Shown here: positions 1-45,640 of the stretch, one piece after another
How positions within the stretch are numbered: the stretch's first letter is position 1
Layout of the letters: the number at the start of each line of letters is the position of its first letter
IMG/VR virus record: IMGVR_UViG_3300029873_000387
Source: a virus
Lineage: Duplodnaviria; Heunggongvirae; Uroviricota; Caudoviricetes
Length of the DNA stretch: 45,640 nucleotides
Direction: 5' to 3' (one strand)
The notes under the pieces: generated by a model
What the model saw: only the letters and a program-made list of their open reading frames with translations
Told to the model about the DNA's origin: nothing
Databases searched by the model: none
Translations under genes and position numbers: made by a program

Positions 1-432
1 AAGGACGATGCCTTGCTTGGCGAGCGTCTGGACGACCTGGTCGAGTGGTATCTCGGCGCACGGCTGCAGAACTTCGAGAATGTAACTATCGGCGCTGCGG
101 AAGGCAGCTCTGCCAAAATCGACAGCACCATGTATCTTATCGATGTCCGTGGTAAGACATACTGCGGCGTTCATGGCGACTTTGATGGCTCGGCCAGTAA
201 AGTGCAGGCGCTGCAGACAATGGCGAGAACTCCGCTGTATGCAGTGCTGTCCGGACACTTGCATCATAACAAGATTGATGAAGTGCAGGGCGTCAAAACT
301 ATCATGGCGGGAAGCTTTCTCGGCATGGACGATTACTGTGTACAGAAACGAATCTACGGGAAAGCGGAGCAGATGGTATGTGTCTGTGACGCAGACGGAG
401 TCCGCTGCTCTTACAGTGTTCCTCTTCAATAA
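1..432 (+). CDS. Calcineurin-like metallophosphoesterase, C-terminal part (5' partial)
   Basis: Frame open from base 1; motifs GVHGD and SGHLHH match metallophosphoesterase motifs IV/V. Confidence 0.7.
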   Translation, partial: KDDALLGERLDDLVEWYLGARLQNFENVTIGAAEGSSAKIDSTMYLIDVRGKTYCGVHGDFDGSASKVQALQTMARTPLYAVLSGHLHHNKIDEVQGVKTIMAGSFLGMDDYCVQKRIYGKAEQMVCVCDADGVRCSYSVPLQ

Positions 433-444
433 TAAACAAACCGT

Positions 445-481
445 GAGGGCTGTCCGTGATGGGCAGCCCTCTTCTGATTTT
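445..481 (+). terminator. Hairpin / probable intrinsic terminator after the phosphoesterase
   Basis: GAGGGCTGTCC-GTGAT-GGGCAGCCCTC stem (one G-U pair) followed by TTCTGATTTT. Confidence 0.55.
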
Positions 482-498
482 ATCGGGGCTTCGGCATA

Positions 499-745
499 CC
501 TACTCCGTTTCTGGAGAAGGAACGCAGTACGCCTATTACAAGGCGGGTAACTCAAAGGTGAAGAACAAGAGTGGCTCCGCTGCCAACTGGTGGATGCGTT
601 CTCCTTGGCCTGGCAACAGCATTAGCTCCTGCTATGTTGGCAGTACCGGCAACGCCATTTATGGCTACGCCGCAACCAGTATTGGCGTCGCTTTCGGCTT
701 CTGCGTCTAACCTCTCCACCCCGCCGCATTCGCTTTGACGCAGAA
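499..745 (+). repeat. Orphan copy of the 3' end of the DGR target gene with a second variable region (VR2, 571-703); direct repeat of 37479-37725
   Basis: 499-580 differs from 37479-37560 at only 3 positions, all synonymous. 683-730 is identical to 37663-37710 and 733-745 to 37713-37725. The middle aligns gap-free to TR and encodes ...GSAANWWMRSPWPGNSISSCYVGSTGNAIYGYAATSIGVAFGFCV*. Confidence 0.95.
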
Positions 746-758
746 CATTTCTTTATAT

Positions 759-834
759 GGGGTCGTGGTCAAGCGGCTAAGACACCGCCCTTTCACGGCG
801 GTAACGATGGGTTCGATTCCCTCCGACCTCACCA
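759..834 (+). tRNA. tRNA-Glu (TTC)
   Basis: Acceptor GGGGTCG/CGACCTC, anticodon arm CCGCC-CTTTCAC-GGCGG, T-loop TTCGATT, encoded CCA; T-stem slightly irregular. Confidence 0.9.
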
Positions 835-840
835 TACTTT

Positions 841-926
841 GGGAGAGTGGTAGAGCGGTCAATTACAGCAGACTGTAAATCTGCCGCCTTCAGGCTGCGT
901 TGGTTCAAATCCAACCTCTCCCACCA
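841..926 (+). tRNA. tRNA-Tyr (GTA)
   Basis: Acceptor GGGAGAG/CTCTCCC, anticodon arm GCAGA-CTGTAAA-TCTGC, long variable arm, TTCAAAT T-loop, encoded CCA. Confidence 0.93.
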
Positions 927-929
927 TAT

Positions 930-1005
930 TGCGGGCAGGACAAGCGGTTAAGTCGCAGGTCTCATAAACCTTGAGGAATCGGTTCAACTCCGGTGCCCGC
1001 AACCA
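930..1005 (+). tRNA. tRNA with CAT anticodon (Met or Ile2; subtype unresolved)
   Basis: Acceptor TGCGGGC/GCCCGCA, anticodon loop CTCATAA, T-arm ATCGG-TTCAACT-CCGGT, encoded CCA; lacks the three G-C anticodon-stem pairs of initiator tRNA. Confidence 0.85.
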
Positions 1006-1037
1006 GTTTTAATTCTACAGAAAGCGAGGTGGCTTGT

Positions 1038-2069
1038 ATGCCCCGAAAAACAAAGCAAAACGAAATCACAAGCCCTGAGCTTTTGAGTCAGGTCAACCCG
1101 GAAAACATTCGTTTGAAGCAGGATTTCATTGCTTACCTGCAGTCTGTGCAGCGCAGTCCGAAGACGATTGCGGGCTACGCAAATGACCTTGATATTTTCT
1201 GGGTCTGGAATTTGCAGAACAACGGGAATAAGTTTTTCCCGAAAATCTCCAAGCGTGATTATGCCGCATACCAGCATTGGCTCATCAATGAGAACGGTAA
1301 TTCACCCGCTCGTGTGCGGCGCTTGAAGTCTGCGATTTCTTCGCTCTCCAATTATGTGGAGAACATCTTGGATGATGAAGACGAGTTTAAGGGGTTCCGT
1401 TCTACTGTAAGGAAGATAGAGAATCCCGCTATGCAGCAGGTGCGAAAGAAAACTGTCTGGAGTGACGAGGCTCTGGACAAGCTCCTTGATGACCTGCTTG
1501 CTTCCGGGCAAAACAAAAAGGCCTGTGCTGTAGCTCTTGCTATGTGCAGTGGGCGACGCAAGGCGGAGCTTTGCCGATTCCGGGTTGACGATTTCAAAGA
1601 CGACAACCTTGTATGTGGTGGTGCATTGTACAAGACCAGCGAGCCGATTCAGACAAAGGGGTTCGGTTTGGGCAAATACATTTACTGCTACACGCTGGCA
1701 AAAAAGTTCAAACCGTATTTTGACGCATGGATGCGTGAACGGGCAGAGCTCGGCATTGAAAGCGAATGGCTGTTTCCTGCCGGAACGACCAGCGAACAAA
1801 TGAGTGAGACAACGCTCAACAGCTGGGCAAACACCTTTAGCAGGATGACCGGTGAAGATTTTTACTGGCACAGTCTGCGGCATTACTTCACGACGCATCT
1901 TTCCAAGCTTGGTTTGCCGGACAATATCATTCAAGACATCGTCGGGTGGGAGTCTGCCGACATGGTGCGCGTTTATAAAGACCTGAGCGCAGAGGAACAG
2001 ATTTCGCAGTACTTTGACGAGAATGGTGATATTCGGTCTGACGCACAGAAATCACTGTCAGACCTGTAA
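1038..2069 (+). CDS. Tyrosine recombinase (integrase/XerC-D family)
   Basis: N-terminal SAM-like region (SPKTIAGYANDL...SPARVRRLKSAISSL) and catalytic R (SGRRKAEL), HSLRH, W (VGWES), Y (VRVY); RBS GAGGTGG before ATG 1038. Confidence 0.9.
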   Translation: MPRKTKQNEITSPELLSQVNPENIRLKQDFIAYLQSVQRSPKTIAGYANDLDIFWVWNLQNNGNKFFPKISKRDYAAYQHWLINENGNSPARVRRLKSAISSLSNYVENILDDEDEFKGFRSTVRKIENPAMQQVRKKTVWSDEALDKLLDDLLASGQNKKACAVALAMCSGRRKAELCRFRVDDFKDDNLVCGGALYKTSEPIQTKGFGLGKYIYCYTLAKKFKPYFDAWMRERAELGIESEWLFPAGTTSEQMSETTLNSWANTFSRMTGEDFYWHSLRHYFTTHLSKLGLPDNIIQDIVGWESADMVRVYKDLSAEEQISQYFDENGDIRSDAQKSLSDL

Positions 2070-2086
2070 CGGAAAGGAAGGCAAGG

Positions 2087-2398
2087 ATGGATATTAAAAG
2101 GGTCGATTTAATCCAGCAGCTTGTGGACAGGCATGGCTACACAAAGAAAGCCGCCACGAGCATTGTTGATGATTTTACCAATCTAATTTTGGAAAATCTC
2201 GAAGAAGGAAACACAATTTCAATTCACAACTTTGGTTGCTTCGATATTTTGGAACGCAAGGCTCGAAGCTGCCCTAACCCACAGACTGGTGAAAAGGTCG
2301 ATGTGCCTGCACACTGGATTCCCCGTTTTTACCCCGGCAATAAAATGCGTATGGCCGTTAAGCTGTGGGAGGGAAATCATAAAAGGGGGCTGATGTAA
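2087..2398 (+). CDS. HU/IHF-like DNA-binding protein
   Basis: ISIHNFGCFDILERKARSCPNPQTGEKVDVPAHWIPRFYPG matches the HU family signature. Confidence 0.9.
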   Translation: MDIKRVDLIQQLVDRHGYTKKAATSIVDDFTNLILENLEEGNTISIHNFGCFDILERKARSCPNPQTGEKVDVPAHWIPRFYPGNKMRMAVKLWEGNHKRGLM

Positions 2399-3439
2399 AT
2401 GGCGGATGCCCCGAGACGCAGAAAGCTTGAAAAGACTACAGACGACTCAATGAGCCTCCAGACTTCTCAGAAGTTTTACTGTTGCAGATGCGGCACATCA
2501 TATAGCCGCAAGAAGGGATATTTCCCTGTCAGCCACAGCCTGATGTATCGTGGCTCTGGCTATCTCCCTATCTGCAACGATTGTGTGGAGGATATGTATG
2601 AACAGTATAGAGCCTCCCTCGGCGATGACAAAGAAGCCATGCGCCGAATGTGCATGAAGCTCGACCTGTATTGGAACGAAGACATCTATAACATGGTGGA
2701 GCGCACCGCAGGCGTCAATTCCCGTATTCGCAATTATATCGGAAAGACCAATCTGATTCGATATATTGACAAGACATTTGACGACACTATCGCAGAGGGT
2801 ACTGCGATGAACTGTCAGCAGCCGGATAACAGCGTTTATCATGAGCATTTGCAGGTTTCGGATGAAATCGAAGAAACACCGGTTGACCAGAGGCTTGTTG
2901 ACTTCTGGGGGGCAGGCTTTACATCCGATTTTTATGTGGAGCTTGAGCGACGCTATCAAGACTGGACAAACGGCGTTCCTGTTGCGGAGCCGAGTGAACG
3001 GTCTTTGTATAAACAGATTTGTATTTTGGAAGCGACAATCAGTCGTGACAGTGCGCAGGGAAAGGCGATTGACAAGAATGTCAACGCCCTCAATACGCTG
3101 CTTGGCAGCATGAACTTGAAGCCTGCGCAGAAAAAAGAGGGCGCAGATGCGGCGGTCGATGGGACGCCGTTTGGTGTGTGGATTCGGAAGTGGGAAAATA
3201 CGAAGCCCATTCCCGAGCCAGACCCGGAGCTGAAGGATGTGGATGGAATCGTTCGCTACATCACGATTTGGTTCCTGGGGCATCTTTGTAAAATGCTTGG
3301 TATCAAGAATACATACTGCAAGTTGTATGAAGATGAAATTGCCAAAATGCGTATTGAACGCCCTGAATACGAGGATGAAGATGATGAGACAATGTTCAAC
3401 GACATCTTCAGCTCGGACAAAGCGAGTATAGCTGAGTGA
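2399..3439 (+). CDS. Zn-finger protein, probable terminase small subunit
   Basis: CCRC...CNDC motifs; overlaps the start of the large terminase gene. Confidence 0.5.
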   Translation: MADAPRRRKLEKTTDDSMSLQTSQKFYCCRCGTSYSRKKGYFPVSHSLMYRGSGYLPICNDCVEDMYEQYRASLGDDKEAMRRMCMKLDLYWNEDIYNMVERTAGVNSRIRNYIGKTNLIRYIDKTFDDTIAEGTAMNCQQPDNSVYHEHLQVSDEIEETPVDQRLVDFWGAGFTSDFYVELERRYQDWTNGVPVAEPSERSLYKQICILEATISRDSAQGKAIDKNVNALNTLLGSMNLKPAQKKEGADAAVDGTPFGVWIRKWENTKPIPEPDPELKDVDGIVRYITIWFLGHLCKMLGIKNTYCKLYEDEIAKMRIERPEYEDEDDETMFNDIFSSDKASIAE

Positions 3440-5157
3440 CGCGGCAAGAGCGCATCATGAGCGGCGCTGCCGTATGGTGCGCCTATTATCGAGCGAACCC
3501 CCATCGGTTTGCAAAGGATTACCTGCATCTGGATTTGCATCTTTTTCAGAAGATATTGCTGGTGATGATGAATGTCTCCACAACATTTGTTTTTATCGCA
3601 AGTCGAGGTCTGGGTAAAACATTCCTATCGGCAATCTTCTGCTGTATCCGTTGTATTTTGTACCCCGGTACAAAGATATGTATTGCCTCCGGTACACGGG
3701 GTCAGAGTATCAATGTGCTTGAAAAGATACAAACGGAATTGCGGCCATGCTCACCGGAGTTGTGTAATGAGATTGACGATAAACAGACCAAGATAAATGC
3801 AACCAATGCACAGATTGTTTTTAAGAACGGTTCGTTTATTAAGGTCGTTACCGCCAGCGATAATGCTCGGGGTAATCGTGCCAACATTTTGCTGATTGAT
3901 GAGTATCGCATGGTGTCCAAGGATATTATCGATACGATTCTCCGTAAGTTCCTGACGAATCCGAGGCTTCCCGGATACCTGAACAATCCTGCCTATAAGC
4001 ATTTGGCGGAGCGAAATAAAACGCTGTATCTTTCTTCCGCTTATTTCAAAGACCACTGGTCTTATACCAAAGCCGAGGATAACTGCCGATTCATGCTGGA
4101 CGATAAGCGAAAGGACTTCGTGTGTGGATTCCCGTATCAGCTGGCAATTCAAGAGGGGCTGCTGTTCAAAGAGGATGTGGCAGACCAGATGGCAGAGTCT
4201 GACTTCAGCGAAGTGAAATGGAGCATGGAGATGGACGCCCTTTGGTTTGGTGACACCGACGGTTCGTTCTTTGAGTTCAACTCCATCTCGAAGAACAGGC
4301 GCATTAAATACCCCATGCTGCCAGAGCGGGTTTCGATTCTTCTTGGCAACAACAAAATCAAAATTCAACCCAAGCAGCTTGGTGAAAAGCGAATCTTATC
4401 TGCGGATATTGCGTTGATGTCCAGTAAGAAGCATAACAACGATGCGACAGCTGTGTTCATCAATCAGATGCTTCCGACCAAATCGGGGAGATACACGAGC
4501 AATATCATTTATGGCGACTCTTCAGAGGGACTCCATACAGAAGACCAAGCGTTGGTCATTCGCAAACTTTACGACGAGTTTGACTGCGACTATATTGTGC
4601 TGGACTGTACCGGGCTCGGCCTGGGCGTATATGACGCTCTGGTTCGAGATATGGTTGACCCGGAAAGCGGCGAAATCTATCCTGCGCTGTCCTGTTGTAA
4701 CAATCAGGAGATGGCGGACAGATGCACGGTAAAGGGCGCAGATAAAGTCATCTGGGCAATCAAGGGCAACCCTGCGCTGAACTCCGAATGTGCGGTGCTG
4801 CTGCGTGAGGGGTTCAGAAGCGGCAAGATACGCCTTCTCGTTACAGAGTATGAGGCGGAAAACATCCTGTCTGAAATCAGGGGATATGCCAGCCTTTCAC
4901 CGGCAGAGAAGGTCAGGCTGCAGATGCCATACATCCACACGACGCTGTTAGTTGATGAGTTGGTCAAGCTACAGCATGACGAGTCCGGTGGACGGGTAAA
5001 GATTTTTGAACGAGCTGGTATGCGGAAAGACCGCTATTCCAGTCTTAGCTATAACTACTATGTGGCGGCACAGCTTGAGAGCAAGCTTATCCGCACAAAG
5101 GCGGCGGAGTTTAACTCCAGTGATTTCTTCATGTTTAAGCCGCCCAAAATAAAATAG
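3436..5157 (+). CDS. Terminase large subunit
   Basis: Q motif (LHLFQ), Walker A ASRGLGKT, Walker B ILLIDE, RNase H-like nuclease residues SADIA / VLDCTG / KDRYSS. Confidence 0.92.
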   Translation: MTRQERIMSGAAVWCAYYRANPHRFAKDYLHLDLHLFQKILLVMMNVSTTFVFIASRGLGKTFLSAIFCCIRCILYPGTKICIASGTRGQSINVLEKIQTELRPCSPELCNEIDDKQTKINATNAQIVFKNGSFIKVVTASDNARGNRANILLIDEYRMVSKDIIDTILRKFLTNPRLPGYLNNPAYKHLAERNKTLYLSSAYFKDHWSYTKAEDNCRFMLDDKRKDFVCGFPYQLAIQEGLLFKEDVADQMAESDFSEVKWSMEMDALWFGDTDGSFFEFNSISKNRRIKYPMLPERVSILLGNNKIKIQPKQLGEKRILSADIALMSSKKHNNDATAVFINQMLPTKSGRYTSNIIYGDSSEGLHTEDQALVIRKLYDEFDCDYIVLDCTGLGLGVYDALVRDMVDPESGEIYPALSCCNNQEMADRCTVKGADKVIWAIKGNPALNSECAVLLREGFRSGKIRLLVTEYEAENILSEIRGYASLSPAEKVRLQMPYIHTTLLVDELVKLQHDESGGRVKIFERAGMRKDRYSSLSYNYYVAAQLESKLIRTKAAEFNSSDFFMFKPPKIK

Positions 5158-5175
5158 AAAGGTGGTGATACCTGA

Positions 5176-6663
5176 GTGAGCAATTCTGAAAATGGCAAGT
5201 CCACCAACATGGAGGGCATGATTGGTATCTCCAAAAAGTTCGCCCTGCTCAATCACTTGATTACAAGGGATTTGAACAATAACACCAATGCACCCACATT
5301 TTCTCTATATAAGAAAGATGACATTGCTACATACCTGACCGACCCGTACCGATACGAGAAGCAACTTCGTAAGGCGGTTACTTATATCTACGGGGCGAGT
5401 TCTCATTTCCGCAGGCTCATCCAGTACTTCACTGGCCTTTCCGATTTTGCATATGTCGTCTCTCCTTACCACATTGACCCCAAGACCGTCAACATGAAAT
5501 CGGTCAACCGCAATTACAGAAAAGTTTTGAATACCATGTCTGCAATGAATGTACGGTCACAGTTTCCTAAGATATTGACGGTATGTCTGCGTGAGGACAC
5601 TTTTTATGGGACACTGTGGGTCACGAGCGACAGCATTACCATCCAGCAGCTTCCGGCTGATTACTGCGCCATCTCGACCATTGAGGGGAATGTGCTGAAT
5701 GTGACATTCGACTTTTCCTATTTTGATGGTCATTCGCAGTATCTGGAGTTTTATCCGACAGAGTTCCAGACCAAGTACAAAGTCTATCAGAAGAATAGAC
5801 AACGGAAGTGGCAGGAGTTGGACTCTCCGACCTCTTTTGCTATCAAGTGCAACAATGACATTCTGGATTATGCCATTCCCCCGTTTGCAGGCATTCTGCG
5901 GGAGGTGTATGACCTCGAAGATTATAAACAGCTAAAGCTCACCAAGACCACTCTTGAGAACTATGCCATGCTGGTTATGACGCTTGGCATCAATGAGGAT
6001 GGCGAATGGCAGATGGATTTGGACAAGGCCAAAGAGTTTTGGCGCAATCTGGATTCCGTACTGCCGGAGGAAATTGGCAGTGTTCTCTCTCCCATGCCTA
6101 TCAACAAGATAAGCTTTGAGAAATCCAATACTGGCGATACGAACACTATCTCTGATGCAGAACAGAATCTCTTCACAGCAGCTGGCGTGTCTTCGCTCCT
6201 GTTCAACAATGATAAGGCATCCGCAAATGCGCTGCTTCTTTCTATCAAAGCAGACCAGGCGGTTACTTTTGGCATTGTAAAAAGCATCGAGGATATGGTC
6301 AATCGTTTCATCCAGTATCAAGGGTATGGAAAGAACTTCAAAATCACATTCCTTGATTGCAGCCCTTTCAACAGAAAAGAGCTGGGAGATATGTACCTCA
6401 AAGCGTGTCAGTACGGACTTCCCTTTATCTCTATGTACGCAGCATCACAGGGGTTGTCTCAGAGTGAAGTTGATTGTATGAGCTTCCTTGAAAACGATGT
6501 ACTTGGTCTTGCCGAACGGTTTAAGCCGTTGCAGAGTTCTTCTACGCAGAGCTCTTCTGCAAGCACTGCCGCAACTGATGAGGGTGGTGCCCCACAGAAA
6601 GATACGGGAGACCTGACCGACTCCGGAGAACAGTCAAGAGAAGACTCTGACGACTGGGGATAA
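5176..6663 (+). CDS. Portal protein (putative)
   Basis: 495 aa directly after terminase; acidic low-complexity C-terminal tail. Confidence 0.75.
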   Translation: MSNSENGKSTNMEGMIGISKKFALLNHLITRDLNNNTNAPTFSLYKKDDIATYLTDPYRYEKQLRKAVTYIYGASSHFRRLIQYFTGLSDFAYVVSPYHIDPKTVNMKSVNRNYRKVLNTMSAMNVRSQFPKILTVCLREDTFYGTLWVTSDSITIQQLPADYCAISTIEGNVLNVTFDFSYFDGHSQYLEFYPTEFQTKYKVYQKNRQRKWQELDSPTSFAIKCNNDILDYAIPPFAGILREVYDLEDYKQLKLTKTTLENYAMLVMTLGINEDGEWQMDLDKAKEFWRNLDSVLPEEIGSVLSPMPINKISFEKSNTGDTNTISDAEQNLFTAAGVSSLLFNNDKASANALLLSIKADQAVTFGIVKSIEDMVNRFIQYQGYGKNFKITFLDCSPFNRKELGDMYLKACQYGLPFISMYAASQGLSQSEVDCMSFLENDVLGLAERFKPLQSSSTQSSSASTAATDEGGAPQKDTGDLTDSGEQSREDSDDWG

Positions 6664-6671
6664 TCGGAGGT

Positions 6672-6854
6672 ATGTATATGGAGAATTTCATTTATGTGTT
6701 TGACGAGGATACTCGTGACCAGCTGATGTCCAGAGGATATGAAATGCTGGGGCAAAATGCCGAGAAGCATATCTTCGTGTTCTTGAATACGGGCAATCTG
6801 AATTTTGAAGACGGGGATATTCGATATGTGATGTCAGACACGCTGACATTCTAA
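6672..6854 (+). CDS. Small hypothetical phage protein
   Basis: RBS GGAGGT; 60 aa in operon. Confidence 0.7.
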   Translation: MYMENFIYVFDEDTRDQLMSRGYEMLGQNAEKHIFVFLNTGNLNFEDGDIRYVMSDTLTF

Positions 6855-6909
6855 CCCACGCTTTGCGCAAGCGTGGATTTTATTTTAGCCAAAGGTGGTG
6901 AACTGTGAT

Positions 6910-8451
6910 ATGGGCGAGAGAAACATGAGTATCGTGTTCTCTTCCGGGGTGCGCAATCTTGTTGAACGCAATTCGTCTTTTGACAGCGGCGTTCTCCGTG
7001 TAGCATACACCGGGAAAAACCGCAATAACAGCTTCATCAGCAAGGAAACCTTTGAACGATGTATGCCGAGTATCTATAACTGTCCAATTGTGTGCAACTA
7101 TGACAGAGAGTCAGATACCATCGGGTCACATGATATGGAGCTTGTCTCTGACGATAAAGGAATGCGGATTGTAAATATCACGCAGCCGGTGGGTGTGATT
7201 CCTGAGAGCGCAAAGTATTGGTGGGAGGAAATCGAAGATGACTCCGGCCTGCATGAATACCTCTGCGTGGACGCACTTATCTGGAAGCGTCAGGAAGCAT
7301 ACCGCAAAATCAAAGACGATGGCATCACGGATGAGTCTATGGAGATTACCGTGAAAGAGGGCGGAATGGTCGATGGCGTATATGTCATTGACCGATTTGA
7401 ATTTACTGCCTTTTGCCTCTTAGGCACGGCAAAACCGTGCTATGAATCAGCATCGCTGGAGATGTTCTCATGTGATGATTTCAAACAGCAGCTTGCAATG
7501 ATGATGCGAGAATTCAAGGATTCGTTTACTACGGCACAACCCTCGCAAGAGGTTGGCATACACCCACAAAATTATTCGGAAGGAGGAGAAGAGGTATTGG
7601 AACAGAAAGTTGCACTGATGGCAGAATTCGGCCTGACTGCCGATATGCTTGACTTCAACATTGAGGAGTTTTCCGTGGAAGAGCTTCGCGCTAAGTTTGA
7701 AGAGTTGAAACCCGCCACCGTTACTCCCGCAGCAGAGCCTGAGAAGGGCGCTGAAAACTTTGCTCTGGAAAGCCAGTTCCGGCAGGAGCTGTTTGGTGCT
7801 CTGGAAGCAGAAAAGGTTGAGACCTGCTGGGGCATGGATTCTCATTATTGGTTCTGGGACTATGACCGGGATGCGTCTGAAGTGTACGCAACCGATGTTA
7901 CGGACTGGAATCTTTATGGTTTCCCCTACTCAATGGATGGCGACCATGTGGTCATTGATTTTGCCGGTAAGAAACGCATGAAGCTTGCACTTGTCCCGTT
8001 TGACGAGGGCGGGCAGGCTGACCCCATCAGCGGTATGTTTGCAAAGGTTACTGAGAAGTACACCGCAAACGATACCCAGTGGGCGGAGAAGTACCAGACC
8101 GCCTCCGACACGATTTCGTCTATTGAGAACGAGCTTGGCACTTTGCGCCAGTTTAAGACAGACACCGAGAACGCCATTGCCAAGGGCGAGCGGGATGAAG
8201 TCTTCGCTCAGTTTGAAGACTTGGTCGGCGTCGAGGCATTTGAAAATCTGCGTGAGCACTGCATGGACTATACGGCTGAGGCTTTGGAGGAAAAGTGCTA
8301 TGCAATCCGTGGCAGAAATGGCACGACCGCAAAGTTCTCTTACGAACCCAAAGCCCCCAAGCTGCCCATTCAGCGGGCAGAGCCGACGCAGGAGCCTTAT
8401 GGCGGTGCGTTTGCTGAGTATGGCTTTTCCAAGCCAAATCAGCACAATTAA
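6910..8451 (+). CDS. Prohead protease / scaffold fusion (putative)
   Basis: N-terminal protease-like region (GKNRNNS, GSHD, ESMEI, FCLLG...PCYESA) plus acidic helical scaffold-like C-terminus; lies between portal and capsid. Confidence 0.7.
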   Translation: MGERNMSIVFSSGVRNLVERNSSFDSGVLRVAYTGKNRNNSFISKETFERCMPSIYNCPIVCNYDRESDTIGSHDMELVSDDKGMRIVNITQPVGVIPESAKYWWEEIEDDSGLHEYLCVDALIWKRQEAYRKIKDDGITDESMEITVKEGGMVDGVYVIDRFEFTAFCLLGTAKPCYESASLEMFSCDDFKQQLAMMMREFKDSFTTAQPSQEVGIHPQNYSEGGEEVLEQKVALMAEFGLTADMLDFNIEEFSVEELRAKFEELKPATVTPAAEPEKGAENFALESQFRQELFGALEAEKVETCWGMDSHYWFWDYDRDASEVYATDVTDWNLYGFPYSMDGDHVVIDFAGKKRMKLALVPFDEGGQADPISGMFAKVTEKYTANDTQWAEKYQTASDTISSIENELGTLRQFKTDTENAIAKGERDEVFAQFEDLVGVEAFENLREHCMDYTAEALEEKCYAIRGRNGTTAKFSYEPKAPKLPIQRAEPTQEPYGGAFAEYGFSKPNQHN

Positions 8452-8475
8452 ATAAATTACAAGGAGGAGTCGATT

Positions 8476-9003
8476 ATGGCTTATACAGTTATCCGTACCG
8501 ATTTGATGAGCGGTACCAAACAGCCTGCTGACCTTGTTTCTCTGCGCTTTTATGATGCAAACGGCAAGCAGGCCGAGGTGGAAAACGGCGTCATCGTCAA
8601 GCTTCAGGGCTATGAAGACGGTGAGCGTGAGGTGATGAAGGCTGTCGCCGCAACTGCGTCCGATGACCTGAACGAGTGCGCTATCGTTGCTGGCGTTGAG
8701 GTCATGTATGACGAGCGCAAGAAGAACCTCGACGAGTACATCAACGAGGCTGGCAAGGCTGTGCGTGGTTACATTCCCCGCAGCCGCAACATTTTCTCTG
8801 TGACCAAAGAGGGCTTTGTCGGTGGTACCGTCCCCACCAAGGGTGCTGAGGTCGGCATTGGTACCGGCGGCAAGATTGACGCTGCTGGCACCGGTCTTGG
8901 CGTTTGCGTTGATGTCGAGGTTGCCGGTCGTTACACCTATTATGCCATTAAGCTGGGTAAGACTGAGGCCACTGCTGCAGCCAATCCCGGTTCCGGCGAC
9001 TAA
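8476..9003 (+). CDS. Capsid decoration / head accessory protein (putative)
   Basis: 175 aa, Gly/Ala-rich, strong RBS AAGGAGG, immediately before the major capsid gene. Confidence 0.55.
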   Translation: MAYTVIRTDLMSGTKQPADLVSLRFYDANGKQAEVENGVIVKLQGYEDGEREVMKAVAATASDDLNECAIVAGVEVMYDERKKNLDEYINEAGKAVRGYIPRSRNIFSVTKEGFVGGTVPTKGAEVGIGTGGKIDAAGTGLGVCVDVEVAGRYTYYAIKLGKTEATAAANPGSGD

Positions 9004-9023
9004 TTTGAGAGGAGGACTTAACT

Positions 9024-10037
9024 ATGGCTGAAATGAAAGATATCGTCAAGATTGCCGTTGATGCCTATCACGGTAATGTTGAGCAGTATTCCGTCGGTCA
9101 GTCTATGGAGCTTTTGCAGAAGGCTCTGATTGAGGCCAACGGCGGCAGCACAACTTTGAACTATAAAAACATCCGTGACGGTAAGTGCAGTGGTCTGTTT
9201 ACTCTGATTGAGGAAGTTCTCAGCCGCACCGTCGTGGAAGGCCTGCAGGGCGATGAGTATTTCAATGCGCTGGTTGACTTCCGCAATGTTGCCGAGGGCG
9301 ACAAGAACCTCTTTGAGGTGGAGGACAGCAACCTGTTCATTGTGTCCGAGGCTGCAGACGGTACTCAGGGTATCCGTCGTCAGCGTCTTGGCGGCTACAG
9401 CGAAGTGTCTATTCCCACTTCTCTGAAGGTCGTGAAGATTTACGAGGAACTCAACCGTGTGCTTTCCGGTCGTGTTGACTTCAACCACTTCATTAACAAG
9501 GTGGCCGAGTCCTTCCGCCAGAAGCTGCTTAATGATGTGTATGCCCTGTGGAGCAATGCATCTGCGCAGGACTTTGGCGGCGTGACCTATTTCCCCGCTG
9601 CCGGTGCTTACGACGAGGACGAGCTGCTCGACCTGATTGCCCATGTCGAGGCTGCCGCCGGTGGCAAGGCTGCAACCATCATCGGCACTAAGAAGGCTAT
9701 CCGTAACCTGGATGTCACTCCTATGGGCGACAAGGCTAAGGAAGACCTGTACAACATGGGCTACGCCGGTAAGTTCTACGGCACCCCCGTTGTGGTGGCC
9801 CCCCAGCGTCATAAGGTCGGCTCTACCGACTTTGTGCTGGCAGACGATATGCTGACCATCATTGCCGGTGATGACAAGCCCATCAAATGCGTGTACGAAG
9901 GCGACCCCATTGTTATCATGGGTGAGCCCACCGCTAATGGTGACCTGACTCAGGAATATCTGTATGGCGAGAAGTACGGCATGGGCATCGTCCTTGCTGG
10001 CGGCAACGCCGGTATTGGCCGTTACGAAATTGCCTAA
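9024..10037 (+). CDS. Major capsid protein (putative)
   Basis: 337 aa, strong RBS, biased codon usage, GKFYGTPVV P-domain-like motif, followed by a hairpin. Confidence 0.8.
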   Translation: MAEMKDIVKIAVDAYHGNVEQYSVGQSMELLQKALIEANGGSTTLNYKNIRDGKCSGLFTLIEEVLSRTVVEGLQGDEYFNALVDFRNVAEGDKNLFEVEDSNLFIVSEAADGTQGIRRQRLGGYSEVSIPTSLKVVKIYEELNRVLSGRVDFNHFINKVAESFRQKLLNDVYALWSNASAQDFGGVTYFPAAGAYDEDELLDLIAHVEAAAGGKAATIIGTKKAIRNLDVTPMGDKAKEDLYNMGYAGKFYGTPVVVAPQRHKVGSTDFVLADDMLTIIAGDDKPIKCVYEGDPIVIMGEPTANGDLTQEYLYGEKYGMGIVLAGGNAGIGRYEIA

Positions 10038-10059
10038 CGGATAAACAGCAGACAGAAAA

Positions 10060-10082
10060 GCGGGGCTCCTTGTGAGCCCCGC
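10060..10082 (+). terminator. Hairpin after major capsid gene
   Basis: GCGGGGCTC-CTTGT-GAGCCCCGC perfect 9-bp stem. Confidence 0.6.
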
Positions 10083-10105
10083 ATTATGTATGAAAGGGAG
10101 ATGTT

Positions 10106-10669
10106 ATGTCTAACGAAACCGTAACCAAGCCCAGAACGCGCCGCAGTTCGACGGTGGGCACAAACGCTGTTGCAGAGCGGCCTGCTGCGGAAGTCTCTGA
10201 AGCCACAAAAAAGCCTGTAGTGCCGAAGGAGATTGACCCCAATCAGATTATCACTGTTCGCAATGGTTTTCAGGGGCGTCTTGTTTATAAGAGTAAGCGC
10301 ACCGGTGAGCGTTGGAGCTGGGAGTCTTTTGGTGCAGAGCAGGATATGGAGCTGAGCGAATTGAAAAACGCAAGGAACTCCAACAAGAAATATTTCATCA
10401 ACAACTGGTTCATGTTTGATGAGGACTGGGTTATCGACTATCTCGGTATGAGACAGTATTACAAGAACTCTTTGAACATTCAGGATTTCGACCAGTTGTT
10501 CAAGAAACCCGTTGGCGAGATTGAGGATATTATTTCCAAGCTCTCGGAGGGACAGCGGAAGTCTGTGGCGTATCGCGCCAAGCAGCTTATCGCAGAGGAG
10601 GAAATCGATTCAAACCGGGTGATTAACACATTGGAGAAATGTCTTGGTGTTGAGCTGGTGGAACGATAA
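10106..10669 (+). CDS. Hypothetical phage head-region protein
   Basis: 187-aa ORF with RBS, in operon. Confidence 0.75.
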   Translation: MSNETVTKPRTRRSSTVGTNAVAERPAAEVSEATKKPVVPKEIDPNQIITVRNGFQGRLVYKSKRTGERWSWESFGAEQDMELSELKNARNSNKKYFINNWFMFDEDWVIDYLGMRQYYKNSLNIQDFDQLFKKPVGEIEDIISKLSEGQRKSVAYRAKQLIAEEEIDSNRVINTLEKCLGVELVER

Positions 10670-10685
10670 AGGAGCGTGACGGTGA

Positions 10686-11135
10686 ATGAGTGTTTCTTAT
10701 GATGTGTTCACAGATGCGTTCCTCTCTAAAGTATCAGAATTTGATTTTGTCAATATGCGTGTATTTGAGCGCAACTCTTTGATTGACGGTTACATGAAGC
10801 GAGCCATTGCAGCTTTCAGAAAAATCTGCAAGTACGACCTCTCGACTACCGGCGATGATGTTATCCGTGAGTTTGATATCGATATTGCCGACGGAGATTT
10901 GGATGAGCTGGCAGATATTATTTCCGAGGGTATGCTGGTACAGTGGATGAAACCTTTTACATACAGGCAGGAAAGTCTTGAGAGCGTCCTGAACACAAGA
11001 GACTTTACCACCTATTCCCCCGCCGAACTGCTGATGCGGATTGGAAACGCATACAAAGCAGCTCAAAAGGATTTTACGAATATGATGAGGGAGTATTCGT
11101 ACAACCACGGGGATTTGACGGACTTGCATATATGA
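10686..11135 (+). CDS. Head-tail adaptor/connector (putative)
   Basis: 149 aa, helical-looking, position after capsid genes. Confidence 0.5.
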   Translation: MSVSYDVFTDAFLSKVSEFDFVNMRVFERNSLIDGYMKRAIAAFRKICKYDLSTTGDDVIREFDIDIADGDLDELADIISEGMLVQWMKPFTYRQESLESVLNTRDFTTYSPAELLMRIGNAYKAAQKDFTNMMREYSYNHGDLTDLHI

Positions 11136-11476
11136 TGATTCAGACCACGGTGGGCGTGCCGATGGACGCCACGATGCTGAATAACTATTTCCGCGCCCTC
11201 GTAAATCTTTTCTTCAAGATTCTTCCTATTAAGGAAAGCGGAGAAAGTTCATTGGAGGTTTATATGAGAAGTCTCCAGGCGGAACTGCTTGGGTGTAAGG
11301 AGCTTATCGAAGCAATTCACGACGACCCGCTTCTTCTGTCATTGATTGCAATTTTGCAATACCTGATTGATACGCCCGAATGCGAAGTAAGCGTTGTAAA
11401 GCGAGAGGTGTTTCGCGCCATTTCGATTTGCAACAAGCTGAAAGCGAGGTATGCCGTACAGCAGGAGGTGTCATAA
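11132..11476 (+). CDS. Hypothetical phage protein
   Basis: Overlapping start/stop with both neighbours. Confidence 0.7.
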   Translation: MMIQTTVGVPMDATMLNNYFRALVNLFFKILPIKESGESSLEVYMRSLQAELLGCKELIEAIHDDPLLLSLIAILQYLIDTPECEVSVVKREVFRAISICNKLKARYAVQQEVS

Positions 11477-12255
11477 TGAATCCCTGGAGTACTTATCAGG
11501 CCAGAATGGCGGCAAACGGCACAAATAAAAGGGACGCCGTAAAGCGTAGAGAGTGTGCCTTTTTGAACACAAAGCTTCCTTCAAGTCTGTCCTACCACAA
11601 GCTGACTATAGATGGGCAGCCACGCGAGTTAGCAGTTATCAATTCGGACAATCTGAATATGAAAACACTGTGTACAATGCCGGGAGAAGATTTGCCGCAC
11701 GGCGGCCTTGTGCATTGGATGGACAATTATTGGCTTATCACAGAAAAGGATGCCAACAGCGAACTGTACGCCAAAGGCACTATGCAGCAGTGTAATTATC
11801 TGTTGCGTTGGGTAGCGGCTGATGGAACGATTGTTGAGCGATGGTGTATCATCACAGACGGAACAAAATACCTGACCGGTGAATACGGCGACAACGAATA
11901 CATTGTCGTTCGTGGTGACTCCAGAGTGTCCATGACGATTGCAAAGGATGAGTACTCTATTCAGTTGAACCGCGAAAGCAGATTCTTGATTGATGACTAT
12001 GACTCTCATAATGTTCTCGCCTATCGTCTGACAAAGCCGTTTAAGCTTGGCGGAAGCTTCAATGGAACCGGCGTTCTGAATTATGTTCTGACAGAATGTA
12101 ATACCGAGGACACCGATAACTTTGAACTGCACATTGCCAACTATTACAAGTACTTCCCGAGAGAAGGGCAGGAAGGTACGCCTGATGAGCCCGGCAAAGA
12201 TGGCGAAGAAACACCGGGCGGTGACACTCCCGGCGGAAAGAAGGTGTGGTTCTGA
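11476..12255 (+). CDS. Head-closure / neck protein (putative)
   Basis: TAATG coupling, RBS AGGAGGTG; beta-rich sequence in neck position. Confidence 0.5.
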   Translation: MNPWSTYQARMAANGTNKRDAVKRRECAFLNTKLPSSLSYHKLTIDGQPRELAVINSDNLNMKTLCTMPGEDLPHGGLVHWMDNYWLITEKDANSELYAKGTMQQCNYLLRWVAADGTIVERWCIITDGTKYLTGEYGDNEYIVVRGDSRVSMTIAKDEYSIQLNRESRFLIDDYDSHNVLAYRLTKPFKLGGSFNGTGVLNYVLTECNTEDTDNFELHIANYYKYFPREGQEGTPDEPGKDGEETPGGDTPGGKKVWF

Positions 12256-12755
12256 TGCAGCTTGAAGAGTTCTATGACTATAAGAACCAACTGATGGATG
12301 ACCTGCTGACAAATGCAGAAATCATTCGCCTTTTGGACGACAACTACAAGGACAGCGACCAACCGGAGAGGTTTGTATATTCACAGGTATTTCCTTTTGA
12401 ATATGTACCGGACACCATTGAGCATGGTCAGACCTTTATCTGCTGTGATGTGGATGTACAAAAGTCGCTAAATAAAACCTTTTTAATTCCCGTTCTGTAT
12501 GTTTGGGTCTTTACCCATAAAAGCAAGATGAAGCTGCCAAAGGGTGGCGTCAGAGTGGACAGGCTGTGTTCTGAAATTGCCAAAGCGGTAAACGGAAGCA
12601 GGTACTACGGGCTTGGCGAGATGGATTTATACGCAGTAAAAAGGTTCGCTCCGGTGACGGATTATCAGGGAAAGGTCATGACATTCCAGGCAAAGGATTT
12701 CAACCGGGTATCGCCCACGGGCAAGCCCGTTCCATCCAACAGGAAGACCGGATAA
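12255..12755 (+). CDS. Tail terminator / neck protein (putative)
   Basis: TGATG coupling; LYVWVFTH...RVDRLCSEI pattern and position before the tail tube gene. Confidence 0.5.
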   Translation: MQLEEFYDYKNQLMDDLLTNAEIIRLLDDNYKDSDQPERFVYSQVFPFEYVPDTIEHGQTFICCDVDVQKSLNKTFLIPVLYVWVFTHKSKMKLPKGGVRVDRLCSEIAKAVNGSRYYGLGEMDLYAVKRFAPVTDYQGKVMTFQAKDFNRVSPTGKPVPSNRKTG

Positions 12756-13472
12756 ATGCGCACAAGAAATATGCTTTATCGGCGTGAGTACGACATCAAT
12801 GATGCTATTCACATCAAGATTCCAACGGTTGGAGAAATCTTGGAATGTGAAGATGGGTACTACAGCATTGTGGCGATGCTGACGGCTATGCCGATTGATA
12901 TGATGGTTCAGCTTGATGATATCGGAATCGACTTTACCACCATTGATGAATATGACCTTTTCCTTCTTTTGGTCGGCACCCTGAAAGAACAAGATACCTC
13001 TCTTGTTTTTGCAGACCTTGATTTGAAACGATTCCAAGCTGCCGTAAACGAGCAGAACGGGAACATCGTGTTGGTCGATGAAAGTTCAGGGGTAGTTATC
13101 GACCGAGCCATTCACGCACAGATTGCCGGTGCGCTCAGGAAAATTCACCATCTTGAGAAGGATAATCGCAAACCAGCCAACGGTGAAGCCAAAGAATACA
13201 TGATTGAACGCGCACGCAAAAAAATGCGCAGACAGCGCAACCGAGAAAACGCTTCTCAACTTGAGGAGTTGATTGTTGCGCTCGTCAATACAGAACAGTA
13301 CCACTATGGATTTGAGGGGACACGAGAACTTTCAATCTATCAGTTCAACGAAAGCGTGCGACAGATTATCAAGAAAATCGACTATGACAACAAGATGCAC
13401 GGCATCTATGCTGGCACAGTCAGCGCAAAAGACCTAAGCCAAGACGATTGGAATTGGCTAACCCATAAATAG
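12756..13472 (+). CDS. Hypothetical phage tail-region protein
   Basis: 238-aa ORF abutting the upstream stop. Confidence 0.7.
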   Translation: MRTRNMLYRREYDINDAIHIKIPTVGEILECEDGYYSIVAMLTAMPIDMMVQLDDIGIDFTTIDEYDLFLLLVGTLKEQDTSLVFADLDLKRFQAAVNEQNGNIVLVDESSGVVIDRAIHAQIAGALRKIHHLEKDNRKPANGEAKEYMIERARKKMRRQRNRENASQLEELIVALVNTEQYHYGFEGTRELSIYQFNESVRQIIKKIDYDNKMHGIYAGTVSAKDLSQDDWNWLTHK

Positions 13473-13485
13473 GAGGAATGTCTAT

Positions 13486-14280
13486 ATGAATATCAATGAT
13501 ATCACTATCACCAGCCTTGAGACCATCAATGCTTTTGATATCGTGACAGGCGCCTACAAGTTCACTCTGGATGAGCTGCAGAATGCGACCATTGCACAGA
13601 CTCAGGAGAAGACCGATATTACCGGTAAGCAGGGTCGCAAGCTGAACTCTCTGAAGAAGAACAAGGCTGTTACCGTCAGCGGCACCAATGGTCTTGTGTC
13701 CGGTGGTCTGCTCGAACTGCAGGTTGGCAGCGAGTTCGAGAATAAGAAGACCACTGTGAAGTGGACGGATTATCTTACCGTTACCGGTAATGCGGCTGCC
13801 ACACAGTACAAGGCCGTCGGTACGACCGGCAACGAGATTGAGTCTGTTTATGTCAAGAAAGCCGACGGCACTCTTGGCAAGACGCTGACTCAGGGCGCCG
13901 AAGTTGCCGAGGGCGTGTTCACCTACAATCCCACCAGCAAGGCGCTTGCCTTCAACGAGGGCGAGATTGCTGATGGCACTGAAATTGTCGTGTTCTATAT
14001 GCGTCAGATTCAGGCCGATGTTCTGGAGAACCTGAGCGACCACTACTCTGGCAAGTGTGCTCTGTACATTGACGCTTTCGCCGAGGATAAGTGCGCCAAT
14101 GTGTTCCGTATTCAGTTCTATATCCCCAAGGCTGACTTCAACGGCGAGTTCAGCTTCGAGATGGGCGATAACCAGACTGTTCATGCTTTTGAGGCAGAAT
14201 CTCTGTCTGGCGCCTGCGGCACCAGCGGCGCCCTGTGGACTTATACCATCTTCGGTGCAAACGCTGAGGATGTTGCCTAA
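13486..14280 (+). CDS. Major tail (tube) protein (putative)
   Basis: 264 aa, strong RBS AGGAGG, biased codons, QFYIPKADFNGEFSFEM tube-like C-terminal motif. Confidence 0.72.
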   Translation: MNINDITITSLETINAFDIVTGAYKFTLDELQNATIAQTQEKTDITGKQGRKLNSLKKNKAVTVSGTNGLVSGGLLELQVGSEFENKKTTVKWTDYLTVTGNAAATQYKAVGTTGNEIESVYVKKADGTLGKTLTQGAEVAEGVFTYNPTSKALAFNEGEIADGTEIVVFYMRQIQADVLENLSDHYSGKCALYIDAFAEDKCANVFRIQFYIPKADFNGEFSFEMGDNQTVHAFEAESLSGACGTSGALWTYTIFGANAEDVA

Positions 14281-14297
14281 GAAAGTTGGTGACACAG

Positions 14298-14564
14298 ATG
14301 GCTTCTGCGGTCAAAAAATGCCGGGTATGCGGTAAGGAATATGAAGCCTGCCGTAGTGCCAATCGAGCTGCAGGTGTATTTCGCTGGCAGGAAGTAGCTT
14401 GTTCGCCTGAGTGCGGTGCAATCTATCTGCAAAAGATTAACGAATCTCGTGGGATTGTTAATCCGCAGAAGAAGACCAAGCGCAAGAAGTGCGCAGAGCC
14501 TGTCATTGAACAGGTGGTTGTTAATGCTGAGCTTATCGGTGAGAAACCTGTGGAAGAGGAATAA
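14298..14564 (+). CDS. Small Cys-rich (Zn-binding) protein
   Basis: CRVC...C...CSPEC motifs. Confidence 0.65.
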   Translation: MASAVKKCRVCGKEYEACRSANRAAGVFRWQEVACSPECGAIYLQKINESRGIVNPQKKTKRKKCAEPVIEQVVVNAELIGEKPVEEE

Positions 14565-14570
14565 GTAACC

Positions 14571-14602
14571 GGGAGGGTGGAGTAATCCGCCCTCCCTTTT
14601 TC
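14571..14602 (+). terminator. Intrinsic terminator
   Basis: GGGAGGGTGG-AGTAAT-CCGCCCTCCC followed by a T-tract. Confidence 0.75.
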
Positions 14603-14615
14603 TATTAGGAGAGAT

Positions 14616-15071
14616 ATGGCGAGAACAAAATTCAATGTTGACAAAGACAAAGACAAACGAACATTCGCAGGAATTGTGTTCGACAGTCAGCTTGAGATGA
14701 AATATTTTCGTGATGTGCTTTGTCCCAGAGTGGAAAGCGGTGATGTGGTTCATTTTGAACTACAGAAAAAATATGAACTGCAACCAAAGTTCACACACGA
14801 TGGAAAGACGGTGTTACCGATTACCTATGTGGCAGATTTCTACATAGAGTATGCCGACGGACATACAGAGGTGATTGATACCAAGGGTTGTCCGGACAGC
14901 GTTGCTAAAATCAAGCGAAAAATGTTCTGGCACAATTATCCAGATGTGCGCTATCGATGGATTACCTATGTAAAAAAATGGGGCGGCTGGCTGGACTATG
15001 AGGCCGTACAGACTTTGCGCAAAGAACAAAAGCGCAATAAGAACAAAAAGGAGGACGCAGACAATGGCTGA
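14616..15071 (+). CDS. DUF1064-like PD-(D/E)xK endonuclease
   Basis: GIVFDSQLE, LQKKYELQPKF, ITYVADF, VIDTKG motifs. Confidence 0.75.
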   Translation: MARTKFNVDKDKDKRTFAGIVFDSQLEMKYFRDVLCPRVESGDVVHFELQKKYELQPKFTHDGKTVLPITYVADFYIEYADGHTEVIDTKGCPDSVAKIKRKMFWHNYPDVRYRWITYVKKWGGWLDYEAVQTLRKEQKRNKNKKEDADNG

Positions 15072-15651
15072 TAAAGAGAAGAAGATTTCGATTGCATCTT
15101 TTGATAAGGTGTTGAAGGAGCAGGCTGTTCCGAATACTACAGAACACTGGTTTGGTAACGAGGTCGTTATCAAGCATACGATTTCGATTGCACAGATGTT
15201 GGCATTCGTAGACAATGTTGTGTCCAGCTGTTTCCATGACGAGGGGTATATGCCGGAGGTCAAAGACCTGCTGATTAAAAGTAACCTCTTGACCCGGTAT
15301 GCAAACTTCACGCTCCCCGAAAATCTGGAACACCGATACACACTTATTTACAACACGGACGCCGTGGCGATGGTGAGCAGGCATATCAGCTCTGCCCAGT
15401 TTGATGAAATCCTTCGGGCGATTGATGAGAAAATCGACTATATCTGCAACACCAATATCATGGCGATTGAAAAGCAGATGCAGCAGCTTGCGGCGTCCTT
15501 TGAGGATGTTTCCAAAAAGACCTCCGAAATGTTTGCCGGGGTAAACGGCAGTGATATTGCGAAGCTGATTGGCGCTATTGATAAGAGTGGAGTTGATGAG
15601 CAGAAGCTTGTACAGGCATTCCTTGAGCAAAGAGAGGATTATAAGGAATGA
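15064..15651 (+). CDS. Hypothetical protein, possible tail assembly chaperone
   Basis: RBS AGGAGG; between tail tube and tape measure. Confidence 0.55.
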   Translation: MADKEKKISIASFDKVLKEQAVPNTTEHWFGNEVVIKHTISIAQMLAFVDNVVSSCFHDEGYMPEVKDLLIKSNLLTRYANFTLPENLEHRYTLIYNTDAVAMVSRHISSAQFDEILRAIDEKIDYICNTNIMAIEKQMQQLAASFEDVSKKTSEMFAGVNGSDIAKLIGAIDKSGVDEQKLVQAFLEQREDYKE

Positions 15652-16241
15652 GCTTGTCAAGCAAGCTGAACGCATGGATTAAGTCTCCGCAGGGGCAAGC
15701 CCGTTTACAGGAAAAGATGGCGGAATACACCAGAGATGGTGTGGAAAGAACTGCCGCCGGAGATTCTATCGTCCCAGAGAAGCGTATCTGGGAAGCCGCT
15801 GCAAAGTTCATACAGGTTCTTCAGATGACAGCCAAAAGCTATGACCTGCCTGAATCTGTGATGAAGCACATTGATGAGATGGACAGCGGAAGCATCATTC
15901 GTGTTGGTGACGGATTCGAGGTTCCGCTATATTTTGGCGGCGACCTGCATCGTGAGTCCCTTGAAAATGATGCTACGAGCTATGGTGGAATCGACAACAT
16001 TGTGGCTCTGTTCAACAATGGCTACCATGCATCCAACTATGTATATGGTTGGTGGAATGGTCATTCGCCATCCGGGGAGGCTATTAGTCGCTCGCTGTAC
16101 AACGAAGACTTTGCATGGGTGCGCAGCAAAAAAGAGCGTGAAGCACTGAAGTTTATTCAACAGGCAATCAGCGACTTCAATGGGAACTATGGTTCCGACT
16201 ACAATGTAACTGCGGTTGCCGCAGACATATATGAACAATAA
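15648..16241 (+). CDS. Hypothetical tail-region protein
   Basis: ATGA overlap with the upstream gene; 197 aa. Confidence 0.65.
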   Translation: MSLSSKLNAWIKSPQGQARLQEKMAEYTRDGVERTAAGDSIVPEKRIWEAAAKFIQVLQMTAKSYDLPESVMKHIDEMDSGSIIRVGDGFEVPLYFGGDLHRESLENDATSYGGIDNIVALFNNGYHASNYVYGWWNGHSPSGEAISRSLYNEDFAWVRSKKEREALKFIQQAISDFNGNYGSDYNVTAVAADIYEQ

Positions 16242-16247
16242 ATTTTG

Positions 16248-16275
16248 AAAGGCTTGGCTTTGTGCCAAGCCTTTT
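16248..16275 (+). terminator. Hairpin / terminator before tape measure gene
   Basis: AAAGGCTTGGC-TTTGT-GCCAAGCCTTT followed by T. Confidence 0.6.
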
Positions 16276-16289
16276 CTTCGTAAAGGACG

Positions 16290-19200
16290 GTGATGACGAT
16301 GGCAATGGATGCAGATGTACGGTTACTAATCGGCGTAGCTCGCGGTGGTGCTGATGGTGACAGCGAGGCTCTGATTCGCAAAGAGCTTGCTGAAATCATG
16401 AAGAATATCAAGGCTACCGTGACAGTTGACACCAAGACATTTGGCGAGCAACTGCGTAAGGAACTGGATGCCATTAGCAACAGCGGCAAATTCTATGTCA
16501 ATTTGTCGAAAATTAGAATCGGTGCCGGTGCCATTACTGACTTCAGAAAACAGTTAAGCGCCGTCATTAACACAATCAACCTTGATAAGGGAACGAGCAT
16601 TACCCTTACCGCCGAAAACATCGGCGAAGTCAAGTCAAAACTGAAGGACGCAGGTGATGCTGCAGACGAAGCTGCCCGCAAAGTTGCAGCGTTCAAAGTG
16701 CAGATGGAGGCGCTTGGTCACCAGAAGACCGTTGTACAGAGAAGCCTGAACGGCTTGGTTGACAGCGGTGTATCTGAGAGCGAGAGCCAGCGTGTGGCGT
16801 CGCTGGTGGAGCAGTATCGTCTGTGGGCGATGAGCGTGGAGACTGTTCGCGCTTCCAAAGAAGCTACAAGCGACGAGTACAGGCTTAGCTTAGAAGCCGA
16901 AGGCGCAGCTATTCTGGAGAACATTAACCGGATTTATGCAGAACGCCAGGCTGCGGAGGAGGCCGCTGCGGCAGAGGCCGCTGCGGCGAGAAGTGCTGAG
17001 GCTGCCAATAAGGAAAAGATGGCAACCATCAACGAGGTCATCAGCGCCTATAAGAAAGTCAGCACCTACATTGACAAGAATCCTCGCATTGATGGCACAG
17101 AGCTGGAACAGCTCACACTGATGCGTGAGCAGCTGCTCGGTGTATGGAACGACAGCAAGAATGCTGCCGATGGCATGACGAGCATGAGCAAGACAGACTT
17201 GCGAAAGCTGCTGTCTGATTTTGCTGCACTGGACACTTCTATTACGGAGTCCGGCAAGAAGGGCAATACGCTTGTTGGAATCATTTCATCCGCTTATAAG
17301 AAGTTTGGCGGATGGATGCTGGTGACGAGAAGCCTGATGGTCATGGTCAACAACTTCAAGCAGATGGTGACCAATGTGCGGGCGCTGGATGCCGCCATGA
17401 CCGAATTGAAGAAAGTTACCGACGAGACCAGAGCAACCTATGCTCAGTTCTTCAACGAGGCAGCCGTGCGTGCCAAGAGTCTCGGTGCAACACTGACCGA
17501 TACGATTACAGCAACAGCGGACTTTGCGAGACTGGGCTACTCCATCAGTGAAGCGGCAGAGTTAGCAGATGCTGCGTTGGTCTACAAGAATGTTGGCGAT
17601 GGTATCAATGATATTTCTGAAGCATCGGAAAGCGTCATTTCTACCATGAAGGCATTCGGCATCGAAGCTGCCAATGTGATGACCATCGTTGACAAATTCA
17701 ATGAGGTCGGCAACCGGTTTGCCATTTCTTCAAAGGGCGTGGGCGACGCATTGGTGCGTTCTGCTTCCGCTCTTGCAGCCGCCGGTAACAGTTTGGACGA
17801 AAGTATTGCCCTTGTAACAGCGGCGAACAATGTTGTGCAAGACCCTGAGAAGGTCGGTACAACAATGAAGACCGTTTCCATGTATCTTCGTGCAGCAAAG
17901 ACCGAAGCGGAAGAAGCTGGTGAAAGCACAGAAGGTATGGCGGAGAGTGTCTCCAAGCTGAGAAAAGAAATCCTGGCGCTGACCAGCGGACGAGTCGATA
18001 TCCAACTGGATGAAGATACTTTCAAAAGCACCTATCAGATTTTGAAAGAACTCTCCGAGGTATGGGGAGACCTTACCGATATTACCAAAGCCAACATCAT
18101 GGAGATGATTGGTGGTAAGCGAAACAGCAATGTGGTGGCCTCGCTGCTGAATAACTTTGCAGATGCAGAGGCTGTTCTTGAAGTAGCTGCGGATTCTGCG
18201 GGTTCTGCCCTCAATGAGAATGAGAAGTATCTCGACTCTATCAACGGTAAGATTGCTCAGTTCCAGGCAGCTTTTGAAAAGCTCTCCGCATCCTTTGTAA
18301 GCTCCGGGCTTGTTAAAGGCGTTATAGACGGCGGCACAGCAATTCTCGAAACGCTGACCGCAATCATCGATAAGCTGGGTTCATTCCCTGCTTTGATTTC
18401 CACAATCACCGCAGCTGTAACTGCGTATAGTGGTGCCAAAGGAAAGAACCTCGGAATCTTTGATGTCGTTGATGGGAAGATAGGCATTTCCGGTGGCATT
18501 ACGGATTGGTCTGCTGCTAACAAAAATATTGCTGAGTACAACAAGGTGCTTAGCTCGTCCATACAGACACAGCAGATATTTATCAAATATCTTGATGGCA
18601 CTGACGATTCTCTGTCTGGGTATTTGAAGTCGCTGAACGGTGGCAAGGCCTCCATGTCTGGCTACAAGGCGTACTGCAAACAGGCCGGTGTGGAGACGAA
18701 AGCGTTTGGAGCAAGTTCAAAAGCAGCGGCGATTGGCGTCACGGCGCTTAACACAGCCATCAATATGCTCATCTCGCTGGGAATTGGATTGGTGATTCAG
18801 GGCATCATCACAGGCATTACGCATCTGATTAACGCCAGCGATGAAGCGATTGAAAAAGCGAATGAACTGACCAATGCGTTCAATGAGTTCCGTCAGACAA
18901 ACTCCGATAATATCGACAAATTACAGTCGCTGAAGGAAGAGTTTGAGACACTGTCAGTTGGTGTTTCCCGTTACGGCGAAAATATTTCGCTGACCGCTGA
19001 TGAGTATGACAGATATAAGCAAATCGTTCAGACGATTGTGGATATCTCTCCTGCTTTGTCAGAGGGGTATAGCATTGAAAACGGTTATCTTGCGGACAAG
19101 AACGAACTGATTGAGCGTGCCATTGAGCTGCAGGAACAGCAGTACAAGAGCGAACTCCGGCAGATGACAACCACAGAAAAGCTTTCTGAGGTTATCAAGG

Positions 19201-22200
19201 GATATGCAGCATCTTATGACAAGCTGAAAAACGGCGACATTATGACCACAGATACGGATTTGTCCAACAATATGTGGCAGATGTTCCGTGTCAATGACAG
19301 AGATGTGACACCTGAGTTTGTTGGAAGCTCAGGAGACAATAAGAGCCGGTATCTGTCTGAACAGATTATGAAGGCTCTGGGCGTAACCGATATTGGCAAG
19401 GAACTGGAGAAGTACACAAACGAGTACGGCTATTACCAGTGGGGTGACTTCTGGGATGATTACGCAGACCAGGTCTCTCACAATATCGGAAAGATTGCGG
19501 CCTCTATCGACTATACGGAAGTTGGCTTCGAGTCCCTCTCTGATTTTGAAGCCGCTGTCGAAAAGACAAAGAACGCTGCTGTTCGTTATGGTGAGGCACG
19601 AGATGGGCTTGAAAAGGCCAATCAAGATGTTGCCGACCAGCTGAAGCTTGTTGCACAGAACAATGCCGCTTATGACGATTTAAGCACAGAAGCACAAAAT
19701 ATTGTTTCCAATTTCATTGACCGCTTTGGCGTTGATGATGTCACAAAGAAAAACTTCTGGGGGAAGATTGTTCCCGATGAAGATGCCATTACCGATATTA
19801 AGGTTCAGATAAACGACTTCATCGATAAGCTGACACCGGAAGTGCAGAATGCAATGTCCGGCCTGTTTGACCTGAAGGGGTTGTTTGATGCCGGTGACAT
19901 CAATGTTGATGAATTCCAGGAAACTGTCAATGCGATTATCAGCGACCTTGAAGCAGCTGGGTTTGACGATGATACCATCAAATACCTCAAGCTCTCATTG
20001 GAGACAGATACTGTTGAGCGGCAGCTTGCTGCTGTCAAAGAAGCCATTGGCGGCGTTGGCGGCAAGTATGATGCGCTGTTAGGCAAGATGTCTGCGCAGG
20101 AGCTGGAAATTGCTTATAACATTATTTCCGAAGAAGGCTCAATGACCTTCGAGGAATTGCAAGAGAAAATCGAATGGCTGAAATATGCCAACGCCGATAT
20201 GGTGAACACTCTCGATTTCTCCGACATGATATCCGGTCTGGATAGTGCGAAGGATGGCCTTGACAGTATTATCTCTGCAATGGACAGGCTGAACTCCGGT
20301 ACTGCCATGACAAAGCAGCAGCTTGCCAACCTCGCCTTGCAGTATCCCAAGCTTCTGGAGCAGGCAGACCTGTTTGTTGACGGGTCTATCGATGGTCAGA
20401 GACAGCTGCTGAACAGCGTTCTTGAGATGAACGAGGCAGAGTATGATGCCCAGCTGGATACCAAGATTGCTGAACTGAAAGCAACCGAACAGGTCATCAA
20501 TGACCAGCTTGCTCTTGAAACCGAAAAGGCTAACATTATTGCCGACATAAAGAACCTGAGTGTCAACGGACAGGTTCAGCAGGAGGAAGCTCTTCTTCAA
20601 AAGATGAATGAGCTCAATGACTTGCAGGGCAGAAACTATGTGGCCGAGAAAAATGGCGAGCTGACTGTAAACGAAGAAGCACTGAACAAAAAGCTGGGTG
20701 CAGAAGTTGAATATGGTCAGCAGGCGACGGAGAACATCTGGCAGCCGTATGCCAATACCATTAAGAGCGCACATACACAAGGCTTCTCCAAGTCACTTGA
20801 AGCGACCAACAACTACGGCAACAGCTTGTTTGCCAAGATTCGCAATATTGCTTCCAGCGTCTGGGGTGCGCTGAGTCAGGCTGTCAAGGACGCTACGACA
20901 GGTAACTGGCAGGGTATCTCTCACTATTTCCAGTCAGCAGTGTCTGGTGCGGTAGGTGGCACTTCAATTGACGCCGGAGATGTCACCGTCACTTTCGACG
21001 GTGCAAATACCTATGTCGGCACAGATACGCTGGACGACTGGGTTTCAAAGCAGGAGCAGGCATCTGCACAGCGTATTGCTGCGCTGGAAGATTTCAAACA
21101 GCGAACGGTCAACGCCTACAAAAATCTTGAGGCGTTGCGCGGGCTTGACCTGACAAGCATCTATGGTTCTGCCGGTAGTTCTTATGGCAGCAGAAGCGAC
21201 AGCAGCGGAAATAGCTCAGACGGTGACAGCGATACAAAAGACAAAATCAAAACTGTTGAAGAGTATATCGCTGACATTGATGCCTATTACGAAGCAGAGA
21301 AGCGGCTGCAGGCTGCACAGGAACGGGCAAACTCTCTGGCGAAAAAGCTGAAGTATGCGGAAGACCCGGCTGAAAAGATTAAGCTGTCCAGTGATTTGAT
21401 TGACGCTTATAAAGAAGAGATGGCTGCCGAGAGGGATTTGATGGAGCTGAAAAAGAGCACCATCGCATCCAATGTCGGTGCCCTTCGCGCTCTTGGGTTT
21501 GAGGTCGAGTATAACAGCGAAACAAACGAGCTGTACATTAAGAACCTTGAGCACTTGAATGAGCTTACGGCATCGTCCGCCGGAGAGTACGACACACTGC
21601 AGGAAGCGACAAACGCCCTTCGCAAGGAAACGGAAGACCTGATAGATGTGACAGAGCAGCTTAACGATGACAACATCGATGCTGCAAGCTCCATCGAGGA
21701 CTTAGGTTATCAGGTTCAGGAGACGAAGAACAATATCATCGACTACATCGAGGAAGTCTATAAGAAGCAGATAGATGCCTATCAAAAGATTATAGACCTG
21801 AGAAAAGAGATGATTGAGTCCGCTAAGGACGAGTTCGACTATGAAGCCGATATTGCCGACAAGGTCAAGGAGATAGCTGACCTGCAAGCCAGAATCGACC
21901 AGCTTGCTCTGGATGACAGCAGAAGCGCACAGGCGGAGCGAAACACCCTGATACAGGAGCTGGAAGAAAAGCAGAAAGACCTCGCGGACACACAGAGAGA
22001 CCATTCCGTTGAAGCGCAGACTGACGCTCTGGACAAGATGGGCGAAGACTATGAAGCTGATAAGGAAGCGGAACTGGAACTGCTTAGGAGTACGGTCAAT
22101 TCTTCCGAAGAGCTCTGGACGGCATTTTACCAGACGCTTCTCGGTCAGAGCGTATCTGTCGGCGCATCTATCGATGCGGAGATTTCTTCTGCATGGATAC

Positions 22201-22709
22201 GGGCTGCGGAAGCTGTAAGACAATACAGCGACGCAGTGGGCGGCGTAAGCGGTGTTGGCACCGTGGTAAGCAATGTCCCCAAATACCACGACGGCGGCGT
22301 TGTTGACGAAGCAAACCTCAGCAAGGATGAAGTCCTTGCTATTCTGCAAAAGGGCGAAGTCGTATTGAATGAGGCCAAGCAGAAGAACCTGTATCGTATC
22401 ATTGATTTCCAGACAGAACTGTCGAAGCGTCTTGGGGTGGTTATCGGTACGCTGCCGACAATCTCAGCTCCGGCGTCAGGTATCAAAGACACCATGAGCG
22501 GATTGACGCAGGACATCATCGGCGGTACCGCACAGAGCCTTGTGTTTGAACCGCACTTCGAGGTCAACATTACCCATAGCGGTGAAATGGCCGACACGGA
22601 TGCAAAGGCCTATGGCGAACGGATTGCCGATGTGGCGATTGACAAACTTTACAGCGCATTTGAGCGGCGTGGTATCAACAGCACGCGAGGCTCAAGGCTG
22701 AAACCATAA
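16290..22709 (+). CDS. Tape measure protein
   Basis: 2139 aa, Ala/Glu-rich helical; TP901-type core (LDAAMTELKKVTD...IVDKFNEVGNRFAIS); C-terminal KYHDGG...AILQKGEVVLN motif. Confidence 0.93.
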   Translation: MMTMAMDADVRLLIGVARGGADGDSEALIRKELAEIMKNIKATVTVDTKTFGEQLRKELDAISNSGKFYVNLSKIRIGAGAITDFRKQLSAVINTINLDKGTSITLTAENIGEVKSKLKDAGDAADEAARKVAAFKVQMEALGHQKTVVQRSLNGLVDSGVSESESQRVASLVEQYRLWAMSVETVRASKEATSDEYRLSLEAEGAAILENINRIYAERQAAEEAAAAEAAAARSAEAANKEKMATINEVISAYKKVSTYIDKNPRIDGTELEQLTLMREQLLGVWNDSKNAADGMTSMSKTDLRKLLSDFAALDTSITESGKKGNTLVGIISSAYKKFGGWMLVTRSLMVMVNNFKQMVTNVRALDAAMTELKKVTDETRATYAQFFNEAAVRAKSLGATLTDTITATADFARLGYSISEAAELADAALVYKNVGDGINDISEASESVISTMKAFGIEAANVMTIVDKFNEVGNRFAISSKGVGDALVRSASALAAAGNSLDESIALVTAANNVVQDPEKVGTTMKTVSMYLRAAKTEAEEAGESTEGMAESVSKLRKEILALTSGRVDIQLDEDTFKSTYQILKELSEVWGDLTDITKANIMEMIGGKRNSNVVASLLNNFADAEAVLEVAADSAGSALNENEKYLDSINGKIAQFQAAFEKLSASFVSSGLVKGVIDGGTAILETLTAIIDKLGSFPALISTITAAVTAYSGAKGKNLGIFDVVDGKIGISGGITDWSAANKNIAEYNKVLSSSIQTQQIFIKYLDGTDDSLSGYLKSLNGGKASMSGYKAYCKQAGVETKAFGASSKAAAIGVTALNTAINMLISLGIGLVIQGIITGITHLINASDEAIEKANELTNAFNEFRQTNSDNIDKLQSLKEEFETLSVGVSRYGENISLTADEYDRYKQIVQTIVDISPALSEGYSIENGYLADKNELIERAIELQEQQYKSELRQMTTTEKLSEVIKGYAASYDKLKNGDIMTTDTDLSNNMWQMFRVNDRDVTPEFVGSSGDNKSRYLSEQIMKALGVTDIGKELEKYTNEYGYYQWGDFWDDYADQVSHNIGKIAASIDYTEVGFESLSDFEAAVEKTKNAAVRYGEARDGLEKANQDVADQLKLVAQNNAAYDDLSTEAQNIVSNFIDRFGVDDVTKKNFWGKIVPDEDAITDIKVQINDFIDKLTPEVQNAMSGLFDLKGLFDAGDINVDEFQETVNAIISDLEAAGFDDDTIKYLKLSLETDTVERQLAAVKEAIGGVGGKYDALLGKMSAQELEIAYNIISEEGSMTFEELQEKIEWLKYANADMVNTLDFSDMISGLDSAKDGLDSIISAMDRLNSGTAMTKQQLANLALQYPKLLEQADLFVDGSIDGQRQLLNSVLEMNEAEYDAQLDTKIAELKATEQVINDQLALETEKANIIADIKNLSVNGQVQQEEALLQKMNELNDLQGRNYVAEKNGELTVNEEALNKKLGAEVEYGQQATENIWQPYANTIKSAHTQGFSKSLEATNNYGNSLFAKIRNIASSVWGALSQAVKDATTGNWQGISHYFQSAVSGAVGGTSIDAGDVTVTFDGANTYVGTDTLDDWVSKQEQASAQRIAALEDFKQRTVNAYKNLEALRGLDLTSIYGSAGSSYGSRSDSSGNSSDGDSDTKDKIKTVEEYIADIDAYYEAEKRLQAAQERANSLAKKLKYAEDPAEKIKLSSDLIDAYKEEMAAERDLMELKKSTIASNVGALRALGFEVEYNSETNELYIKNLEHLNELTASSAGEYDTLQEATNALRKETEDLIDVTEQLNDDNIDAASSIEDLGYQVQETKNNIIDYIEEVYKKQIDAYQKIIDLRKEMIESAKDEFDYEADIADKVKEIADLQARIDQLALDDSRSAQAERNTLIQELEEKQKDLADTQRDHSVEAQTDALDKMGEDYEADKEAELELLRSTVNSSEELWTAFYQTLLGQSVSVGASIDAEISSAWIRAAEAVRQYSDAVGGVSGVGTVVSNVPKYHDGGVVDEANLSKDEVLAILQKGEVVLNEAKQKNLYRIIDFQTELSKRLGVVIGTLPTISAPASGIKDTMSGLTQDIIGGTAQSLVFEPHFEVNITHSGEMADTDAKAYGERIADVAIDKLYSAFERRGINSTRGSRLKP

Positions 22710-22719
22710 GTAACCCAAC

Positions 22720-22752
22720 GGGGAGATACGGGCGACTGTATCTCCCCTATTT
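22720..22752 (+). terminator. Hairpin after tape measure gene
   Basis: GGGGAGATAC(GG)-GCGA-(CT)GTATCTCCCC followed by TATTT. Confidence 0.6.
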
Positions 22753-22775
22753 CAGAAAGGAGGTTTTCTCAAAGT

Positions 22776-25700
22776 ATGGTAGTTGATTTCTCAAAGATAG
22801 ACCTGCGGGAACCGCCAATGTTGATTCTTAAAAACACGACCGATGTACCGATTGGCGTGCTGGGCTATGCCATGAATATCACTGCTGATATTAAATATGA
22901 TGAAGCCTCTGTGATTGAGTTTAATCTTCCCGCACAGGTGGATGGTGAGCCTACACCGTATTATGATGCGGTCATTGGTATGCGCATTGTTGAACTGCAG
23001 AATATCGGACAGTTCATCCTTGTGAACCCCAAAGAAACCGGCGACGGTGTGAAGAAAATAAAGGCGTGCAAGGGCTATTCCCTTGAGTACGAGTTCACTT
23101 TCAAAAAGCTCTCGCTGGCAAATGCCACCTATAATTTCTGGAACCCTGTTACACCGGACAGCACATTGCTTGGCATTATCCTTGAGCTAATGCCATCATG
23201 GAGCATTGGAAGCATTGACAGCAACCTTGTCGGTAAGTATCGCACCTTTGAGGTCTCCGACGAGAATCTCTATAACTTTATCAAGGGAACGATACAGACT
23301 TCCTATAACTGCATTTTTGACTTTGATACCTATAACCGTAGAATCAATGTGAAAGATGCGTCTTCTGCGGTGCCGACCAATCCCATTTATATCTCCAACG
23401 CCAACCTTGCAAAAGAGATTACGGTCGAAGAAAACACGGAGAGCATCGTCACTCGGCTGGATGTCAACGGCGCCGATGGCGTAAACATTCGTGATGTAAA
23501 CCCCAGCGGAACCAATCAAATCATCAATCTGGATTACTTCATGAATACCGATAACTTTGACCAGGCATTGATTGACAAGTACTATGCGTGGAAGGAAAGC
23601 TATGCAAACTATCAGCTTCCTTACTACAACCTGTCTGTGGAGTATGTTCTGCAAATCATGCGCAAAACCACGGAGCAGACAGCACTGGTGGAGTTAGAGA
23701 GTGAACGGACTGTTCTGGAAAATGAACAGGCAATCATCATTCAAAGCATCGCACGAGACCTTGTGCCGCAAAGCAAACTGGATGATGTGAACGCCAGGCT
23801 TGCCGCAAAGCAAGCTGAAATCAATGCCAAGAACGAAGAAATCAAAGGCATTGAAGCTCAGGCGGCATCTATATACAGCGAGCTGGTTACGATAAACAAA
23901 GCAGCCAATTTCAAATCATACTTCACACAGGAAGAGTATTTGCAGCTTGACCGATATTTGAAGGATGACGCTGTATCAGAGAGCAGCTTTGTAGCACAGA
24001 CAACCGATTCCTATGCCGATGAAGATACCGGCAATCATGTTGTCAACAAGCTGATTGGTATTAGCGACGCCAGCATTACTTATGTGACCAATACACGCAA
24101 CAAGGAAATCTATGATGTCAAGGGCGGTAGAATCAAATCCGACTTTATTGACGCAGAGATTATCAGCGCGGCATTTGAAAAAGCGCCAAACAACAGTTTT
24201 GTGATGACGGCATATCTCGGTGCGGGCGTAACGGGCGACCGGTCTTTCCCGAAAGGGTGTATCTCTTTGACGGGAACGGTGTCTTCCGTTGCGCACGACA
24301 TGGCGGCAGACGCTGAAATCCCCGACCTGTTGGTCGGCACGAAACTGGATATTACGGTCAGTGAGGGGTATCTATACTTCACGCTGAACACCAGCGAGTA
24401 TGAAAAGCGTGCAGTCGCATGGGACTTGTTTGAATACGGCAACGAGATTCTGACCAAGGTATCGCAGCCCTCCTATACATTCGGTGTGACAAGCGCAAAC
24501 TTCTTGTGTCTTGACGATTTCGTGAAGTTCAAGAATAAGCTGCGCCACGGCGAAAAGCTCTATGTCGGTATCAGCGAGGACGAGACACTGGCTCCTATCT
24601 GTGTAGGCGTGAAGGTGAGCTTTGATTCTCCAAACGACCTGACACTGGAATTCAGCGACACATACACCTCTGGTGATAGTTCTTTCCTGTTGGCTGATTT
24701 GCTGGAGCAAAGCGTCTCAATGGGCAAGAGCGTAGACCTGAATAAGTACAACTACTCTGCGTTTATGGACAGTGGCGCCTCTACCAAGGTCAAAGACTTT
24801 ATGCAGACAGCGTTGGATGTATCCAAGAACGCAATCATGTCTTCTAAGGAGCAGGCCATCTCGTGGGGCGATTCCGGTATCCGGCTGCGCAAGTGGAGCG
24901 ATGAAGCGCATACAGAGTATGAACCGAAGCAGGTGTGGCTGAACAACAACAGCATTTTGATGACCAGCAACAACTGGTCAACGGCAGAGTTGGCTATCGG
25001 CAACTTCTACGATGAGAACCTCGGGGATTGCTGGGGCATCGTTGCTCCCAATATTGTTGGTACTTTGCTCGCTGGCAGCAACCTTGTTATCGAGAGCGCA
25101 AAGCAGGATGGCGGCGTATCGGTGTTCAAGGTAGATGCCGAGGGGTGTGTATTGCACAACAGCAACTTCAGCATCACCAACGAGAAGAGCAACTCGCATA
25201 TTCTCTTAGACCCGATGCATGGTCTGATGATTGGTAAGTATCCGCTTATCAACAATAAGGGTGTCGTAGACGACGATAAGAAGCTTTTCTATGCGGATAC
25301 TAACGGCAACCTGACACTGAAAGGCACCATCTACGCTACAGCCGGTTCTTTTAGTGGCGAAGTCACTGCGCTGAGTGGATACATCGGCCAGCCGTCACAG
25401 GGTTGGACTATTATCAGCGATGCAATTTACAACGGGAAGCCTTCGTTCTCCAGTACCACTTCCGGCATCTATATTGGAACGGACGGCATTTCTCTTGGAA
25501 CGGCAAGCAACTATATCCGCGCCAATAAGAACGGCTACCTGCTTGCAAACAATGTGAGCATTTCTGGCAAGGTTGAGGCAACCAGCGGTATTATTGGCGG
25601 CTGCGAAATCTCCAATGGAACGCTGCAGGTCAGCAATGCAAACATCGTCAGTATCAATGCCAGCAAGATTACGGCAGGCACTATGTCAGCCGACAGAATC

Positions 25701-26306
25701 AGCGGCGGTACGATTGATGCGACTGATGTGACCATCAAAAATCTGAACGCCAGTAATATTACATCGGGCACCATCAACGGCAATATTATCAAGGTGACGA
25801 ACCTGAGCGCAAGCAACATCACTTCTGGTACGCTGAATTGTACCAATGTTACCGTTACCAACCTTCGGGCAGATAGCATTACTGTTGGCAAGTTGACGGC
25901 AAGCCAAATATCGGGACTGCCTGCGAGCCAAATTACCTCTGGTCAGTTTAACACGCAGAGAATCCCGGAGCTTAATTGCAGCAAGATTACTTCCGGTACT
26001 TTTGACCCGGTGCGTATTCCGAACCTGTCTGCAGATAAGATTACAACGGGCACGCTTTCCGCAAACAGAATCAGAGGCGGCGCCTTATCTGGATGTTCCA
26101 TCAGCATCGGAAGTTTTAGTGTCAATTCTTCCGGGCAAGTGTCATTGGGCTATGTAAGAGATATGTCCATTTATGGGTATTGCCGCACACGAGGCTGGGC
26201 TACATATACTGGTATCTCTGACTCAATTCCGTACATGAACAATACGATTGACCAGTGGCTATTGTATGTTGTCAAAGGCATTGTTGTTGGATATTCAAAC
26301 AATTAA
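22776..26306 (+). CDS. Baseplate hub / Tal-like minor tail protein with C-terminal spike repeats
   Basis: 1176 aa: N-terminal hub-like region (FDFDTYNRRINV, IVTRLDVNG), coiled coil, GIVAPNIVGTLLAG motif and C-terminal repeats. Confidence 0.75.
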   Translation: MVVDFSKIDLREPPMLILKNTTDVPIGVLGYAMNITADIKYDEASVIEFNLPAQVDGEPTPYYDAVIGMRIVELQNIGQFILVNPKETGDGVKKIKACKGYSLEYEFTFKKLSLANATYNFWNPVTPDSTLLGIILELMPSWSIGSIDSNLVGKYRTFEVSDENLYNFIKGTIQTSYNCIFDFDTYNRRINVKDASSAVPTNPIYISNANLAKEITVEENTESIVTRLDVNGADGVNIRDVNPSGTNQIINLDYFMNTDNFDQALIDKYYAWKESYANYQLPYYNLSVEYVLQIMRKTTEQTALVELESERTVLENEQAIIIQSIARDLVPQSKLDDVNARLAAKQAEINAKNEEIKGIEAQAASIYSELVTINKAANFKSYFTQEEYLQLDRYLKDDAVSESSFVAQTTDSYADEDTGNHVVNKLIGISDASITYVTNTRNKEIYDVKGGRIKSDFIDAEIISAAFEKAPNNSFVMTAYLGAGVTGDRSFPKGCISLTGTVSSVAHDMAADAEIPDLLVGTKLDITVSEGYLYFTLNTSEYEKRAVAWDLFEYGNEILTKVSQPSYTFGVTSANFLCLDDFVKFKNKLRHGEKLYVGISEDETLAPICVGVKVSFDSPNDLTLEFSDTYTSGDSSFLLADLLEQSVSMGKSVDLNKYNYSAFMDSGASTKVKDFMQTALDVSKNAIMSSKEQAISWGDSGIRLRKWSDEAHTEYEPKQVWLNNNSILMTSNNWSTAELAIGNFYDENLGDCWGIVAPNIVGTLLAGSNLVIESAKQDGGVSVFKVDAEGCVLHNSNFSITNEKSNSHILLDPMHGLMIGKYPLINNKGVVDDDKKLFYADTNGNLTLKGTIYATAGSFSGEVTALSGYIGQPSQGWTIISDAIYNGKPSFSSTTSGIYIGTDGISLGTASNYIRANKNGYLLANNVSISGKVEATSGIIGGCEISNGTLQVSNANIVSINASKITAGTMSADRISGGTIDATDVTIKNLNASNITSGTINGNIIKVTNLSASNITSGTLNCTNVTVTNLRADSITVGKLTASQISGLPASQITSGQFNTQRIPELNCSKITSGTFDPVRIPNLSADKITTGTLSANRIRGGALSGCSISIGSFSVNSSGQVSLGYVRDMSIYGYCRTRGWATYTGISDSIPYMNNTIDQWLLYVVKGIVVGYSNN
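25651..26080 (+). repeat. Degenerate coding repeats (L/I)xA(S/D)xITxGx in the Tal-like protein
   Basis: INASKITAGT, LNASNITSGT, LSASNITSGT, LRADSITVGK, LPASQITSGQ, LNCSKITSGT, LSADKITTGT. Confidence 0.85.
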
Positions 26307-26317
26307 GGAGAGCGATT

Positions 26318-26542
26318 ATGAAAGCAGCCGATTTAATTAAGGAAGTGCGCAGTAGCACACAGTTACTGTGGGACTCCCATATGCGTTATATCGAGTCTGG
26401 CGGAGAGGTGGGTATGCCTTGTTTTACGCCAGACATATTGAAGCAAAAGTTAGACCGTACTGACAGAGACATCATTGAACAGGGGTTGGCAAAAGGCGTT
26501 TATATTGAGGATGCTGAAGAATATCTCGCCAAACTTGGCTGA
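26318..26542 (+). CDS. Hypothetical protein
   Basis: RBS AAGGAG before ATG 26318; 74 aa. Confidence 0.65.
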   Translation: MKAADLIKEVRSSTQLLWDSHMRYIESGGEVGMPCFTPDILKQKLDRTDRDIIEQGLAKGVYIEDAEEYLAKLG

Positions 26543-26572
26543 TTTGTCTCAGTGTGTAAGAAAGGAAAAAGT

Positions 26573-26938
26573 ATGACTCAAGAAAAGATTAACAGAGCCT
26601 ATGAGTCTCTGATGAAACTGAACAACTTCAAGCTGCCTGTTAAAAAGGCGTATGCGGTATATAAGCTGGTTCAGGCAGCTGACAGTGCCTATCAGTTTGC
26701 GCTCACGGAGGAGCGCAAGTATCTGGACGAGTTCCACGGAACGCTGAAGGAGGACGGGAATATCACATTCCTGACTCCCAGCGACTGCACCGCATTCAAA
26801 GCAAAGCTGGATGAGCTGTGCAATATGGAAGTGGACATTGCAATCGAGGTTGTTAAGCTGGACGAAAAAGACCTGGGTGAGCAAACGCTTTCGCCTGCGG
26901 ACATTTTCAATTTGGAGGGCTTTGTTGACTTTACATAA
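26573..26938 (+). CDS. Hypothetical tail-region protein
   Basis: RBS AAAGGA; 121 aa. Confidence 0.65.
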   Translation: MTQEKINRAYESLMKLNNFKLPVKKAYAVYKLVQAADSAYQFALTEERKYLDEFHGTLKEDGNITFLTPSDCTAFKAKLDELCNMEVDIAIEVVKLDEKDLGEQTLSPADIFNLEGFVDFT

Positions 26939-26955
26939 TCGCAAGGAGGTGGACT

Positions 26956-27759
26956 ATGGCGTTTTGGGGAACTGAGTTCATTTTTGATGATATTCCCTGC
27001 TCCGAGTTCGGACTCATGGTTTACCACTTCGGTTCAAGCGGACAGGACGATGTGAATTTCCAGAACGGAGAAATCGTTGAGGATAGGATTCCGGGGAGAT
27101 ACGATGCGCTTACCTATGGGCTGGTGCAGAATCAGTCGTTGGAATATACGCTGGTTTTCGGGGCGAACATGGAGTCCCTTGATGCAAACGCAAGCCTGGA
27201 CAGGTTTGAGGTGGAGGCGATTGCCACATGGCTCACTGGGTACAGTACAAGAAAATGGCTTGTAATTGTGCAGGACGATATGGAGCCGTTTCGGTATAAG
27301 TGTACAATTTCAGAACTGAGGCTGATAACCTACGGTGATTTGCCGTGGGCTTTTTCATGCAAGGTAAGCTGCGATTCTCCGTTTGCCTATACTCTGCCAG
27401 ACGAGTACACCTATGCGGTCAGCGGTCAGTCACAGGTTCGCCTGTTTAACCGGAGCAGCTATAACGGCTTTTACAGGCCGAAGCTGGAGATAACCATGCA
27501 CAGTGGAGACAGTGTCTCCATTCAGAACTTATCGGATAACAACCGAACATTTCAATTCAAAGGGCTGCCGGGAGGCCGCTCTTTGACCATATATGTAGAC
27601 AACAAAAATCAGGTCATCACAAACAGCTTGGATTTGAACCTGTATCCATACTTCAACATGAAGTTCATGCGGCTCGTCAAAGGCGATAACTTGTTGAAGA
27701 TAACCGGAAATGCCGAGGTGAAATTCATTTGTGAGTTCCCTGTGAACATTGGAGGGTAA
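26956..27759 (+). CDS. Distal tail protein (Dit-like)
   Basis: FIFDDIPCSEFGL N-terminus, CDSPFAY, FMRLVKGDNLLKITG C-terminus typical of siphophage Dit. Confidence 0.75.
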   Translation: MAFWGTEFIFDDIPCSEFGLMVYHFGSSGQDDVNFQNGEIVEDRIPGRYDALTYGLVQNQSLEYTLVFGANMESLDANASLDRFEVEAIATWLTGYSTRKWLVIVQDDMEPFRYKCTISELRLITYGDLPWAFSCKVSCDSPFAYTLPDEYTYAVSGQSQVRLFNRSSYNGFYRPKLEITMHSGDSVSIQNLSDNNRTFQFKGLPGGRSLTIYVDNKNQVITNSLDLNLYPYFNMKFMRLVKGDNLLKITGNAEVKFICEFPVNIGG

Positions 27760-28142
27760 TGATGATTAACAATGTTTACAGTTTGCCGGAGCTTGACTTT
27801 GTCGGCGGCTCTTCTGAGGACTTGGTGTTTCATGTGTATTATGGTAAGACCAACCCGAAGCCGTTTGGATTGACGGGCTGTACGGCAAACTTTTCTATTG
27901 TCAACTTTGTGAACAAGAACGGTGCGCCTGTGGTTTCAAAAACTATGACTGTCCGTATGGACGAGGCGGAGACCTTTTACAATATCCTGTTCGTATCACT
28001 TGAACCGGATGACACCGTTGATTTGTTCGGAAAGTTTGTGTACCAAATCACGATTAAGGATATTGACAACAATGTAGATATCCCCCAGCAGGGTGTTATC
28101 TACATCCATAACAATATCAACAAGGACTTTGCACGAAAATAA
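27759..28142 (+). CDS. Baseplate-associated protein (BppU N-terminal-like, putative)
   Basis: VSLEPDDTVDLFGKFVYQITI pattern; follows Dit. Confidence 0.5.
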   Translation: MMINNVYSLPELDFVGGSSEDLVFHVYYGKTNPKPFGLTGCTANFSIVNFVNKNGAPVVSKTMTVRMDEAETFYNILFVSLEPDDTVDLFGKFVYQITIKDIDNNVDIPQQGVIYIHNNINKDFARK

Positions 28143-28180
28143 TCTTTGTTCTTAATCAGAAAATAGGAGGATAACCAGTT

Positions 28181-28588
28181 ATGAATACAACTTACTTCTT
28201 AAACCTGGCAGCGGGCAATCTTTTCGGAACCAAAACGACCCCTGAGATTCCCAGCAGCTACTATATTGGCCTGAGCACTTCTGCGCCTAATGTCAACGGC
28301 ACAAATGTGAATGAGCCTTCTACCTCTGCCGGTTACGCCAGAGTGCAGCTGACTACACTGAGCGAACCTGCATCCGGTGTTGTGACCAACACGCAGGCAA
28401 TCAACTTCAACGAGAGTACTGCTGGCTGGGGCACTATCACTCACTTCGTTATCTACGACTCCGACACTGTCGGCAGCGGCAACCTTCTGATGTACGGCGT
28501 GTTGTCTACGCCCAGAAGCGTTGAGGCAGCAACCATCATGACCATTAAGGAAGGATATTTGAGCCTGTCTGCCCAGAATCCTGCGTAA
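28181..28588 (+). CDS. Tail/baseplate structural protein
   Basis: YYIGLSTSAP...GYARVQ...WGTITHFVIYDS...GNLLMYG motif common in phage tail modules. Confidence 0.65.
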   Translation: MNTTYFLNLAAGNLFGTKTTPEIPSSYYIGLSTSAPNVNGTNVNEPSTSAGYARVQLTTLSEPASGVVTNTQAINFNESTAGWGTITHFVIYDSDTVGSGNLLMYGVLSTPRSVEAATIMTIKEGYLSLSAQNPA

Positions 28589-28605
28589 CAAGGAGCTGAT
28601 GCAAT

Positions 28606-29532
28606 ATGGCAAAGGAGTTTGATATTTATCTGAAAAGGCGCATCACAGAATGTGACCTTATCGTCTACTCCCTTCCATATCGTGACGGTCTCACAGCAAC
28701 CAACCGTATCATTCTGGAAAGCTGCCTTGAAAGCTATACCTTACAAAAGTTTGTAGCGATGCAGCTTGGCTCTGAGTTGGTCTCGCACATCGATAAGATG
28801 ATTAAGACCTGCTATGAGAGACTGAACTGGGGCACGACAATCGACGCCAACGCAGCGTTTCAAACGCTCTACACCATGAACCCGGAATCCAGCATTGTGG
28901 AACTGGCCGTTGAGGACATTCCTGCTTTGGAAACGATGTTTGCAGAGGCGGAAAGTCGCATGGTTTTGAATGCGGCTCCGCTTCTTGCGAATATTGCCAA
29001 GTCTCTTGGCTATGGACAGACCGCCATTGCGTTTGACGGCGGTGTTCGTGACACTTTGAAATGGGGACTGATGTCCCCAAGAGACCGTGTCATATTGGAT
29101 GCGGCTGTATCTGGAACGCAGGCAGTTGATTACCTCAAGGTGGATGCGCCGGTGGTGCTGGGAGCAGAAATGGTGAACCTTTGCTACCGTATAACGAGCG
29201 CAGCCAGTACGGCTATAGAAATTGCCGCCCTTGTTCTTGGCACAGAACTGCACTTCTCCTTTGGCCGAGCGTATGGCGGTATGGCCTTTGGCGCAAAAGT
29301 TTTCGGTGAGCATATGCAGAAATACGAAATCGTAGAAAACAACCTTCGTATTCTGACGGATGTTACAGAGTCCATCAGGCAGTTTGTTGGCACAGAAGGA
29401 AGTACGGTTGACCTTACCGTGAATGCAAGCACTATTCTGAAGCGTCATAGGCTGCTTGCTGAAATGGATGCAGACGAGCTTTCAGGGTATGACGACATGA
29501 CGCTGGACGAAGTTGACTTCGTCATTCTATAG
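28606..29532 (+). CDS. Hypothetical tail protein
   Basis: 308 aa with RBS AAGGAG, in operon. Confidence 0.7.
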   Translation: MAKEFDIYLKRRITECDLIVYSLPYRDGLTATNRIILESCLESYTLQKFVAMQLGSELVSHIDKMIKTCYERLNWGTTIDANAAFQTLYTMNPESSIVELAVEDIPALETMFAEAESRMVLNAAPLLANIAKSLGYGQTAIAFDGGVRDTLKWGLMSPRDRVILDAAVSGTQAVDYLKVDAPVVLGAEMVNLCYRITSAASTAIEIAALVLGTELHFSFGRAYGGMAFGAKVFGEHMQKYEIVENNLRILTDVTESIRQFVGTEGSTVDLTVNASTILKRHRLLAEMDADELSGYDDMTLDEVDFVIL

Positions 29533-29549
29533 CAATGGAGGTGATATGA

Positions 29550-30209
29550 GTGATTTATATCAAGCTGGACGAGAGTATGAATCTCGTTATGACAGTGAAT
29601 GAGCCGATTTACCGGGGTGACAATCTGAATCAGAAAATCACCTATCTGATTCCACTGCGGGTTGGTGAAGTGGATATGCTGACTGCTACTCCGTATCTGA
29701 GCTACATTCGTGCAGACGGCGTGGCTGATATTGTTCGGCTGGAGCGAACGGAGGAAAAATATAAAGAGGCCTATTACCAGTATGTCTTTCCTGTGTCCTG
29801 CCGGTTGAGCAAGTATCCGGGCGAGGTATGTACATGGCTGCAGATTTTTTCTGGAACTCCCTCTAACCCGACAATCGCCAAGAGCGGTGAATGTCTGCTG
29901 TATGTGGAGGAGTCCAAGAACATGGACGATTATATCTGCGACCATCAGCTTTCTGCTATCTACGCCTTGCAGAAACAGACGGAAACGACAGAAAGCGGCG
30001 TGGAGACCATCCGTGTGGAAATGGAGAAAAAGGGCGACAACCTTGTTTATGATTCCGAAAAGAAGGTCTTGCAGATGTCGTCTAACGGCAAACCGGTTGG
30101 TGACCCCATCGACATGAGCGAGATGGTCAATGATGACGAGACAATTCATTTCGGAGAGGAAGACAGCGACCCGTCGGCAGATGCTGACGCGGTCATTTAT
30201 TTTGGCTAA
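29550..30209 (+). CDS. Baseplate / fibre-attachment protein (putative)
   Basis: 219 aa, BppU-like N-terminal region then coiled coil; ends with IHFG...IYFG. Confidence 0.5.
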   Translation: MIYIKLDESMNLVMTVNEPIYRGDNLNQKITYLIPLRVGEVDMLTATPYLSYIRADGVADIVRLERTEEKYKEAYYQYVFPVSCRLSKYPGEVCTWLQIFSGTPSNPTIAKSGECLLYVEESKNMDDYICDHQLSAIYALQKQTETTESGVETIRVEMEKKGDNLVYDSEKKVLQMSSNGKPVGDPIDMSEMVNDDETIHFGEEDSDPSADADAVIYFG

Positions 30210-30225
30210 TGGGAGGTGAGATGAG

Positions 30226-30588
30226 ATGGGTGTAAGAGTTGCATACGGCAAACGGTCAAAGATTACTGATGCGATTGCTTCAGGTGTGATACCAAAGGAT
30301 AGTTTGATTATCACGAACGACGCAGAGGAATCTGAACTGTACTTCTATGACGCTGCCGGAAAGATGAAACGCATCTCAGAGCGAAAACAGTTCGAGACCA
30401 TTAGCGAGGCGCAGGCGTGGGTAAAGGTCTACGACTGCGTGGGACATATCATTTCTGTGCATAACGGCTCTGACTGGGTTCCCTATATCGTTACGAGCGA
30501 CGGTGCTTTGACCCCCGTGGACTCCGGCAGCGGAAGCATTGAGGAAGTCAAAATCATCGACGGCGGAACGGCACAGGGTACTGAATAA
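30226..30588 (+). CDS. Tail fibre segment / adaptor (putative)
   Basis: RBS GGAGGTG; ends IIDGGTA. Confidence 0.55.
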   Translation: MGVRVAYGKRSKITDAIASGVIPKDSLIITNDAEESELYFYDAAGKMKRISERKQFETISEAQAWVKVYDCVGHIISVHNGSDWVPYIVTSDGALTPVDSGSGSIEEVKIIDGGTAQGTE

Positions 30589-30623
30589 GACCATTCTGCA
30601 AAATAATTTGAAGGAGGATAGTT

Positions 30624-31856
30624 ATGCCTAACAAAACAATGAAGACCAAGATTCAGGTTCGGCGTGACACCACGGCGAATTGGCTGACCAACAAAGATGT
30701 TGTGCCTGCCGCAGGCGAGCCCTGTTTCGACCTGGAACTGGGTACGCTCAAGATTGGCGACGGTGTTACCAGTTATGAGAACCTGAAAGAAATCAGCGGT
30801 GGACAGGCTGCACACTATGAGGGCGTAAAAGGCGACGGTGAGAGCGATACCGATGTTATCAGCCGTGTGTTGACAGCCGCTGGCGCCGAGGCGCAGAAGG
30901 ACGATATTTTTGTTGTCAAGGCTCTGATTGCCGGTGGCAAGTATTCTTATACCGCTTATGTCTATAATGGCAGTGTATGGGCTGCGATGGATGGCAATTA
31001 CAGCGCAGAGAATGTGTACTTTGCCGACGACCTGACCTATACTGCGGCTATCGGCGTTCTGACCGTTCCCAGTTCTGGCTCTGGCACGATTGCCGCTTCT
31101 GGCAAGAATGTCAAGGATGTGCTGGCTTCTATTCTGGCGAAGGAAAAGAATCCTACTGCTACCCAGCCTGCCGTGACGGTTACTTGCAAGCAGATTGCTG
31201 CGTATGAAGTCGGTTCCAAAGTTACTCCCGCATACACCGCTTCTCTGAGCGCAGGCAGCTATACATACGGCCCGGCAACCGGTATCACTGCTACTGCATG
31301 GAGCGTGACAGATGGTACTGCCACCAAAGATACTGCCGAGGCCTCCTTTGATGAGCTGACGGTCGGCGATGCGACCAGCTATGCTATTACCGCTACGGCA
31401 ACTCACGGCGAGGGTGCTGTCCCTGTTACAAACCTCGGCAATGAGTATGCAGCCGGTAAGATTGCAGCCGGTAACAAGAGCAAGGCAACAGGCAAAATCA
31501 CTGGCTATCGCAACAGCTTCTACGGTACGCTGGAGGCGAAGGATGGTGAAGTGAACTCCGCGCTGGTGCGTGGCCTCAGCGGAAAGAGCGGCAAGGCTTT
31601 GGCGGCTGGCAACAGCTTTAACCTTGCGATTCCCGTCGGCGCAATCCGCGTTGTGTTTGCCTATCCCGCCACGCTGCGTGATGTCAGTTCTGTGCAGGAT
31701 GTGAACGGCATGAACGCCGAAGTCAAGACCGCTTTCACCAAGACAGTCGTCTCTGTTGAGGGTGCAAATGGCTATCAGGCGATTGACTACAAGGTGTATG
31801 TGATGGACATGGCAAACGCCAATGATACCGCCAACACCTACAAGGTCACAATTTAA
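30624..31856 (+). CDS. Tail fibre segment with Mtd_N/hyaluronidase-N-like N-terminal domain
   Basis: KIQVRRDTTANW...AGEPCFD...LKIGDGVTSYENL; Ala/Thr/Gly-rich body. Confidence 0.7.
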   Translation: MPNKTMKTKIQVRRDTTANWLTNKDVVPAAGEPCFDLELGTLKIGDGVTSYENLKEISGGQAAHYEGVKGDGESDTDVISRVLTAAGAEAQKDDIFVVKALIAGGKYSYTAYVYNGSVWAAMDGNYSAENVYFADDLTYTAAIGVLTVPSSGSGTIAASGKNVKDVLASILAKEKNPTATQPAVTVTCKQIAAYEVGSKVTPAYTASLSAGSYTYGPATGITATAWSVTDGTATKDTAEASFDELTVGDATSYAITATATHGEGAVPVTNLGNEYAAGKIAAGNKSKATGKITGYRNSFYGTLEAKDGEVNSALVRGLSGKSGKALAAGNSFNLAIPVGAIRVVFAYPATLRDVSSVQDVNGMNAEVKTAFTKTVVSVEGANGYQAIDYKVYVMDMANANDTANTYKVTI

Positions 31857-31873
31857 CATGGAGGTGACGCATA

Positions 31874-33169
31874 ATGGCTGATTTCGGTAAACTGAATTTT
31901 GCGGTTTCATTTAATCCGCAGACTGCGTTCCCTCTGGACGCACGGTATTACTTCTCTACCCTGAGTGCTGCTCAGGCTGCCGCCGCTGCCGCTGTTGAAG
32001 TTGGCAGTTCGGACGGCGTTTATTTTTATGGTGAGAATGTCTGTGTTGTGACGGACTCCGCCGCAGACCTGTATATCATCCAGCCGGATAAGACGCTGAA
32101 AGCTGTCGGTACAGTTGTGCTGGGCGATGACAAGTCCATCGAAATCGTTGATGGCAAGGTCACGCTGAAGGGCTTCAACTCTGCTACTGCCGGTCAGCAG
32201 CCCCGCATCAATGCGGCAGGCACTGCGCTGGAATGGTACACGCCTGACACCAGCACCGTTTCCGGGCTGGCTGACACAGTTGCAGGCCATACACAGGACA
32301 TTCAGAACCTGCAGACCGATAAGGCTGATAAGGCAACTACGCTGGAAGGTTACGGCATCACGGATGCTATGACCGCCACCGCAATCGCAGAGGCAATCCA
32401 GACGGCTATTGCTGCCACCGGTCATGCCAGCTTCAAGAAGGTCAGTGCAGTTCCTACAGCGGCTGAGGCACAGGATAATGTCCTTTATCTTGTGATGAAC
32501 GCCGACACTGGCTTCTATGACATCTACGCCAAAGTGGAAAACGAAGTCGTCCGTCTGGATGATGTGAGCGTCAATCTTGATGACTACTCCACCACCGAGC
32601 AGATGAACGAGGCGATTGCTACCGTTATTGCCAACAAAGTTGACAAGGTCGAGGGTAAGGGTCTTTCTACTGAGGACTTCACAACTGCGCTGAAAGAAAA
32701 GCTGGTTGCTCTCCCCGAAGATGCAGAGGCGAACTTCGTAAAGAGCGTCTCCGACGAGTTTGCCGTTTCTCAGGAGGGTAAGCTTACTCTCGAAGCCATT
32801 GCACAGAGCAAGGTCACAGGCTTGCCGGATGCACTGGCGGGTAAGGTCGATAAGGTCGATGGTAAGGGGCTGAGTGCCAATGACTTCACCGATGAAGCGA
32901 AAGCAAAGCTCGACGGTGTGGAGGCCGGTGCAAACCAGAACCTGATTGAAATCGTCAAGCTGAACGGCGCTGCTCTGGACATCTCCGAAAAGGCCGTCAA
33001 CATTCCGGTTGCAGGTGCGACCGCAGGCGTTGTCACCAGCTCCGCTGAGGAGAACAAGGTCGCCGTTGCGGAAGATGGCAGCATGGAGGTCAACAGCCTG
33101 AACATGAGCAAGCTGGTGCAGTCCGAGGGCGATACGCTGATTCTCGATGGCGGTAACGCCTCCGTGTAA
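31874..33169 (+). CDS. Tail fibre segment
   Basis: N-terminal FPLDARY motif, TTLEGYGITDA, two KVDKVxGKGLSxxDFT repeats; ends ILDGGNA. Confidence 0.72.
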   Translation: MADFGKLNFAVSFNPQTAFPLDARYYFSTLSAAQAAAAAAVEVGSSDGVYFYGENVCVVTDSAADLYIIQPDKTLKAVGTVVLGDDKSIEIVDGKVTLKGFNSATAGQQPRINAAGTALEWYTPDTSTVSGLADTVAGHTQDIQNLQTDKADKATTLEGYGITDAMTATAIAEAIQTAIAATGHASFKKVSAVPTAAEAQDNVLYLVMNADTGFYDIYAKVENEVVRLDDVSVNLDDYSTTEQMNEAIATVIANKVDKVEGKGLSTEDFTTALKEKLVALPEDAEANFVKSVSDEFAVSQEGKLTLEAIAQSKVTGLPDALAGKVDKVDGKGLSANDFTDEAKAKLDGVEAGANQNLIEIVKLNGAALDISEKAVNIPVAGATAGVVTSSAEENKVAVAEDGSMEVNSLNMSKLVQSEGDTLILDGGNASV

Positions 33170-33185
33170 TCAAGCACATCGTTAT

Positions 33186-33210
33186 GGGCGGGAGCTACAT
33201 TCTCCCGCCC
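33186..33210 (+). terminator. Intergenic hairpin
   Basis: GGGCGGGAG-CTACATT-CTCCCGCCC perfect 9-bp stem; weak T-tract. Confidence 0.5.
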
Positions 33211-33244
33211 TATCTCTAAAAACATAGAAGGGTGAATGATATAT

Positions 33245-34711
33245 ATGGCTACAACTACTTTCAATACTCGTATTTCCCTGAAGTATGATACCTATGCCAA
33301 CTGGGTTGATAGAGACCCCGTGTTGCTGGCCGGTGAGCTTGCGGTTGTCGTCGTACCTGCTGCTACCGGCGCTGTGGCAAAGGAGCCCGCTATCCTGTTC
33401 AAGGCTGGCGACGGTTCTTCTAAGTTCAGCCAGCTGCAGTTTTCTGCAGGTCTGGCCGCCGATGTGTACGACTGGGCAAAGGCTGAGAATAAGCCGACCT
33501 ATTCCGCCAATGAGATTACCGGCCTGTCCGACTACATCTCCGGCGAGATTCAGGACACTGACACCCAGTACAAGCTGGAAGTCGATGCGGACAATGCCCG
33601 CAAATTCCACCTGTATTCTCAGGCAAAAGGCAGCACTACATGGTCTCTGGCGAGCACTATCACCATCCCCGACGAGACTGTTTACACACTGGTTGAGGGT
33701 GGCGCCAACGGCACTGTTAAGTTCAACGGTACTGATGTGAAGGTGCATGGTCTGGGTTCTGCCGCCTACAAGGACGAGGGCGCCTTTGATGCCGCTGGTG
33801 CTGCCACCACCGCATTGGACAATGCCAAAACCTATGCTGACGGCAAGGACGCCGCTATTGCTGCGGCCAAGAAAGCCGGTACGGACGCTCAGGCGGATGT
33901 GGATGCACTGGAGGAATTGGTCGGCACGCTGCCCGACGGTGCAACTGCTACTACCGTTGTGGGCTATGTGGATGAGAAGGTCGGTGCTATTCCTGCACAG
34001 ACCGACTACACCGTGACTGTGACTGCTTCCACGCCCGAAGGCGTCGCAAAGCGTTACAACATCAAGCAGGCTGCAACCAGTCTGGATGTAAACATCGATA
34101 TTCCGAAGGATATGGTTGTGAAGTCCGGCACTGTGGAGACCAAGGCGGCGGCTGGCGATTGGGGCGCAGCGGGTACTTACCTGCATCTGGTTCTTGCTAA
34201 CGCTACCGAGGATGATATCTACATCAATGTTGACAGCCTGATTGAGTATGTCACTTCTGGTTCCAAAGTGGGCGACCAGATTGTGATTGATGTCAGTGCT
34301 GACCATAAGGTGACTGCCACGCTGACGGAGGGTTCCGTGACTCTGGCACAGCTCCACGCCGATGTGCAGACTGCCATTGGCAAGGCGCACTCCCACACGA
34401 ATAAGGTCGAGCTGGACAAAATTGCCACCGGCGACAAGGCAAAGTGGGATGGTGCTGTTGAGAAGCAGCATGAGCATTCCAATAAGACCATCCTCGACGG
34501 CATTTCTCAGGCCAAGGTCAATGCGTGGGACGGTGCTGTTGATAAGCAGCATGAGCACGAGAACAAGACCGTTCTCGATGGTATCACCGCTGCAAAGATT
34601 TCTGACTGGGACAGCAAGGCCGCTGGTGACCATGAGCATGACATTACCGAGCTGAAGCAGGCTTCTGGTTATATCATCTTCAACTGCGGCAGCGCTACCT
34701 TGAACATCTGA
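33245..34711 (+). CDS. Tail fibre segment with Mtd_N-like N-terminus and HxH repeats
   Basis: TRISLKYDTYANW...PVLLAGE...FKAGDG; C-terminal HSH/HEH/HEH/HEH repeats. Confidence 0.72.
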   Translation: MATTTFNTRISLKYDTYANWVDRDPVLLAGELAVVVVPAATGAVAKEPAILFKAGDGSSKFSQLQFSAGLAADVYDWAKAENKPTYSANEITGLSDYISGEIQDTDTQYKLEVDADNARKFHLYSQAKGSTTWSLASTITIPDETVYTLVEGGANGTVKFNGTDVKVHGLGSAAYKDEGAFDAAGAATTALDNAKTYADGKDAAIAAAKKAGTDAQADVDALEELVGTLPDGATATTVVGYVDEKVGAIPAQTDYTVTVTASTPEGVAKRYNIKQAATSLDVNIDIPKDMVVKSGTVETKAAAGDWGAAGTYLHLVLANATEDDIYINVDSLIEYVTSGSKVGDQIVIDVSADHKVTATLTEGSVTLAQLHADVQTAIGKAHSHTNKVELDKIATGDKAKWDGAVEKQHEHSNKTILDGISQAKVNAWDGAVDKQHEHENKTVLDGITAAKISDWDSKAAGDHEHDITELKQASGYIIFNCGSATLNI

Positions 34712-34732
34712 GACCCAATAAAATAAGAGCAA

Positions 34733-34765
34733 CCCCGTCGTGTGTTATGCACGGCGGGGATTTTG
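34733..34765 (+). terminator. Intergenic hairpin / terminator
   Basis: CCCCGTCGTG-TGTTATG-CACGGCGGGG followed by ATTTTG. Confidence 0.55.
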
Positions 34766-34785
34766 CTTAAAAGGAGGCTACCTTC

Positions 34786-35250
34786 ATGGCTGAATTTAAC
34801 ACACGAATCAGACTCAAACGAGATACGAGCGCAAACTGGACGAACAGCAACCCCGTCATTCTGGATGGGGAAATTATCATTGTTGATACGGCCAGCGGTA
34901 GCGTTCGCAGGAAGATTGGCGATGGGACAAAGACCTATTCACAACTCCCGTTTGATGATGAAGACATCTACAATGCGCTTGCAGGGAAATGTGACGCAAG
35001 CGTGTTTATCAATACGACATTGACAGCAAGTAATTGGTCGAACAAGCAGCAGACATTGGCCGTCGCAGGTCTTGGCGTAGAGCAGAACGGCGTGATTGGT
35101 ATTTCGCAGAGCATTACCGACGAACAGTTCTCCGCTGCTGCGAATGCCTGCCTGTATGTCTGTGCGCAAAGCGCAGGTTCTATCACGATTGCGGCCAACG
35201 GAACAGTTCCGGAATGCGACATCCCTGTTACTGTGATTCTGTTGTCTTAA
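34786..35250 (+). CDS. Short fibre adaptor with Mtd_N-like N-terminus
   Basis: TRIRLKRDTSANWTNSNPVILDGE...KIGDGTKTYSQLPF; C-terminal domain paralogous to that of the next gene. Confidence 0.7.
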   Translation: MAEFNTRIRLKRDTSANWTNSNPVILDGEIIIVDTASGSVRRKIGDGTKTYSQLPFDDEDIYNALAGKCDASVFINTTLTASNWSNKQQTLAVAGLGVEQNGVIGISQSITDEQFSAAANACLYVCAQSAGSITIAANGTVPECDIPVTVILLS

Positions 35251-35265
35251 CGAGAGGAGGCTTTT

Positions 35266-35667
35266 ATGAACACAACGAACTATAACCTCTATCTCGAAGA
35301 CGACAGCACGACCCGTTTCCTTGATTGGCGCCAGAAGATGAATGGCAGCGGCGATTCCAATATGGTGAAAATCGATAACGCCCTTGCTGAAAAGGCGGCG
35401 CTTAGTCGCGCAATTACGGCAACGCTTTTTGCGAATCAGTGGAATACGGATGGTGCGGTGTCCACCCAGACTATCACTATTGATGGATTGACGCCTGAGC
35501 AAAACGGCGTAATTGGTACGGCGCAGAATCTTACTGGATTACAGATTGAAACTGTCCGTGCTGCCGGACTTTATATCAGCAATCAGGGTGACGGCTTTTT
35601 GACGATTGCTTCTGATGGGGAAACACCATCGTGTGATATTCCCGTTCTCATTATCTTATTGGGCTAA
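35266..35667 (+). CDS. Short fibre adaptor
   Basis: TTNYNL...NMVKIDNAL fibre-type N-terminus; C-terminal EQNGVIG...CDIPV domain shared with the previous gene. Confidence 0.65.
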   Translation: MNTTNYNLYLEDDSTTRFLDWRQKMNGSGDSNMVKIDNALAEKAALSRAITATLFANQWNTDGAVSTQTITIDGLTPEQNGVIGTAQNLTGLQIETVRAAGLYISNQGDGFLTIASDGETPSCDIPVLIILLG

Positions 35668-35680
35668 AGGAGGTCAAATT

Positions 35681-37690
35681 ATGCCTATTATTTCCAACTT
35701 TCCAGGTGGAACTGGTTCTGGCGGCGGCCTGACACTTGGCGCAGTTTCCGACATCAATGTGCTTGTCGCTTCCGGTAAAACATATGTGAAGTGGACTGAC
35801 CCCTCTGACATTGTGGTGTCAGGTGCTGCACTTGCGTCATGGGGTGGCACCCAGCTTGTCCGCAAGGCCGGTTCTGCTCCCAGAAGCCGCCGGGACGGTA
35901 CGGTCGTGCTGGACAGCAAAACGCGAGACGCTTATAAGACTTCGTATTTCTGCGACAGTGGTCTTTCCAACGGCGTGACCTATTACTATAAGTTTTTCCC
36001 TTACACCACAGCTGGTGCCTATACGGACAGTGAAGAGGATGTATTCAACGCAACACCTACCGTTCAGGTCACAGGTATTTCAAACTGGAATGTAACAAGT
36101 ATGACAGCATCCCAAGAGGCCGGTAACGGGAAGATGACCGTTAAGTGGGCCGACCCTGCGGCGAGTATCACATCCGACGGCGTTACGCTGGCTACCTGGG
36201 CAAGCACCACTATCGTGGTGAAGGCTGGCGGTTATGCAACAGGCAAGGATGACGCTGACGCAGCATATACCCTGAAGGTCACTACTCGCAATCAGTATGC
36301 TTCCACGCCTTTGTCTATTACAGGACTGACAAACGGAACGACATACTACATTAGTTTCTACCCCGAGACTACAGACGGCGGCATCAACACATCCACCTCT
36401 CAGCGAACTACTGGTAAGGCAAACCGTATTACCATTTCCGCAATCCCTTCACAAAGCGGTACATTGACCTATAACGGTAACAGCCAGTCTCCCACTTGGA
36501 GCAACTACAGTGCTACCAAGACCACCATTGGAGGCACCACATCAGGAACAAATGCTAATAATTACAACGCTACATTTACTCCGACTGCGGATTATCGTTG
36601 GTCAGATGGGAGCACCACGGCAAAAACAGTTGTGTGGTCAATCGGCAAGGCTGCTGGCTCTTTAAGCATTAGCCCTACCTCCATTACGCTGAATGCCTCC
36701 AACAGGTCAAAAACGATTACCGTTACGCGGGCTGGTAACGGTGTTGTCAGTGCGAGTTCCAACAATACGGGTGTGGCAAAGGTGACCGTTTCCGGCACGA
36801 CTGTTACAGTTTCCAGCGTGAATGACACAACTGGCAATGCGACTATTACCATCAGTGTTGCGGCTGGCACAAACCATACCGCACCTGCCAGCAAGACCTG
36901 CGCCGTGACCGCATCCTTCAAGCCTACGGCTTCCACTGCGGCTACTTCTGGCGTGAATTATACATCCGGTCTTTCCGGCGTAGCAGCATCGGATGTAACG
37001 CTGTTTGCTGAGGCAATCTCTAACAACAGTAGCATCACAAACGCGACATCCACGGTGTACATTGATTTCGGCAGCGTTCATCGTAAGGTCAGTGTTGGCG
37101 ACCAGGTGACGCTCGCCCTGAATGGTACGAATTACACCTTTGATGTAATTGGCTTTAACCATGATACGCTGACAACATCTACTGCGTATGGGACTACCAC
37201 CAAGACCGGCAAGGCTGGTATCACATTCCAGATGCATGACCTGTTTGCAACGACCTATGTGATGAACAGTTCTAATACAAACAGCGGCGGCTGGAAGAGT
37301 AGCGCTATGCGCACCTCGACGATGGCGACTATGAAGGGGTATCTGCCCGCAGCATGGCAGACAGCCATCAAGCCGGTCAATAAGGCTTCCGGTACTGGCG
37401 GCGGTTCTTCAAGCGGTACGGAAACAGTCTCCGACAGCTGCTTCCTGCTGGCAGAAATCGAAATCTTCGGTTCCACCTCCTATTCCGTTTCTGGAGAAGG
37501 AACGCAGTACGCATATTACAAGGCAGGTAACTCAAAGGTGAAGAACAAGAGTGGCTCCGCTGGCGGCTGGTGGGAGCGTTCTCCTCGTTCTGGCAGCAGC
37601 AATGGTTTCTGTAGTGTCGTCAGCAACGGCGGCGCCTACGCTGGCTACGCCAACATCAGTTATGGCGTCGCTTTCGGCTTCTGCGTCTAA
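35681..37690 (+). CDS. DGR target: receptor-binding/tail fibre protein with two FN3-like repeats, Ig-like domains and a C-terminal C-type-lectin-fold (DUF6273-like) domain
   Basis: RBS AAAGGAGG; repeated VKWxDP...GLxNGxTYY units; NTNSGGW...FLLAEIEIFG...YAYY...WWERSP...GVAFGFCV; 3' end matches TR. Confidence 0.88.
   Translation: MPIISNFPGGTGSGGGLTLGAVSDINVLVASGKTYVKWTDPSDIVVSGAALASWGGTQLVRKAGSAPRSRRDGTVVLDSKTRDAYKTSYFCDSGLSNGVTYYYKFFPYTTAGAYTDSEEDVFNATPTVQVTGISNWNVTSMTASQEAGNGKMTVKWADPAASITSDGVTLATWASTTIVVKAGGYATGKDDADAAYTLKVTTRNQYASTPLSITGLTNGTTYYISFYPETTDGGINTSTSQRTTGKANRITISAIPSQSGTLTYNGNSQSPTWSNYSATKTTIGGTTSGTNANNYNATFTPTADYRWSDGSTTAKTVVWSIGKAAGSLSISPTSITLNASNRSKTITVTRAGNGVVSASSNNTGVAKVTVSGTTVTVSSVNDTTGNATITISVAAGTNHTAPASKTCAVTASFKPTASTAATSGVNYTSGLSGVAASDVTLFAEAISNNSSITNATSTVYIDFGSVHRKVSVGDQVTLALNGTNYTFDVIGFNHDTLTTSTAYGTTTKTGKAGITFQMHDLFATTYVMNSSNTNSGGWKSSAMRTSTMATMKGYLPAAWQTAIKPVNKASGTGGGSSSGTETVSDSCFLLAEIEIFGSTSYSVSGEGTQYAYYKAGNSKVKNKSGSAGGWWERSPRSGSSNGFCSVVSNGGAYAGYANISYGVAFGFCV
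37551..37683 (+). repeat. DGR variable region VR1
   Basis: Gap-free 133-bp alignment to TR 38399-38531 with 23 mismatches, all at TR adenines. Confidence 0.97.
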
Positions 37691-37743
37691 CCTCTCCACC
37701 CCGCCGCATTTACTTTGACGCAGAATGCCCAGTGAGCAAACAA

Positions 37744-37782
37744 GGGCAGCCCGCTCTCCCCGGTCAGGGGAGACGGCTGCCC
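37744..37782 (+). promoter_or_regulatory. GC-rich hairpin downstream of VR1 (candidate DGR target-recognition hairpin)
   Basis: GGGCAGCC...TCTCCCC-GGTCA-GGGGAGA...GGCTGCCC, 54 bp after the target stop; no T-tract. Confidence 0.65.
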
Positions 37783-37873
37783 GTATGCCGCATTGTGTAA
37801 GGGGTACACCCCTTGCGGTTAGAGGTGTGGGAATCCCATTCGCATAAGTAAAACGGAAGAAAAGGAGGAAAGA

Positions 37874-38341
37874 ATGTCCGTATATAAATCAAAGCGCAGT
37901 ACGAGCGCAATCCAGTATGTCGAGAACGCACGGCAACTACAGGTGTTTACCATCAAGAATTGCGTGAAGTTCCCCAAACGATATACCTATATTGTCGTGC
38001 AGAAAATTGCGAATCTTGTGGAAGACATTGACACCCATGTGCGTGTGGCAGAATCAATGATGCCGACCAATCTGCATGAAGCACAGCTAAAGCGTGATGA
38101 GCTCACTTACACTTTCGGCTTGCTCAACAGCTTAGATGATAAGCTTCAGCTGATGTATGACATCGTTTCGGACAACCCAAATTTCAAGACGGAGTTTAAG
38201 TGGTTGCCTAACGCCATGCTTGAATGGGGTCGGCTCATCCAGAAGGAGCGTGACCTTATTACGGGCGTCAAGAAAGCAGACCGGAAACGGTTCAAGGAAA
38301 AATTCAAGGAATACGAAGATAACAGTATTCCGGCAGATTAA
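37874..38341 (+). CDS. avd: DGR accessory variability determinant (Avd-like four-helix-bundle protein)
   Basis: 155 aa, basic, helical, MSVYKSKRS N-terminus and KFPKRYTY motif; located between VR and TR. Confidence 0.8.
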   Translation: MSVYKSKRSTSAIQYVENARQLQVFTIKNCVKFPKRYTYIVVQKIANLVEDIDTHVRVAESMMPTNLHEAQLKRDELTYTFGLLNSLDDKLQLMYDIVSDNPNFKTEFKWLPNAMLEWGRLIQKERDLITGVKKADRKRFKEKFKEYEDNSIPAD

Positions 38342-38398
38342 GTTTCTCTAAGGTCAAGTCTCGTCTTGTTGTGTTCTGTGGGCTTTTGGACTGCTGTG

Positions 38399-38531
38399 GT
38401 GGCTCCGCTAACAACTGGTGGGAGCGTTCTCCTAATTCTGGCAACAGCAATAATTTCTGTAATGTCAACAGCAACGGCAACGCCAACAATAACAACGCCA
38501 ACAACAGTAATGGCGTCGCTTTCGGATTCTG
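38399..38531 (+). ncRNA. DGR template repeat (TR)
   Basis: 17 AAC/AAT codons and 39 adenines; matches VR1 except at adenines; diverges from VR after TTCTG (IMH/IMH* boundary); lies between avd and RT. Confidence 0.95.
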
Positions 38532-38780
38532 TAGGTCTATAGGTCAATCAAAGTAACCCTCGTGGCGAAATTTGTACTTCTGCAGAAGGGAGACTTGTTC
38601 CTGTAGCATAGTGAAATATGCTCAAAACAGTGTGTCGATGATATGCACCGGATGACGCTTCTTGCATGGCCGATGAATACGGGAATAGTCGGTTTCATGG
38701 TGCGGACTACGCAGTTAGAACTCCCGCCTACAATAAGACTGTACGGCACACCCAATTTTCTTGTATATAAGGGATGATGT

Positions 38781-39965
38781 ATGAACAGTAAGGAAAGACA
38801 TGAAATCAGATATCAGCGCAGAGTGGCAGCTCGTCAGGCGAAAAGGATTGCCTACAGTGAAAGCTATGGACGCTATGAAGATGTATTCTCCTATGAGCAC
38901 CTTTATCAGGCGGGCAAGAACTGCTGCAAAGGGGTTATGTGGAAGAACAGTACACAAAGCTATATGAGCCGCATTACCACGAACACCGCCAGCACGCATG
39001 ACGCACTGTTGCGCAGAGAGTTCAGGAGCCGTGGCTTCCATGACTTTGACCTAATTGAGCGCGGAAAGCTACGGCATATTCGGAGCGTTCATATCTCCGA
39101 GCGCGTAGTACAGAGATGTCTTTGCGACAATATACTTGTCCCTGTGTTTTCTCACTCATTTGTTTTTGACAACGCCGCAAGTCTGAAAGGCAAAGGTGTT
39201 GACTTTGCTATGGACAGACTGGACAGGCACCTGCACAGATTCTATCGAAAGTTTGGCGTCGAAGGCGTAGAATCTGGCGGTGTTCTCACGGGCGATTTCT
39301 CCGATTTCTTTAACAGTGCGCCGCACTCTATTATCTATAGAGAAGCGGAGCGCAGGATACATGACGATGATGTGCGTCGTATTGCCTGCCAGTTCATGGA
39401 GGACTTCGGAGATGTTGGTTTTGGACTTGGCAGCCAGGTATCGCAGATAGATGCGCTTATGGTCGCAAGCCCGCTTGACCACTTCATAAAGGAACAGCTA
39501 CACATCAAATACTACGGAAGATATATGGATGACTTCTATCTGATACATGAGGACAAAGAATATCTGAAATACTGCATGGAGGAAATCAGAAAGAAGTGCA
39601 AGGAATACGGGTTTGTTTTGAACGAGAAGAAGACAAAGATAGCGCCGCTGCGCAAGGGAGTCAAATTCTTGAAAACGAAGTTCTTCCTGAATGAAACCGG
39701 CGCAGTCATTCGCAAGATGAACCGAAAGTCACCGGTTAAAATGCGGAAGAAACTCAGAATATTCCGAAGGTGGATAGATGAAGGAAGATTCACTATCACA
39801 GATGTAGAGACAGCCTATCAGAGCTGGCGCGGACATATGATTCGTGGAAACAGCACGCTTGTTTTGCGGAAGATGGATGCTTTCTACAACAGTTTATTCA
39901 AGAACAAGGAGGATTCAGGACATGGTAAAGTTTCTGAAGAACGGCAGCTTGCTCGCGCTTGTTGA
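38781..39965 (+). CDS. DGR reverse transcriptase
   Basis: RGKLRHI, ERVVQRCL, SLKGKG, GDFSDFF, GFGLGSQVSQ (SQ typical of DGR RTs), YGRYMDDF, LNEKKT. Confidence 0.95.
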   Translation: MNSKERHEIRYQRRVAARQAKRIAYSESYGRYEDVFSYEHLYQAGKNCCKGVMWKNSTQSYMSRITTNTASTHDALLRREFRSRGFHDFDLIERGKLRHIRSVHISERVVQRCLCDNILVPVFSHSFVFDNAASLKGKGVDFAMDRLDRHLHRFYRKFGVEGVESGGVLTGDFSDFFNSAPHSIIYREAERRIHDDDVRRIACQFMEDFGDVGFGLGSQVSQIDALMVASPLDHFIKEQLHIKYYGRYMDDFYLIHEDKEYLKYCMEEIRKKCKEYGFVLNEKKTKIAPLRKGVKFLKTKFFLNETGAVIRKMNRKSPVKMRKKLRIFRRWIDEGRFTITDVETAYQSWRGHMIRGNSTLVLRKMDAFYNSLFKNKEDSGHGKVSEERQLARAC

Positions 39966-40335
39966 GCAGCCGAACTGGGTCTACCTGCAGGAGAACGGTG
40001 CTTATGGCTTGTGTGATTATGAAAACGCACAGGGCGTCGCTATCAATGGTATCGTCTATAACCTTGCTGGAAACCTAATCAGTGAGAACGGCGAAGTCGA
40101 TTTCAAGGATATTCCCAGCGGTGAATATATGATGCAGCAGGATAAGGTCGCCGCGCAGAATGCAGCAAATGTGGACTACCTTTCCATGATGACCGGCTAT
40201 GACCTGCCTATGGAAGAGCAAGCTGAAGCGCAGACTGTGAGCGTAGGCGACATTGAGGGTGAAGCTGTCTACGATGACACGGTGGATGACCCGGCCTATG
40301 TTGCTACAGAAGAGGAGGAAAACGCCAATGAATGA
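39922..40335 (+). CDS. Hypothetical protein (fibre-associated, precedes XkdX-like gene)
   Basis: RBS AAGGAGG; ANVDYLSMMTG motif; overlaps the RT 3' end by 44 nt. Confidence 0.65.
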   Translation: MVKFLKNGSLLALVEQPNWVYLQENGAYGLCDYENAQGVAINGIVYNLAGNLISENGEVDFKDIPSGEYMMQQDKVAAQNAANVDYLSMMTGYDLPMEEQAEAQTVSVGDIEGEAVYDDTVDDPAYVATEEEENANE

Positions 40336-40471
40336 GCATAGTGCAAGATTTGAAAAAGTCAAAGGCTACTATGACCGTGGCCTTTGGAACCGGCAGATGG
40401 TGATGAATGCCGTTGGCAAATGGATTACAGCTGAGGAAGCAGAAGAAATCCTGAGCGGTGGAAATGCGTAA
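40328..40471 (+). CDS. XkdX-like small protein
   Basis: FEKVKGYYDRGLW...AVGKWITAEEAEEIL. Confidence 0.75.
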   Translation: MNEHSARFEKVKGYYDRGLWNRQMVMNAVGKWITAEEAEEILSGGNA

Positions 40472-40566
40472 GAAATAAAAAGTGGGAGCCGTGCTACACC
40501 AGCAGGCCCCCACAATGCATTTATGGCATATAAAACTTGGCTTTTATACAGAAGGTGGTGATTAAC

Positions 40567-41046
40567 ATGAGAATGTCCAAAAGAGAGTATCAGCTTAAGA
40601 TGGCTGAGATTCGCAGGGAAAATGTTCAAAAGCAGTACAAGCAATCACTCCGCGAAGAAAAACGGAAATATGATACCAAGCGCATCGAAACAAGCAAGCT
40701 GCTTGCTATTTACCTCTTCGTGTTATTTAACGCCGTAATGATTTATGCGATGGCGGCTATGTGGGTACTTCATGATTTAACCTATCTCGGTGTCCTTATC
40801 ACCGACATTGCCGCACAGGTTCTCATCTATGCGATTTATTGCCTGAAAGCGTATTGTGCGAAGAAGCAGAGCGAAAATGTGAAGCTGCGTAGAGAACGCT
40901 ACGCTGGCATATCTGGCGAAGAGAATAACGGGTCGTTGAATGAGATTCTTTCCGCTGGCGCTGATAGCACCGAGCCAGTGCCGTTTACAAACGGTGCAAC
41001 CGTCAATGTATATGATTACGGTGCCGACAATGGCTCCGTTGGATAA
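40567..41046 (+). CDS. Two-TM membrane protein (holin-like / lysis accessory)
   Basis: Basic N-terminus, two hydrophobic segments, directly before the endolysin. Confidence 0.6.
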   Translation: MRMSKREYQLKMAEIRRENVQKQYKQSLREEKRKYDTKRIETSKLLAIYLFVLFNAVMIYAMAAMWVLHDLTYLGVLITDIAAQVLIYAIYCLKAYCAKKQSENVKLRRERYAGISGEENNGSLNEILSAGADSTEPVPFTNGATVNVYDYGADNGSVG

Positions 41047-41067
41047 CGGACAAAGGAGTGATGTATC

Positions 41068-43284
41068 GTGGCGTTTAAGATGCGAACCAGCAAACCGGAA
41101 GCTGGTAATAAGTATTATATAACCAAAGCAAATGGCGGCTACTCCGACGCCATTAAAGGCAGTCCCATAGATAAGGACTGCGATGTCCTTTCTAACTGTG
41201 TAGGGTATGCTTACGGACGATTTAACGAAATTGGCGGGTATGGATACTGCAAGTACCTAAGACCCGTGAATGCAGAGAACTTCATTCAGTATAAGGGAAC
41301 CTCTCTTAAAACAGGGCAGACACCGAAACTTGGCGCCTGCATGGTCTGGCAGAAAGGCGCTACACTGAACGGCTCTGATGGGGCGGGTCATGTTGCTATT
41401 GTTGAGAAGGTCGTAAGTGATACGGAGGTCTATACATCCGAAAGCGGATGGGGCAGTTCCAATCCGTTTTGGAACAAGACAAGAACAAAGGGAAACGGTA
41501 ACTGGGGTCAAGGAGCTGCGTACAAGTTCCTTGGCTTTATTTATAATCCGGCTGTTTCAGATGAGAAACCGGTCACTACCGTTCCCTCGACAAGTGGAGG
41601 AAAAATGAAATACAGTTCAACGAATAGACCGTTGGAATGCATGATGACCCAGAGTACTTGCTACAAAGGGACAAACACCATGACCGTCAAAGGCGTTCTT
41701 TGGCACAGCACCGGTGCAAACAATCCGAATTTGCGGCGCTATGTCCAGCCGGATGATAGTGCTGCAAACAGAGCAGAGCTTTTGGCACTTCTCGGAACAA
41801 ATGGGAACCGAAACGACTGGAACCATATCAACCGTCAGGCTGGCCTGAATTGCTGGATTGGTAAATTGGCGGACGGGACTGTCACTACAGTACAGACTAT
41901 GCCGTGGAATTATCGCCCGTGGGGTTGCGGCTCTGGCAACAAGGGTTCCTGTAACAATGGTTGGATTCAATTTGAGATTTGTGAAGACGGTTTGAACGAT
42001 GCTACATATTTCAACAAGGTCTACAAAGAGGCCTGTGAAATTACGGCATACCTTTGCAAAATGTTCAATATTGACCCAAACGGCACGGTAAATATGAATG
42101 GTGTATCCGTTCCTACAATTTTATGCCATGCAGACAGTCATGCGCTTGGGTTTGGCTCTAACCACGGCGATGTCAACCACTGGTTCCCGAAGTTTGGTAA
42201 GTCTATGGCGACGGCTCGTGCCGATGTCGCTGCGCTAATGAAAACCTCTGGTAGCGTTGCACCTACACAGCCGACAAACCCGACCACGCCTACAACCAGC
42301 GCATTTAAGGCGGGAGATGTTGTCAAGATTATCGGCACACAGTATTACTCCGGTCAGTCAGTTCCTGGCTGGGTTCGGGCAAAGAACTGGATTGTGCATT
42401 CTGTAAGTGGAAATCGTGTTGTTATCAACAAAAGTGAGGACGGTAAAAACTCCATTATGAGTCCGTTCAAGGCCTCTGACCTTGCGCTGGCAAACGCAAA
42501 ACCGACCACGCCGACAATACCGTCTACTCCGTCCGCTCCTTCTGGTAATACAAACGAGGAAATCATTTGGAGCTTCTTGCTTGGCAAGATTGGGAACGAA
42601 TACGGTGTTGCAGGTATGATGGGCAATCTCTATGCCGAGTCTGGATTACGCCCTGACAACCTCCAGAATGCCTATGAGAAGCGGCTTGGATATACAGATG
42701 CTTCCTATACCGCTGCTGTTGACAATGGCACATACAAAAAATTTGGGACTGATAGCGCAGGCTACGGCTTGGCACAGTGGACATATCACACAAGAAAGAA
42801 AGCGCTACTTGCTTTTGCGCAGAGCAAGAAGAAGTCTGTTGGAGATTTGGGTATGCAGCTTGAATTCCTGTACAAGGAATTGAGCGAGAGCTATAAGGGC
42901 GTTTTTGCCGATTTGAAATCCGCCAAGACCATTCTTGCCGCATCCAATTCCGTGCTGATGAAATTTGAGCGTCCTGCGAACCAGAGTGCGGCAGTCCAGA
43001 ATAAGCGTGCGGCATACGGTCAGAAGTTCTATGACAAATACGCAGGCAAGACTCCGGTTGTGCCCGAACAGAAACCTTCTGCGGTTCCGTATCGTGTGCG
43101 TGTTACGGCGGATGTACTGAACATTCGCAAGGGTGCCGGTACGGGATACGCCGTGGCCGGTCAGATTAAGGGCGGTGGGGTTTATACCATCGTCGAAGAG
43201 AAAGACGGAACTGGCGCCAAATCATGGGGAAAGCTTAAAAGCGGCGCTGGGTGGATTTCTCTTGATTATACAAGCAGAGTATAA
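41068..43284 (+). CDS. Multi-domain endolysin: CHAP + amidase_2 + phage tail lysozyme-like + SH3b
   Basis: SNCVGYAYGR/GHVAIVE (CHAP); LWHST/QFEICE/ILCH (amidase); GMMGNLYAESG/GYGLAQWT/FERPA (lysozyme); LNIRKGAG...WGKLKSGAGWISL (SH3b). Confidence 0.88.
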   Translation: MAFKMRTSKPEAGNKYYITKANGGYSDAIKGSPIDKDCDVLSNCVGYAYGRFNEIGGYGYCKYLRPVNAENFIQYKGTSLKTGQTPKLGACMVWQKGATLNGSDGAGHVAIVEKVVSDTEVYTSESGWGSSNPFWNKTRTKGNGNWGQGAAYKFLGFIYNPAVSDEKPVTTVPSTSGGKMKYSSTNRPLECMMTQSTCYKGTNTMTVKGVLWHSTGANNPNLRRYVQPDDSAANRAELLALLGTNGNRNDWNHINRQAGLNCWIGKLADGTVTTVQTMPWNYRPWGCGSGNKGSCNNGWIQFEICEDGLNDATYFNKVYKEACEITAYLCKMFNIDPNGTVNMNGVSVPTILCHADSHALGFGSNHGDVNHWFPKFGKSMATARADVAALMKTSGSVAPTQPTNPTTPTTSAFKAGDVVKIIGTQYYSGQSVPGWVRAKNWIVHSVSGNRVVINKSEDGKNSIMSPFKASDLALANAKPTTPTIPSTPSAPSGNTNEEIIWSFLLGKIGNEYGVAGMMGNLYAESGLRPDNLQNAYEKRLGYTDASYTAAVDNGTYKKFGTDSAGYGLAQWTYHTRKKALLAFAQSKKKSVGDLGMQLEFLYKELSESYKGVFADLKSAKTILAASNSVLMKFERPANQSAAVQNKRAAYGQKFYDKYAGKTPVVPEQKPSAVPYRVRVTADVLNIRKGAGTGYAVAGQIKGGGVYTIVEEKDGTGAKSWGKLKSGAGWISLDYTSRV

Positions 43285-43317
43285 CGCTCTGCCAGAAAAA
43301 GAAATGGAGGTACGATT

Positions 43318-43677
43318 ATGGATTGGTTGGAGATTCTGAAGTACATCGCAGCCATCGCTTCCGGTCTGGCAGCCGCCATTCCTCTCGTTATTCAGCTTGT
43401 GAAATACATCAAGCAGGCTGTCAAGGAGAAGAACTGGGGCGTTGTTCTGGACAAGGTTATGAAGCTGATGGAGACTGCCGAGACTAAGTTCAAAGACGGT
43501 GCAGAACGAAAAGAGTGGGTTCTGGCGATGCTCAAGGCGAGCGCAGATGGCATTAACTACGACATTGATTATGACGCAATTGCCGACATGATTGATAGTC
43601 TGTGTGACATGAGCAAGGTAATTAACCCTGCCACACCCGCAAATAAGGTTACTGCCAAGAAGGAAGAGGGGAAGTAA
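43318..43677 (+). CDS. Holin (putative)
   Basis: N-terminal TM segment then AETKFKDGAERKEWV; directly after the lysin. Confidence 0.65.
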   Translation: MDWLEILKYIAAIASGLAAAIPLVIQLVKYIKQAVKEKNWGVVLDKVMKLMETAETKFKDGAERKEWVLAMLKASADGINYDIDYDAIADMIDSLCDMSKVINPATPANKVTAKKEEGK

Positions 43678-43698
43678 CTTTATTCAGGAGGTGCTCAT

Positions 43699-44088
43699 AT
43701 GACTGACCAGGAAACTGTTATGCTTATTGAGACGGAACAGAGATGCAAGTCCAATACGCATAGAATTGATAATCTGGAAAATGAGCTGAAGGAAATCCAA
43801 AGCGAACAGAAAGCCATCTACAAGATTGCTACTTCTGTTGAGCTTATTGCACAGCGTGTCAGCAACATTGAAACGAAGGTGGACGACACAAACAGTAAAG
43901 TCGATGCACAGGCGAAAGCTTGGCAGGAAACCGAGCGTAAGTTGTCGGAAAAGGTCAATGAGGCTGAGAACAAACCGTACAAACAGATTGCCAGCAATGT
44001 GAACTCTATCAAAGTTGCAGTTATCACCTGTATCTGCACTCTGCTTGTGAGTGGTATCATCGGTGCAATCGTCATGTTTGGCAAATAA
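43699..44088 (+). CDS. Coiled-coil protein with C-terminal TM (XhlA/holin-like)
   Basis: EQRCKSNTHRIDNLE coiled coil plus C-terminal hydrophobic helix. Confidence 0.6.
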   Translation: MTDQETVMLIETEQRCKSNTHRIDNLENELKEIQSEQKAIYKIATSVELIAQRVSNIETKVDDTNSKVDAQAKAWQETERKLSEKVNEAENKPYKQIASNVNSIKVAVITCICTLLVSGIIGAIVMFGK

Positions 44089-44149
44089 TTATCCGAGGAT
44101 ATTTTGTGGGTGTGAATATTCTCAGTTGAGGAAATGTGCGAAAATAAAT

Positions 44150-44193
44150 TAGGGCAGGTTCGGAAATTACTCCGTTCCTGCCCTATTTTTTTT
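44150..44193 (+). terminator. Intrinsic terminator ending the late operon
   Basis: TAGGGCAGG..CGGA-AATTAC-TCCG..CCTGCCCTA followed by 8 T. Confidence 0.85.
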
Positions 44194-44270
44194 GCGCTAT
44201 TTATTTGTATGGGTCAAAGTGTGCGTTCGCTTTGATGTTGTTTAACTGTCCATTATAAATTCAGCTTTTG

Positions 44271-44327
44271 AATGTTCACTTATAACAGCGTTGTTTAATC
44301 TAAACAGCGGTCTTATAAACGAACATT
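44271..44327. repeat. 57-bp imperfect inverted repeat
   Basis: 27-bp arms AATGTTCACTTATAACAGCGTTGTTTA and TAAACAGCGGTCTTATAAACGAACATT pair at 22 of 27 positions around the centre ATC. Confidence 0.85.
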
Positions 44328-44365
44328 TCTATGTATGCGCCTCGGGTTGAGTAGTTTCACGAGGC

Positions 44366-45640
44366 TTAAAAGATGTTGTATGTTGATTGTATAGCTAAGC
44401 CAAATGACTTATAAAAGTCAGAGATGCTTGCTGTATACATTGACAAGCGCGCTCCCGCTTCATAGTCTTTATTCCGCTCTATAGCAGTGTCGCCAAATAC
44501 TTCATTTTCACTAAAGACAAATTCACCTGTGCCCCACTGGCGCACATTATAGGTACTACCGTTTTTGTCTTTTAACACTTGCCCCCAAGAATCTCGCAAG
44601 TTATATTGGCTTTCCACACCATTGAGATTAAATATGTAAAATTTTTCATCCACATTCCACAGATAGTAACCATCATCGGCTCGAAAAACAGGAAAACCAT
44701 TTTTCTTGTCTGTATCACTAGCTGCATATCCGGTAGCTTCGTAAAGACTTGGAGAAAAATGTAGCACCTCACCTGTGTTAGCCTCAACAAGAAATTCACC
44801 GCAATTAACACCTTTGGTATTGTGGAAGACAGCTTCAATGGCATAAGCCAAGTGTGCAGTACTTTTTTCCTGATATATTACAAGAGGACTAGATCCAGCC
44901 GGAAAAATAGACACTTCAGTATTCTTTCTATAGTCCGGCATATCTGTAATAAAAGTTGTAAGAGCCTCTGAAGCGTCCTCAAAAGAGATTGTCGGCTTAG
45001 TATTCAACCTGCCCACACCTGTCAGGTTTCCCGACACAAGCGTACCATTTTCCGCGTTGTCAGCGACAACTACCACGCTTCTGCCATACACCGGAATCCC
45101 CTGATACTCCTGAGGGAAACGATAGTAGGTATTCCCCAGGACGGCATCCTCTCTGCACTCGCCCAGTTCTCTTTCTACATCTTTTATTCCCAGTTGGGGC
45201 GCAATATCATCCAGTGCCTGCCGCGCAGACTCTTGATCGGTCACTTTCCGTGAAATAGCACCCTCCTGTAGCAGTTGAAAGTCAGTTGTCTCCACTGCGT
45301 CAGTCCGGATAAATTTCTCCATGATGTTGGAAATCACCGGGATATCCACAAGCTCAAAATGCACTAGTGTGCACATCGTTGCCGTAACCAGCACAGCCAG
45401 CGCCAGTAAGTGCAAAAGGAATCGGCACATCTTCTGCCCCGTCGTCATGGCGGCGCGTTTGGCACGTTTTGCCTCGCGTCCGGCACGACGCTCAAGTTGT
45501 TTCTGCAACTTTTTTTGTTTCGCACGACTCACAAGCATTTCGGGATCATTAGCGGTTGAAGCCTGTCCTTTACCGGAACAATGGGAACAACGTCCACTTT
45601 CCACCAGCGGTTCGCCAGACCTATTACATAGCTTTGCCAT
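44366..45640 (-). pseudogene. Membrane-anchored M4 (thermolysin-like) peptidase precursor, apparently 3'-truncated before HExxH
   Basis: TM helix, FTP-like YYRFPQEYQGIPVYG, PepSY-like LAY...FLVEANTGEVL and start of a mature-like domain; stop 10 codons after SDFYKSFG; no HExxH. ATG lies at the window edge, so the start is uncertain. Confidence 0.6.

Follow-up and report, generated by a model that had tools for sequence, protein, structure and literature searches.

The gut phage DNA analysed here (the window, a stretch of 45,640 nucleotides) contains a DGR and, far from it, a second, start-less copy of the 3' end of the DGR target gene, which we will call the cassette. We consider it probable, although with considerable room for doubt, that this tip duplicate is a snapshot of an earlier tip allele, refreshed by recombination with the target gene and likely copied back into it on occasion. 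In current models a DGR works one way, the target being overwritten from the template with loss of its previous allele; here, the gene is accompanied by a copy of its tip that changes more slowly and exchanges DNA with it. The evidence consists throughout of short-read assemblies and Logan contigs.

Anatomy of the DGR and the cassette

The main locus (35681-39965) can be regarded as a canonical DGR, given its reverse transcriptase (RT) motifs, a template repeat (TR) and variable region (VR1) that differ at adenines only, a stem-loop and a structured RNA. Judging from the location of the target gene at the end of the tail module, its product is likely a tail-fibre or receptor-binding protein. 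The DUF6273 domain, described as C-type-lectin-like in the available text of PMC10743442, is C-terminal in the target (residues 551-688 of 694); the gene therefore falls outside the tentaclin definition of that text, which calls for an N-terminal C-type-lectin domain. The features of the window are as follows.

1..432, +, metallophosphoesterase gene (3' end), next to the cassette on its upstream side (Pfam Metallophos_2, E 1.9e-4, under the curated cut-off)
445..471, +, intrinsic-terminator-like hairpin, which holds the sole in-frame GTG/ATG (456/459) of the cassette frame
482..498, +, eroded 5' edge of the duplication (from alignment with the target and 10 other cassettes; indels vary among relatives)
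499..582, +, cassette 5' arm, a copy of 37479-37562, mostly outside the TR (3 differences, at 503, 533 and 545, all synonymous)
583..682, +, variable region of the cassette, carrying the old allele 'D' (differs from the TR at 19 adenine and 10 non-adenine sites)
683..745, +, cassette 3' arm: target-type VR 3' end, TAA stop and 35 untranslated bases (61/63 identical to the target)
759..1002, +, tRNA-Glu (759-834), tRNA-Tyr (841-926) and a third tRNA (930-1002), directly 3' of the cassette
1038..2069, +, tyrosine recombinase gene (Pfam Phage_integrase, E 1e-16)
35681..37690, +, DGR target gene, 669 aa, C-terminal DUF6273 (E 7.7e-14), with Mtd_N genes upstream
37551..37683, +, VR1 (22 A-site and no other differences from the TR in the 100-nt core)
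37744..37782, +, GC-rich stem-loop after the target gene, missing after the cassette (DNA fold)
37874..38341, +, 155-aa gene in the avd position (labelled by position and size; no Pfam match, unnamed PHROG only)
38399..38531, +, TR, AAC/AAT-rich (99-100% identical in most close relatives)
38539..38771, +, structured RNA after the TR, in the spacer position (Rfam RT-2, RF03077, 133 bits)
38781..39965, +, DGR reverse transcriptase (GSQVSQ and YMDD motifs in the translation; Pfam RVT_1; best phage matches annotated reverse transcriptase)

Aligned within the window, 499-745 and 37479-37725 form an ungapped direct repeat with an offset of 36,980 and 38 differences in 247 nt, three of them in the 5' arm, two in the 3' arm and the remainder in the variable core. 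The cassette comprises the final ~70 codons of the target gene and 35 untranslated bases. Decayed homology reaches ~17 nt further 5', to ~482, and at the other end homology stops 18 nt short of where the target's stem-loop would start. The first-pass annotation had described this 247-bp repeat with its synonymous 5' arm differences and its 3' arm spanning the stop, a stop-free and indel-free cassette VR, and the terminator-like hairpin ahead of it (445-471). All of these were reproduced, both translations being as it gave them and the alignment gapless. Its view that the arms contain non-TR sequence, and that the cassette is a DNA-level copy of the target, also held: homology to the TR is limited to about 571-703, each arm lies partly outside it, and the adenines in the arms are unmutated. 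From this, it can be inferred that the cassette was copied from target DNA and not from TR cDNA. In the 100-nt core, the cassette allele of the window differs from the TR at 10 non-adenine positions, and the target VR at none.

A hairpin similar to that at 445-471 occupies the same position in sister phages. The third tRNA was detected by Rfam and missed by ARAGORN. The 9-mer GGGCAGCCC is common to the terminator before the cassette (445-471) and the stem-loop after the target (37744-37752), probably by chance, and a gene of the tail region holds two tandem 81-nt repeats, 72% alike (34444-34605). The tyrosine recombinase was considered as a dedicated switch for the cassette and rejected, since its gene is also present in relatives without a cassette and no sign of action on the cassette was seen.

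Distribution among related phages

Among named records, the terminase of the window was closest to those of SPbeta-like Bacillus phages (47%); near-complete relatives measured 116-126 kb. A scan of genome contigs for the RT gave two loci, one of them a fragment in a Clostridium sp. CAG:413 bin (98% over residues 179-394), which is a weak hint at the host. The anchor pattern of the cassette had no match in genome contigs. Pattern scans identified 34 loci in viral and 42 in metagenome data; adding two more loci and the two of the window itself made 80 copies. Classed by their flanks, 29 had cassette flanks on both sides, 29 had target flanks on both sides, 10 were target copies and 3 cassette copies without the 5' side, 8 were junction forms and 1 was unrelated.

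Relatives had been proposed as the place to look for the same cassette at the phosphoesterase-tRNA junction, and the 29 both-flank contigs have it there. As for integrase loci at >=98% identity (n=18), 13 contained a full cassette, two had the cassette at a contig edge, two were junction contigs and one began past the cassette; an empty site was found in none of the 18, with flank divergence of up to 8%. Among the 62 other, more distant integrase loci (80 in all), no cassette was present in any of the 38 covering the junction, nor was there one in G004, which has a DGR of the same family (RT 80% identical). Taken together, these observations point to a single insertion in the ancestor of the present phage species. 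Most members of the integrase group at ~95% identity have tRNA-Asn, -Phe and -Glu at the cassette site. At the phosphoesterase-tRNA junction of three loci (L056, L069 and L085), an ORF of ~140 aa, which we take to be endonuclease-like, stands in place of tRNA-Asn and part of tRNA-Phe, and the cassette site appears to be an insertion hotspot. One cassette was present in each of G007, G008 and G009; the sequence of G041 stops short of the cassette region.

A DGR-like RT was found in 23 of 28 related records. In G019, one of the relatives (integrase 82%, RT 34% identical), the 3' end of the target is duplicated as a headless copy of 167 bp (72862-73028, inverted relative to the target), which has no start and no stem-loop, ends 13 nt before the target's hairpin and contains a 6-nt in-frame insertion. 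This copy is independent of the window's cassette and belongs to a different DGR. The viral contig set held no relative of the G019 pattern, and no further headless copy was found among the 26 related records searched, many of them partial.

The first-pass annotation had called the cassette a second VR. That description is incomplete, since most longer relatives also carry a conventional remote DGR target gene, which in the window's phage group lies ~19 kb upstream of the cassette, on the opposite strand and outside the window. In L209, L210, L194, L212 and G042 (20599-20707) this gene is DUF6273-like, encodes ~220 aa, lies among tRNA genes and has a VR that matches the present TR at adenines; the VR of L194 has a frameshift, and the gene of L212 (G007) is of the sister-group type and fits the present TR poorly. 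Further observations concern the DGR itself. The TR in L172 (3620-3755; G006) is short of about ten adenines, those bases being common to VR1, for which VR-to-TR conversion, homing into the TR and an assembly chimera are candidate causes. In a distant relative (L107, 1-900) TR and RT follow the target gene directly, VR and avd being absent through VR/TR collapse or deletion, and a second reverse-transcriptase-like gene lies outside the DGR in G008 (L277, 14838-15995).

Existence of the copy

Repeats of this kind confuse assemblers, and at least nine junction contigs were encountered (five cassette-to-avd, three fibre-to-tRNA, and the 81-kb G005). The possibility that the copy itself is an assembly artefact, which would have removed the basis of the earlier proposal, can nevertheless be practically dismissed. 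There are 29 contigs with cassette-specific flanks on both sides and with distinct alleles, and the Logan contigs of run X2 contain two VR paths of 17.1x and 18.2x, together with a shared 5' arm of 40.6x and unique flanks of 21-25x; one of these paths is the window's cassette allele with 1 difference. Two VR paths of equal depth indicate that the cassette is not an artefact of the window's assembly. Run X1 lacked allele D, though one of its contigs was identical to 250-527, and run X3 had a single VR path (12.7x), its single-locus flanks being at 8-13x; both runs hint at mixed strains. As judged from these contigs, the artefact reading is refuted for the existence of the copy, a refutation from which identical-allele and junction contigs are exempt.

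The junction contigs are probably misassemblies. Together with G039, a circularly permuted segment of 37,258 bp with no exact end overlap, they were considered as crossover products and rejected: misjoins are expected of an assembler at a direct repeat, and a contig with G039's assembly prefix (L027) runs from VR1 on into avd. They were likewise set aside as evidence for the circle of ~37 kb that a single crossover would excise. In practice, DGR scanners would score the cassette as a second target, and assemblers make false 37-kb deletions and circles from it.

Exchange of DNA between the two loci

Both loci were present in 22 genomes or same-prefix assemblies, in 21 of them with both arms, and 16 with differing VRs were used for an arm test. 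The mean within-genome arm distance was 2.69 as compared with 5.5 after permutation (p 5e-5; 16 genomes or samples, relatedness among genomes ignored). Private arm haplotypes common to both loci occurred in 149350, 154290/163867, 164030, ERZ1026894 and the window, and in 149350, 154290/163867, 164030 and the window the shared-arm SNPs were too dense for the collapse of an assembly bubble. Because arm SNPs outside the TR match the target of the same genome, the loci appear to exchange DNA; retrohoming cannot write such arms. The movement of sequence between loci, suggested earlier as a check, is thus borne out by comparative evidence, in that arms co-vary within genomes.

In 149350/154290/163867 and in 164030, the SNPs common to both arms are part of a target haplotype that continues for 400-700 bp past the cassette homology, which indicates that copying ran from target to cassette. 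In L139, the cassette retains an arm of the 164030 type and the proximal part of the target is now of the common type. Where the direction of exchange is readable, it appears to be target-to-cassette. Derived bases common to the two VRs of a genome showed no significant excess (p 0.063). Pairs of an Erf-like annealing protein and an exonuclease recombine short homologies. In the close relative G008, an Erf-like protein (phrog_155, E 2e-32) is encoded beside an exonuclease; the gene was found in this relative and not in the window.

Allele turnover

Alleles were compared in 29 cassettes and 28 targets, one target with a register-shifting indel being left out. There were 17 distinct alleles in the cassettes versus 24 in the targets. 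At flank distances of 0.5-2%, 36 of 113 cassette pairs were identical versus 6 of 140 target pairs, all six of the latter being allele A. This allele was present in 11 of the 29 cassettes, with flanks up to 2.8% apart. By this allele sharing, the cassette evidently changes more slowly than the target.

Between 7 and 13 non-adenine changes were present in 4 of the 17 cassette alleles, and more than one in none of the 24 target alleles; the other 13 cassette alleles had 0-1 non-adenine change relative to the TR. Allele D of the window is one of the four old alleles and occurs in two more genomes, whose cassette flanks are 6 and 8% from the window's. An old TR from which allele D could have originated was not found among the 10 TRs compared. 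In L172/L037, the TR has lost several adenines; VR1 agrees with the altered TR and the cassette does not. Replacement of the cassette was seen as well: in one pair of cassettes the flanks agree over all 1,965 bases, yet the VRs differ at 16 positions. For nine cassette-only alleles of the adenine type, direct low-rate retrohoming could be another source. They fit the position profile of the target, a fit that does not tell selection from the enzyme context bias covered in the available text of PMC12875486. The cassette alleles of L016 and L025/L116 are identical in codons 9-34, with four A/G changes at the 5' end, and represent either a recombinant with allele A or a partial rewrite.

Possible copying from cassette to target

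One and the same allele was present at both loci in 5 of the 22 genomes. Allele A was found in 4 of the 28 targets, with flanks 0.6-1.4% apart, and the target of L155 carries another cassette allele. Target pairs with less than 0.5% flank distance shared an allele in 1 of 34 cases, so that simple descent of allele A at the target is unlikely; its presence in several targets might reflect back-conversion, strong selection for allele A, or assembly collapse. Four of the five same-allele genomes have identical 3' arms and could be collapsed repeats. In L128/L144, which have allele A at both loci, the 3' arms differ 40 bp beyond the last variable codon, and this would block collapse provided that the final k-mer exceeded 40, as we assume. 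An old cassette allele (7+ non-adenine changes) was found in none of the 24 distinct target alleles. Copying back from cassette to target is no more than hinted at. Of the gene-conversion donor proposed by the first-pass annotation, the silent, conserved copy exchanging DNA with its target stands, but donation fares worse, given the target-to-cassette direction and the targets devoid of old alleles. The word 'archive' fits the cassette better than 'donor'.

Reading frame and expression

In 22 of 29 cassettes, no ATG, GTG or TTG lies between the last in-frame stop and the arm, and in this respect the cassette differs from a VR in a translatable gene. Of 38 cassette-side copies, 37 preserve the frame from YSV through to the stop, whereas several indels lie in the 30 nt upstream. 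Absence or decay of the cassette in relatives, named earlier as grounds for dropping the proposal, was therefore not what we found: it is conserved in close relatives. Individual cases of decay do occur, namely W>R in L010, R>H in L147 and a 7-nt insertion in L009. Among the non-adenine changes of cassette-side alleles, 23 of 38 were synonymous against 17.5 expected (p 0.028, with 5 out-of-register positions dropped; 24/43, p 0.059, before dropping them), and for changes polymorphic within old cassette alleles the count was 11/17 (p 0.16). The synonymous lean is at most a weak hint of constraint, and conversion-based repair could explain the intact frame without selection.

It appears very unlikely that the cassette is an expressed mini-protein or a functional RNA, such as a decoy or second template. 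An ORF (456-710) is present in the window, and since no promoter-like site was found in the window on the + strand before the tRNAs, the cassette may be transcribed as a tRNA leader; RNA run X5 also gave short contigs over parts of the cassette, at depth 2-3. These contigs are too thin as proof of transcription, however, and their coverage may derive from DNA or target mRNA. Against a mini-protein, the start is missing in those 22 of 29 copies, and the cassette piece matches profile positions 100-163 of 172 only. A second template is at odds with the lack of an RT-2 RNA after the cassette, RT-2 occurring only at 38539-38771.

Model and alternatives

According to the model that we favour, the cassette would go back to a single insertion after the terminator of the phosphoesterase gene, at a site occupied in sister phages by tRNA-Asn/Phe/Glu. 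It would since have been refreshed by gene conversion from the target over arms of ~85 and ~63 bp, probably with the phage's Erf-like annealing protein and exonuclease. Having no stem-loop, it would likely be spared most mutagenic retrohoming; in BPP-1, stem-loop removal severely impairs retrohoming without abolishing it, according to the available text of PMC12875486. Target-to-cassette would be the main visible direction, and occasional back-conversions into the target would soon be erased by the DGR.

Whether such a duplicate is of use to the phage is a separate matter. It is possible, though doubtful, that the cassette is a selected one-slot memory, in which the DGR explores tips while the silent copy stores one that once worked and restores it by recombination. 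The phage could in this way be rescued when mutagenesis has done harm or when it returns to a former host receptor, and the independent copy of G019 would then make it a recurring design. If the cassette does copy back, DGR phages have memory, which bears on the survival of prophages under continual mutagenesis of their receptor-binding protein. Less likely than the favoured model, in our estimate, is a neutral leftover, that is, a chance duplication fixed with the lineage and homogenised by ectopic conversion, giving the target nothing of consequence. Its single copy in one clade, the lack of a cassette in G004 despite an RT 80% identical, and the restriction of headless copies to G019 among the 26 records searched when 23 of 28 have a DGR-like RT would all agree with this, as would the decay in L010, L147 and L009 and the p of 0.16 for changes polymorphic within old alleles. 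A leftover is harder to reconcile with 18 close loci of which none is empty despite up to 8% flank divergence, with 37 of 38 frames intact next to an indel-bearing upstream stretch, and with the synonymous lean of non-adenine changes (p 0.028, or 0.059 before positions were dropped). Were it neutral, the cassette would still provide a dated record of the alleles that the target once had, and a natural stem-loop-less control for retrohoming.

The residual retrohoming that BPP-1 shows after stem-loop deletion (PMC12875486, available text) suggests another explanation, namely that the cassette, with its VR 3' end but no stem-loop, is a weak direct DGR substrate rewritten at a low rate from TR cDNA, so that no VR need pass between loci. 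The 13 of 17 cassette alleles that differ from the TR almost solely at adenines are as expected from this. We regard it as unlikely, because it leaves unexplained the shared SNPs in arms outside the TR, a cassette older than the TR change of its genome (L172/L037) and identical alleles at both loci. Weak direct retrohoming may, however, operate alongside the conversion assumed in our preferred model.

Comparison with known systems

The main locus has the layout of the canonical BPP-1-type DGR of Bordetella, with adenine-only differences between VR1 and TR, to which the present phage adds a headless duplicate of the 3' end of the target whose arms lie outside the TR. Non-adjacent DGR targets of phages are known (Wu et al., PMC5758913), as are distal second VRs in four gut prophage species (PMC12629997) and the two-target nd4/nd12 DGRs (PMC10743442), each as given in the text available of these sources. 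Like such targets, the cassette gives its phage another VR no more than 50 kb from the RT. Unlike them, as far as those texts describe VRs that lie in genes and essentially span the TR, it has neither gene nor stem-loop, copies DNA beyond the TR and keeps its alleles across genomes. A remote target would have a stem-loop after its VR, while homology in the cassette ends 18 nt short of it and a tRNA gene comes next; as for changes of the A-to-N type only, the window's allele has 10 non-A changes and 13 of 17 alleles have 0-1. On these sequence features, the cassette is not a remote target gene.

A VR without identifiable ORF was noted in Pelodictyon phaeoclathratiforme BU-1 (DiGReF, PMC3521204). 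It resembles the cassette in lying outside a coding region, but in the available text it is a single remark on a bacterial genome, with no population data, arms or mechanism. For the terms tried, the available texts of PMC8144416, PMC4372165 and bioRxiv 10.64898/2026.05.08.723808 contained nothing on headless VR copies. None of the papers searched describes a conserved VR copy that lacks a start and evolves in concert with its target; cases may be listed in Table S1 of Wu et al. or in the Extended Data of Dahlman et al.

There is also a likeness to Borrelia vls and Neisseria pilS/pilE, which share with the cassette a truncated, untranslated copy, a variable core between conserved arms, and recombinational exchange. 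In contrast to vls and pilS, there is one cassette and not an array, and diversity comes from the DGR. Conversion in vls is described as one-way towards the expression site, whereas the visible flow here comes from the expressed gene and it is the cassette that is overwritten. To judge by the patterns above, the cassette resembles in its working a one-copy silent gene-conversion cassette coupled to a DGR, and departs from vls and pilS in having neither several donors nor a one-way flow.
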